DNA of 64,000 nt from Camelus dromedarius (GCF_036321535.1 NC_087436.1:78990001-79054000); one strand, 5' to 3'; positions 1 to 64,000 are shown, numbered from the stretch's first letter. The notes: generated by a model not told the origin, from the sequence alone. Translations and numbers: made by a program.

Positions 1-833
1 TAAAAATGGATTACCTAAAAATCTGATCTATTCATTCCACAAATCTGCTTTTATATTCTTAAGTTCTCAATGTATATGATATATAGCTTAAAGTTCAGGT
101 ATATGCCAATTCTAGTATTTTACCTTGTTTATTCACCAGGAATTTATTAAGCTCCTATTACAAATCGAGCACTGTTTCTTTATTTTGCAACTGCCCCAAG
201 GTAGAAAACAGACCACCAAGTAGATATTCATCAATATGACAGACAACTAGGAGCAAAAATTACAGCCTAACCTAGAAGACTATCTTTGTAAATGGTGGTT
301 CATACACTATTATTATGCTACCTCCCAAAATGTTAGGGACCATTATATTGGCTACTCAAATTGAGCAGTCTATACAACATTAAGAAACTCAAGGAGGCAG
401 TGGGAGGACTCTTTCCTTATTAGAAATACAGAGGAAATGGGTTGAGATTTTTTTTTTAAGTAAGTTTTCTTTCTACTCTATGATGTTTATTCTAAGGTTG
501 GATATTGTTAAAATACTATATGATGTAAAATTCTATACTATATGAAGTATTATACCTAAGAAAACTATTAAAGACCCGTCGATTTTATTTACTACCGTAA
601 GTCTAGTACATCAAACAAGGTCTGGCAGGTGGTAAGTACTAAATAAATATTTGCTGCTGAAGGGTTCTTTGATACTCTGAAGAAACATATTTACTATAGT
701 TCACTGTGCTGAAGGAAAATCAATGACATCTAAACACTAATTTTAATAACTATATTTTGTATGAAAAATACTGAAATAAGTGTAGAAAAACTTAATTTTG
801 GTTCTTTTGATTATATTGAAATCAATGTAATAC

Positions 834-929
834 CTGTGTTTTGGCTCCTGGTGTCATTGGAGTTGCAAAATTGTTTAGATCCCAAATGTAGATTTCAGAT
901 TCATTAGCACCAGAGGCCACCAGATTAGT
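834..929 (-). CDS. SEC31A: SEC31A (COPII outer coat) coding exon 4 in window, WD40 region: [32 protein letters not shown]
   Basis: 96 nt, phase 0/0; acceptor ttactgcag| and donor |gtatta on the minus strand; in frame with the previous exon; peptide recognised as Sec31A. Gene continues beyond the window start. Confidence 0.95.
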
Positions 930-2413
930 CTGCAGTAAGAAACAATTAATAACTAAATAGTACTTACAAATAATTAAGAAAACTCAGTTCAGAGCTGGAA
1001 AGATCTGTCCATTTTAAGGCCTATAATTTTTCTATTTAATTAAAAAGGCAAAATGTATGAATTCCTAAAAACTATGCATAAAAATCCAAAATTAAAAGTG
1101 TTTTTAAAGAAACGTATAATAAAATTCTACTAAACTAAAAAGATAATATGTCTACTGATATTTTAATACATTAAAAAATAATTACATGGGTAAATTCTTA
1201 ATGCAACCAGACAGGAATTATTACTTGTGGTTTTCATCTCTGGAAGGGGGTCTGATTGTGGGAGACTAAACTGGTCACCAATTATCGCTTTTAGACAAAC
1301 TGCCAAATCCTAAAATAATGGCATCTATCTCAGGATACCTCAAAGACAGCCTCAGGAGCTGGACCAAGACAGAGCTAGTCATATCTCTCGTCTTAAATGC
1401 TCATATATTTCTATTTCATTTATGCTCAATCTTGTTCCGGGTGGCAGTATTTCTAGGTTATCTCTGTCATATACCTGTGGGGTCAAAAAGACCCTAAAAC
1501 TGATATGAAGTATAGGAAGATAATGAGGTTCATACATTGATCTTCATCCTTTAAAGCTCACTCTCATAAAAAACTGACATATAATTATGAAAATAGAGGA
1601 ATTCTATGGTAGCAGTCACCTATAATAGAAGATACTAACCAAAAATCTGCAGCTGTTTAATCCAATTAACAGAGAAATTAGGTATCTAATCTAAAGAGTA
1701 GACACCATAAACTGCAGAAATGAAAAAGTTTGGGTTTCTGTATTTGTAGACCCGAAGTATCTATTTATAATGTAAGAAAAATAACTATTTTAAACTTAGA
1801 TAATATTCATTTTTGGTTATACTCTAGTATCCTATTAACTCAAGATATTTATTAGCCTATCTATAATTTTTATAACTAATATTCAGCAATATTTATGATG
1901 ACAATAGTAGAAAGCCTCTTAACTGCCTATTTATTAAATCTGTACTATATTTGTGTATATTTATAATTACTTGATAAGGCTAATAACCTCTTTGTCAAAA
2001 ATACAGCATTTATCAACTAACAAAACAGTAGATTAAGCCACATACCATTGTACCCGACTAATGCTGTACTAACACAAACTTTTAAAAGGCAAGGTTTCCA
2101 ACCTTTGAGGTTCCTAATGTTTAAAAAATGTCCAATAACAAAAAAAGAAACAAAAAATAAAAAATGTCCAATAAGATGACATCTCCAGACTTCTAGAATT
2201 AAACCCATCAGCCTGATCCATTCCATGGAGTTAGTATCAATTCACTGTGAACCCAAATCTGAACCCTCCATTCTTCAAATACACTTATTTATCAACCTGC
2301 ACAGGCACAGTTTCAGCTTTCAATTCCAAGACTGAGGCAGAGTGGATTCATAGACTTATTTCAAATAAGTAACACATATCTCAAGAATTATGAATAAATG
2401 TCAGAAGTCTAAC

Positions 2414-2612
2414 CTGGAAAATGTTCACATCCAAGGCTCTCACTGGGCCAGTATGTTTGTCATTCTGGGCAATCACAACTTCCTTTTCGCCAGCTATAAT
2501 TTTTGAAGGATCATAAAGAATAATATTTCCATTTTCACCACCTGCAATAAGGACTCCAGAGACATTTCCCTTCGAATCCATCTTATGAGGCCCCCAAATC
2601 AACTTGTGGTAC
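2414..2612 (-). CDS. SEC31A: SEC31A coding exon 3: (R)YHKLIWGPHKMDSKGNVSGVLIAGGENGNIILYDPSKIIAGEKEVVIAQNDKHTGPVRALDVNIFQ
   Basis: 199 nt; ttaaag|GT...CAG|gttaga; overlaps ORF 2381..2602; cumulative CDS 402 nt stays in frame. Confidence 0.96.
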
Positions 2613-4034
2613 CTTTAAGAGAAAATGAATAAAATAACTCCTTTTTGAAGTCAAATAAATATAGAAAAGAATTTGAAATTATACACTTAATTATTTTCAT
2701 AAATACACTAAAAACATTGCCTCTCCTCTATTCCTGGTAATTGTGCATAACTTGGTGAAATGGCCTTTTAGTTTTTATTTATACTTACATGTACATGTTT
2801 TATTTTGTAATCTTGAAGAGTATAAACTTGTAGAGCTAATATAATATGACAAAGCATATTTGCTTGTGTCAAAAAATATGAGCTTAATAAAAAATGAAAC
2901 ACTCCCCCTGCCAAAATTTAAAAAGAAAGAAAATGAAACAGACAAACAAAAACATGAGCTTAAGAATGGTTTTACCATTTAGAACCTTTGAGACCCCAGG
3001 TCAGTTACTTAATCTTCCTAAGCTGCTTTTGATTCATTTATAAAATAGAGCTAATCAACCACTTCCCTTGATTTTATCTGACAAAAGTACTAACAAGTTG
3101 TCTCTTAAATAGTAAAGGTGTTAAGGGAGTCATCTGACATTTTCTAAGAAAAATAACGTATTCTGACAGTAGAAAAGTGACAGAAAAGTGAAAAATTATG
3201 TCATTAAGACAAGTACCCCATTGGCGGAGGATAAAAGATTATGGTTTGGCACGGAGGTGGCATGGAGATACACAATGAGACAAACGGTGGTGAGCAGAAA
3301 AACTGTTCGACAAAAGGTATTTGGGGTTCCCATCACAGTGGGTGGAGGACTTGGAAGAATATGAGAGGTCCCATGAGACTCGATGATTTGAGCTGTATTC
3401 TCTTAGCTAAGGTACAATCTCTTCCCCCAGATCTGCCATGCCATTGAGGCAAAAAGCATATTTTACTACTCAAATGAAAGTGTCCTTGCCTGTGTTCCAA
3501 TATGGCTTAAGTGCTTGGATAGGTGATCTAAATACCTGCTGTATCAGAAATCATGTCAACAAAATTCTTTGTGAAGTATTATTTTTAGATACAGATTCAA
3601 GGAAAATGTATTTTTAAATACAGATACAGGGGAAAAAATAAAAACAACCTCCGTTCAGAAATAATCACTGCTAACATCTTAATATTCATCCAACTACTCC
3701 TTTTTCTAGTCATACCTACCTTTTTTTGTAAACAGATGAGATACAGGAGATAGAAAAAAATAATTCTACTATATCATGAGAAAAAAAAATACTAGAAACT
3801 AGAGCCTCTCCTTCTTAACCTACACAAAACAGTCAGTAGTAAAAAATTCAACAGAACATATAGACACTTCTTTTACTTCCATAGAAATTCTCTCATATAT
3901 TTTTTTCACAAAATATGTCATGTCATTGATGGTATTCCTTGCAGTTTCTATTAATGGAACATTTACAGACATGCCAGGCATCAACCACAAAATATAATTA
4001 AATAATCATGTGAATTTAAGGTTGAATCTCATAC

Positions 4035-4158
4035 CTGTGAGAAGAAGAGAAAGTGGCACAAGATTTCATATCCAAGGATGGATCAGAAAGGTCTAATTCA
4101 AATATCTCAAGGGAAGCATTGGTACTAAATGTTGCATCCAATTGTTGAGCAGATGTTC
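4035..4158 (-). CDS. SEC31A: SEC31A coding exon 2: (G)[40 protein letters not shown](R)
   Basis: 124 nt; tttttatag|GA...CAG|gtatga; peptide visible within ORF 4016..4249. Confidence 0.96.
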
Positions 4159-4816
4159 CTATAAAAAATACATTTATGGTAACTACATATGCGAGAAAGA
4201 AAAGACTCAGAAGACCATGTAAAACAGAAATTAAATGCATGTTTTTCAATTATCTCATTCATGATTGCTGCATTAGTGGCTGCAATCTCTGCACATACAA
4301 CATCGAGCAGATGCTTAAATTACTATAGCAGTAAGATTCTGACTTGAGGCTCAGAAATGATGTTTGTAAGAGTCGGTAATGCAGGTAATTTTTTAAGCCT
4401 ATAGATATTTTAAAACCTCTCTGTAAGAACAGTCCCATGTTTATAGTCACAAATGATATAACACCAACTCTTTTTATATAAAAATGCTGGCATCAAAACT
4501 GTTCTTCATTCATTCAAATTGATATTTATTAACTTTTTTTACATGTTATCTATTGTGCTTAATAATGAAAGAATAAAGATAAAACACAATTCTTATAAAG
4601 TAGGGAAGGCACTATACATTAATATACCATGATTAATGCTATGATGTACAAGCATAAAGGATGGTCAATGAACTCAGCTAATAAGGTTGGACATACCTCG
4701 CCAGGGAAGGAGAGGCTTTCTAGAGGAGATGAAGTTTGAAGGACAAGTATAAGTAAGTCAGATGTGGAAGAGAAGAAATTAGGTAATTCATACTATCTTC
4801 TCTCTGTTGAACTTAC

Positions 4817-4895
4817 CTGTAGCTAGGTAAATGGGATGATTCTGGGCAGGGCTCCATGCCTGCATGGCTGTACGATCTACTTCCTTTAACTTCAT
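4817..4895 (-). CDS. SEC31A: SEC31A first coding exon: [26 protein letters not shown](G)
   Basis: Acceptor tatcag|G then ATG (exon starts at 4896, ATG 4895-4893); donor ACAG|gtaagt; 79 coding nt; canonical Sec31 N-terminus. Confidence 0.96.
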
Positions 4896-5759
4896 CCTGA
4901 TAAAGAGAATATTTCACATAGAAATATACTGAACATGTAATATAGAACACAGAAACATTTTTTACATAGAAATATACCGGACAAACCAATACATCATTAG
5001 TAATGCTGCAATGTCAATAAATCAAATTGGTTTAGGTATCATTTGCTGGGAATGTTCAACATTAGAAAGAAGAAAAACTTGTTTAATTATTTTGAGACAA
5101 ATATAGGGCTATCCTATTTACAATGATAGCCCTTCAGCTGAAAAATCAGTCTGGAAAGAAACTTGCAAAAACAAGGGTAGTATTTGGTTAATTAACCTTG
5201 GTACACAATATGCTTCTCCGACAAGACAGTATGGGTGGCAGTGTGTCAGAGGACAGAAGCATATAATAAACAAGTTGTTTCTTCCCGGAGCAGGATTACT
5301 CAATGATAAGAACAGTTTGAAAAATTAATTTTAAATTAAAACTAACACAGAAGAGAATACAGTAAACCCACAGATTTTAAAGATAAAGCAGAAAAAAAAA
5401 TTTTTTTAAATGGTCACTCCAAGCCACTATTTTACATTCTCTCTGTTAGTTACTTTGGTAGAAAAGTTCAAGAGGTACTGTACTATAGCTTAAAAAAACA
5501 AAAACAAAAAAACACTTTATTTTACATAAATGCAGTCACATAGTACAGAATTCCATTGTAAAATGTACCATAATTTATTACTTAGGCCACAGCTGATGAA
5601 TACCTGAGTTGTTTCTAATCTTGTGCTATTTTTACAAACAATGCTGAAATAAGTGGTCATATATACATGTTGTTTCACTCGTGGGCAAGGAAAGCTATAA
5701 ATTTCCAGAAGTAAAACTGCTGTGTTAAACAGTAAATGTAAATTTTTTTAATCCTTTTT

Positions 5760-5887
5760 TTTAAGGTTTTTTTGTTTTTAGTTTTTTTTTGCAGGGGGGG
5801 GGATTCGGTTCATTTAATTATTTATTTGATGGAGGCACTGGTGATTGAACCTGGGACCTACCACTTGAGCTATACCCTCCTCCCAGG
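5760..5887 (-). mobile_element. tRNA-derived SINE (camelid Vic-like), internally deleted
   Basis: Reverse complement reads GGGAGGAGGGTATAGCTCAAGTGGTAGG..TCCCAGGTTCAATCACCAGTGCCTCC followed by an A-rich tail; Pol III A/B-box-like motifs. Confidence 0.75.
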
Positions 5888-6279
5888 ATAAATGTATTTT
5901 TAATTTTGATGGATACTGCCAAGTTGCTCTCCATGTCAAGTGTGCCTTTTCACACTTCCAAGAGTAATATATGAGTAGCTGCTGCCCTATAGACTGCTGC
6001 CCTACAGCTGCTGCCCTTCCAATGGTTTTAAATGTTTGGCAGTATGATAGGTGAAAAATGTCAGCTCTGGAGAGTTATAATTTGCATTTCTCATACTATA
6101 AATAACATCGGACATCTTTTTTTAATATGGTTACGGGACATCCATATTTCCTTCTCTGTCACTTTTCCTGTCTATTCCTGTCTATGTCATTTGCCCATTT
6201 TTCTCTTAGGCTGTCAGACTTTGTCTTTTGCTTTTTTTTTTTTTTTTTTAACCTTTCACGAAATTTTGATTTTTTAAAA

Positions 6280-6780
6280 ATAGATTTTATTTATTAGAGC
6301 AGTTTTAGGTTCACAGAAAATCTGAGTGAAAAATTTAGAGAGTTTTCACATACCTCCCTCTCTCACCCCTCAAATGCTGCCTCCCCACTGTCAACATCCT
6401 GCACCACAGTAGTGTATCTGGTACAATCAAGGAATCAGCACTGACACCTCATTATCAACCAAAGTCCATCGTTTCCATTAAGGTTCACTCTTTGTATTGT
6501 TTATCTTTGGTTTTTGACAAATGCAAAAATGACATATATCCACCGTTATAGTATCATTCAGAAGTATCCCTGCCCTAAAAGCTCGTGTTCCACCTATTTA
6601 TCCGTCTCCTCCTCCCTCCCTAGCAACCACTGATCTTTTTACTGTCTCCATAGTCTTGCCTTTTCCATAAAATCATTTAGTTATAATCACACAATATGTA
6701 GCCTTTTTAGATTGGCTTCTTTCACTTAGCAATAGGCATTTAAGGCTCCTCGATGTCATTTTTGTGATTTGATAACTCCT
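6280..6780 (-). mobile_element. Old L1 (L1M-type) 3' fragment, within a larger degraded antisense L1 region of about 5.5-10.8 kb
   Basis: Typical reverse-strand L1 3'UTR text (ttagagcagttttaggttcacag...; ttggcttctttcacttagcaata); boundaries approximate. Confidence 0.65.
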
Positions 6781-6794
6781 TTATTTTTTCTTTT

Positions 6795-6930
6795 CCCGGG
6801 GGTAGAGGGGGAATAGGTTTTTTGTTTCTTTAATTTACTTTTTTTTTTTTACTGCAGGTACTAGGGATTGAACCCAGGACTTTATGAATGCTAAGCACAC
6901 ACTCTACCACTGACCTATACTCTCTCTCAA
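6795..6930 (-). mobile_element. tRNA-derived SINE (camelid Vic-like)
   Basis: gtactagggattgaacccaggact...gctaagcacacactctaccactgacctatac is the reverse complement of the same SINE head seen at 57025. Confidence 0.78.
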
Positions 6931-9584
6931 TAGCTCTTTTTATTTTAGCACTGAAAAACATTCCACTCTATGGATGTACCATAATTTTTACAGTAAAATT
7001 TATCACTTTAAAAAGTGGCTTCTCAATTTTGATTAATTAGAAAAGGCCTTCTGCATGCCAAAGTTAGGAAGACATGCACTGATAGTTTTCTGCCAGCAAA
7101 TTTATTTATGGCTTTCTCTTTACATTTGAATTTTGACTCATTTGAAATGTGTCCTAGTATACAATGTATACTCAAAGTTTATTTTTTTCTTATTACTCTA
7201 AAACCATTTACTGCAAAGTCTATCTTTTTCTTATTAGTTTTAGGTATCACCTTTATCATGTACTAATTCCCTGTACTTAGGTTTACTTCTGGATTTACTA
7301 TAGATTTGTATTCCTATACATATCAGGATGTAGGTTAGAATTTACATTCTAGCATTTATTTAGGCTTATTTTTGGATTACCATTCCTATGTCCATTTGTT
7401 TATTCACATGCCAGGCACTCCACTGTTTTAAATACTGAGGCTTTATGAGTATGATTTCAACTGCTTCCCTATCTATTGCTCCCCCATCTCACACCCCCAC
7501 CCCATTTTCCTTGCCATTACTGTTTATTTTACTACATAAACTCTACAGTTTTTGTCTAATTCCAGAAAAAAGAGACTGCTAGTATTTTTACTGAATCTGT
7601 ACCAAATTATAAATTAATTTACGGAGAACTGACACAATGTTGAATTTTCCTATCAAGAACATGGTGTCTTTTGATTTAAGTCTTTTTTTTTAATCTTTCA
7701 GTGGTTTTTGAAATTTGACATATTAGGTTTGTTTATTCCTAAGTGTTTTATCTTTTGGTTTGTTGGTAAATGTGGCTTTTTCTTCCTATCCATTATAATG
7801 TCTATTTTTCTTATTGTTATATGAAGGATAATGATTTCTTCATATTAATTTTATATCCTGCTATCTTATCGTATTCTCCTTTTGTAGCAGTGTTACAGTA
7901 GATTCTGTCGGGTTTTCCACATATACACTCATACCATGTGTCAAAAGGGACAGTTACTTCCTCATTCCTAACTGTCATTCCTCTGATATCTTTCTCTTGT
8001 GTGAGTTAGCTAGTACTGACAGTACTGTATTAAACAGCAGCGATGACAGTGATATTTCTTGTTTTGTTCCCACCGCTGAGCATGATTTTGGAATCTGATA
8101 TATACATACACATATTTGTAGAGATATGTGTGTGTGTATATATGTATATGTATATATCTGGAAATAGCCATTGATTACTGTTTTACTGAATGTTTTTCAT
8201 AAAAACTGGGTGTTGAATTTTGTTTAATGCTTTTCATTAATTAGGTAATTAGAGATGACCATATGATTTTTCTCCTTAGGTCTACCAATAAAACAAATTA
8301 TACTAACAAATTTCCTGAATTAACTGAATCATCTTTTCAAACTTAGAATAAATTTCTCTTGCTCATGATGTCCTACTACGGTGCTGCAAGGTTCCATTTG
8401 TTTAAAAGTTTCACTCCTAGAGTCTCAAGTGAGATGCAATCGATAATTTTCTTCTTCTATACGTTTGTCAGGTTTAGATATCAAATGTTATACTTGCTTC
8501 ACAACAAATGTGGGAGTTGTTTCTTCCTATGCTCAAACAGTTTTAATAACGGCATTAGAATTATTGGTTCTTGAAGGATTTAATAGGATTCGCCTATGAA
8601 ACGTCTGAGCCTGGTGCTTTTTGGGGAGAGTTGCTCCTCTGGTAGTTTTCTCTATTTCTTCTATGGAAATCTATTTGAATTTTCTTTGTTCAAGGTTATT
8701 TTGGGTAAATTGTATTTTCCTATAATAGTTCTTTATTTTTAAAAATAATTTCCTAATTTTTTTGGAGCTAAACAACATAGACTCATGATTCTTTAAATTT
8801 TTGCTGTTTATGGTTATTTATTAGTCCTTAATTAAACATATTTACATTTTATTTCGCCCTACCCTTCTTTTAAAAATTAGCTTGGCTAGTGACTTGACTA
8901 TTTTACTGAGTATTTACAAAAATCCAGCTTTCTAATTTATTAGTTCCATTCTTTTTGTTTTCAAATTCATTAATTTCTGCTTTTATTTTTATTAATTCCT
9001 TCCTTCCATTTTCTTTTGGTTTACTTAGTTCTTTTTCTAACTGTTTAGTTAACTAAAAACTGAACGTACCCATTTTTATTATTTCTTTAGGCTCTGAATT
9101 TTCTCTGAGCACTGCTTTAGCTGCATCCTATACATTCCTAGTGTTTTCATTATTATGGTTACCTATGCATTTTAGTTTCCATTTGTATTCTCTATTGACC
9201 TAAGAATTGTATCCAAACGGAGTATCCAAATGGAGGGGTCTTTATTTTTACTTCATTGTGATTTTTCCGTATTATTTCTTATTTATAAAACAAGTTTTCT
9301 TTGAGGCACATATAGGAGTTTTTGTGAATGTTCCATGAGATCTAAAAAGAAGGGGTGCTCTGTTTTCAAAATTCAATATATATTAATCAAATCTACCCTA
9401 CTGACTTAATTGTTTGGGTCTTCTACATCCTTATTTGTTTTTCCACTTGATTTGTCTTGGAGCAAGAACAGTAAATTAAAAGGATCCTGCTACTAATACA
9501 TTTGTACATATTTCTCCTAGTATCTCCCGTAGCCACTTTACAATGTTGTGTCGGTTTCTGGCGGTACAGCATGTTTCAGCCATA

Positions 9585-9782
9585 CATATAAATATGTATA
9601 TTCTTTTTCATTATAGGTTATTATAAGATATTAAATATAGCTCCCTGTGATATACAGCAGAAACTTGTTTATCTATTTTATATATAGCAGTTAGTATCTG
9701 CAAATCTCAAATTCCCAATTTATTCGTTCTCGCCCCCTTGCCCTGATGGTAACCATAAATTGGTTTTCTATGGGAGTCTGTT
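9585..9782 (-). mobile_element. Younger artiodactyl-type L1 3' end fragment
   Basis: ttctttttcattataggttattataagatattaaatatagctccctgtg...ggtaaccataaattggttttcta pattern; boundaries approximate. Confidence 0.6.
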
Positions 9783-11129
9783 GCTGCTGAAACTTCCTTT
9801 ATGAAAGTTACTTTGTTATTTAGTACAGTTACATAGTTACCTATTTAATACATAGGTAGAGAGACATGTTAAATGTTCACTGTCAAATACATATTTCAGC
9901 TTTACGGAGTATTTTTATCTTATAATGCCTTTAGGCCTGAACTCTGCTTTGTCTCATATTGAGATCAATACCCTAGCTTTCTTTTTATTTGCCTTTATAT
10001 ATGTTCTTTTGCCTTTTCAACTTTTGAACCATTGTGTTTTCACTGGCTGTCTTGAATACAGTGAAAAAAAATCAGATTTTGCTTGGTGATCCAATTTGAA
10101 AATCTTTTCAACAGACTAGCTAATAAGGCTATTTAAAATTTACTGCTGTGACAGATATGGTTGCCCTCATTTCTATCATATTTTGCTATGTTTGGTTTTA
10201 TAATTTAAAAAATGTCTTTCACTGCTGTCTATTTTCTTTTTGTACATTTAAAAATTTTCTGATAATTAGAGTGATTTGTATTTTTTTTCTAGTATGTTTC
10301 TGATTCTATCTTTACAACTGTAATTTTAAATAATTTCATTTAATACCACTAATCCTCTATTTATTTACAGTTAATTATTAAGAGTACTAACAAAATTAGT
10401 TTATGTAATCTTATTACTTCTCTTGCATCACCATTAATAGTCATTAGTATTATCTTTCTCAGTGTTTACCTGTGTACTATTAAATATGCTCATACCTCTG
10501 ATTTGCCAGCTTTAAATGTCCTTTGACTCCTAGCCATTATAGATGAGGCAATACTATAGGAGATACTCGAATTTTCTGCCTACTTCCCAGTTCTCTTAAT
10601 TTTTTACTTTTATAACCAATTCCTACATCATCAGATATTTAACATGTACATTTTATTCTTTCTTCCTTATTCCCAATTTTGTTTTAGTCTCAGGTCTATA
10701 GTAGGTAAATTTGCTCAACGTTTTCCAACAGTACTTTTGCCATTTTCTTACTCATCTCTAGAGGATGAAGTTCATCCTCTAATAGTTTCCTTATAAGGGC
10801 CTTAGACTAAAAATATGCCCTGGGTCTTACATGTTCAAATTGTTTATACTTGAAGAACATTTCACAGATGAAAAAAATGAAGGCACAGAAAGACTAAATA
10901 ATTGGTCCATGCTAGCAAGGGGTAGAGCCAAAATTTGAACTCATAAGTTTAGTTCCAGAGTCCAAGCTCTTATTTGTTACTACAACAAGTTCACGTGTTC
11001 AATTTTAATCATAGAAGAAATATTAACATTTATGAGGAATAGTTATTAGCAAAAAAACTACAATGCATGATGAAATTAAGAAATGTATTTTAGAAACTGC
11101 TAGGTTAGGCAAAAGTGGATTAGGAGGTT

Positions 11130-11390
11130 GAGTCACGTAGTCAGAAGTGGGGCCTCTGGAGGCAATCCTCAATTTGCATATTGGCTCTGCTACTCATGAG
11201 ACCTTGGACACAGTATCTAATCTCTCTGAGCCCCAGTTCTACATTTGAAAAATAGGGGTAAGAGTGGCTACCTCATGGGACATTGTGAGCTTTAAATGAG
11301 ATAATGTATTTTACAGATGACCAAACACAATGCCTCACACATATGTTAAAAAGTATTTTAACATGTTAACTACTTTAAAGATTACTACTA
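11130..11390. mobile_element. MIR SINE
   Basis: MIR core-like text (ggctctgctact...gaccttggac...tctctgagccccagtt...aaatgagataatgta). Confidence 0.6.
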
Positions 11391-12734
11391 TCATGGGACT
11401 AATCAAGAAAACTACTCATCTAGTTTCCTAAGATTATTGTGAAAAAGAAAAGAAAAAAAACCCCAATTTTCTAAGAAGTGAAAAAGATGCCTATTTATGT
11501 CAAATGCCCTTCTTCTTCTCAGCCAATTGTCTTTGGTAAGTTCAAGACCCAACTCCTTCATGAAAACTGCCCTAACTGATCCAATCCACACTGATCTATA
11601 TAATCTCTTCACTGTTTATATTTGTACCACATTTTAAGCATCTTATAATAAAATGTCTTATTCCATCTTAACAAAGCTTTATCTAACACTCTGTTAGTAC
11701 ATATTGTTTACATATTTTCCCATTGCCTGTTTTACCAGCTGTTTTCTATGTCATCTTGTCTCACTAACTCAACAAATATCTTTTTTTCAATCACGTGTTA
11801 CAACTTTTACCCTTTTGGGACTCAAAATTCCTTTGCACAGGGTGAGGTACACAGAAAGTTTTGCTTGATTGATTTTGCATGTCTATATTTAGGGGAATAC
11901 AAACAGATTGATAAGCTAGAAAGACCAATTTCAAGTAAAACATTTAATTCTGAAATTCTTAACTTTTTAAAGGATCTTTTCTAACTTAAAAAATAGTAGA
12001 AAGTATTGCTGGGGGAAAAAGGTTTTAATAAACTGCGTTTAGAATAATTTCTAAAAGTGAAAACAAAATAGCTACAAATATATTTTTTAAAAACCCAACT
12101 GAACAGAATTACAGTAACTCTAAGAGCAAAGGTACAAGGGCTGTCTAATTTACGAACATTTAGTTAATGTGTAACATTTACTGAAAGAGAAAGAGACAGA
12201 TTCACAAGAACATAAAATGGCTAAGTGGGAATTCAACCCATTTATAAAGTCTGTTTCTTAAAGCCTCAGTACTCAGTGTTCCACCAGAAGCAGTTCTACT
12301 TATTAACCTGTGTACTGAACACGAGGCTTCAATACCATTGTTTAAAAACAAAAATCAAATCACTATACTACAACAACAGCCTACAACTATATGATGTGGT
12401 CTGAATCTAATTAAACAAGAATACCATAATCTACCTAGTATAATCATCCTCAAAACTACTAAGAATACTATGGAAATACAGCTTCATCGGATGCATGTGT
12501 ATCTCCTGGCAGAATGATCATTTAGCTGTAACTAATTTTCTTGAGAATAGGAAGAAAGAGGTCTTAGGTTTAAAAACTTTGTGTAATTTTTTTCAATATT
12601 ATATGTGATTAGAATTCACATTATGCGGATTTGTTTCATTCAAGAGTATTTTACACAGAATATAATCATTCTGAAAATATTAAAACTGTGAGGACAATGG
12701 CTTGTTCACAGATGCCACCTACAAGACAGTATCT

Positions 12735-12962
12735 ATGGTACAGCGGTTAAAAGCATAGTGACTGGAGCAGATTTAAATCTCTGGTCTACCAAGTCCTAGC
12801 TCTGACTTCAGGCACGTAATTTTTCCTATGTGTGTCTTGGCTACTTACTTGGAAAAATAACTATAATAAAAGCATCTATGCCATTGGGTGGTTGTGAGAA
12901 TTCACAGAGTGCTGAGAACAGTGCCTGACATGTAGTAAATAAATGCTTGTAAATGTCAGCTA
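12735..12962. mobile_element. MIR SINE
   Basis: gcggttaaaagcat...ggtggttgtgagaatt...gaacagtgcctgacatgtagtaa. Confidence 0.55.
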
Positions 12963-14599
12963 ATACAGAAGTCATAATTTAAAATGTTTACCCCAGTGAA
13001 TCTTCAACAGAATACCTTTCTTGAAGAAAATTTATGTTCTAGACTACAACTTTGATTTATTCATCCAAGGGTCTGCAACTGTATGCAGTTAGATGGGAAC
13101 TCTTTTCTTTTTGCATTTTCTAAATGCTAATTTTGTGAAGCAACACCAAAACCTAATAGTACTATTCTTTAAAAAAAAACCACCAACTTTACCATGCTAT
13201 ATACATAGAGCTAACCTAAACCTCAGAAAGTAAAAAGTGAAAGGGGTCACAGAATTGGAAACTGACTCTCAAATCAGGAACACAATCCCTAATTGCCACT
13301 GCCTTTAGTAAAAATCCATCCTGTGTGGGCAAAATAATCTCATTAGGGACTGGCACATTTGTTCCAGAGGATTTATTTAATGTTATCTATGTTCTAGGCT
13401 CATCTCATTCAACCAAAATCAAATCAAAGAAGGAACTGTGCATTGGTCATTGAACTAAATGGTGTCATACTTATCTGCATTTAACAAACAAAACTTTTTG
13501 AGCTGAAATTAACCTATTTAAGAATGACAACATTTCTAAAAACAATGTAAAAATCAATTTAATAATATCACCTTATAAAAGCCTTTGAGATTTGTAAATC
13601 TTGTGAAACTATACAGAAACTCCTATATGTGTGTATGTGCATTTTTCTAGGAAGATGATCCAATGCTTTACCAGATCCTCCAAAGGAAATGGAACCCCCA
13701 AAAGTTAAGAATCATTGCTCCTTACAGTTTACAAATTTCTTTCTGTTCTTATGTTGTCAGCTTCAGAAAAGAGCCTGCTTATATAAAATTAAGCAGTATT
13801 AAACCTAAATCCATTCCAAATCTCACGTTTCCTAAATAACCTTACATGTGTGTAACATAAATTCACAACTACAAAAACACTTCAAGTATTCCAAAACTTC
13901 TTGGAGTCTACAAACCTTTCCCAGAGCTGCAATTAACGGATAATAAGAAACAAGCAACACAGGAGAATCACTAAGAAAAGGTAAGCAAACTTCAGCCAAC
14001 TCTAGAACAATCAGTACGTACAACAAACGTTAAGACAGTATAAGGACGAGGCTCTAACTGTTGACTAAATACAGTTGCCTACAAAGACAACCCGATTTCA
14101 GTTTCGTGTGGTTAGAAAAGACAGTTTAGGAAGAAGGATTTCTCTCAGAGACCATCACTGCAACTTCAGAAAGATATAGGTAAAATTAGTTCCTTGAGCT
14201 TCTGGAAGAGGTTATAACGCTCATAAGTCCAGGCAATATTTTTATTCATTTTACACCTGCCCCATAATCTAACCTCTTATTATAGTAAATTACTAGCAAA
14301 AACACAACACTTAATGAGACTTCCTTCGAGGTGTATAGGCTGCAACTGGCGAGTACTGCCCTTAAAATAATCCAATTCTGGCTAAATGGCAGTAGCCTTC
14401 AGATAAAACCTACGAATCTTTAAATCCGGCAACGGTTTAATTATTAACAAAAAGTCCTAACCAAACTGAAGTCAACCAAAGAAATCCTGAGGTTTGTTTC
14501 CTTCCCTCGCCCTTGGGGACCGCACCTTTTTGTGCACAAGGGTCTGAAGGTCTCCTAACCTCAGACCCCACTTATGGACCCTGGCAGGACACCCTGTCG

Positions 14600-15300
14600 C
14601 AAGCCTTAGGGGCGCTCCTGCTCAGCAGTGGAAACGTCGGCGGATGCGGACAGGCGCGATCTCCGAAGAAACCGTGACGCCAGGCGTCCCGCTGGGCCCG
14701 AAACGCAGACCGACCGGGCCGCAGTCTGGCGGGGACCACCGGAGATCGAGGCCGGGATCCTAGCTTTGGCCCGGGCTCTCCCTGAAGGCCAGAGGCCCGG
14801 CAAAGAGGACAGGAGGGGATGAAGCGGACACACCTGGCGGGGACCCTCGGCGACCGGTTCCAACGTTAGCTCGGCACCCGTCGGAGTCTGCCAGCATTCG
14901 CCGCCGCCCCTCCTCCCGGCCAGGGCCACCTCCACGCTCCGCTCCAACGTGGCAGCCGCAGCCCCGCCCAGCCGGCTGGCCGACGCTTCCGGGAGCACGG
15001 CCTGGCCCCACCCACCCGGCGCGCGACCCGCCACGGCACTTCCGGGAGCGGTGGCTAGCGGGAGGGTCCCCGGTGCCGCGAGGCGCATGTCCTTGGGAGG
15101 CTACGGACCGGTCCTGAGGGGCGGCGTGCGGTGGCCAGGACGACGCGAAGAAGAAAAGTCCTGCTGGGTGTAGCTGTGTGGCGGAAGAACGGCCGCAGCC
15201 CGCGGAAACGCCACGTAGCACTGGTCCTGTGAGACGTCAGCAGCGCCGCGACACTGCCGACGCGACCAACCACCGAAAACCGGGCTGCGAGGGCCTTATT
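14600..15300 (-). promoter_or_regulatory. SEC31A: CpG-island promoter of SEC31A
   Basis: Very high GC/CpG density. GC boxes, ETS motifs (CTTCCGG at ~14986 and ~15038), CCACGT at 15211 and TGACGTC on the minus strand at ~15233-15239. Confidence 0.85.
14834..14990 (-). other. SEC31A: Probable SEC31A first (5'UTR) exon; 5' end approximate
   Basis: Donor CCAG|gtgtgt at 14834/14833 inside the CpG island; the first coding exon downstream begins with an acceptor, so an upstream exon is required. Confidence 0.65.
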
Positions 15301-16294
15301 GCAGGAACTGTAATTGTGACTAGGGTCTTAAAATTGCTTACTTGCTTATTGAGAACTTCTTTAAAACCAGACGATCTGGTCATACCCAAAGGCTGTTGTG
15401 GACATACTTGATTTGTTACTCCGAAGAGGCCTAGTGGGGTAAACAAGGTATTGCGGTTAGTATCCTGCCTTACTGTTTGAGATCTGTTAGCATTTGCCTT
15501 CAGTCACTGTAACTTTGGTAGTTTCGCCAGAGCCAGGCATCTAATTAGTGCGTGACATGGATGTTGTTTCTTGTTTTAGGGAGGAATTATTTCATAGCAA
15601 ATAAGGCAAAGCCAGAGGAAAATCACAGTATCAGAACCTGGACTCCTAACTTCTAGACCAGTTCTCTTCCCATTACACCAGTCACCAGTCTTTTCTAAAT
15701 GCCTTCACGGGAAGTAACGTTTCTCTGTTTTGCACGCAAAAAGTAAAATATGGCAAGCACCGCTATTTAACAGTAGGCAGATTTTTGTACTCTCACTGTA
15801 CTTCCAACACCCTTCTAGTGTCTTCTACTTCTGGTTCAATTTAAAAAGCAGATTTATTTCTGTAGGGCTGAAGTAGACTTGCTGAAGCAGCTTAGGAGAC
15901 AGTAGCAGCTTAGGAGACAGTAGCTAATCTTTAGTGTTCTGAAAAGCCTTCTATTTTTACTTATTGCTGCAAGGCCTAGTTTACCTAAAGGGGTGCTAAT
16001 AAAAATCCCCAACTTAAAAGTAGGATCATCATTTGAATCAAGTGAACACCTTGAACTCCTTACTGTCTCATTCCCCAAAGACCCTATCCTGCTTTGAAGT
16101 GTGCATTGGATGGTATGGGGCAAAAATGGTTCATTAGAAAACTCCAAAACTCAATGATGCAAGTAGTGGTTACATTCTTTGGTATCATTTAATATAGTCA
16201 TTCAACTACAGGTTCCTCCTGCATAAATCAAATTACAGACCTCTCCTTTCCCCTACTCCCTTTTGTAGGCCCAGTGAGCCAAGAACAGCAAAAG

Positions 16295-16499
16295 AAAAAT
16301 TATTTCATGAGAAAATTACATGAAATTACAATTTTTGTGTCCATTAAGTTTTATGGGAACACAGCCATGCTAAATGGTTTCTGTATTATCTATGGCTGTT
16401 TTTGTGCTACAACATCAGAGTAGTTGCTAGACACTACGTGGCCTGCAAAGTCCTAAGTATCTGCTATGTGGCCCTTTAAGGTAAAGTTTGCCAGCCCCT
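16295..16499. mobile_element. hAT-Charlie MITE (MER58-like)
   Basis: aagttttatgggaacacagccatgc...tggcctgcaaagtcctaagtat...ggccctttaaggtaaagtttgccagcccct end pattern. Confidence 0.65.
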
Positions 16500-16726
16500 A
16501 TTCTATTAGACAGGACTTTGTCTACAAATAGATTAATGCTCAAAGTACAAATAAGACATTCAGTATTGTTAAGTTTCCATTTCAAAACCTTGATATAGTA
16601 GCATACAAAGGCAATATGAAATGTCAATTATAACGTAACTGGTTATTGTAAGGCTAACATACAGTTTCCAGGCTTGGTATATTTATACCTGGTTGAATAT
16701 AAAGACTCCGTAGCTTGTTTTAAATG

Positions 16727-18190
16727 CAGGAAGTTCTGGCTGTGACTATGCAAGCTGAAACTGTGCAAAGCCTTCTTAATCTATGGATTAACAGTCTATG
16801 TTCTGTGACCTTAAAACCTGTCAAAATACTAAAAACTCTTGATGTTGCCTATAAATGTAATATAGTAAAATTAATATTTGAAACATTGAAAGTTAAGAGT
16901 TTTATTTCTTTATTAAAAAAGTATCAAGAGTAGTTTGAACAGTGCTTGCTTTCTTCTCATCATATAACTTACAATGTGGAATAAGCATTTTTTTTCTGTG
17001 CCTTGGCAAATTGTCATACTTTCTAAGTTTGAATGAGCTTTCACAACTTTAGTGCTGTCCATGTCCTGAGACATCTCTGAGAGTTAGTTTAATGTGAAGT
17101 TTTTCAACAGCATCACTTGCTCTGAGACACGTTCATCCTTTACAATGCAACCGCTTTCCTCGTTTATAACTTTATATTCACCTTCACTAAGTTCACCTCA
17201 CTGCAAATCTACAACTGTTTCTTGAATGGTGGCAGTGTCAACATTGCAGCATTCTTATGGTCATCTGTATCTTCTATAACTCCATTTATATTCCATCCAA
17301 ATCCTACGGGTTTTTGCACAGTAGTCTCTCACTACTATGCAAAGTGAGGACTGCTTGTAATCCTGGGAATCTGGGTGCAGATTTCACAGCAGCATCCTTA
17401 TTTGAGCTTGTAGTTTCACCAGATTAACATTAAATCAATTCATGTTGACTTATGAAAGGATGAAACCAGCTTTTTCTGGCAGTAAAAAGATCTTGTAATT
17501 AATTACCATTTTCCTTCAATGCTTTGGCCTGAATGCTAGCCAAACTGATTAGGATTTGTTTTTGATTCCTCAATCCAAAGTAGAGGTAAACACTCCATTT
17601 CAACCTTAAGCTGCTTTCTGTTCCTAGTGTAACTTAAACTAAAAGATGTTGAAACAACTTTACCTTGTTCATATATTCATCAGACTTTTAAAATATGGTT
17701 TGTATTGTAGTTCCATATAGGCCTAGGTCTCATCCTATCTTCGCTTTGCTGTGACCATTTTCAAATCTTCTAACCACATCTAATTTCACTTCCAGTGTTA
17801 TCACTTTTCATTTCTTTGCTGCCTTGTCATATTTGTTGGCTAACTCCCTCTTTTGATTATCCATTTTTGTGAAATGTTGCATGCATTTATCACTGGGAGA
17901 CAAGGAGGCAACCTAAAGCTACATGCTTTTCTGTCTCTGCGTGACTTAATAGCCAGTGACCATTCACCAAGACTTTGAAAGAAGTGATACAGCTGGTTCT
18001 TGTTCATGATGCACATCTTTTATTTGCATAATGATTTGTGGAATAAAGAGCGAGCAGCAAAGTTTATGCAATAATTCAGTTAATATTGTGACAACTAAAA
18101 GTTCAGCTGTGTTGTTGCAGGTCAGGTGTTGTTTAACTACACTGTGAAAACTGATATTCATGCATCATGTGTGTTGCAACGGTGCACTGC
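16727..18190 (-). mobile_element. TcMar-Tigger (Tigger4/Zombi-like) DNA transposon fossil with a pseudogenised CENP-B-type HTH
   Basis: Minus strand from ATG at 17864 reads MDNQKRELANKYDKAAKK*KVITLEVKLDVVRRFENGHSKAKIG*DLGLYGTTIQTIF*, a CENP-B/Tigger N-terminal HTH with stops. Subfamily and ends are from recall and approximate. Confidence 0.75.
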
Positions 18191-19236
18191 ATCTAAAAAG
18201 AAAAACTTGCATTAGTTCACAAAATAGTCAACTTTTAACCCAATTTATTTAACTACTAGGCAAGCCAAATCCTAGATCAAATAAAAACTGAAGCTTTTCT
18301 TAAAAGAATGCTAATTCTAAGACTGAATTACTTGAATCTAGAAGAATGTTCAGAGATAATGTAATAGAATTCTTCAAATTAGGATTTACAGTCCAAAGAC
18401 ATCGTTTTGAGAATTAGGCCCTCTCCCCTCATTTCAATAATCTTGAGGTCTGCAAAAGAGTAAAGTTCTGGACAACTATACTGTTGATTGTAAAACTTTA
18501 CAATCATCAAAAGGCACAAGGCCATATGTAAATAAAATTTATTGGATAGCGGCCACTATGTTTACTGCTACAATACAGTAGCATCCATCCTATTAAATTG
18601 TTTAAAGTTTGGTTTTGAATGTACTTATTTTGTACATTTTTTCATTAAGGATCACAAAGTTTACATCAACTTATATGTCTGTAGGAGTTTAAGAAATAGA
18701 AAATTAAATCAATATTGGGTATTCACAAGAATTTTCCCCTTTATAGTCCTTAAATTTGAGAAACACTGCAAGATAACACATCTATTAATCACAGATTAAT
18801 CTGGTATTAGAAATTCTCAGCTGACCACCTGCCTATCTACTGTTCTTGAACAAAGCTAAAGTTATAGGACTGTCATATCAAAGAGTTCTTTACAGAATAT
18901 CCAATAACTCAGCAAATTTAAACCCCAGAACATATGATCTCTAAAAATTTTAGGACCTGAAAGGATTATGTCATTAGTTTGAAGAAAAGATGACTATCAA
19001 GGTTAAAAGTCCTGCCCCCCGACCCACTCAACTGCCTATCCTGAATCAAGTCTATTGATTTGAAAAATTATATTATCTTTGAAGTCATATTTATGTTACC
19101 TTTGAAAGCTGAAAAAAATAAGGAAAAAATCTTAATTGAATATGATACCCACATTATGCTCAAATGTCATGTCAATCTTTTTGCTCAGATGTCATTTTGT
19201 CTTTTGTCAAAACTAAAAAATATATAAACTTCTTAC

Positions 19237-19312
19237 CTTATTACAAATCTCTAAATTCTTGATGAATCTGACAAATGATGTTCTCTAAGAAAAACACCCT
19301 TCAATTCTATTC
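19237..19312 (-). ncRNA. Candidate exon of the antisense snoRNA-host lncRNA (THAP9-AS1-like)
   Basis: ttttctcttttag| acceptor and TAAG|gtaaga donor; the acceptor lies ~80 nt downstream of snoRNA copy A. Confidence 0.55.
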
Positions 19313-19392
19313 CTAAAAGAGAAAACATTTAAAGGCAAGTCAGTGTACAGAAACTACATATCTATATGCCTCATGATTTTCTTTTTTCCATT

Positions 19393-19468
19393 ATGTCCTC
19401 ATCCACATACATTAATCACAACAAATCATGATGTGAACAGCAGTGGAAAAAGTTTAATCATTGGACAT
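19393..19468 (-). ncRNA. Box C/D snoRNA copy A (SNORD143/144-like) with a 28S rRNA guide
   Basis: 6-bp terminal stem ATGTCC/GGACAT; box C ATGATTA (19461-19455); guide ACTGCTGTTCACAT (19444-19431); D' ATGA (19429-19426); C' GTGATTA (19419-19413); D ATGA (19402-19399); paralogous to 21907-21985. Confidence 0.85.
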
Positions 19469-19934
19469 TTATACTTTTTTCTCATTTTCAACTTAAGTTC
19501 TAGTCAAGGTTTTTATTGCTTAGCCCCCTTTAAAATATAGATAAATGCACATTTCTATAGATTTCAATTTTCTCATGTAGAACAGATAAGACCTCCAATT
19601 TTACTATCATTGGAAAAAACTCGTAAGATAATTTCAAGCATATCATTTATCTACTTTGCACAGATTACCTTATGCTAACTTGGAGGTATTGTCTTCTTAA
19701 CATCAAACCTGATATGGAAATGATAACCATACATTTGAAAACTGGTTATGCCTTGCTTCATATGTAATGTTTCTGTTATTTGACATTTCCAGTGATCAGA
19801 AGCACTAAAACTTTCAAGGAAAAGAGGGAGAGTCATCTCTACTAAGAACTTATAAGCAGTGATAATGTGAAAAGACTCAAAAGATTACAAATTTCAGGCA
19901 TTAAACAGAATGCTGACAATTAGGAACATCCTGA

Positions 19935-20062
19935 CTGCTTGACAATGTTTTTATTTCACTCATTAAGAGGGAAAGAAGAGCTCCTGGCAAGGCCCAGCAC
20001 CCCTTGCAGGCCTTCCCCAGCTGGTTGGGGTGGCCTTAGGCTTGGCTGGCTGCCCCCAATGC
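19935..20062 (-). ncRNA. Candidate alternative terminal exon of the antisense lncRNA
   Basis: Strong acceptor ttttattttcag| at 20063/20062, GC-rich body, AATAAA on the minus strand at 19955-19950. Confidence 0.4.
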
Positions 20063-20679
20063 CTGAAAATAAAATTAAAATACAATAAAATAAGGAACAG
20101 AAGCCCAGAGCAGGGGAAAGCAGCAGGAAGGAAAGCAAGCATACTTGCCACACTGGATAAAAATCAAGCTTTTGGCAAAAAGGGCAACTGCTTGAATTTT
20201 GCTGCTGCATATTTGCACCTTTACTCTATCCTATGTCAAATACTCGTATAACTGCCTGTAAGTAATTGGACTACATTCCTTCAAAAACAGAAATTTCAAC
20301 TTTTCCAAGTCAATCTGCACCTCAGGTAAAGTAATAGGGGAAGGGATACAAAATTTCTAGTCTAGTTCCAACCAGCTTCTCTTAACCCCCTCCACCTAGG
20401 GGGAATTGGGAAAGGGGAAATGAGTCCAATAAAAATATATTTCATTAAGGTAGAGTATTCTGACTATAAAGTGAACTTTCTTAAAACTCTCAAAAGGAAT
20501 GTAGCACCACTTGTAGTTTATATATACACAGGCAAGAAAGAAACCACATGTACCTTAGAAAACAGAGCACTTGTTTGGATACAATGCTCTCATACTTCTA
20601 ATTATCTGACTTAAGGATCAAATATCAACTCTCTTGACTTAATACATTGAAACATTTTTTTAAAAGTTTTTAATTAAAG

Positions 20680-21108
20680 TGTGGTTGTCAACCTCCAGGA
20701 TGGTCCCCAATGATCCTCCACCTCCTGGTATTCATACCTTTGTATAGTGTCCACCTATACTGCACCAGGATTAGTCTCTGTGACCAGTAAAGCAAGGCAG
20801 AAGTGATGTTTTGTCACTTTCTAGAGTAACTTTTAAAAGACAAGCTTCCATCTTGGCCTTTCTCTCTGTGATCATTCCCTCCGGGAAAGCCAACTGTCAT
20901 ATTATAAGGATACTCAGGCAGCCCATGGGGAGGTTCACATGGTGAGGAAGAACTGACGTCTTCAGCCAACAGCCATCAAAGAACTGAGGCTTGCCAAGTG
21001 AGACAGTTTGGAAGCTGATGTCTCTCCTCTACCTCCTCTGCCCACTGTAAGATAAAGGTTTTTTGTTCTAAACTGTCAAATTTTTGTTACATTGCAATAA
21101 ATAACCCA
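20680..21108. mobile_element. MaLR LTR (MLT1-like)
   Basis: Starts tgtggttgtc...ggtccccaatgatcc; ends tgttacattgcaataaataac, typical of MLT1 LTRs. Confidence 0.6.
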
Positions 21109-21753
21109 GGTCACAAACCATATCCCAGAAGTAAAATGTACAACTTATGAATCAGTTGAAAAGTTGTGAAATCTTGGGAAAGGATCAGATTCAGAACTGT
21201 CTTCACATTTATTCACCAATAATTTCAAAACCTCAAGGCTTTCTGAAGCAAAAACAACAACAAAACAAAACAAACAAACAAAAAACCCCAGAGAACTAAT
21301 AGGATGAAAAATTTAGCAAGAATGTAAGTCAGTTACTAGAAACACATTTTACTTATCAAGAAGACAAATAAATGCCCTAGTATAACTGACTAAAAAATCT
21401 GTCAAAAGGATAGGTGTTCAATAAGGACAATACCAGTCCTAGAAAGCAAAAGTCTATTTACTTTCATAGGGATGTTGAGAGAAATAGAAAGTGTTTAAAA
21501 CAAAAACAAAAAAACTGTGTATGTGTATAAAACACTTAGTACAAAGCCTGACATATAACCACTTAATAAGTTTTAGCTGTTACTATTTTTTTTTTTCAGG
21601 TGACCAATGAATGAGATTCTATACCACCAAACAGGAGAGTAGATTTCACCCAAGCCTTTATAAAATCCATTTTTACTCGACAATCCTCCACTTTCAACTC
21701 GGTACTTTTGTTCCAGGAATACTTAATACATTTAAAACAAAAGAATATACTAC

Positions 21754-21827
21754 CTCCTCTGCATACTTTGAGTAAGTGACTTCCAAGACCCAGGAATCTT
21801 CTTCTGACATTTCCAAGAATATAATCC
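21754..21827 (-). ncRNA. Candidate exon of the antisense snoRNA-host lncRNA (THAP9-AS1-like)
   Basis: tctcttttcag| acceptor and GAG|gtagta donor; the acceptor lies ~80 nt downstream of snoRNA copy B. Confidence 0.5.
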
Positions 21828-21906
21828 CTGAAAAGAGATATTTTATTTTAAATTATTTTGTCTAATGGTCAATGCCTTTTACAAACAACATCTTTAATGT
21901 AGCTTA

Positions 21907-21985
21907 CATATCCTCATTTACATATTCAATAATCACAACGGTTCATTATGTGAACAGCAGTCAAAAAGTTTAATCACTGGATATG
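21907..21985 (-). ncRNA. Box C/D snoRNA copy B (SNORD143/144-like) with a 28S rRNA guide
   Basis: 7-bp terminal stem CATATCC/GGATATG; box C GTGATTA (21977-21971); guide ACTGCTGTTCACAT (21961-21948); D' ATGA (21946-21943); C' GTGATTA (21936-21930); D ATGA (21917-21914). Confidence 0.85.
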
Positions 21986-22974
21986 AAGTTATTGGAGGAA
22001 ACAGATACAATCAAATGATTAAATTGGGAACTTCAACGTCACCCGTAAAATGATACAAAATACAACAAAAAAGCATGTAAAACTTACAGGCAAATGTAAA
22101 AACACATAAATACAACTCAAAATCAATGATTCCATTTATAAATGGTTGCATAATTCCCTATCCAGAAGCATACTAAAGAGTACCCAGAGCAGCGACCCAC
22201 TGTGGCTTCTGTAAACTGAGTTGGTTATTTTCGTTTAGCAGGTCTACAATATTTAAGCAAATCTGTTCTGCAGCATAGCAGTTTTCTGTAACTTATCTGT
22301 AATTAGAAGAATGCTGTCAAAATAATGTGAGAGCCACATTATCTGGAAATCAATTCAGCATAAAGGAAAAAAGCCCTCTTTGGACTCTGATGCTGAACTG
22401 GCAGCAGTAAGAGTACTTTGAGCTCTATCTTAAGAAAATGAAAAATGAGTGCCTGCACAGGGGGCTCCCTGCCCAGCAGCACCCACCTCCCTCTCCAGGC
22501 TTTCAGCAGGTTACACTACCTGTGAACAACTATCTTAACAGCAGTCCATTTGCCTAGGGCTCCACTTCCATCAGTAATACCTAGCACCCACCAAACTTGC
22601 TCTTTTAATACACCTTAACGGTAACTTTAAGTCTCCATTTAAAGTTACCTTTAATGTGGTAGGAGGGCATAAGAATACCTCCCAGCTACCAATCACTGTT
22701 TATTTTAGAGATTATAAAATTGCATAAGTTTTGAGTAGTCAGCCCTAACCCTATTTTCTGTATAAGTCCTGCTTCTTTCAAATGCACAATTTTGCTGAAC
22801 AGGAGGTTTTTTCAGGAATTCATATAACATTATAGCAGAAACATGTGTCTATTTGTTCATAAGGGGCTGAAAGACAAATTCATCTTAGACATTGTCTCTG
22901 CACTCAAGGAGCATCTTCTAGCAAACTGAGTCCTTAAAAAAAGGCCACTGTCACAATGATATTACTTTCACATC

Positions 22975-23645
22975 TACAAGAATGTGGAGAAATTGGAACC
23001 CTCATCCATCGCTAGTGGGAATGTAAAATGGTACAGCTACTTTGGAAAAAGTCTGGCATTTCCTTAAGAGGTTAAACATAAGAGTTAGCATATGACCCAA
23101 CAATTCCATCCTTAGGTGTATACTCAAGAGGAATGAAAACATATGTCTACACACAAACTTGTACACTAATGTTCACAGCAGCATTATTCCTAACAGCCAC
23201 TCAAAATGGAAGCAACTCAGATGTCCACCAACTGATGAATTGATAAAATAAAATGTGGTATACCCATACAATGGAATATTTTTTGGCAATAAAAAAAATG
23301 AAGTACTGATACTACGACATGAATGAACCTTAAAAATATTCCAAGTGCAAGAAGCCAGTCACAAAAGATGATACATTAGTTTCTGATTCCATTTATATGA
23401 AGTATCCAGAATAGGCAAATCTAAACAAAGATCAGTGGTTTCCAGAGGCTGGAGGAGGGAAAATATAAGTGACTACTAATGAAAATGGGACTTCTTTCTG
23501 GGGTCATGAAAATGTTCAAAAATTGATTGTGGTGATGGTTGCACAACTCATGAATATACTAAAAACCATCGAATTGTGCACTTTAAACGTATTAACTGTA
23601 TGGTATTTATTTGAGTTATAGCTCAATAAAACTGTTACCAAAAAA
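22975..23645 (+). mobile_element. L1 (L1MB-like) 3' end
   Basis: ORF2-end/3'UTR text (gtggagaaattggaaccctc...gacccaacaattcc...atggaatatt...tggtgatggttgcacaac...ctcaataaaactgtt) followed by an A-rich end. Confidence 0.75.
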
Positions 23646-24699
23646 GTAAAGCAACCAATTTTTAATTAAAAACGTATTTATTTCTATTTAGCCTCACTCA
23701 GGTCTTAATTGGTTGAGTGCTGGAACTTTCTAACAGTGTAATCAACTGATAGTGACTTAAATCCAGGTCCTACGTCTTGCACATCTTACAGCCAAGTAAG
23801 CACATCCCCCATGGACCAATCTTCACCAAATTCATGAACTATCTTTAGGCCATGTAACTGTTAACAAAGCTACATAAGCAAAAGCTATGTTAATTTCATT
23901 CACATAGGACACAAGCATATTATAATGGAAAGCAACTGTAAATAAATAATACCTTGAGATGAATCTTTGCGGCTGGAATCTGGATAAACTAAACAAAAAG
24001 GGGGGAAAGAACGATCTTGTTTGGAAATATTGGAATCATTCTTGCCAACTAGAGAAAAATTAATGTTACAAACATTTGTTTTCTATAACGGGCCTCTAAC
24101 GTCAACCAGGAAAGATGCCACTTCATATGCTATAGATCTCTACAAAGATACAAAACAGAAACTATGATCTACTTTGGCCCCATTTTGTTTCTTCTATGAA
24201 AACTGAAATCGCATACTGTAAAAATAAAGATTAACAAAGACATCGTTCTAAGATCTTCTCACTCCTGAAAGCTAACCACCATGCCCTACATCCCAACCAA
24301 ACCCGTTTAGTTGCCCCTCTCTCCCGCACCTCCTAGTACTGCTGTTGACAGTCCCCACGAGATCGTTCGCTTCCCCAGAGCCCCGAGGACCTTCTTACCT
24401 TATTTCCTTAATTCCTCCACTGCAGCAAATGATCCTGCAGAAAAGCGTTCGTTCAACTAAAAGTCGACGTATCTTCACATCAGATTCTTATTCAAGCTCC
24501 TATGAGGTCACATACCTATGGTCAACCATTCCACTAGCTTCTACATTCATTATCTCTGCATCAGGGAACTACAAAATAAAATGCAAAGAAATGACATGCC
24601 CCTCAGTAAACCATTTATTTTAGATCCAACTTAGCCCTCCATATTTCTAGGGAGCCTCATTGATCCTTCTCCCTCCTACACCTCCCATTACATCCTCCA

Positions 24700-25720
24700 G
24701 TCACTTTCTGAGCTCGCACCCGGAGACCCACCGGCATGCCTCTGGATTCGCCTCAACTTTGGTCCGGCCTCTCCCTTCGCATTCTCTGGCTGGGCCTCAC
24801 AAGAAGCGCGATGGCACTGGATTTAACCACAGCGGAAAAAAACAAGTCTTTGACAGCTAAATCCACTAACCACCCTCGAACAGAGACGAACGAGCGGCCA
24901 AGTGCTCGTCTTTATGCCCCTGGCCTTTCAGATTGGCTGCTGTGACACGACGCGGCCTGTGATTGGCCACGGCGTCAAGCGCAGAGCCCATGGAGAGGAA
25001 GGGTGGGAGCCGAGCGCTTTAAGAGCCCGCCTTTCCCAACAAGTAAAGGTTGCAGCCGCCGAGTCATCGGGCGGAGCTAACTTTATCGTGATTCATGCTG
25101 TCGCGGGAATACCGACGGTGGAGCTCCACGTAGCAAGAAGATGACCCGAAGTTGCTCGGCTGTGGGCTGCAGCACCCGGGACACCGTGCTGAGCCGGGAG
25201 CGAGGCCTCTCCTTCCACCAGTGCGTGAGAGCAGCCTCCGCGATAACTCCCAGCACGGCCAGGAAGGCTGTAGGCCAGGGTGGGGCGGGGCCGGGCCGTG
25301 CGTCTCCCAGACGTGACGTGACGTGACGTGGCGTGGCGTGCGTAGCGCGGGGGTAGGGAGGGGAACCGGGTCACTTGGAGAGTGGGGTTCTTGCTTCAGG
25401 TCTTGCTCTTTTTACCTCCGCGTGTCTGTCTTTTTGTCATTGCCTACCGGTGCTCGGTAGCTTTTAGCGTTACTTAACGCGGTAGGCGTCGGTCGTCTTA
25501 GGAGAAGGAAAGGCAGTTTAGAATACCTGTTGAAGGCGTGAGCTTTTATTGGAGTGCGTGGCTTGCTCCAGAACATGAGTACAGATGAATTTGATACGGA
25601 ACTGAACTCTGCTCTCCATCCCGGCAAAGCTAGTTTACTCCAAATTGTGGTGAAGGAAACTCTAACGTTGACTGCAAGGCGCGAAGCGAGGGGAAGGGCG
25701 GGGGCGGCTGTGTTCAAAAG
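24700..25720. promoter_or_regulatory. Bidirectional CpG-island promoter (THAP9 and the antisense lncRNA)
   Basis: CpG-rich; two ATTGG (CCAAT) boxes at 24932 and 24962; GC boxes; TGACG repeats at 25310-25340; minus-strand splice donor AAG|gtaaga at 24399/24398. Confidence 0.8.
25141..25220 (+). CDS. THAP9: THAP9 exon 1: MTRSCSAVGCSTRDTVLSRERGLSFH(Q), THAP zinc finger N-half (C5, C10)
   Basis: ATG 25141; CxxxxC THAP start; donor CA|gtgcgt; 80 nt, phase 2, matches the exon 2 phase. Confidence 0.93.
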
Positions 25721-26908
25721 GCCTTAACTCTTTGATGGCTTTTAGGGTTTTTTAAAAAGCAGTATTTGGGGTGAGGGCTGTAGGGTGCAGACTATTCTGG
25801 TGGGTTGAGGGTGAGGTAACAGGTTGGTATTTTGAGACTCTCAGTCATCAGCCTTCTGGTTCCAACCGGTGGAGTCTAGGTGCTTCTGGTCAGCAGGTAG
25901 TCACCACCCTCCACCTTGGTGGGGCAGGGGATGGATGGTGTCTTAGTTTTTGCAGAACTACTCAAAGATATCCATCGGATTGTTATGTATATCTCGTGAG
26001 GAACTGGGACTGTTTTTATCACTGAACTGTTGTTCAGGCTATCTTGCTTAACTGCTTTTCCTTTTTTTTTTTTTTTTTTTTCCTGCATTCCTTCACGACC
26101 CTAATTAGTAATTGCTTGAGTCTGCTCTTTGGAACTCAAGGAAGACCAAGGAGACTAAAGGCTTTTTTTTTGGCTAGAACCAGGAGGCACAGAGGGGTTT
26201 TACCCGGGAGGGCCGCCCAGGGACCTGCTCGGTTTCAGATTTTCATCTGTAGTGCCTGTAATGACAGTTGTCCAGTATTCTTAGCAGAGCTCTGCAAGCT
26301 TGGTCCAATTCTGGCTGTGTCTAGTCATGGCAAGAAAATTTCATTTGGCCCAAGAGTGGGGCATGTTTTCAGACCTATCTAATTTGAACCCACATCTGTG
26401 GTTCAGTCTGGTATAGGTCATTGGAATCAGTGAGAACTAGAAAAGTGGGTAGAACAGATCCTCACAGACAAAGAGAAATGTACAGTACTTTAAAAAGTGG
26501 TAGCCTAGTAAGGCAATATGAGATGTAGGGAGTTAAACCACTGACAAGGGACTTTTATGAAAAGATCAGAAAGAGCTGTAGGAGACAAGTGGTATTTGAG
26601 TTGGACCTTGAACTTTACCTAAGTGGGGGAGTGGGGTGGAGGAAGATAGCATTTAAATAGAAATAGCATGGAAAAATGTAAAGGGATGAAAAGTGAAGCT
26701 ATAATGTAGAAGAGTGGAATAAGTAGCTTGAAGGCAAATTATCTAAAAAAAAATGTAACATGTGAGGTTCAGTAGTTTCAGCTATGAATGGTAGGCCTTT
26801 TGTGGTATTGCTTGTTTTAAATAGGGCTGATTCCTCCACCTAAGCTGTTTCCTAAATTGTATGCTTTCTTCTCTGGGATTTGTTTCCATCAGTTAACTCC
26901 TGTTCTTT

Positions 26909-27351
26909 CTTTTCTTTTTTTTTTTTTTTTTTTTTTTGGAAAAGCTTATTTATTTATTTAAATTGATTTATTATACCATTTTAAAGATTATTCCCTATTA
27001 AATTTATTACAAAATATTGGCTACATTCCCTGCGTTGTACAGTACATCCTTGAGCCTATCTTACACCCTGTAGTTTGTACCTCCACTCCCCTACACGTAA
27101 ATTGTCCCCCTGCCTTCCTACTGGTAACCACTAGTTTTTCTCTATATCTGTAAGTCTGCTTCTTTTTTGTTATATTCACTAGTTTGTTATATTTTTTAGA
27201 TTCAACATGTAAGTGATACCATGCAATATTTGTCTTTTTCTGATTTATTTCACTTAGCATAATGCTCTCCAAGTTCCATCCATGTTGATGCAAATGACAA
27301 AATTTTGTTCTTTTTATGGTTGAGTACTATTCCACTGTGTATATATGTGTA

Positions 27352-27410
<59 letters not shown>

Positions 27411-27606
27411 ATATATGCCTTATCTTTATCCATTCATCTGTTCATTGGCACTTAGGTTGCTTCCATATCTTGACTATTGTAAATAATGCTGCTCTGAACC
27501 TTGGGGTGCATTTATCTTTTTGAATTAGTTTTTGTTTTTTCAGATACATACCCAGGAGTGGAATTGCTGGGTCATATGGTAGTTCTATTTTTAGTTTTCT
27601 TGAGAA
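26909..27606 (-). mobile_element. 5'-truncated L1 3' end with poly(A), an internal (TA)n/(TG)n microsatellite and a candidate 9-bp TSD CTGTTCTTT
   Basis: Long poly-T at 26915-26937; L1 3' text (ORF 27021..27293 LESIMLSEINQ-like); CTGTTCTTT at 26900-26908 and 27607-27615. Confidence 0.75.
27337..27416. repeat. Compound (TG)n(TA)n microsatellite
   Basis: Directly visible dinucleotide runs. Confidence 0.9.
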
Positions 27607-30600
27607 CTGTTCTTTTATTTTAAACTGCTCCCTCTACTGCTTCCTTAACTAAAGACACTGAGCATGCTCACAAATTCTTGAGCCTAGGTGCACCTCTACA
27701 CTACCCTACCACTCTCCTTTCCTTTGTAACCAGGTTCCTTAAAACAGAAGCGTACACCTACTTCCTTAAGTCCTGTTGATTTTTCAACCTACTGTAGCCA
27801 GATATCTGTCACCACTGTAATGAAATAGCACTGACTGAGGGTCACTGGTAATCTTGCCAAATCTAAATGAGCACTTCTAAATCCTTCTCTTGACCTCTTT
27901 TACCTTGTATGTTAATTTTTAACGTATTGACCACTTCTTGAAACTCTCACCTCCCTTGACTTTATTGACACTCTTTCCCTAGTTCTCTCCCTTTTCATTA
28001 ATTTTTTCCTCAACTTTTTGCTGCCCTGTTTTTCCTGTGCCTTCTTCCTAGTTTCCTTAAATAGGTAATAACTCATTTATTGCTTTTATTTGTTTTATTT
28101 ATGAAGGACCAAAGTAAGACCTGCTTAATTAAAAAAAAAGGAATGCAATAATTACAATAGCCTGCTCTGATTCCGCCAGTCTGATTTCTTCCCCATTCAT
28201 TCCATTTTCTAGATTCCTGGAAATGATTTTTCTAAAAATGCACATGTTATCAGGGGCATTCCCTGAAGGAAGGATTTTAATCCCTTGAGCTCTTCAGTGC
28301 CTAAAAGACATAGGCCAAGCTCCTCTGTGAAGCCTTTCCTCATACACCTCTCTTCCAACCTGAATTACATCCACTCCATACTTCTGTTATTGTACATGTT
28401 GGCAGAATTAAACACAAGTCTGTGTGTGAATGGGAAGGAATCGTTTGTCTTCTGAGATCTGGGAAGTTGTGAGGAAGGCAGGAAAGAATAGACAGAAAAA
28501 AGAGAATACCATGGTGTTAGTGCTGGCGACAAGGTAGTATTTTTGAAGTAAAGGCTCAGCAAAAAGGTAGTATGAGAAGGAGAGAATTAGTCAACTTGTC
28601 ATTGTCTGAAGCCACCATCTTCAAACTATTTGATTGTGGAGCTCTTTCCATAAAAAATTTTGAGTACATTCCTTTGATATAAGCATAATGATTTATAATA
28701 ATTTATAAATTCATATATGATGTGATGTACTGATCAATATTATGAAACACAAAAAATAGAAGATGGGGCAAAAATTACAAAAATAAATTCTAATAATTTC
28801 TTCTACTGTCAGTAGATGGGTGTAGATTACTGTGGTGGCCATTGACCCGAAGGCTGGACCCAAAGCTTATCCAAATGCGTGCAAGACCCTTTGTGATCTG
28901 ACCTCTAGTTACTTTCCCAGGCCATCTGTAACCACTCCCAGCTACCTCTGTATTCTCCTTTCAACCCTCTCAAGCCTCCAAATTAACCTATTTTTCAATG
29001 CTTTATCAGCCAAGAAGATCCAAGTAGTTGTTTTTTATCTCTGTTTCTGCATCTGCTTGAAGTGGCCCCTCTCTGCATGGCAAACTCTATTGACACTTCA
29101 GCTCTGGCTCAGATTATTATGTCCTCTGAAACCTTCCCCAGCGCCATCACCAGAGCTGTGAAAGAAGCAGCAAGGACATAAGCAAGAGGCTCTGGTTGAA
29201 AAGCCTGAATCAAAATGACTCAGAGGTGTGGAAACTGTTATTATGAGAATATTGGTGCTCTCTCAAATGCATAAATGGCAAAATGCAAAGTGAGACTGGC
29301 AAGATAGATGTTAAAGTGACCCTTTTGTTCATTTCTCTTTTTGTTGATGTAGAGATTAAGAAACTTACTTCATAACCAAAGAAATATACATATGATCATT
29401 TGGAAGCATTTTTGCCTGAATTGTAATGAATTCTATTTTTAAAACTTTTATTTATGAATCATTTTAAACACAGTAGCAGCCAGAAGAGACTTAAGTTATG
29501 GATATAGTTAAAGCCTTGACCCTCAATCCTTGCTCTCTCTCCCCAGAGGTACCTACCATAGAAGAGGTTTTGTTAGCTGCTTTTCTGGAAAATATTTGAT
29601 GTGTAGGGAGACAAAGGGAAATTCCTGCCAGTAGTGTAAAAAAGGCGTGGTCAACAGAAGGAAGAAAATGAATTCTGTTCTACAGTGTAAACCAATTCAT
29701 TATTGTGTATATGAGATGATGTTTCGGTTATTTCTTCTACCAGAGGTGGCTTGAGACTAGAGAAACATGAATTCCAATTTCATTTGATTATTTCCTGGTG
29801 GCTATACTTGGCTCTGATTTTGCTTTCATCTTTTGTAAAAGTTGAAGACCTGTCTTGCAGAGTATTTTAAGACTAAAACTAAGCCTTTGAAACATATATA
29901 TAGCGCAAGGTAAATGCTTGAAAAGTAGTATCAATTGTTACTACCAATTTAATGTTGTACAGAACTCAAACTAGTTAGTCACACTGGTTAGACTACAGTA
30001 TTTACCAATCCTTTCTGCATCATTTTACAATTGGAAATATTTGTTTAATACGTGGGGGCAAACCTACAAAGCTGTATGGGATGGCTTGATGTGACTACCT
30101 CAAGGGCTCTAGGCAGCCCAGGCCACCCTGTGGGCTTAAGGGGGTTGATAGTAGTACCCTGCTGGCATTGCTGCTGGGAAGCTTTGCATCAGAGAATCAG
30201 GCTAGTAATGTAATTTGGTGGACTAGCCAACTTTTGCTGGCTCCTTGAATGGTTAGAGACCACACCCAATCTGGAAACATGGTCTCACAAACACGTGCCA
30301 TCAGTTATGAAAAGAAGCCAGTGAAAAGAAAGAGATGTGTCTCATCTTTGTTGGAAAAATAATTCCCTGTACATCCTCTCTTGGTCAATTAGCATCATCC
30401 TCCTGGAACAATTAAAGTCCCCAAAGTGGAATTAGTTGTTCCTAAGAAAGAACAAACTTTGGATACTACTTTACCATTTACGAAGTGCATTTGAATACAT
30501 ATATATCCTCATGTACTCTTACTACAGCCCTGGAGGAGGCTTCAGATTGAGAGATGTGTCTAATACCACGTGGCTGATAAAAAGAAAATGAAGCCTAAAT

Positions 30601-31009
30601 ACAGGTTTTCCAATTCAGTGTTCCTTCTCGCAGTGGTTGAGAGAGTATCTCAGAATTATGTTTTATTATATGGCGTATTATTTATTTCCTTAACAATTAG
30701 CTGAGAAAATTAAAATTTCCACCAGTTTCAGTTCCTAAGAACTATGTGCTTTAAAGCTTAACCTAAAATATATAAAAGTCATATAGCTTCCTATAGATCT
30801 GTCTTCAAGATAAAGAAGAGTGCAGAAAGAATAGTTCTGTGATTTTCATTATATTAGTTTCACGAGTTATTTTCCTCACCCATTTCTAAATATAATAGTT
30901 TGGCTGAGATTGGCATAGAGAAATGCAGAGTAATTTTTATATTCCAGGCTAGCGAAAAGTGGTGCCTTTCAGAAGAAAGTAGGAAAATTGAGTATAGACA
31001 ATGTACTTG

Positions 31010-31512
31010 TTTTTTACTGCAAAGTAACACATTTTCTTAAAATTTAGTGGAAACATCTATTTTCTCACAGAATTTCTGAGGGTCAGGAATTCAGAGGGTA
31101 AGGAATTTGGGAGTAGGTTAGCTGGGTGTTATGGGGTGTCTCATAAGATTGCAGTCAAAATGTCAGCCGAGACTGCAGTCATCTGAAGGCTTGACTGACA
31201 CTGAAGGATCTACTTTGAGAAAGGCTCTCTCACATGGCCTTTGGCTGGAGGCCTCACTTTCTTGCCCAGTGGACTCCCCATAGGGCTGCTGATAGCATGG
31301 CAGGTACTTCCCCCATTCAACACAGAGAACTAGGACAAAGCCTCAGTGCTCTTTCTGACCTAATTTTATTGCCCTCTGTCACTTCTGCTTTTTTAATATT
31401 CCTTAGAAGCAAATCACTAACTCCAGCCCACACTTGAGGGGAAGGAAATTGGGCTTCACCCCTTGAAAGGAGGTGTAATAAAGAATTTGTGGACATAGTT
31501 AAAATTGCCACA
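31010..31512 (-). mobile_element. MaLR LTR (MLT1-like)
   Basis: Reverse-strand start tgtggcaattttaactatgtccacaaattct; internal ggtcaggaatttggg...gaaggcttgactg motifs. Confidence 0.6.
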
Positions 31513-31814
31513 GGAAAGGAAGGACACACAAATTTAAGCAGATTCTGTTAAGGCTGTGAGGGCAGAATGTGGTAGGGTATTTCATGTGAGAATTGTCCAC
31601 ATACAAATGGACGAGGTAACTTAGATATTGAACTCTTGGATTCCAGAAATCAATGAACTTTGAAAAATGAAATCAGATGAAGTGAATTAAACTTAAACTA
31701 ACCAGACTTAATGTTTATATAAAGAAGCTAAATAATAAATGGGTTTATGTAATAAATACTGTAGTATTACTATAATATCTTCATGTTAATGGAACTTTAA
31801 TATGATTGCTATAG

Positions 31815-32010
31815 ATTTCCAACTGATACCATACAGCGCTCAAAATGGATCAGGGCTGTTAATCGTATGGACCCCAGAAGCAAAAAGATTTGGATCCCAG
31901 GACCAGGTGCTATGCTATGTTCCAAACATTTTCAAGAAAGTGACTTTGAGTCATATGGCATAAGAAGAAAGCTGAAAAAAGGAACTGTGCCTTCTGTTTC
32001 TCTATACAAG
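31815..32010 (+). CDS. THAP9: THAP9 exon 2: FPTDTIQRSKWIRAVNRMDPRSKKIWIPGPGAMLCSKHFQESDFESYGIRRKLKKGTVPSVSLYK, THAP C-half (P29, W38, C62, H65)
   Basis: ctatag|A...AAG|gtactt; 196 nt; completes the C2CH THAP domain; not in the ORF track. Confidence 0.95.
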
Positions 32011-33375
32011 GTACTTAAATCCAGGTGTAAACAAAACTAAATTTTGTAGAGCCTTTAAAAATCAAGACAGTTCACATTATAGCTAGAATTTGCAGAAATA
32101 AAAACTTAGATCGTAAAATAAATTTAATAGTAAACTTTAAATGCTTAGAAAATTAGTTTAAAAATAACATATGTAATATTAGTAATTGTGCTTTGGAGCT
32201 TTTTAAAAAATAAGATGTATGAATGCAAATCGTATGTCTAGATACACATAAAGGTTACTAAGCTGATCACACACTCAAGTAGTGAGTATCAGCAGCCTTA
32301 GAATTCAAGCTTTTGTTTAAGTATGAGGTAGTTTTCATAATACTTTGAAGTTATCTACCCTTTTTTTTTGAGTCTCCCTCCAAAATGTTAATTGGTCTTG
32401 ACCAAAAACATAACCTAATTATTAGCACTGATACAGAAAGAGGTATAGGAAAATAGAAGTCTTTCTATGAGTCAGTCACCGGTATTGGTGTTACAGTCTT
32501 ATGTTTCTTTTGATTGTTTTTATTTTGTCCTTTTACCCCTTAGCCACACGCTTGTAGGTGACTCAGTCACTGTCTGCGGTCTGCAAATAGTCATCCACCT
32601 GTTCTATCTTGACACTACCCAAACCTTCCTCTTATTCACTGGAGTCTCCTTATTTCGGTATTGTTTTATCGCATTCCTGCTTTCCTAAGAATATAGTTAG
32701 TGTCAAATCCAAACTCATAGGTTCAAAGAGCTTTCTATTAATTGATTTGTGCATCTCTAAGTAATCTGAATTCCCTTTTCCAACCACATATACTTACCCA
32801 CTGTATATATGGAAAATCAACTTGCTTTCATGCTTTTGTGTAAAATCAATGTTACTGTTTATTGAGAGACCTACAGTGATCTAGGTGTTGCAGTAGGTGA
32901 TTTACATAAATTATCTTACTGTATTCTCAGATCTGTATTATCCTTCACGTTTTGTAAATGAGATGGGGGATTGTAGAGGTTAAATAATAACTAACAAGTA
33001 AGGGAGCTGGGAGTCTTAATTCCAAAGCTCATGCTCTGTCCTATGCCTTCCTTTCTGCACAAATAACTTCCCTTCCCCTCCATTAACTACTTAAAACTCC
33101 CATGAAACCTTCTCAAATTATCACCACCTTTCCCTAGTTACTTTAATCATTTCAGAAACTTTCAGCATTGCATTACTCTTTCAGTATAGAAGCAAAACAA
33201 AATACCCTGTTTACACTGTCCTAGAAACCATACATTAAAGTCCGAGAATATAACCTCTTCTTTCATAACTAACTCTTCACGGCAACCAGGTGAGTGGTTT
33301 GTATTCAGTGGTATTTTTATAGATAATCATTGTGTGATAATTTCTAAAGTAACCTTCATTTTCTATTTGTCATAG

Positions 33376-33679
33376 GTTCTCCAAGGTGTACACCTTAAAG
33401 GTAAAGCAAGACAGAAAATCCTAAAACAGCCACTTCCTGATGATTCTCAAGAAGGTGCTACTGAGGACCATAACTACAGTTTAAAGAGACCTTTGACTAT
33501 AGGAGCAGAAAAGCTGGCCGAGGTGCAACAGATGCTACAAGTGTCCAAAAAAAGACTCGCTTCTGCAAAAAACTACAGGATGATCAAGAAGAGAAAGGGT
33601 TTACGATTAATTGATGCACTTGTAGAAGAGAAACTGCTTTCAGAAGAAACGGAGTATCTGCTACGAGCACAATTTTCAG
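33376..33679 (+). CDS. THAP9: THAP9 exon 3 (residues 93-193): DHNY HCF-1-binding-type motif, coiled coil, basic KKRK patch
   Basis: gtcatag|GTT...TCAG|gtatgt; 304 nt, open, in frame. Confidence 0.94.
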
Positions 33680-34863
33680 GTATGTTCCCCAATGACCTGT
33701 AATATTTACAACAAAGCTCTTAATTTTTCTGAAATGTCATTAAGTATTTATTTTGCTGTTGCCTATGAAAATATGCTATTAGCTGAGAAGTGAAAAGTCT
33801 CAGTGGCATAAGCAGGAAGAATGAAAAGTCATCACCAAAACCCTTTTATGGCTTTCCATTTTCAAAAGTAAAATATTTATTATAGGAGAAGCAAAGAAGT
33901 GTATAAATAATAAAAATAACATATAATTCTGCTGCCCAAAGATGAGATCATATACCATATAGTATACTTTTCACTTTTTATAATCTCACTTACCCATGCT
34001 ACTGCAAATTCTTTCTAAACAATTTTAACTGCTATGTAATTTATCAGTAAAGTCTTTCTGCAGTGAGTTGAACTAGATAATCTGCAAAATTACTTTGACC
34101 TTGAAAATTATATAAGTCTCCAAATTTTCCCACAATACTCTCTGTAGAGTATATGTATGTCCACTGAAAGATTACCTAGTCTTCTTTGTGCACCAGGATA
34201 TTTGAAGAGGGGGCAGATAAGCATTGCCAACTTACTTTTTGATGATAGCATCAGAGATTTTGTATTTAAAAATTCTGGTAAAAAAAGAAGCATGTCTTGT
34301 GTCTGGAAAAGAGTAGGTATCTCCAAAGGAGGGAATATTTTGTGTTTTCCCAAGAGAAGAATACATGTAATAAATAGGAGTCCACTCCAGGAACAAAAGG
34401 TTTTTGTTTTCTCTCAATAGTGGAAAAGATTGTTCATTCTGAATAGTACCCTATCCCCAGAAATGTTTCTTGTGTCTTATTTTCACTCTCAGGTAGATGG
34501 TAACCAGGGAACAAAATAAAACAGATAAATGTCCTCATAATCCAGAGCCTTAATTTTATGCGGTTATTTCATTTTCTTCTCTGTTCCTCTAAAAATCTCC
34601 ACTCAGGCTGTCGATGAATAGTAAAACATCGTGATTCAGGTTGAAACATTTTTCTCCTTCTTTCTAGTGAAAAGATCCAAGATGAACAGGATAACTCGAT
34701 CAACAGGCTCCATGGTTGGATATTATCCTCAGAACAAACTCGGTTAAAATGTGATTGTGTTTGAATTTTGGCGCCTTATGCATTATGTCCAAATGCTATG
34801 ATCGATACCTGAAAATGTTACTGTACACATTTTTCATCACAAAGAATAAATTTATTTTAACAG

Positions 34864-35014
34864 ATTTTAAGTGGGAGTTGTATAACTGGAGAGAAACAGC
34901 CGAGTACTCCACAGAAATGAAGCAGTTTGCATGCACCCTCTACTTGTGCAGTAGCAAAGTCTATGATTATGTAAGAAAGATTCTTAAGCTGCCTCATTCT
35001 TCCATCCTCAGAAC
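34864..35014 (+). CDS. THAP9: THAP9 exon 4: (D)FKWELYNWRETAEYSTEMKQFACTLYLCSSKVYDYVRKILKLPHSSILR(T), P-element HTH region
   Basis: taacag|AT...AC|gtaagt; 151 nt; FA.TL...S.K.Y.YVR...LP motif typical of P-element transposases. Confidence 0.95.
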
Positions 35015-35574
35015 GTAAGTGAATTACCTTTTAGATGTTAAATAAAACAAATATTTTGCACTTTCATTACATTTTATACATTAATGCTGTTAGTATTCAT
35101 ACTTTCCTTTAGTCCGCTCTCTCTTTTTAAAAACTTCTACATGGTATTTGCACATTATCACAGTCAGTATTTTACCAGCAAAATGAAGATGTGTAGGCTG
35201 ACAAAATTTTTTGCATCTTTCAGATGTTAGAGACACTCTGAGTGATAAAATCTGAATCTTGAAATACTGGAATTTCTCATACGCTTTAGTAGTTTTAATA
35301 TGTGGAGAATCTAAAATAGTTTGAGACTGATGCCATAGGTTTGAGGCAAAGATCAAAAATCTGAATTTTTTTGTAAGCGCTTTAGTTGATGCCAGTACGG
35401 GTTGTCCAGACACAAGATTATGATAAATAATTTTTTAGGATTTGTGGTCAGAGTACACAGATGTGTGAAGCAAACAACACCGTGACTTTATAGTAGTCTC
35501 TTATAAATTTAATACTCAGTTTTTACTGTTTTTTTATCACTGATTTTACAGACTCCATTTCATTTTTATTTATT

Positions 35575-35950
35575 TGGCTTAAATGGCAGAAATAGATTGT
35601 CTAGGGTACTGGAAGCTAGAAGCTGCAAAACAACATGTTGTCAGGGTTAGTTCCTTCTGAGGGCTGTGAGGTAGGGGGGGCTGTTCCATGCCTCTCTTCT
35701 CAGCTTGTAGATGGTGGTCTTCTCCTTGTGTTTCTTCACATTGTCTTCCATTATCCATGGGTGTTTTTATGTCCAAATTTTCTTTTTATGAGGACAATAA
35801 TCATATTGGATTGGGATTCGCCCTTATGACCTCATTTAAACATGATTACCTCTGTAAAAACCCTTTCTCCAAATAAGATCTACTCTGAGGTACTGGTGAT
35901 TAGGACTACGACATATGTTTTTTTGAGGGGCACGATTCAACCCATAGCAG
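35575..35950 (-). mobile_element. MaLR LTR (MLT1-like)
   Basis: ggcttaaatggcagaaat...ttccttctgagggctgtgag...gacctcatttaaac...ctgaggtactgg...cacgattcaacccatagca pattern. Confidence 0.65.
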
Positions 35951-38900
35951 TCACTTTCTTGTTGCATAAGCCTCCCCTTACCCGTAGTCTAAAGCCTAAC
36001 CCCTTCCCGTGGTTTACTGAGCCTCTGTGATGTGGTGCCTGCCGGGCTCTGCAGCGCCTCTCTTGCCTCCCTCCCTGCCCTCTGGAGGGCTCGTATTCCA
36101 TGTTCCAACTGTAAGGCATTTCTTACTTCTTCTCTTAGGAACTTACTATCCCATCTGCCTGAAATGCCCATTCTCCCTTTTAGTCCTGGAGATTGGTCCT
36201 CACCCTTGAGGTTCAGATTTGCTATCACGTCCTTTCTTAAGCCTGGCCCGCCATTCTTCCGATCCTGGGTTGCACAAACACAGTACGGAACTGAATCTTA
36301 GTACTGACGACACTGTCTTCCCCGCTAGCCTGTGAGCTGCCCAAGTATGAGGACTGCTTCTGGTTCTTTGTTACACCTCCTGCCCTGGCGTGGTGCCTGG
36401 AACACAGTGGTCTCTTGATAAATATTTATGGAATGAAAGAATGCCTGGATGGTCATTTAGAATTTTGAACAGATGTCAGGAAGAAGTGCAGTGGACCTCA
36501 GGTCGCTGTCTAAAGAGCAGCACGTCATGTAATTCACTGTAGCTGGGGCAGAGACCAGCCAGGAAATGCAGGAGTCTTCTCTCCTGGAAGGTACCTCTTA
36601 GTTTCTTATTGCTTCAGCTTTGAAACGGACTCATAGGGGCTCTGAGCTAGAGAAACTCTTAGATATCATGTAGTCCAACCCCCTCATTGTAAAGAAGGGG
36701 AAAGTTGAGGCTTGGTGAGAGGAAGGACCTTAATTATCGTGAGGTTTTTCTTTTTTCCATTTTGGGGGAAATGTCTTTTTTTTAATTGAGATGTAATTGA
36801 CACATAACATGATTATTAGTTTCAGGTGCACAACAATTATGTATTCAATATTTGTATATATTGCAAAATGATCACCAGGGTAATTCTAGTTAACAGCCAT
36901 CACATACATAGTTATAATTTTTTTCTTGTCATGAGAACTTTTAAGATTGACTCTCTTATAGCAACAAATATATATAACAGTATTATTAACTGTAGTCACC
37001 ATGCTGTACTACTAAAAAAAAAGAATGAGAATTTCCCTTTACACATACTATTAAAATAATACTACTAATAAAAATTTAGAAATGAGAGAAAAAGAAGGAA
37101 AATTAATTAATTGTTCCTCTATATTATATATAAACAGTTATTATTGACACACAAGGAATTTTCTTCCAGTCTTTTTTCTGTGCTTAGATTTACTAGTTTT
37201 TTACATAGTTTTGATCTTGAATAGCTGCGTAATGTCAGGCATTCATACCCTGCTTCATTTGGGCATTCTTTAACTAGCAGACATTTACATTGTTCTTATT
37301 TTTTTATTCTAAGTGCTATTCCATACACTGAGATGAACATTTGTGTGTAGGCTTATTCACTCTCTTCCATAATGTGATTTTTACCATGTAGGCTAGATAT
37401 TACACTTATTTATAAATGTCTACTTTCTAGTAAGCAGGAGACATTTTTATAGATACTGTGTTGCCATCTCCTCCTCCTATACCTTTTTTAGTCAGGTCCT
37501 CTCCTTTGCACTGATTTTAAAGCATTACTTACTGATTTTACACTATGGTTTACGTGAAACATTCCATATAACTTCCTATCTTTGTTTTCCCCCTATGGTT
37601 TTCTTCATTTCCTATAGTTCTGAATCAACTCTGGATTAAATCTTCCCTGGCCATTCCAGCTCACACTGGTGTTTTTTTCTCTCACCTCATTCTGCATTTT
37701 GTAACCTTTGCCATGTCATTATTTCGGTTTGCAATTTTAGTACTCAAAGAGTTGCTTATTTCTTTGAGCGCTTTGTCTGAAACTGAAGTACCTTGTTGAA
37801 TGCGATAGTAATACATGCTTGCTATAAAACATTGAAATAATATGTAGGTATATAAATACCAGACAGTGAAAAATATTTATAATACTTCCATTCCTCTAAT
37901 CTCACAATGTAACCACTGTTAGTGGTTTGGTGTATATTCTCCCAGACTTCAAAAAAATTGTCTATCAACAAAATTTTGTTTTAATAGTCAGCTATTCCAA
38001 TTAGTTTTTTACATAGTTATGACATATTATTCCAATATATTAGAAGTACGCAGATTTCATCCTAAAAAATCTGGATGGTCAAATATATTCGTATTTGATT
38101 ACATTTCCATTCATTTCCCTCATTTAAAAAGTTGTATCTATTTTTAACACATCTCTGCTTAAGTATTAGTTCTCTTTAATCATATTGAATATTCATTTAT
38201 TCAATAAACATTTATTGATCAGGAGCAGCCTGTGAGGCAGGAGGAAAACCAGGAGATTTCGATGGCCTGAAAGCTAAGTGTAGAAAGCATTTCAAGGAGA
38301 CAGTGCTCCACTGTGTCAGTGCTGCTGGGATGTGGGGTGGTAAGAAGAGAACTGACCGCTGGATTTTGCAAGATGGAGAGGCCATTGATGACCTTGATCT
38401 ATAGATATGTCCCTGAAATATTAACAGTGATTTTTACTTTCTTTTTTGCACTTTTCTGTATTGTTTTATTTATTTATTTTTTAAACGAATGTGTCATTTT
38501 TTACAATCAGGGAAAAAGTTTTTTCATTTTGAATGGTAGAGGGGAAGGCTGGTTTAAGAGAGAAATCAGTTGCTTCCCTACAACTTTAACTCACAAACTT
38601 AGTTTAGGTATTTTACTCTGTTACCAACACTTTGAAAAAAAAAAAAAAAAAAGAAATCAACTAGTCCACATATCTATCTGCCTAACGTTCAGAACATTAC
38701 TCTAATAGTTGTGGACATTAAGATACTGTTTAGATTTCCATTTAAAAATCAAACTTACCAGAACATAAGCTTTTTTAAAAACATTAAAAAAAATATTTAA
38801 ACTAGAACTTTTATTAGAAGCATTAAGTAGTTTCATTACATACTGCACATGTAACACGGTGTCTTTGGTGTCTTTGAGAATCCTAGTGCAAAAGAAGTAA

Positions 38901-40284
38901 AAATTAAAACTTGGTGACACACTTGAAAAGGGTTTTCAACATAGTAGTGGGCTGCAGCACACTGATGGAGGCCCCCTATACTGTTTTCTCATTGTCTTAT
39001 TATTTTGCACTATTTTTAAGTATAAATAACTGATTAATACTTTTGTATCCTAAATAAATTATTAGCTACTTATAGTCAGAGTATGTCTTTTGGATCCTAT
39101 AATGGTGTTTTTCAAACCTGTTAGTACATCTTGAAATCAATTTTAGTGGGTCATAGTTGGCATTACTTTTTATATACACATATTTATACACACACATATA
39201 TTTGTGTGTAGCATCAAGTAAGGGTAAATTCTGTTTATGAAACTTCTAGATTGCAGCAAAATATTTGAAAAGCCCTGTCCTGAAATAATTATGGAAGTAT
39301 GTTAAAATTTCAATTAAATAGAGTTTGGCTGTCCAGGAAGAAACTTTGGCAACCTAGAATACAGCCCCCAAATCAGAAATTTAACTTAAAAATGTCATTT
39401 GAGTTACAAAAGCAAACTTCACTTACGATGAACACCTCAGTCTACCTCAGAATCCATTTAGTCTTATTTGAGAGAATTATTAAACCTAGCTGTTCCCTTT
39501 CCCAATCTACAACAAATTAGAAAGAGTATATTAGAACTAAGTGAAAAGAACTCTGTCTGTTAGTGACAGACACCAACAGTAATAGGAAAGAATAACCAGC
39601 AGTCTGGGAAGGTCAGAGCTGCTATAAAAGAACTCCTAAGATAAGTGTAGGTGCTTTGGATAGGAGCAGACCGATGCAGACACCTATTTGCCCCAAAGGG
39701 CATAATTCTGATACTGTAAGGGGCAGTGAGGAAGGCACTGAACTAGGATATCAGGAAAGCTGACTTTCACATTCATGCAAGACCAGCAGCATAATATGGG
39801 CCAAGTGGCTTAACCTCTCCCTCCATCCCAGTTTCCTAATCTGTAAAATGGAGTAGATGTACTAGACGTTCTTGAAGTCTCGTTCCCCTTCAACAGTGTT
39901 CTCATTTCAGTGAATTTACAGGTAAGGCTGGATTATGATCTAAATCATAAATACATCATTTTGAACAAACTGGGCAACTGACTTGTATACTTCTTTTAAG
40001 GAGTGAGTAAGAAATTAAAATTATTTTGTGGTATGTTTGCGTCTTAAAATACTACGTTTCTGAGTTTCTCTATTATCTGACTATTTCATGGTAACTATAT
40101 GAATGTGCTTGAGAATATCTGTAGAATTTGGCTACTTATACTTGGCTTTATTTCTACAGGAATTGGAGGCCACTTTAGGACCATTTAAGGCATTTTCCCT
40201 TTTTGTTTTGGTTTTTGTTTTGCATTTTCCCTTTTTGAATTTCTTCACTTGTGTTTTATATTTTTCATTTTTTACATTTTCTAG

Positions 40285-42274
40285 ATGGTTGTCCAAATGC
40301 AAACCTGGTCCTGGTTTCAACAGTAGCATTTTTTCTTTTCTTCAACGGAAAGTAGAGGATGGAGACCAGCGATATCAGTATTGCTCACTGATAATAAAAG
40401 GTGTCTCTCTCAAGCAGCAGCTTCAGTGGGACCCCAGCAGTCACCACTTGCAAGGGTTCATGGACTTCGGTCTTGGCAGACTTGACGCTGACGAAACGCC
40501 ACTTGCCTCAGAAACTGTTTTGCTCATGGCAGTGGGTATTTCTGGTCCTTGGAGAACACCTCTTGGCTATTTTTTCATAAACAGGGCGTCTGGATATTTG
40601 CACGCTCAGTTGCTTCGCCTGACGATTGGCAAACTGAGTGACATCGGGATCACAGTTCTGGCTGTCACGTCTGATGCTACAGCTCACAGTGTTCAGATGG
40701 CAAAAGCGTTGGGGATACATATTGATGGAGACAACATGAAGTGTACCTTCCAGCATCCTTCATCTTCTAGTCAACAGATTGCCTACTTCTTTGATTCTTG
40801 CCACTTGCTTAGATTAATAAGGAATGCATTTCAGAATTTTCAGAGTGTCCACTTTCTTAACGGCACAGCACACTGGCAGCACCTTGTGGAGTTAGTAGCA
40901 CTAGAGGAACAGGAATTACCGAATCTGGAGAGAATCCCAAGAAAACTTGCAAATTTGAAAAACCACATACTGAAATTGAATTGTGCTGCCCAGCTCTTCA
41001 GTGAGAGCGTGGCGGGCGCACTGGAATGTTTGCTGTCTCTAGGTCTGCCTCCTTTTCAGAACTGTACTGGGACCATCCATTTCTTACGCTTAATTAACAA
41101 TTTGTTTGACATTTTTAATAGTAGGAACTATTATGGAAAGGGATTTAGAGGACCTCTCTTGCCTGAAACTTTTAATAAAATTAACCATGTGTTAATTGAA
41201 GCCAAGACTATTTTTGTTACATTAGCTGACACTAGCAATAATCAAATAATTAAAGGTAAGCGAAAATTGGGATTCCTGGGATTTTTGCTTAATGCTGAGA
41301 GTTTAAAATGGCTCTACCAAAATTATGTTTCCCCCAAAATCATGCCTTTTCCATATCTTCTGACTTACAAATTCAGTCAAGATCATCTGGAATTATTCCT
41401 AAAGTTGCTGAGACAGGTATCAGTAACCGTTTCTAACCTTACCTGCATGGCATTCCAGAAAGCTTACCATAATGTGGAGACCAGATACAGATTACAAGAT
41501 GAAGTTTTTCTAAGTGAAGTAAGCATCCTTGACATTTCAATTGCTCGAAGGACAGACTTGGCCCTTTGGACAGTTCAGCGTCAGTACGGTGTCAGCATTG
41601 TAAAGACTCTTTTTGACAAAGAGGATATTTGCTGCGACTGGTCTGACTGTTTGCTAAGTGAGGCATTACTAGACCTGTCAGATCATAGGCGAAATCTAAC
41701 CTGTTGTGCTAGTTACATTGCAGATAAATTATCAACTCTTTTAACATGTGAGGACTGCATCAGTGCACTCTATACATCGGATCTCAAAACCTCTAAAATT
41801 GGATCACTGTTATGTGTTAAAAAGGAGAATGGTGTGCATTTCCCTTCAGAAAGTTTATGCCGAGTCGTAAATATTTGTGAGCGAGTTGTAAGAACCCATT
41901 CAAGAATGGCAGTGTATGAATTATTACCTCCTCAACAGAGGGAATTTTATCTTCAACAGAAAATATTACATGAGCTTTCTGGGCATATTTATCTTTTTGT
42001 AGATTTAAATGAGCATCTCTTTGATGGAGAAGTATGTGCCATCAATCACTTTGTAAAGTTACTAAAGGATATAATAATCTGTTTCTTAAAGATGAGAGCT
42101 AATGATCTAGCTCAGCCCCCTTTAAAACACAATTCAGAAAAGACTGAAATGAAAACTTTGTCAAGGAAACACTGGTCATCTTTACCAAATTATAAATGTT
42201 CAAGTTTTGCTAATAGCAGTAAATTCAGGCATTTGCTAAGTAACCATTCAAATGAAGGGCCTAAAATAAATTAA
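40285..42274 (+). CDS. THAP9: THAP9 exon 5: RNase H-like catalytic domain with GTP-binding insertion and C-terminal region; full protein 906 aa
   Basis: ttttctag|A TGG, phase 2; open to TAA at 42272-42274; motifs GFMD304FG, VTSD374, FFD414SCH, LFDIFNS, QDHLE613LF; total CDS 2721 nt. Confidence 0.96.
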
Positions 42275-43967
42275 AAATTTTTATTAGAAATAAGTAGTCA
42301 ACATTTATTTTAATGTTCAACTTACCATATTTTACAAATTGACCATTCTGCACAGTGGACAAGTTTGCAGTTCTGATTTACTGGAATATCTATTATGCAC
42401 ATTATCACATCTGCTTGGACTTCGGTAAGACTTGCAGCGTTTCAGTTACCCAAAATGTAGAAAGCAGTAAGTCAGTAGGAACAGACCAGCCAACGGGTGC
42501 TGTCTTTGAATTTACTACTATATGACTGAGTAATTTGACAGGACATACTTTAAAAATGAGAGAATGACAACGAGGAGCCACCAAAACATTGAGTCCTTTT
42601 ATAAAAACTACCTAAAAGAGCATTTGTTCACAGCTCTTAAGAATATTAACAGGATACCTATCAAACCTTGAACATAATCCTTAGTTACACATGAAAATCA
42701 GGATACGATTTGAAAATTAGACTGAATTAAACATCAAACACCACAAAAATCCACTTGCTGGGGTACCCTGAAATGGAAATAATTATGCTTTATCAGGCAG
42801 AAGGTAAACACGTGAGCCATGAGGTGGTTTTGTGCTGCAACTGAGCTGGGGAATGTTGGGGACTTCATAGGTGATACCATTTTCACAATCCATTGTCCCT
42901 GGACTTCAAGGTACCACTTTTGAATGATAGAATGGATACTTTCTTGACTCCTATTGGAGGAACCCAGTGCTCATCAGAGAATGAGAAGACTTTACTTCAA
43001 CTTCTGAAGTCCACTTGTGTTTGCAGGGAGGCTAAAATAATGAAACATACTTTGAATGTTGAATAATGGCATTTCGTAACATGTGATTAATACAATTGGA
43101 AAAAATGATCAGTTGAGACAATGAGTATGAAAAAGTTTGTCTTAATTACATAATGAATTTTTTCAGAAATTTAGCAGAAGCTTAAATAATCGGAAGATGG
43201 AGACTAATACCGAGGACAATTTTCTTCGTTCTCTCACACCCAGATTTGAAAAGATAAATAGAAAACCATGTAGGTATATGAACTTTCACAAATTGGAGTA
43301 TTTTAATGGATAAAAGAATTAACAGCATGTTATTCACCTGTGTATGTAAAAATCTACTTACTGTTACTGCGTGAATGTTCATAAAGTATAGTTAAGATGG
43401 AAACTTAGAGTTGTAAAAGATTAATGATAGCTAAAAGTTGAGTTTTATTAATTGAAATTCTTCTTAAATAGGATATTTTGATGTATTTTTGCTTGTTCTA
43501 CCTCAAAGGCTTAAGTTTTGAAGTGTAACCAGAGCTGTACTCTTCTACATTTTATATAAGGGATATTGCTGAGAAGTTTAAATAGTGTGGTTTTAGTTTT
43601 GTTTGCAACAGAATGAGTTCAGATGCACCAGGATAAATCTTAAAGGAAGCCTGTTCATAAATCACCACCTTTGACTTACTGCTTATATAAATCCAAGTTT
43701 TATACTTGATCTTTACTTAAACCTAGATTCATATCTGTAGTGTCTTAAGTTCTTTGCTGTTACATTTGACTAATGTACTATATATTCTATAATTTGTTAA
43801 AATAGTGTTTTGCATTATTTAAGTGCTGGATAAATTGGACAAACATTGAAGAAAAGAATCTTCCCATCACTGCCATTAGCACAGTTAATTGCTCTTGTCC
43901 TAATGAAAGTATTCCAAGTCTGATGTGAGATTTATTTGATATGATGATATGACAGTGAAATTTTTAA

Positions 43968-43973
43968 AATAAA
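43968..43973 (+). terminator. THAP9: Candidate THAP9 polyadenylation signal AATAAA
   Basis: AATAAA at the end of the unique sequence 3' of the stop, followed by T-rich sequence and then the L1 block. Confidence 0.4.
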
Positions 43974-44089
43974 TTATTTGTTCATATTTAATTAGGGTGA
44001 TTTAGTTTACAACTTCTACCCAGCACCCTTGTTCTTTATTTCCTCTGGAGAAAACAAACATTTCTTTCAGAAATTTATCCTTCCTACTT

Positions 44090-44855
44090 TCAGCAAATAG
44101 TGCTGGAATAGCCAGATGTGCACATGCAAAGGTATTAACTCGAAATGGAACAAAGACTTCAATGTAAGAGGTAAAACTGTAGAACTCAGAATAAAAGAGA
44201 GTAAATCTTTGAAACTTGGATTAGGCAATAGTTTCTTAGATATGACACCAAGAGCATAAGGCACACAAAATAAATTGCATTTCATCAAAATTAAAAACTT
44301 GTGCTTCTACCATCGTGGAAGTGAAACAGCCTGTAGAAAATTTTTGCAAATCATGTATCTGATAAAGGCCTTGTATCCAGAATATATAGAGAACTCCTAT
44401 AACTCAATAACAAAGGAAAATAATCCAGTTTTTAAAATGGATTAAAAAATTATGAACAGACATTGTTCAAAGGAAATATACAAATGGCCTATAAATACAT
44501 GAATATGTACTCAACATCATTAGCCGTCTGGGAAATGCAAATCAAAACCACGAGATACGCTTCACACCCACCAGGATGGCTATAATAAAAAAAGACATAA
44601 TAAGTGTTGGCAAGAATGTGAAGCTGGAACCCTCATACAGTGTTGGTGGGAATGCACATACTTTGGAAAACAGCGTGGCAGTCCTTCAAAAGGTTAAACA
44701 TAGAATTACCATATGACTCAGCAATTCTCTTGAAAGGGCATATACCCAAATGAAATGTGCACAGATTTCATAGCAGCATTATAATAGCTAAAAAGTGAAA
44801 AAGCCTAAATGTCTAGCTGATAAGTGGATAAATAATAAATGTTGAATCCATACAG
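44090..44855 (+). mobile_element. L1 fragment (ORF2 end/3'UTR), plus strand
   Basis: ttaggcaatagtttcttagatatgacacc...ggaaatgcaaatcaaaaccac...gaattaccatatgactcagcaatt. Confidence 0.75.
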
Positions 44856-46760
44856 TGGGTCACATGGGAAGTGTGTTTTACTTTATAACAAACTGCCCTA
44901 AGTGGTTTTTTTTGCAAAGTGATGCACCATGTTGTACCTCAACCAGGAATGTAGGAAAAGTTCCAGTTCCTCTGCTTCCTTCCGAGTACTTGGTATTGTC
45001 AGGGTTTTGTTTTGAATTAGCCATTCTAATGTGTAAGTGTACAGTTACATTCTAAGTGTACAGTGATATTTTATTGTGGCTTTCATTTCCAATTTTTCTA
45101 ATGACTAATGATGCTGAACATCTTTTCATAGGCTTATTTGCTGTTCACATAATCTTAGGTGAAATGTCTGTTCAAGTCTTTTGCCTGTATTTTGGAAGGT
45201 TGGTTGGTTTCTTATTGAATGTTGTATATTCTATCCAGAGAAGTACATTATCAGATGTGCTTTGCAAATATTTTCTCCCAGTCTGTGGCTTTTATTTTAC
45301 TGAGGTATCATTGATGTACAGTATTATATGTTAAAAGTGTACAACATTCAGTTTTTAAAGATAATGTAGCTTTTACTTTTTTAGTGTTTTGAATAGCAGA
45401 CATTAATTTTGATAAGTCCAATATACTAATTTTCTTTCTGTAGGGCTTACTTCTTACTTTAATGTCTAAGAAATCTTTGTATAACGCAAGATCACAGAGA
45501 TTTTTCCTATGTTTTCTTGTCGATATTTTGCAGTTTTAGGTTTTGCATTTAGGTTATGATCCATTTTTGGTTAATTTTGGTGTGTACTGTAAGTTCATAT
45601 TTTTTTACATATGGGTATCCTAGCACCATTTGTTAAAAGGACTATTGTTTTCCGGTGAATTACCTATGAACCCTTGCCAAAAACTGATCACATATATATG
45701 AATCTATTTCTGGGCTCTGTTTCCTTGACCTGTGGGTCTTTCACCAATACTGCACTATCTTGACTAGCCTTATATAAGACTTGAAGTCAGGAAGGAGTCC
45801 TCAACTTTATTCTTTTTTCAAGAATGTTTGACTATTCTAGTTGCACCTTTCCATATAAGCTTTACAATCAGCTTGATTTTACAACCCCCTGCTGAGACTT
45901 TGACTGGAGTTAACGTTGAATCTAGAGATTTGAGGAGAAATGACATCTCAATATTGAATGTTCCAATCCATGAACATGATGTGTGTATATATACGTATTT
46001 TTTCTTAAGGTTGTCTTTGATTTTCTAATCAGTGTTTTCTGCATTTCACATACAGATCTTGTATGTACTTTTGTTACATTTCATGTTTTGTGCTACTATA
46101 AATGATAATTTTAGAATTTTAGTTTCTAAATGTTCATTGCTACTGTGTAGAAATACACTTTTGCATACTTTGTAAAACTCACTCACTAGTCTTAGTACCT
46201 TTTTATCTAGCTCCTTTGACTTTACTATATAGGAAATCACATCATCCACAAATAGATATTGTCATATTTATTCATTTCTCATCTGTGGCCTTTTTAATAA
46301 AAAGACCTTATTGTACAGTGCCCTTAAATACAATGTTCAGGAGGAGTGTTGTGTTCCCAATCTTAGGGAAACATTCATTCTTCACCATTCATATGAGGTT
46401 AGCTGTAGGCTCTTTTGGTTGTGGATCCCTTCTATTCCTAGTTTGCTGAAGTTTTTTGTTTTTGTTTTTTTTTTAATCATAAGTGGTGTGTTGCATTTCA
46501 TCAGATGATTTTTCCACACCTTTTTTTGGAAAAAAATTGAGATAATTTACATACCACAGTATTTGCCCTTTTAAAGCATACAATCTAGTAGGTATATTCA
46601 AAAGGTTATTTTCTGCAGTTTTTGCAATGATCACATGGTTTTTCTTTTGTATGCCAATACATTGAACTACATTGATTTTTTTTTTTTTTTAATGTTGAGT
46701 GAACCTTTATTTCTGAGATAAACCCAACCTGGTCATGATGTATTCTTTTTATTTATTGTC
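44856..46760 (-). mobile_element. L1 fragments, minus strand
   Basis: gggtcacatgg...taatgactaatgatgctgaacatcttttcat...ttgcaaatattttctcccagtctgtgg...gataaacccaacctggtcatg. Confidence 0.7.
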
Positions 46761-46899
46761 AGATTTCACTTACTAGTATAATTATAAATTATAGTTATGT
46801 TAAAGTCTGTGGCTGTATAAAATAAACGTTACCCTGAAGATACTTAAACTTTCTTACTGCTTTTGAGTAAACTAAAAATGACTTATATGCTCTCATTAA

Positions 46900-49888
46900 A
46901 CTAAAAAATTTTTTAATTAAAGCCTTTATATCTTACAATTTATAAAATCATTTGGACCATAAAAAGCTCACATTTAGTCCATAGATAATGACAAAATGTG
47001 CATTAAAGAAGTCCAAACAAGGAAAAAAAACAGTTCTAAGTCATATTTTAATAGTAAAGGCTTTCTAGCTGACTGGCTTCCCTCTCCTTTGGGTTGCTGC
47101 TACAGAATTCCTATATAAAATACTTAAGGGATGCAATATGACCACAGGTAGGGCTGGAGGTTCTGTTTTGAAAGCTGTATTTACATAACACGGATTCATT
47201 TCTTAGTTATTTGTGTTATAAAACAATAAAAATAGAAAACTTTTCTAATGGCGTTTTTATTCACATTTTACATAAGACTGAGAAAATGTCAGTTGTCCAG
47301 ATCAAAGAATGGGGAAGCTAAAGCAGTCTCCCCCAAAGTCACTGCTCCACTTATTTTATTACCTGTAACATGTTTCTGTTTCCCATATAATCCAGAGATA
47401 AGACCTACAGGTTGCTTTTAGTTCTTGAGAGAAAAGGAATTTAAAGAAAGGTGTTCACCATAAAAATACCAAACATTAAAAGAAAGAGTAGACTGAGTTT
47501 CTGCCTTTAAAAGAAACAGTAGAAAAAAGAGAAGACATATTCTCATTTCAAAGCAATTTATGTTAATAACTGGGCAGAATGATACAGCTTTTTTAGTTGT
47601 GTGCTTTCAGAAGTAATGTCAAATTTACTTAAAATCAGGTATTATTTAAAAGTTTCTTGCATATTAAATGGTTAAAAGTAGTGTTACTAAAGAAAAAATG
47701 CAGAATCTTTTTTTACAGAATAGTATAAATGTTTATTTTTTGATTTACTCTGCTGTCCTGTTTTTACAATATAGAAAAGTGTATTCTTTGAATAGCTCTA
47801 GTAAATATAAATTTAATCTTTCTACTTTGGGATGTAAATAGAGCTAAAAAATAATAAACCCAACCCTCCCCAAATAGTCTTTTAAAATTGTTGAATTAAT
47901 GTGGATATTAATCTTGTTCAGCAATTTGACGCAAATGCCTAAATACAAAAAGTTGTTTAGTAAGTACTACACAGGAAGAAAAAGGCTTAATACTTTAGAT
48001 AGCTTCTTGAAAATCAGAAAAACTAGTAGCATTTGATTGATTGCACCTTCAAATTTTTACAAGCAAAACATTCTCAAGCAATGCCATCATACATAACTAC
48101 AATTGTAATCCAAATTTCACAAACATTTTCTGCACACTGTATATAAATACACATCACAAAGGTGCAATTAGAATTAAACACAGAATATGTACAAAATGAA
48201 CAAAGTTCAGATTTAGACCAAAAAGGTGTGGTAATTTTTTTGAAAAATAACTTGATTAGATATTATTTTATCCTCTTACACTAATTTACATTTATACAAA
48301 TTTTAATTAAACATACTAGGTTGAGGTGCTAAGAATGTCTGCACTATCTACATTTAAAGTTACTGCACTATAATTGTATAAATCCAAATTTCAAAAGGAA
48401 GATAATGAATAACGGAATCTTCTTTTGGATTACTTAATTTCTATTGCCTATATCTTGCATGTTCATATGAACATATATACACACTTAATACATACAACTA
48501 TAGATTCCTTGTAGGAAATGTAATAATCATTTACTAATAATTACTGAGGATTAAGGTAACCAACAAAATGCCTGAATTCCAACATGGTTTTTTCTCATCA
48601 TAAAATCCAGAGTCCTATTATAAACAGGCTCTTAAATTCATAAAGCTTTTGAACTCTGAATTACCAAAAATGATTTAGATTATTTTAGTAATTGTATGAA
48701 AACACTCATACCTTCAGCTTACCAAACCACTGGCTAAAAATAATGCCATATTAAGCTTCCCTTATAAAAAGAAATCCCACTACAATTTTGAAAGCTTTGT
48801 TAGGACCATTTGAGTAAATCAAGTAAAAGATAATATATTGTTTTGAAACCTCTTAGTTCAAAAGCCTATAAAGAGAACTGTTTGTATAGATCAAAAATCC
48901 TTCCCTAAATTCATCTGAGCTTCAATATTCTTTATTTATCCATCCAAGCCAAAATTTACACCTGATAATTATGTGAGGTTCTACTTTATCACTACATAAT
49001 AAAGATATGTTTACTTCTATTCATATGCGCCTTTCATTTTAATAGTACCCAGTAATCACTTTGACAATTTATTATTTCAAATACATACCACCTCCTCAAA
49101 AGAAAATGGAAACATCCCAGAGCATTTCCTAGTCACTCCTTATTATGGAAACAAATTGCCCGTCCTTTGAGAATTATTTACTGTCCCTTAACACTTCACT
49201 TGTTTTTTTAAAAAAAATTTTTTTTATTTTAAAAGTGTGCCTAAAGATTACTTCCTCTTCCGACAATTCCCAAAGTGGCAACAGGATATTACTCCAGAAT
49301 CCGCCCTCTAAAAAGTTGATTTTTCTTAAAAAGATAGTGCATTTGTAAACACAAAATGTCACTTGAATATTTTTTGTAAGAATCTGTTTATGTAGACATT
49401 CTATCTGCTGATTTTCTAGATCTAGTACTAAATAATGACTGGGTAATGCCAATGCTTCTCTATCTGCTGATTTTCTAGATCTAGTACTAAATAATGACTG
49501 GGTAATGCCAATGCTTCTTTGGCTTTTTCTACTGGAACAAAGTCATACAACGCCATACACTATAAATTATAGCAATTTATAATTGTTCTTTATCAATAGA
49601 ATCAGAAGGAAAGGACATCTAGTTCTTAAGAAACCCAAGCAAATTAATAATCTATATAATACAATAAAGAAAAAATTCAATTTAGAAGGGGCATAAGCAG
49701 ATTTAACTTAAGATTTCAAATGTACTAATTTCCTTATTTAAAATTTCTTCTCTTTCAATATTATAATTTCAGGTCTCAGAGGGACTGAATTAACAATACA
49801 ACAGTTGTTAAACTATCTTCCAGAAAATCAAGTGTCCCTGCACCTTCAATTTTCCGTACATTTCCATTCACCATTCTTTGTGCAAGAG
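46900..49888 (-). other. LIN54: LIN54 3'UTR (end approximate); AATAAA at 47261-47256, ATTAAA at ~47050 and ~46915
   Basis: Repeat-poor AT-rich sequence directly after the stop codon, with several poly(A) hexamers on the minus strand. Confidence 0.6.
49401..49518. repeat. Perfect 59-bp tandem duplication
   Basis: CTATCTGCTGATTTTCTAGATCTAGTACTAAATAATGACTGGGTAATGCCAATGCTTCT twice (49401-49459, 49460-49518). Confidence 0.95.
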
Positions 49889-50090
49889 TTAGCAGTTCAT
49901 GGCACAAGGGTCACTTTTTGCTTTTCCCGCAGAGTTGATGACGCTCATCAAACATCGTCCGAATTCCTCAAGTATCATCCGTTCAGCTGCTGCCTTTGAT
50001 TTTCCCTTCTTGTCTGCCTGCTCTGCCTGGGCAAGGAGGCAGTTACACGTGGCTTCAGCTACTTCCTTAGTTACAAATGTAAACGGCAAT
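49889..50090 (-). CDS. LIN54: LIN54 last coding exon: [66 protein letters not shown]
   Basis: atttcag|A acceptor, phase 2; stop TAA at 49891-49889; LIN54/tesmin C-terminal helix region. Confidence 0.95.
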
Positions 50091-52190
50091 CTGAAATGAT
50101 TTTTGAGAAAGGAGAGATGGTGTGAATAACAACAACAGTGCTGACACCCTTTCTCCTGGGGATTTGTCGACATTTTCATGATTCACCAAGCACAGTGAAC
50201 GTCACAGTTTTTGCAACAAACGCAAGCACATCCTAAAGAGCTTTTAAAAAGTAACATCTGGTTTTATTATTGAGTATATTTTTAAAATACAGTATTTCAT
50301 ATAAAATACGTATCTTACTATCTAGACAAGGTTATCTGGTAACTGAAAGATGTAATTCTGCATGTTGACTGGATTTTTCCTCCCAATGCATGAATGTAAA
50401 CTCTACAAGTGTAATTTTTGTTTCATTTACTGTTGTTTCTTCACTGCCTAGAATAGTTCCCAACACACAGAGACACTTCATGAGTATCTGCTGAATGAAT
50501 GAATAATACTGGGCATTGAAAGCACCATCTCCTGAACACAGAAAATAACGCACTCTCCCATAGTCCCATATAGTGTTTGTAAAAAACAAAAAAGCACACC
50601 AGACTTGTGCATTATTTCATGATAACAAACAAAACAAAACAATGGGGTCACCAAATGCTGTTCTATATGTGGAATTTCATTCATAAAGACCTGAACTATT
50701 GAGTACTTAACAGAGCAATACATCCTGAGGCTTGCTATAAGTAGCTAAGTCTTAAATTCTATGAGAGAGAAAATCAGGGTCCCTAATCTAACCACTAACT
50801 CCACAACCTGTAAGAGCAGTCACTGATAGAAACTGCAAAACAAAACAAGTCTGAAATTAAGGTCCACTATGTCAAGACAGGGTAAGGATCTGGGCTGCTA
50901 CAGTTTTATAGCAATCTTTAAAATACAAAAAGGACTTTAAATTAGAAAATATTATAAAATTAAAATATTACAATAAGGTATTAAAACATAATTAAGTAAT
51001 ACAGTATAATAATAGTACATGTTATATTTGGAAACTACGGGAAAGTAAAAAAAAATTCAAATTTTTGCCACTCAAAAACTTGTTAGCATGCCGGTAGAAC
51101 TTTTTTTATACATTTTTTTAACTTAGTTTTGACCATAACGTATCATTTTGTGCTCTTTCACACTTCATAATATCAAACATTTTCCCAAGTTGAAAAATTA
51201 ATTGTAAATATTTTAGTTTAGCAGTATCTTTAATCTCCACAAGGAGATGAGTTCATATTCTGAAGGTTTATTGAAAGCAGGAGACCAGGAAGGACCCCAT
51301 CATACCCCTCATTAAGATGTCTGCCCGCTTCCACTTCATTCAGTCAAGAACCTTTTGCTGATTATATTCCAGTTGTAAGAGTTCTTTAGAACTAATGTCT
51401 GAAATATTTTGTACAAAAGCCTTACTTTTATAGGTTTTATAAGTTGTAGCTTATTTCAACTTAGGCATTTTAAATAAAATACCATTTGTAAGGCTCACTC
51501 CACTTGATAATTCCTCAAATTAACCTCTAACAAACTAATACAAATCCAAGTCAGGAAACTATGTTGCACTGGCCCTTTGGTTTACGCCTCACAGCCACGT
51601 GGTAAGGGTGATTTGAAGAATAAGAAAACCCGAGGTGAGGCTGAGAGGTGAGGTGCTTGTCAAAGTCGCAGACTATTACAGAACACAGGCCGTGTCTGAA
51701 CTCAGGCCGGCCTGACCGTAAAGCCCCAGCCTCCTGCTCCGGAGCTCGGCAATCCAGGGAAGTACGGAGCTACAGCAGCGCGGCGTGTAGGAGGTGCTCC
51801 AAGAGGGTCGAGCAAGCGCCACAAGGCACAGAAAAGGCAAGAGAAGGCAAGAATGTGCAAAAATACGGATAAGACACAACCTGGTGGTATAAAAATTTTG
51901 GTTTTCTTCAGGGTTTGTTGAATTACATAATTACCTCATTTTAGCAGGGAAACACCCAATTAAATTAAGCACAGTGACCCAAAGCAACACTGCACATTTT
52001 AGAACTGTACAATACATCTGACAGTGGTTTTTCTCTTACTTTTCAATTCCTTTACAAGTAATTAAAGATAGAAAATGCAAAAGTCAGGTTTGCAACAACC
52101 CAAAGTATGAGCTCAATTTTGCCCCAGAAAGGAAACTTTACCAAAAATGAATATATCTTACTATAAAAAGATATTAAAATATTGACTTAC

Positions 52191-52393
52191 TTTCCTCCTC
52201 CACTATTCAAAGCTGGTGTTGGCCTAGTAAGCAAGTCTGAAATTTGAGAGGATAACTTAGTCTTTGCTGCCGTTTGCTGCTGTACCCTTACTTCGGCTGC
52301 ATCTGCCAAGTGCATCAATGTCTTTCTTTCTGGGCTTTCTTCAAAATTCTTACAGCCAATACATTTGCATATTGAGGAACACATTATTTTTGC
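52191..52393 (-). CDS. LIN54: LIN54 exon: [67 protein letters not shown](K)
   Basis: ctttcag|GCA...AA|gtaagt; 203 nt; end of CXC domain 2. Confidence 0.95.
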
Positions 52394-55300
52394 CTGAAAG
52401 ATGTACAAAAGCAAAGCTTACGAATCAAAACCAAAAGACATCAGTACAGTAGACTATAAATCAGTAGATAATAGAATTAGCTAGTCAACTGACATAAGAT
52501 AAAGTGGAAGCATCTCTTGCTGACAAACACCAAAGGGGCCAGCTATGCATGTGGACAGGTCAGGCATCCTGGGCCATATACAATGTTTGTCTGAGGCCTC
52601 CCACATCAATTTGCCCCTTACTATAGATTTTTCTCCTGATATAAATAATGTATTATTTATTAAAAAATATGAGTGATACATTACAATATTAAAAAATAAG
52701 TCATTCAGAATCCAGCAACCTCAAGCAGCAACCATTAGCATGCTGATAACCTCCTATGTATGCAAACACACACACAATATCACATTAAAGGGATTTCATA
52801 GACTTTTTTTTATTACTGATACCTCCTCCTTCCTAAACTTCCTCTCCAGATTTCCCAAACACTTCAATGGTTTATATTAAACCAGTGTGTCCTTTCATGT
52901 AAAAATATCTAAGCTATGTGTATATTTAATGAAAAACACAAATATAGAAGTCTCCTTTTTCTTAGTTTGTTTTACATAATCATTTATGTAAATGATACCC
53001 ACTTTTCTGCATCTCCCTTTTCTCACACTATACTTCATGGAATCTCTCCCTCCAAGGGATCTGGCAGGGGCTGAATTCACTCTATTTTAAACAGCTGGGT
53101 AGTAATCCCTGGTATGGCTGTGCCACATTTTATTTGAGCATTCACTCTCCTATTTTGTTGCCAGATCTTGAGTTCTACAAAGAACGCATAAGATTTTTTA
53201 TATATTATGCCTTTATTTCTATGAGCTAGAAGAATTGGGCTCACCGGTCAAAGGGTACATGTATTTTAGTTTTATAGATGCGGCCAGATTGTTTTGTCAA
53301 AAGGCTATATAACACCTCACATCTCATCAGCAATGTAAAAATGAAGCCTTTCCCACATGCCCTCTAACAATGTATATTATAACTCTTTTTAATATTTACC
53401 AATCTGACGTGGGGGAAGAGGTAAAGTAAGATTTCATTGCTCTTTAATTTACATTTCCCAGACTCCTAGTAAATTTTAATATATTTTGTTGGCTGCATTT
53501 TCTTCAGTGAACCCAGATCAATTTAAACAAATTAACAAACCTACTGTCCTTTCTCTCTACAGGATCTAGCAATACAAACATTGTATTATGAACACATCTA
53601 CCTTGTTCCTTTCTTACAATACACTAATAAACTCCATTTACCAAGGGGAAAAATGGAGATACATTTTAGTTAACTGGATTACTATGGGCCAGTCTGGGAA
53701 CCCAACTGAAGCAATACTTAGTAAGTGTCTAATGGAAAATCCCTAACCTGGGGGAAGGGGAGGATATACCAATAATGGTAATTCGGATTAAGTTTTAAGA
53801 ATTATAAGAAAGTATATCCTAATAATGTCTAATAGGAACTCAGGAGGAAGAAATTAAAATAACAAGGCATCAATTTAGCTTTGCTAATTCAACTTCCCTT
53901 GTGGCAAAAAAAAAAAAAGAAGGGGGGAGAAAGGTCACAAGAGAAGGCATGATCACGATCATTTAAATGATGTGGACAGTCACTCATTCAATCAACAAGC
54001 CTTGAAAGGCATGTGAAAGGAACATGAATGTGTTATCCAGATGCAAACCAAATGGACCACAAGAGACAATTTAATTCAAAAGACCAACAATGAACACAAA
54101 CTGTCAGACGTTACAGCTAATTAACAGTGAGTCAAATAGCCACTGCTAGTCAAAGTTCAGTGTATTTCAAATTTTCCCACATTTTGGTCTTTTAGAACAA
54201 CACATTGTTTATTAAATGCTGTTATGTCCTGACTGTAAAGGATTTTATTATAATAGATAGGGCAGCTTTCTCTTTTCTAACATATTTCAACCAGTCCGCT
54301 GCCTTTTCTACATCTATTAATTCACAGAGTGGTCAACCGGTTCAATGAAATCATTAGTTTATGTCTGTCTGAATTTCATATGCTTAGTATATATTGACTT
54401 TTCGATGCCATATGCAAGAAAGGGTTTCTTTGCCCTTCTGACCCAGCTTCATATCAGTTTCCATTTTCTCTTTTTTTTTTGTGGGCCTGGTTTTACAGCT
54501 TACATTTTTACATATTCATGACAATTTTTGTATGACATGGTTTATGAACTGAAGCCACTATTTCATCAGGTGTTCAAACAAAAGAGTCAGTCTTTCCCAA
54601 GACTGGATGAAAAACTGACTTGTTGGACTCTGAGACATTGTTAAAGAGACTTTCAAAAATAATTTTGATTATATGCAATTTTCACTCCTGTTGACTTTAG
54701 GACTAACAAAATGTTACTTTACTATACCTCTTGAAAGGAGTATTTGCCCTCTGAAATTATTCACTACAGACAGAATACAGTACAGAAAATCTACTATGCC
54801 ACGCTGGGTGAGGGCGGGCATGGAGCCGCAGGCACTCGCTCCTGGAGCCGAGCAAACCTGGCTGGGGAGAGCGCCGTCTTCGCTGGCATCACTTCACCAA
54901 GTGCAAGGCCAGGCCTTCTGCCAAAACTAAAAACACAATTTCCCTCTGAATATGAAAGTTGAAAGAATAAAAATTTAATAGATGAGAAATAGTAATGACT
55001 CAACTCAAAAGACTGTCAGTGAAGAGTTTTGGGTGAGTCAAGAAAACTGTAATAGTCTTCTAGTATTAATCTTGGGCATGACTAGATTGTTTTATTTAAG
55101 CTTTGAAAATGAAAAAAATAAACTATATAGTACTTTGTCTGAAACAAGAAGCAGATGATTTACATGGCATCTGTCAAAATAGTTTCAATACATATTTTCC
55201 AGAAAAGTAGCCCGACCAATAAACCAAAACAGTCAATTGAGTGGGGTGACGAAATAGTAAAAATGGATGCAATCACCTCACAATGACCAAAACCTCATCC

Positions 55301-55885
55301 AGCTATTACATATTCCTCCTTAGCTACTTCTATGCTCACAACACAAACTTCTCAACATAACTTAGTTTTCCACAGAGCAGTGTTCTTCAACAGGGCACTA
55401 TTGGCATATGGGGCAAGAGAAGTCTATACTTTCAGGACTGCAACCTGGAGTGTAGCTATTTTATTATCCACATATATTTCCAAAAAGCTGTGGGGGAAAG
55501 AGACTGGGTCGTAATACCCCTAGTGGAGAACCACTACTATAGAGTTTCCGGTCCACTTTGATGTTATTTTTATTGAAAATCAATAAACTGGTGCTGTGAT
55601 TCTCATACTTTGAGGTATAATGACCAAGGAGTTATGAGTTGGTAAGTCAGCTCGTGAGACCCTAAGCTCTAATAACAAAACCAAGGTAGTGCTCCTCTGA
55701 AACCCTGCTTGGGAGGCCAGAAAGTAGGTCCTCCCTCAAATTAGGTCTCTTGGGCTGACTGTGCACATTTTCAAACTGCAATAGCAAAGTCAATTTCCCA
55801 ATTTCCAAGTCAATTTTTATTGTATGCCCTTTCTAAAGTTATTTTCAAAAGATGGTTAGATTGTTTTCCCCACCCAGCACCTCAC

Positions 55886-56023
55886 CTCGTAGCATTCACA
55901 GTAGTTTTTAAGACATCCTGATCGTTTGCAATTACATCCTTTGCTGTGACGTCGATCTGATTCTCCCTCCTTTCCTTTCCCTATCTTAGGTTTAAAAGCT
56001 TCTGGATTTCTGTCAAGGCATGC
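55886..56023 (-). CDS. LIN54: LIN54 exon: [46 protein letters not shown] (RNPxAFxPK hinge and start of CXC2)
   Basis: tgatag|GCA...GAG|gtgagg; 138 nt. Confidence 0.96.
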
Positions 56024-56185
56024 CTATCAAAACAGATCAAACATCAAGCGATGTTAGTTATAGTAGATTAAACTTAAACTTTGCAAAGGGAATTAATTTT
56101 CTGTGTAAAATACTTGCATTCAAGACAAACCAGGTAAAATTGGAAATTTTTATCAGTTAAATAAAATGAAATAAAAAATAATCAC

Positions 56186-56288
56186 CTTTATTGCTTTTTG
56201 CCTTTCATTTTCATGTTCCAAGTTATTATAACAATTAGTACAATTGCAGTTGTTGCAAAATTCACCATTTGCGAAGCAATCACAGTAT
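56186..56288 (-). CDS. LIN54: LIN54 exon: [34 protein letters not shown] (CXC1)
   Basis: ttccag|A...AAG|gtgatt; 103 nt. Confidence 0.95.
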
Positions 56289-57024
56289 CTGGAATATAAA
56301 AATCAGTGTAAGTCATACTGTTACACAAAACTAGAAATTATTTTATTTAATAGCACTGTATATGCAGTAAAGCATTTTAGAAATGTACTCGAGTCACCTA
56401 CTTATAGAGTTAACAACATATACTGATTGTCAACCACATGACAAGGTTCAAAAAAGTCACCAGCTCCTAAAATTTTAGTTTAGAAATTAAGTTCTAGTAG
56501 TAACAGCTCTCAGCACAAAAGCTACATGATTTCATGTGCCCCAAAAGTAAGTTATTTCAAAAACATGAAAAAGGAAAAACATGGGCTATATTATACCTGT
56601 GGAACCTGCTCACCTGAACTACTGTCATGTTTCTTTGGATTCTAAACACCCATAAATAAGACCAGTGCTTTCATTTAACTGTTTCACATCAAATCTCTTA
56701 CTTTAGTACTAACAAGCAAATTAATCAACGATTTAAAAAACTACTCATTTAGGAGACCAAATATAAAGGTCATAAATAAGATCAAACTTACTAGTAAGGA
56801 CAGAGACCTCATGTGTCTCACACTGCTATGCCCCTAACCCCTACTCCAGTGCCTCACCCATGGTAAATACTCTGAATGAATGAATGAATGAATGAATGAA
56901 GGAAAGAGTACTTTTACATTGTCATATGTGCTCAAACATTCACTTGTTTTTTTACTTAGACTTATGAAGTTGGTCTCTTATGAATTTTTAGTTAAGTCCA
57001 TTTATTTTTAAAAGCATTTTCAGT

Positions 57025-57148
57025 GGGGAGGGTAGAGCTTAGTGGTAGAGTGCATACTTAGCATGCACAAGATCCTGGGTTCAATCCCCAGTGCCTCCAT
57101 CAAAAATAAATAAACCTAATTTACCACCCCCACCAAAAAAAAAAAAAG
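57025..57148 (+). mobile_element. Intact tRNA-derived SINE (camelid Vic-like) with poly(A) and a 13-bp TSD AAGCATTTTCAGT
   Basis: GGGGAGGGTAGAGCTTAGTGGTAGAG...CTGGGTTCAATCCCCAGTGCCTCC, A-tail; TSD at 57012-57024 and 57149-57161. Confidence 0.9.
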
Positions 57149-57197
57149 AAGCATTTTCAGTTATATCAAATAAGGAAACAGTAGTAAAAAGACTTAC

Positions 57198-57269
57198 AAT
57201 TTCAAACACAGCGATTTTGTACAGTTACAGGGCTTTCTGGGCCGACTGGCAGACTCTGATGGGATTATG
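57198..57269 (-). CDS. LIN54: LIN54 exon: [23 protein letters not shown](L) (start of CXC1)
   Basis: atattag|C...TT|gtaagt; 72 nt. Confidence 0.93.
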
Positions 57270-58079
57270 CTAATATGGACACACACACAAAAGACATATA
57301 TTTTAATCAATTAAAGATAACTATTTAAAATTAGAAAAGTCTCCAATCTGTAAATTCCTCCTAAAATAAAGCTTTAACAATTGTATACATCTCTAATAAA
57401 AGTTTGCTATGTTGTTTCATTTACATTAAGTTCAAAAGCAAGTTGTAAGATGAAAAAAAAGGTAGAGAGCCAAGATAAGGATTAAAAAAAAAGAAAAGGA
57501 AGTTATCAACAGCTTCTAAAGAACACTCCACAAAAAATACTCTTCCTTCTGAGAGAACTAAAGTTGAAATCTCTTAAAGACTTTAGGAGTCAATTATAAA
57601 AGGTAGTAAGTAGAAAAGGGTGTGTGAGGTTGGAATTTGGAAGGGGAGAGGTAAGGTAGCCTGGTTCCAAGTAATTAACTAAGAACTGCTTCTCAAACAA
57701 TACTGCAAAGGCAGCAATTAACAGATTAAAAAACAAACAAACAAAAAAGCAAAGACCTAACAATAATTTAAAAAATACTATCATTTAAAAAACATATTCA
57801 GGATGAGAGAGAAAGAGGAGAGAGACAGAGAGAAAGTAATAAAATACATGTGGCATAACTGATGAATCCAAGTAAAAGATAATTTGGGAGTTCTCTGACT
57901 ATTCCTGCAACTTCTGTTTAAAGTATTTCAAAATAAAAAGAACCACAGAGGCATGCCCACATGTCTTTGAAGGGAAAAAAAATCAAATACTTACATATAC
58001 ATATATTTTGAAATGCATATATTTGATGCTTTATTTAATCTGATCCAACAACTTAATTTACATATATTCAACTACTCAC

Positions 58080-58171
58080 CCATTGAATGGAAGCCTTGCC
58101 TGGGTCTGGATACCAGGTGTTCCAGTAAAGTTTGAGTTGCTTGCTATAGACACATATGAAGACTGCTGTAG
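58080..58171 (-). CDS. LIN54: LIN54 exon: [30 protein letters not shown](G)
   Basis: tttgtag|CTA...GG|gtgagt; 92 nt, phases fit the neighbouring exons. Confidence 0.9.
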
Positions 58172-59327
58172 CTACAAATAAAAAAAAGCTATTTTAGATC
58201 ATATTTACAAAAATGGATACTTTTAGATATAGTGATCAGTAAGAAGCACACATTCACCTACTAAAATAGGAAAAACAGAATGAAGAATTTCATATAAATA
58301 TACTACCTCATGAAACTCTTCTAAAGACCCAAACTAATACCAGAGGTGAAAACAATGTAAACATTTTGAAGTACTACATGGTACAAATATAAGAAATTCT
58401 TTCACAAAGGAGTAAGTATGCCAGCATTAGGAAATTCTAGATGAACGCCCCAAAAGTACTGTAGTAACGTGCACCAGCTAGGAAAACGCAATGTGTCTAC
58501 TTGCAAATAAAACAGGTACTATACTGATCATTCATCACGAGTTATAGAGAATGAGAAGTTACATATGTAATAAGTTTTTATTTATACTGATTTCTAAACA
58601 TAAGAAAAGAGATGCTAATGATAAAAATACTGAACATTAATTTTTTTAATCAGTAGGCACATAACATACTACAAAATACATTTCATTAAAGTACACAGAA
58701 AGGTTCCTGTTCCTCTCTCTCTCTTACAATCTGGGTAGGTCAACTCAGTAGCTTAGAACATGATGCTAATTTGCTTGGTTCTTACATGAAAAAGAAAACT
58801 TCTGTCTGCCTCCTAGAAAGCAGCATTCCTACGCCAAGCCAGCCAACTCTAGGTAATATGTGGCTCTGATTCCAAAGATGGCTAGATGTCATCTGAAGAT
58901 GATCAGATCTGGACAGATCACTAAAGATATGTCACCTGGAAACACATCTCACAATCTATTTTCCAAGAACAAGTCAAAGGCATCATATTCACATGTGAGG
59001 AAGAGCATGGTCCTTTCTAAACTGATTTGGGATTCTGCTCATTTTAACTCAACCTATTTTCTCTTATGTCTGCATGATCTTGCCCTCTCACCAAACTGCT
59101 CTCAGCTCCAAATTGTCTGACTTGTAAACCTGACCTGTGCTGTTTATTTCTAAACGCTAAAGATATAAAAATACCTTTAGAAGTTTTCATTAACATTTCA
59201 AGGTTTTGGAAAGAGCCATTCCAACACTAAGTTAGATGTTTTTGAGTAGTTTTAGAATGTGATAGGCTAGACATCTTAGACCCAATTAGCCTTTATGAAA
59301 TGCAATGACTTAATTTTTTGCCCATAC

Positions 59328-59525
59328 CTGAGTCACGTACTGAGCTGGAAGCACTGCATAGCCTACATTTCCTGTGCCCGGAGCCGGTGCCAGCACAGTG
59401 CCTGGCGGGAGGTTGGTGAGGTTTGGCTGGATCTGTGGCAGTGGCGTGGCCGGCATGATGAGCCGCTGCTGTGGCTGGCTGCTGGTAACTATTTGTGAAG
59501 TTGGATTGATTGGTTTGGGAACAAC
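59328..59525 (-). CDS. LIN54: LIN54 exon: [66 protein letters not shown]
   Basis: tttttag|GTT...CAG|gtatgg; 198 nt. Confidence 0.92.
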
Positions 59526-59608
59526 CTAAAAAGAAAGGAATGATTATATCAATGATTATAAAAGTAAAATTTACAGCTTCTCAGTTTGGTATGAATCTCT
59601 TAAACTTA

Positions 59609-59804
59609 GGGAATTAAGAGTTACAAACTATTATATATAAAATAAGCTACAAGGGTATATTGCACAAAATGGGGAATAGAGCCCATACTTTATAATTGTA
59701 AATGGAGTATAACCTTTAAAAGTGATGAATCACTTATTGTACACTGGTAACATATATATCATACATCAACTATATTTCAATATAAACAAACAAACAAATA
59801 AATA
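59609..59804 (+). mobile_element. Short L1 3'-end insertion with an A-rich tail and an imperfect 15-bp TSD
   Basis: aaaataagctacaagggtatattgcac...catcaactatatttcaatataaacaaac; flanks AATCTCTTAAACTTA (59594-59608) and AATGTCTTAACCTTA (59805-59819). Confidence 0.7.
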
Positions 59805-59889
59805 AATGTCTTAACCTTAAATCTTAACTTTCAATTTTAAAAGTAAATTGTCTGGGAGAGGCCAAGAGACGAAGTAATGTAATACTCAC

Positions 59890-59963
59890 CTGTTTGACAG
59901 TCTGTGCTGAGACAAGTGGAACTGACATCCGCACGGGGGTGGTATTAACAACCACTGGCTTTG
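59890..59963 (-). CDS. LIN54: LIN54 exon: [24 protein letters not shown] (upstream exons lie beyond the window)
   Basis: ttttttacaaag|CA...CAG|gtgagt; 74 nt, phase 1/0. Confidence 0.88.
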
Positions 59964-60429
59964 CTTTGTAAAAAAGGGGGGAGGAGAAGAACAGAAAATT
60001 ATTTACAGAAAACAGGATTTAAAACATTTAAGATACTTAGTTGCCTCACAATATCCTCATGAAAGAGCTTAAAGAATTCCACTGGTTTCCTATCTGGAAA
60101 AATCTTTAATCAAGGTAGTTACCTTCAAAATTCTTTAACCCATCTAGCAGGGAACATGTAACTAAGGTAGCTATAGTCTATCTACTTTATGTGGGAATGT
60201 CTGTCATTTAAGACATTCTACTGAAAATAATTCAATCTGCATGCAGACCCTTTATATATATTCACTACTAAATAGAGTCGGATGAAATGATGCACAAATA
60301 AAATACTGCCATTCAGGGGACTGGGTAACAATGGTATTTCATACTATTTCTAATTCTGTGTTTATAGTCAAACCAGAGAAAATAACATTCTTGTATAATT
60401 CATTATTTACAAAGTACCTACTTTGTAAA

Positions 60430-60670
60430 GGCAGCATACAGGAAGGTTAAGAACACAGTCTCCTAAGTCATAAGACACTGGGGATTCAAATCCCAATTCT
60501 GCTGCTTTGTAACTACTCAAACTCTCTTTGTCTGTATCGCCATCTGCAATATGGGGATAGTACCTCCCTTACAAGGTAACAGAATTAAATATGTTAATTC
60601 ATGAAAATTTATTAGAACAGTACTCAACTCAAATAGTAAGTGCTTAATAAAATGTTAGCTGGCATTATTG
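60430..60670. mobile_element. MIR SINE
   Basis: ggttaagaacac...gggattcaaatccca...catctgcaatatggggatagtacct...agtaagtgcttaataaaatgttagct. Confidence 0.6.
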
Positions 60671-63600
60671 TTATTGTTATTACTACTATATAAATGGCAC
60701 TGTGGACAGTGTTTCAGGGAACTAAAGCAAGACACCTGCTCAAAGAGATTACATTCAAGTAGAGCAGATCAGACAAGTACCCAAATAAAGTAAATACTGT
60801 TAAAATAAAAAAAAAAGAGAAAATGCTGTGGGAGTCCAAAGCAAACAGAACATAGATCTGATTGGCAGGGCATGGGAATACGGAAAGATGCATGGACGAC
60901 AGTGTCTGAGATGGCTCCTGACCAATAGCCAGGCTGCTGAACGGGCATGCAAACTGGAAGAGGGCTTTCCATGCAGAGGCAGAGCATGAGACATGGAGGC
61001 CTGATGCTGGGAAGCAGCAAGGTCCTTCATAAAATGGTGAACAGATGGGTTTGGCTGGAACCTAGGGTTTAAGTAGGCAAGAAAAGGCAAAAAGGCAGAT
61101 GGTGGCCATTTGGTTGAAGACCTTAAATCCTACTTAGACATCTACAACTTTAGTCTATATTTTTAATTCAGTAGGCAATGACAAGTTTCTGAGCATTGTG
61201 AAGTACAGAAACAATCTGGCACAGAAAGAAATTGCATGTGACAGAAGGTGTGTAAAACAGAACAGAGTTGCAAGAAACAAGGAAAGTTAGTACAAAAAAA
61301 TGCAGGTCTAATCTGGGGTGACGGCACTGGGAATGGAAAGGAGAGAACAGCTGCAGGAAACATGGTGGAGGTGAAAGGAACGTGAGTTACCAACTAACTG
61401 GATGTCAGGGACCGCAGGTGCAAGGGAAGAAAAAAGTAAATCATCATGGAGCTTTCAAGCGAATGGGAAAAATGATGGCTATTAGAACTAAGAATTCAAG
61501 GATGAGCTGATTTAAAGGGAAGATGAAATCTGACCTGGAGAAATGCTATGATGAAATTCAGGAGAGAGGTTGGCACTAGACCTGTGTGTTTGGATCAAAA
61601 ACAGTACAATTTTTAATACTGCTCATTTCCACAGTCTAAGGGAAGGATTTAAGAAGATAAAAAGGATATCCCTTCAGGCTTTATTTATGCAAAAGGCCTA
61701 GAGCCTGCTATGAAGGAGAGAGGTTGAGATAATGGAATTTAAACTGAAACAAACAAACTGCTCTGAACAATAAAAGAAAAAGAACAGACTTCCTTGGATA
61801 GAAAGGCTGTTAACAATGTTAACAGATTTTTTTACTTTTAGTGGGGATGGGAGGGTAGGAGGGTTGATGGCTGAAGACAAAAAGTTAAGAGCCCTGGAAG
61901 AACATTAGAGACAGCACTCCGACTGAAAGGGCGCAGGTCCCTGCAGCAAGGTGATAAACTGGGGAGAATGGGGGAAGGTAGGAGACCTCCAGAAAGAGTG
62001 TATTAGGGGTGGTGACTGCATATCTCTGAATAAACTAAAAACTACCAAACTGTATTGTATTTAACAAGGGTGAATTTTATGGTAGATGTGAACCATATCT
62101 CAATAAAGTTGTTCCACAAAAAGAGTGTTATGACCATGAATTATAGGAGCAGTGAGATCTAATACCCAATTTGAAATTGTTTCCTGTTCTGATTGTAATA
62201 ACCACTATAGACTGGTCTCAGGAAAATGATAAGGAATTAAAAAACAAATTAAAAGGAATTAAAAGTCTGAATTCATGCTTGGGACACTGAAGATGGGACT
62301 CCCTACACCATTTTTCCTTGGAGAGGAGATGCTGGGCACTGGTCCAAGAGCACACAAGCAGCGATTCTGACGTAAGTGCACAGGGAGAGAAACATAGGAA
62401 CTTCCTGGTGGTCTGTGAAATGAGGAGGAAGACGCATGTAGCCTGCCCTTAGTCACATCCCATGGGAGTCACATCCCATGGGAGTCACATCCGTGTGATT
62501 CTCATTTGGATAAGGAAAGGGGAAGTGTCCCCACTTGTGTGCACATGCACACATGCACACCCACACACAGAGCTAGAAAACTTGGGAACTCTAAGTTTAC
62601 ATTAGCTTGGCATCTGCATGCTGAGTTTTAACTGAAACTTGGGGAATAAAGAAAACAGAAAACGAAGTGGTCAGGAAAAAGAACATTAGAAGATATATAT
62701 GGGAAAGGGTCATATTGATGCTGTATAACTAAGTCAACAGTCTAGATTTCTCCTTCTCAACTTTCAGCATGACCCACAATACCACTACTGCAGCTTACAT
62801 AGAAGCTGGCATAATCTTTAATTTTTCAGCCTTTAAAAGGAATTCTGAACAAGCTTTTACAAACAGCTTCCTTCCAAACTTTAGAAACCATACCTACAAG
62901 TGCTTGAGGGTTCTTAATTTCTTAAATTGATTTCCTCCCTCACCAAGATTGTAGATTATATTCTAAAGAGGTTAACAAACAATTTTCTGGGTCCATCAGC
63001 AACTAACACGGTGGAGCCTTTGAGTATTGGTGTTCATGTGGCTTTGGTGGGAAAAGTGAGAGATGAGCCCAGTTCACTTTGGCATTTAAGTAAACCCCTT
63101 ATAGGGAACTGAGCCCTTAGAAAGACTTATTAATACATTTGATGAACTTGAGCAACTATTTAGTGTCTCTCTAATGAAATCGTAAATTTAACTCATTATT
63201 CCTATGAAATATACCCAGATCTTTTATGGGATAGGAGAGAAAGACAAAAAGAGAAAAATATGGGTGAATCTAGGGGAAACGACATGGGTGGTAGGTTCAT
63301 GTGAGTAGGTGTGATGAGGGAATATACAGACAGTGGTGAAGGAGCCAGGGAGACAGAGAGGCTATGTGAAGGCCAGCAAAAAGGAAGCAGCAGGGAAGCA
63401 AAGCGAGGGTGAGGGATTGCTAGGAGGCAGAGACAACAGAGAGGCAGAAAGAGGCAGCAAGGCAGACTGAAGGCTGGAAAAGAAGGCACCAGGAAATGTA
63501 CTGGAATTATGAAACGTCCAATCCATTCTTTCACTCTTCCTGGGTGAATCTTCAGCTTCCTTCTCTATTCATACCAAAGGCATATTACTGATAATGAGTA

Positions 63601-64000
63601 AATTAGTGTTAACATCGCACTGGGAACAGACACTCAGCATACTGTGTGCACACAAACACACAAACATAAAATACAACCATCTGTACCTAATGACTCCTTT
63701 ATATCATTATGGTATCTAAGTAAATTGGATTTGAAGCACTTACTTCCCTGCTAAGTAATGAGAGGATATAAACAACTCCCTTAGTCAGCAATATGCAAGT
63801 TTCATTTTTCCTCTCTTTATGAACACTACAATAAAAGATTTTCTTTCAAAATCAGTTTAAAGAGGGATTAGAAAATATGATTACTTGATATGTCTAATTT
63901 TAGTACAATATATACTAAAATACTGTTTCCCTCATGCATTTTCCATTTTCACCCAGCGGTAATTAAAAAAAGTAGGTTTCTTCTTTCACTTTCCCTTAGA

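Follow-up and report, generated by a model that had tools for sequence, protein, structure and literature searches.

The window analysed here is a stretch of 64,000 nucleotides from Camelus dromedarius (GCF_036321535.1 NC_087436.1:78990001-79054000), given as one strand, and all positions are counted from its first letter. It carries two short elements, copy A and copy B, each of which lies in an intron. The original prediction for this DNA was of two minus-strand paralogues of 76-79 nt, about 2.5 kb apart; elements of 77 and 76 nt were found, with their 5' ends separated by 2,516 nt. The elements, the exons around them and a coding exon of SEC31A are as follows.

24568..24399, minus strand: upstream host exon, bounded by AG and GTAAGA, overlapping the Rfam adapt33_3 match at 24403-24568
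21984..21908, minus strand: copy A, orthologue of SNORD144 (ZL6), 77 nt from stem to stem
21827..21754, minus strand: host exon of 74 nt, bounded by AG and GT, with the coordinates of the Rfam adapt33_2 match
19468..19393, minus strand: copy B, orthologue of SNORD143 (ZL5), 76 nt
19312..19237, minus strand: host exon of 76 nt, bounded by AG and GTAAGA, with the coordinates of the Rfam adapt33_1 match
2384..2614, minus strand: SEC31A coding exon, matching PDB 7sul_A ('Protein transport protein Sec31A') over residues 86-157 (E 7e-40)

The last exon, by its position and orientation, shows that both snoRNAs share the strand of the SEC31A coding exons and lie upstream of them. Copy A precedes the second and copy B the third of the host exons, and in both cases the 3' end of the element stands exactly 80 nt before the AG acceptor (intron tails 21828-21907 and 19313-19392). 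When the flanks of the two paralogues were aligned, identity was near random: 5/46 upstream, 25/80 in the intron tail and 29/76 in the next exon. That both spacings are exactly 80 nt, though the tails agree at 25 of 80 positions, suggests a constraint on distance and not on sequence. The optimum distance from a snoRNA to the 3' splice site is about 70-80 nt. PMC4150776 mentions the proximity of snoRNAs to the downstream exon.

The exons resemble the lncRNA adapt33 (mouse 5430416N02Rik, human THAP9-AS1) in that the three snoRNA-flanking exons coincide with adapt33 regions; adapt33_3, adapt33_2 and adapt33_1 are colinear with them and base-exact at five of the six ends. They differ from it in that the Rfam matches are all below gathering (41.4, 28.6 and 25.7 bits for adapt33_1, adapt33_2 and adapt33_3, against 60, 60 and 70) and lie on the plus strand, which has no splice signals there, opposite to the AG/GT signals on the minus strand. 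Either the Rfam adapt33 models are reverse complements of the spliced transcript, or the original cDNA entered the record in antisense orientation. In published accounts, mouse Adapt33 is 5430416N02Rik, a neighbour of Sec31a that is up-regulated upon loss of the NMD factor SMG7, and Thap9-AS1 is named as the syntenic homologue in human. In the accessible part of the literature on this lncRNA, no statement was found that it hosts snoRNAs. The simplest reading would place the snoRNAs within an adapt33/THAP9-AS1-like unit whose start lies upstream of SEC31A and which overlaps the long SEC31A isoforms. We take LOC100499177 to be THAP9-AS1. LOC100499177 is the name of the human host in Kishore 2013, and SEC31A is named as host in later work, whereas here the flanking exons match adapt33.

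The host exons are flanked by two G+C-rich stretches, 14500-15500 (0.59-0.69) and 25000-25500 (0.62), which are likely to act as promoters for SEC31A and for the unit upstream of it. Searches of Pfam and NCBIfam with single exon translations returned no families in two sets of queries (4/4 and 3/3). An ORF at about 25135 on the plus strand begins MTRSCSAVGCSTR, a start that we presumed to be THAP-finger-like; this reading was unsupported by Pfam and PDB searches. Two matches to the tRNA model, 57028-57099 (plus strand, 33.6 bits) and 6853-6924 (minus strand, 30.1 bits), narrowly exceed the Rfam threshold of 29 and contain several non-standard pairs; they are probably the heads of tRNA-derived SINEs rather than tRNA genes. 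A match to the mir-562 model at 23008-23104 on the minus strand (22.2 bits against a gathering threshold of 100, E 0.94) is most likely due to chance.

Anatomy of the two elements

Both copies carry a terminal stem, the boxes C, D', C' and D, and a 14-nt guide that is the same in each.

21984..21979 with 21913..21908, minus strand: terminal stem of copy A, ATATCC/GGATAT
21977..21971, minus strand: box C of copy A, GTGATTA
21961..21948, minus strand: guide of copy A, ACTGCTGTTCACAT
21946..21943, minus strand: box D' of copy A, ATGA
21936..21930, minus strand: box C' of copy A, GTGATTA
21917..21914, minus strand: box D of copy A, ATGA
19468..19463 with 19398..19393, minus strand: terminal stem of copy B, ATGTCC/GGACAT
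19461..19455, minus strand: box C of copy B, ATGATTA
19444..19431, minus strand: guide of copy B, ACTGCTGTTCACAT
19429..19426, minus strand: box D' of copy B, ATGA
19419..19413, minus strand: box C' of copy B, GTGATTA
19402..19399, minus strand: box D of copy B, ATGA

The order of parts is the same in both. A 6-nt stem half is followed by 1 nt, box C, 24-25 nt that end in ACTGCTGTTCACAT plus 1 nt, and D'; after D' come a 6-nt spacer, C', 10-12 nt, box D and the second stem half. All C and C' boxes had been predicted to read RTGATTA and all D and D' boxes ATGA, and both a script and direct reading of the sequence gave these letters in all four motifs.

The terminal stem is of 6 bp in both copies and is contained in both minimum-free-energy folds, for which z-scores of only -1.1 and -2.2 were obtained against shuffled sequences. 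Weak folding z-scores are usual for RNAs this short and open. Comparison of ATATCC/GGATAT with ATGTCC/GGACAT reveals one compensatory pair, both sides of which have changed between the paralogues.

On pairwise alignment the copies were identical in 64 of 78 columns, and the genome DNA search gave 82% identity. Identity extends beyond the boxes and the guide to the 9 nt that follow box C and the 3 nt that precede box C'. Hence the claim that stems, boxes and guide are kept stands, but the claim that nothing else is kept and that the spacers diverge understated the similarity.

The guide occurs twice in the window, both times on the minus strand. In 100 dinucleotide shuffles of the window the mean number of guide matches was 0.02, and two or more matches were found in none. 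When copy B was used as the query in a DNA search of the 2.3-Gb assembly, it retrieved itself (E 9e-42) and copy A (E 3e-11) only. Metagenome contigs were scanned for SNORD143/144-like copies of other animals by a T-run plus the guide; the scan returned 55 loci, none of which (0/55) had the boxes or the flanks, and these look like chance matches.

The U-A pair in stem II

According to PMC4150776, in the K-turn of a box C/D snoRNA the G-A pairs are followed by a U-U pair and this by two canonical pairs, and the consensus is RUGAUGA/CUGA. The first canonical pair of stem II forms between position 6 of box C and position 1 of box D. In each copy we found the terminal stem, a 3-nt bulge (AGU or AAU) and GAUUA facing AUGA, together with an internal C' (GTGATTA) and D' (ATGA) separated by 6 nt. 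The strict RUGAUGA and CUGA words each miss at one position, and the two deviating positions pair with each other, such that U-A replaces G-C as the stem-II pair in all four motifs (C/D and C'/D' of copies A and B). This replacement had been anticipated, and it fits the description of the K-turn in PMC4150776; the structural reading is sound, given U-A in place of G-C in every motif. The nucleotide 5' of the D and D' boxes (A, G, A, C) is unable to pair with A7 of C or C', which leaves stem II with a single canonical pair where two are typical.

Exactly these letters, GTGATTA or ATGATTA with ATGA, are annotated for human SNORD143 and SNORD144 in the GFF of Jorjani 2016. Box words were counted in that file as whole-word occurrences, all counts being lower bounds: GTGATTA occurred at least 4 times, ATGATTA at least 5, ATGA at least 53 and CTGA at least 710. 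Among the rows listed, ATGA partners seven of the nine R-TGATTA boxes, namely those of SNORD97 (C/D), SNORD112 (C'/D'), ZL121 (C/D) and both motifs of SNORD143 and SNORD144, and CTGA partners the other two (SNORD115-30 and SCARNA7). With SNORD143 and SNORD144 taken as one lineage, the ATGA-partnered fraction is 5/7, against an ATGA background no higher than 53/763 among the rows listed. The 53 ATGA rows listed comprise 10 terminal D boxes and 43 D' boxes. Box C position 6 is T for four of those 10 (SNORD97, SNORD143, SNORD144 and ZL121), the remaining six being SCARNA17 and five unnamed candidates, and C' position 6 is T for seven of those 43 (SNORD60, 72, 73B, 112, 113-1, 143 and 144).

Since seven of nine R-UGAUUA boxes, including that of SNORD97, are paired with AUGA, the change from G-C to U-A is a recurrent covariation. 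Human SNORD97, like SNORD143/144, combines the box C ATGATTA with the box D ATGA, and human SNORD112, SNORD60, SNORD73B and SNORD113-1 likewise combine a C' of the form xTGATTA with the D' ATGA. These five are unrelated snoRNAs with other guides, and each has the swap in one motif, whereas SNORD143/144 have it in both; among the catalogue rows listed, the swap in both motifs is peculiar to SNORD143/144.

As for the consequence of such a change, PMC6770171 reports at second hand that alteration of the stem-II U-U pair lowered core-protein binding to U14 in extracts, and that the same changes left guide activity in oocytes unaffected when C'/D' was intact. No data were found in the literature on the effect of changing the stem-II G-C pair. 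Nothing on the C6-D1 pair was found in the accessible text of the box C/D K-turn paper from the Lilley laboratory, and no description of a UGAUUA box C was apparent from the titles and abstracts of those papers listed as containing 'UGAUUA' and 'snoRNA'.

The guide and its 28S target

The 14-mer of the guide also occurs on two other contigs of the genome, in tandem units about 43.9 kb apart, one of which carries the Rfam matches LSU_rRNA_eukarya (2398 bits), 5.8S and 18S. The reference was the 28S of this genome itself, for which the Rfam match gives a length of 5,109 nt. The reverse complement of the guide is 28S 2422-2435, which lies inside ...GGTTCCATGTGAACAGCAGTTGAAC... and is a perfect 14-nt complement. 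The 28S stretch to which the guide had been proposed to pair is present in the animal's own 28S. A scan by the position rule returned a single 28S site for both copies, with U2425 opposite D'+5; this uridine corresponds to human Um2402, as had been predicted. In both copies the antisense element is at least 10 nt long and adjoins D', its fifth position faces the target nucleotide, and the duplex with 28S is of 14 bp for copy B and of 18 bp, including 2 G-U pairs, for copy A. When the D-linked antisense element of either copy was examined in the same way, no duplex of 9 bp or more was found in 28S, 5.8S or 18S.

The guide word was also encountered seven times on contig C9 (65.86-66.82 Mb), at a spacing of about 104-115 kb and in two inverted groups. 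The one such copy that was inspected is non-rDNA, with a tRNA-like match alone, and belongs to a large repeat.

Human counterparts, proposed function and alternatives

Human ZL5 and ZL6 were discovered by PAR-CLIP and small-RNA-seq (Kishore 2013); they have a common guide region, and their predicted target was a known 28S modification with a previously unknown guide. Supplementary file 9 of the same paper gives their sequences and small-RNA-seq profiles. Compared by eye with the sequences printed there, copy B differs from human ZL5 at 1 of 76 positions and copy A from human ZL6 at 4 of 86. Such near-identity marks copy B as the orthologue of SNORD143 and copy A as that of SNORD144, both catalogued snoRNAs that are already known, box letters included. 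The same identification had been made in the original prediction, and it is upheld by these small differences and by the assignments of Jorjani 2016 and Krogh 2016. In Table 2 of the latter, SNORD143/144 are assigned to LSU U2402, given as an experimentally validated position; for HeLa cells, LSU-2402 is listed without mass spectrometry validation and with an RMS score below 0.75 in RiboMeth-seq. In a 2025 paper in NAR Cancer, the levels of SNORD143/144 and of Um2402 fall and rise together in the ZEB1-driven EMT of mammary cells.

The genes of the two species are alike in length class, in the four boxes, in the 14-nt guide and in the target site. They are alike in locus also, upstream of the SEC31A coding exons and on one strand, with SNORD144 5' of SNORD143; human ZL6 lies upstream of ZL5 on the minus strand at about 2.3 kb (Kishore 2013), compared with 2.5 kb in Camelus dromedarius. 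Human SNORD144 differs from copy A, in which two guide-adjacent changes permit the 18 bp with 28S (2 G-U). By homology with the expression start and end columns of the human catalogue (Jorjani 2016), the mature RNAs would be of about 71-72 nt. No snoRNA family was matched at either locus in Rfam 15, whether at the gathering threshold or with E values allowed up to 10, and the supplement of Jorjani 2016 gives the Rfam ID of SNORD143/144 as 'NA'; the prediction that the pair would be invisible was correct as regards Rfam. Published statements on conservation conflict: Kishore 2013 finds no homologues of ZL5/ZL6 beyond mammals, and the table of Jorjani 2016 instead has 'Tetrapodes and Teleostes' for SNORD143 and 'NO' for SNORD144.

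The sequence anatomy, the pairing to the animal's own 28S, the intronic position and the close likeness to the human genes are established here for both elements. Very probably they are intron-encoded box C/D snoRNAs that guide methylation of 28S rRNA, copy A as the orthologue of human SNORD144 and copy B as that of SNORD143. By homology, each would be released from the spliced host intron. The terminal stem would unite boxes C and D in a K-turn, C' and D' would form an internal K-loop, and SNU13, NOP56, NOP58 and fibrillarin would be expected to assemble on the RNA, as for homologous snoRNAs. The D'-linked antisense element would then pair with 28S rRNA, and a 2'-O-methyl group would be added to the uridine that faces the fifth nucleotide upstream of D' (U2425, human Um2402). 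The U-A pair in stem II preserves pairing in all four motifs. At least half of the sampled words were contained in 20 of 24 sequencing runs, and RNA-seq contigs with this stretch cannot reveal a discrete small RNA.

The loci might instead be conserved relics without a working snoRNP in Camelus dromedarius, for example if stem II were too weak. A stem II with a single Watson-Crick pair would agree with this, as would the read counts of human SNORD143/144, which fall short of those of abundant snoRNAs such as SNORD31 by three to four orders of magnitude (11,450 and 228,680, against 211,623,697; Jorjani 2016). We consider this quite improbable: against the human sequences there are 1/76 and 4/86 differences, whereas the flanks of the two paralogues agree at a near-random level; the terminal stem has a compensatory change, the guide is intact against the 28S of this genome, both snoRNAs stand exactly 80 nt from the acceptor, and in human the two RNAs are expressed and follow the level of Um2402.

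It is harder still to believe that the main role is other than rRNA methylation, for instance in controlling how the host transcript is spliced or in yielding smaller fragments, so that the match to 28S would be of secondary importance. The D-linked guide without an rRNA target would be in line with such a role, and the NAR Cancer paper ties the snoRNA level to the handling of the host intron; against it, the perfect 14-nt guide is common to both paralogues and human, and the D'+5 rule places it on a uridine known to be methylated. That the elements are H/ACA snoRNAs, as in the original HGNC filing under SNORA96/SNORA97, is scarcely credible, because Jorjani 2016 revised that filing to box C/D, as SNORD143 (ZL5) and SNORD144 (ZL6), from small-RNA-seq read profiles, and the conserved block, at only 76-77 nt, contains a terminal stem together with the four boxes C, D', C' and D.

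With the elements taken as box C/D guides of 28S methylation, a further proposal may be put forward, although we regard it as unlikely: that the U-A stem II without a second pair is a selected weak K-turn which makes Um2402 sub-stoichiometric or tunable, and that the adapt33/THAP9-AS1 transcript is the snoRNA host. A weak K-turn would fit the HeLa score below 0.75 for LSU-2402, the low human read counts and the dynamics of the site in EMT; if real, it would limit snoRNP assembly. The adapt33/THAP9-AS1 lncRNA is described as stress- and NMD-responsive. If it is the host, phenotypes of its deletion or CRISPRa could act partly through SNORD143/144 and 28S methylation; given that the exons around the snoRNAs match adapt33, SNORD143/144 and Um2402 should be checked before an effect is credited to the lncRNA.

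As annotation, the result is routine: two catalogued snoRNAs that are unmodelled in Rfam 15 are placed in one further mammalian genome. The boxes of SNORD143/144 illustrate why strict CTGA/TGATGA scans overlook real guides, and their letters are a clean natural covariation that backs the stem-II pair of the box C/D K-turn.
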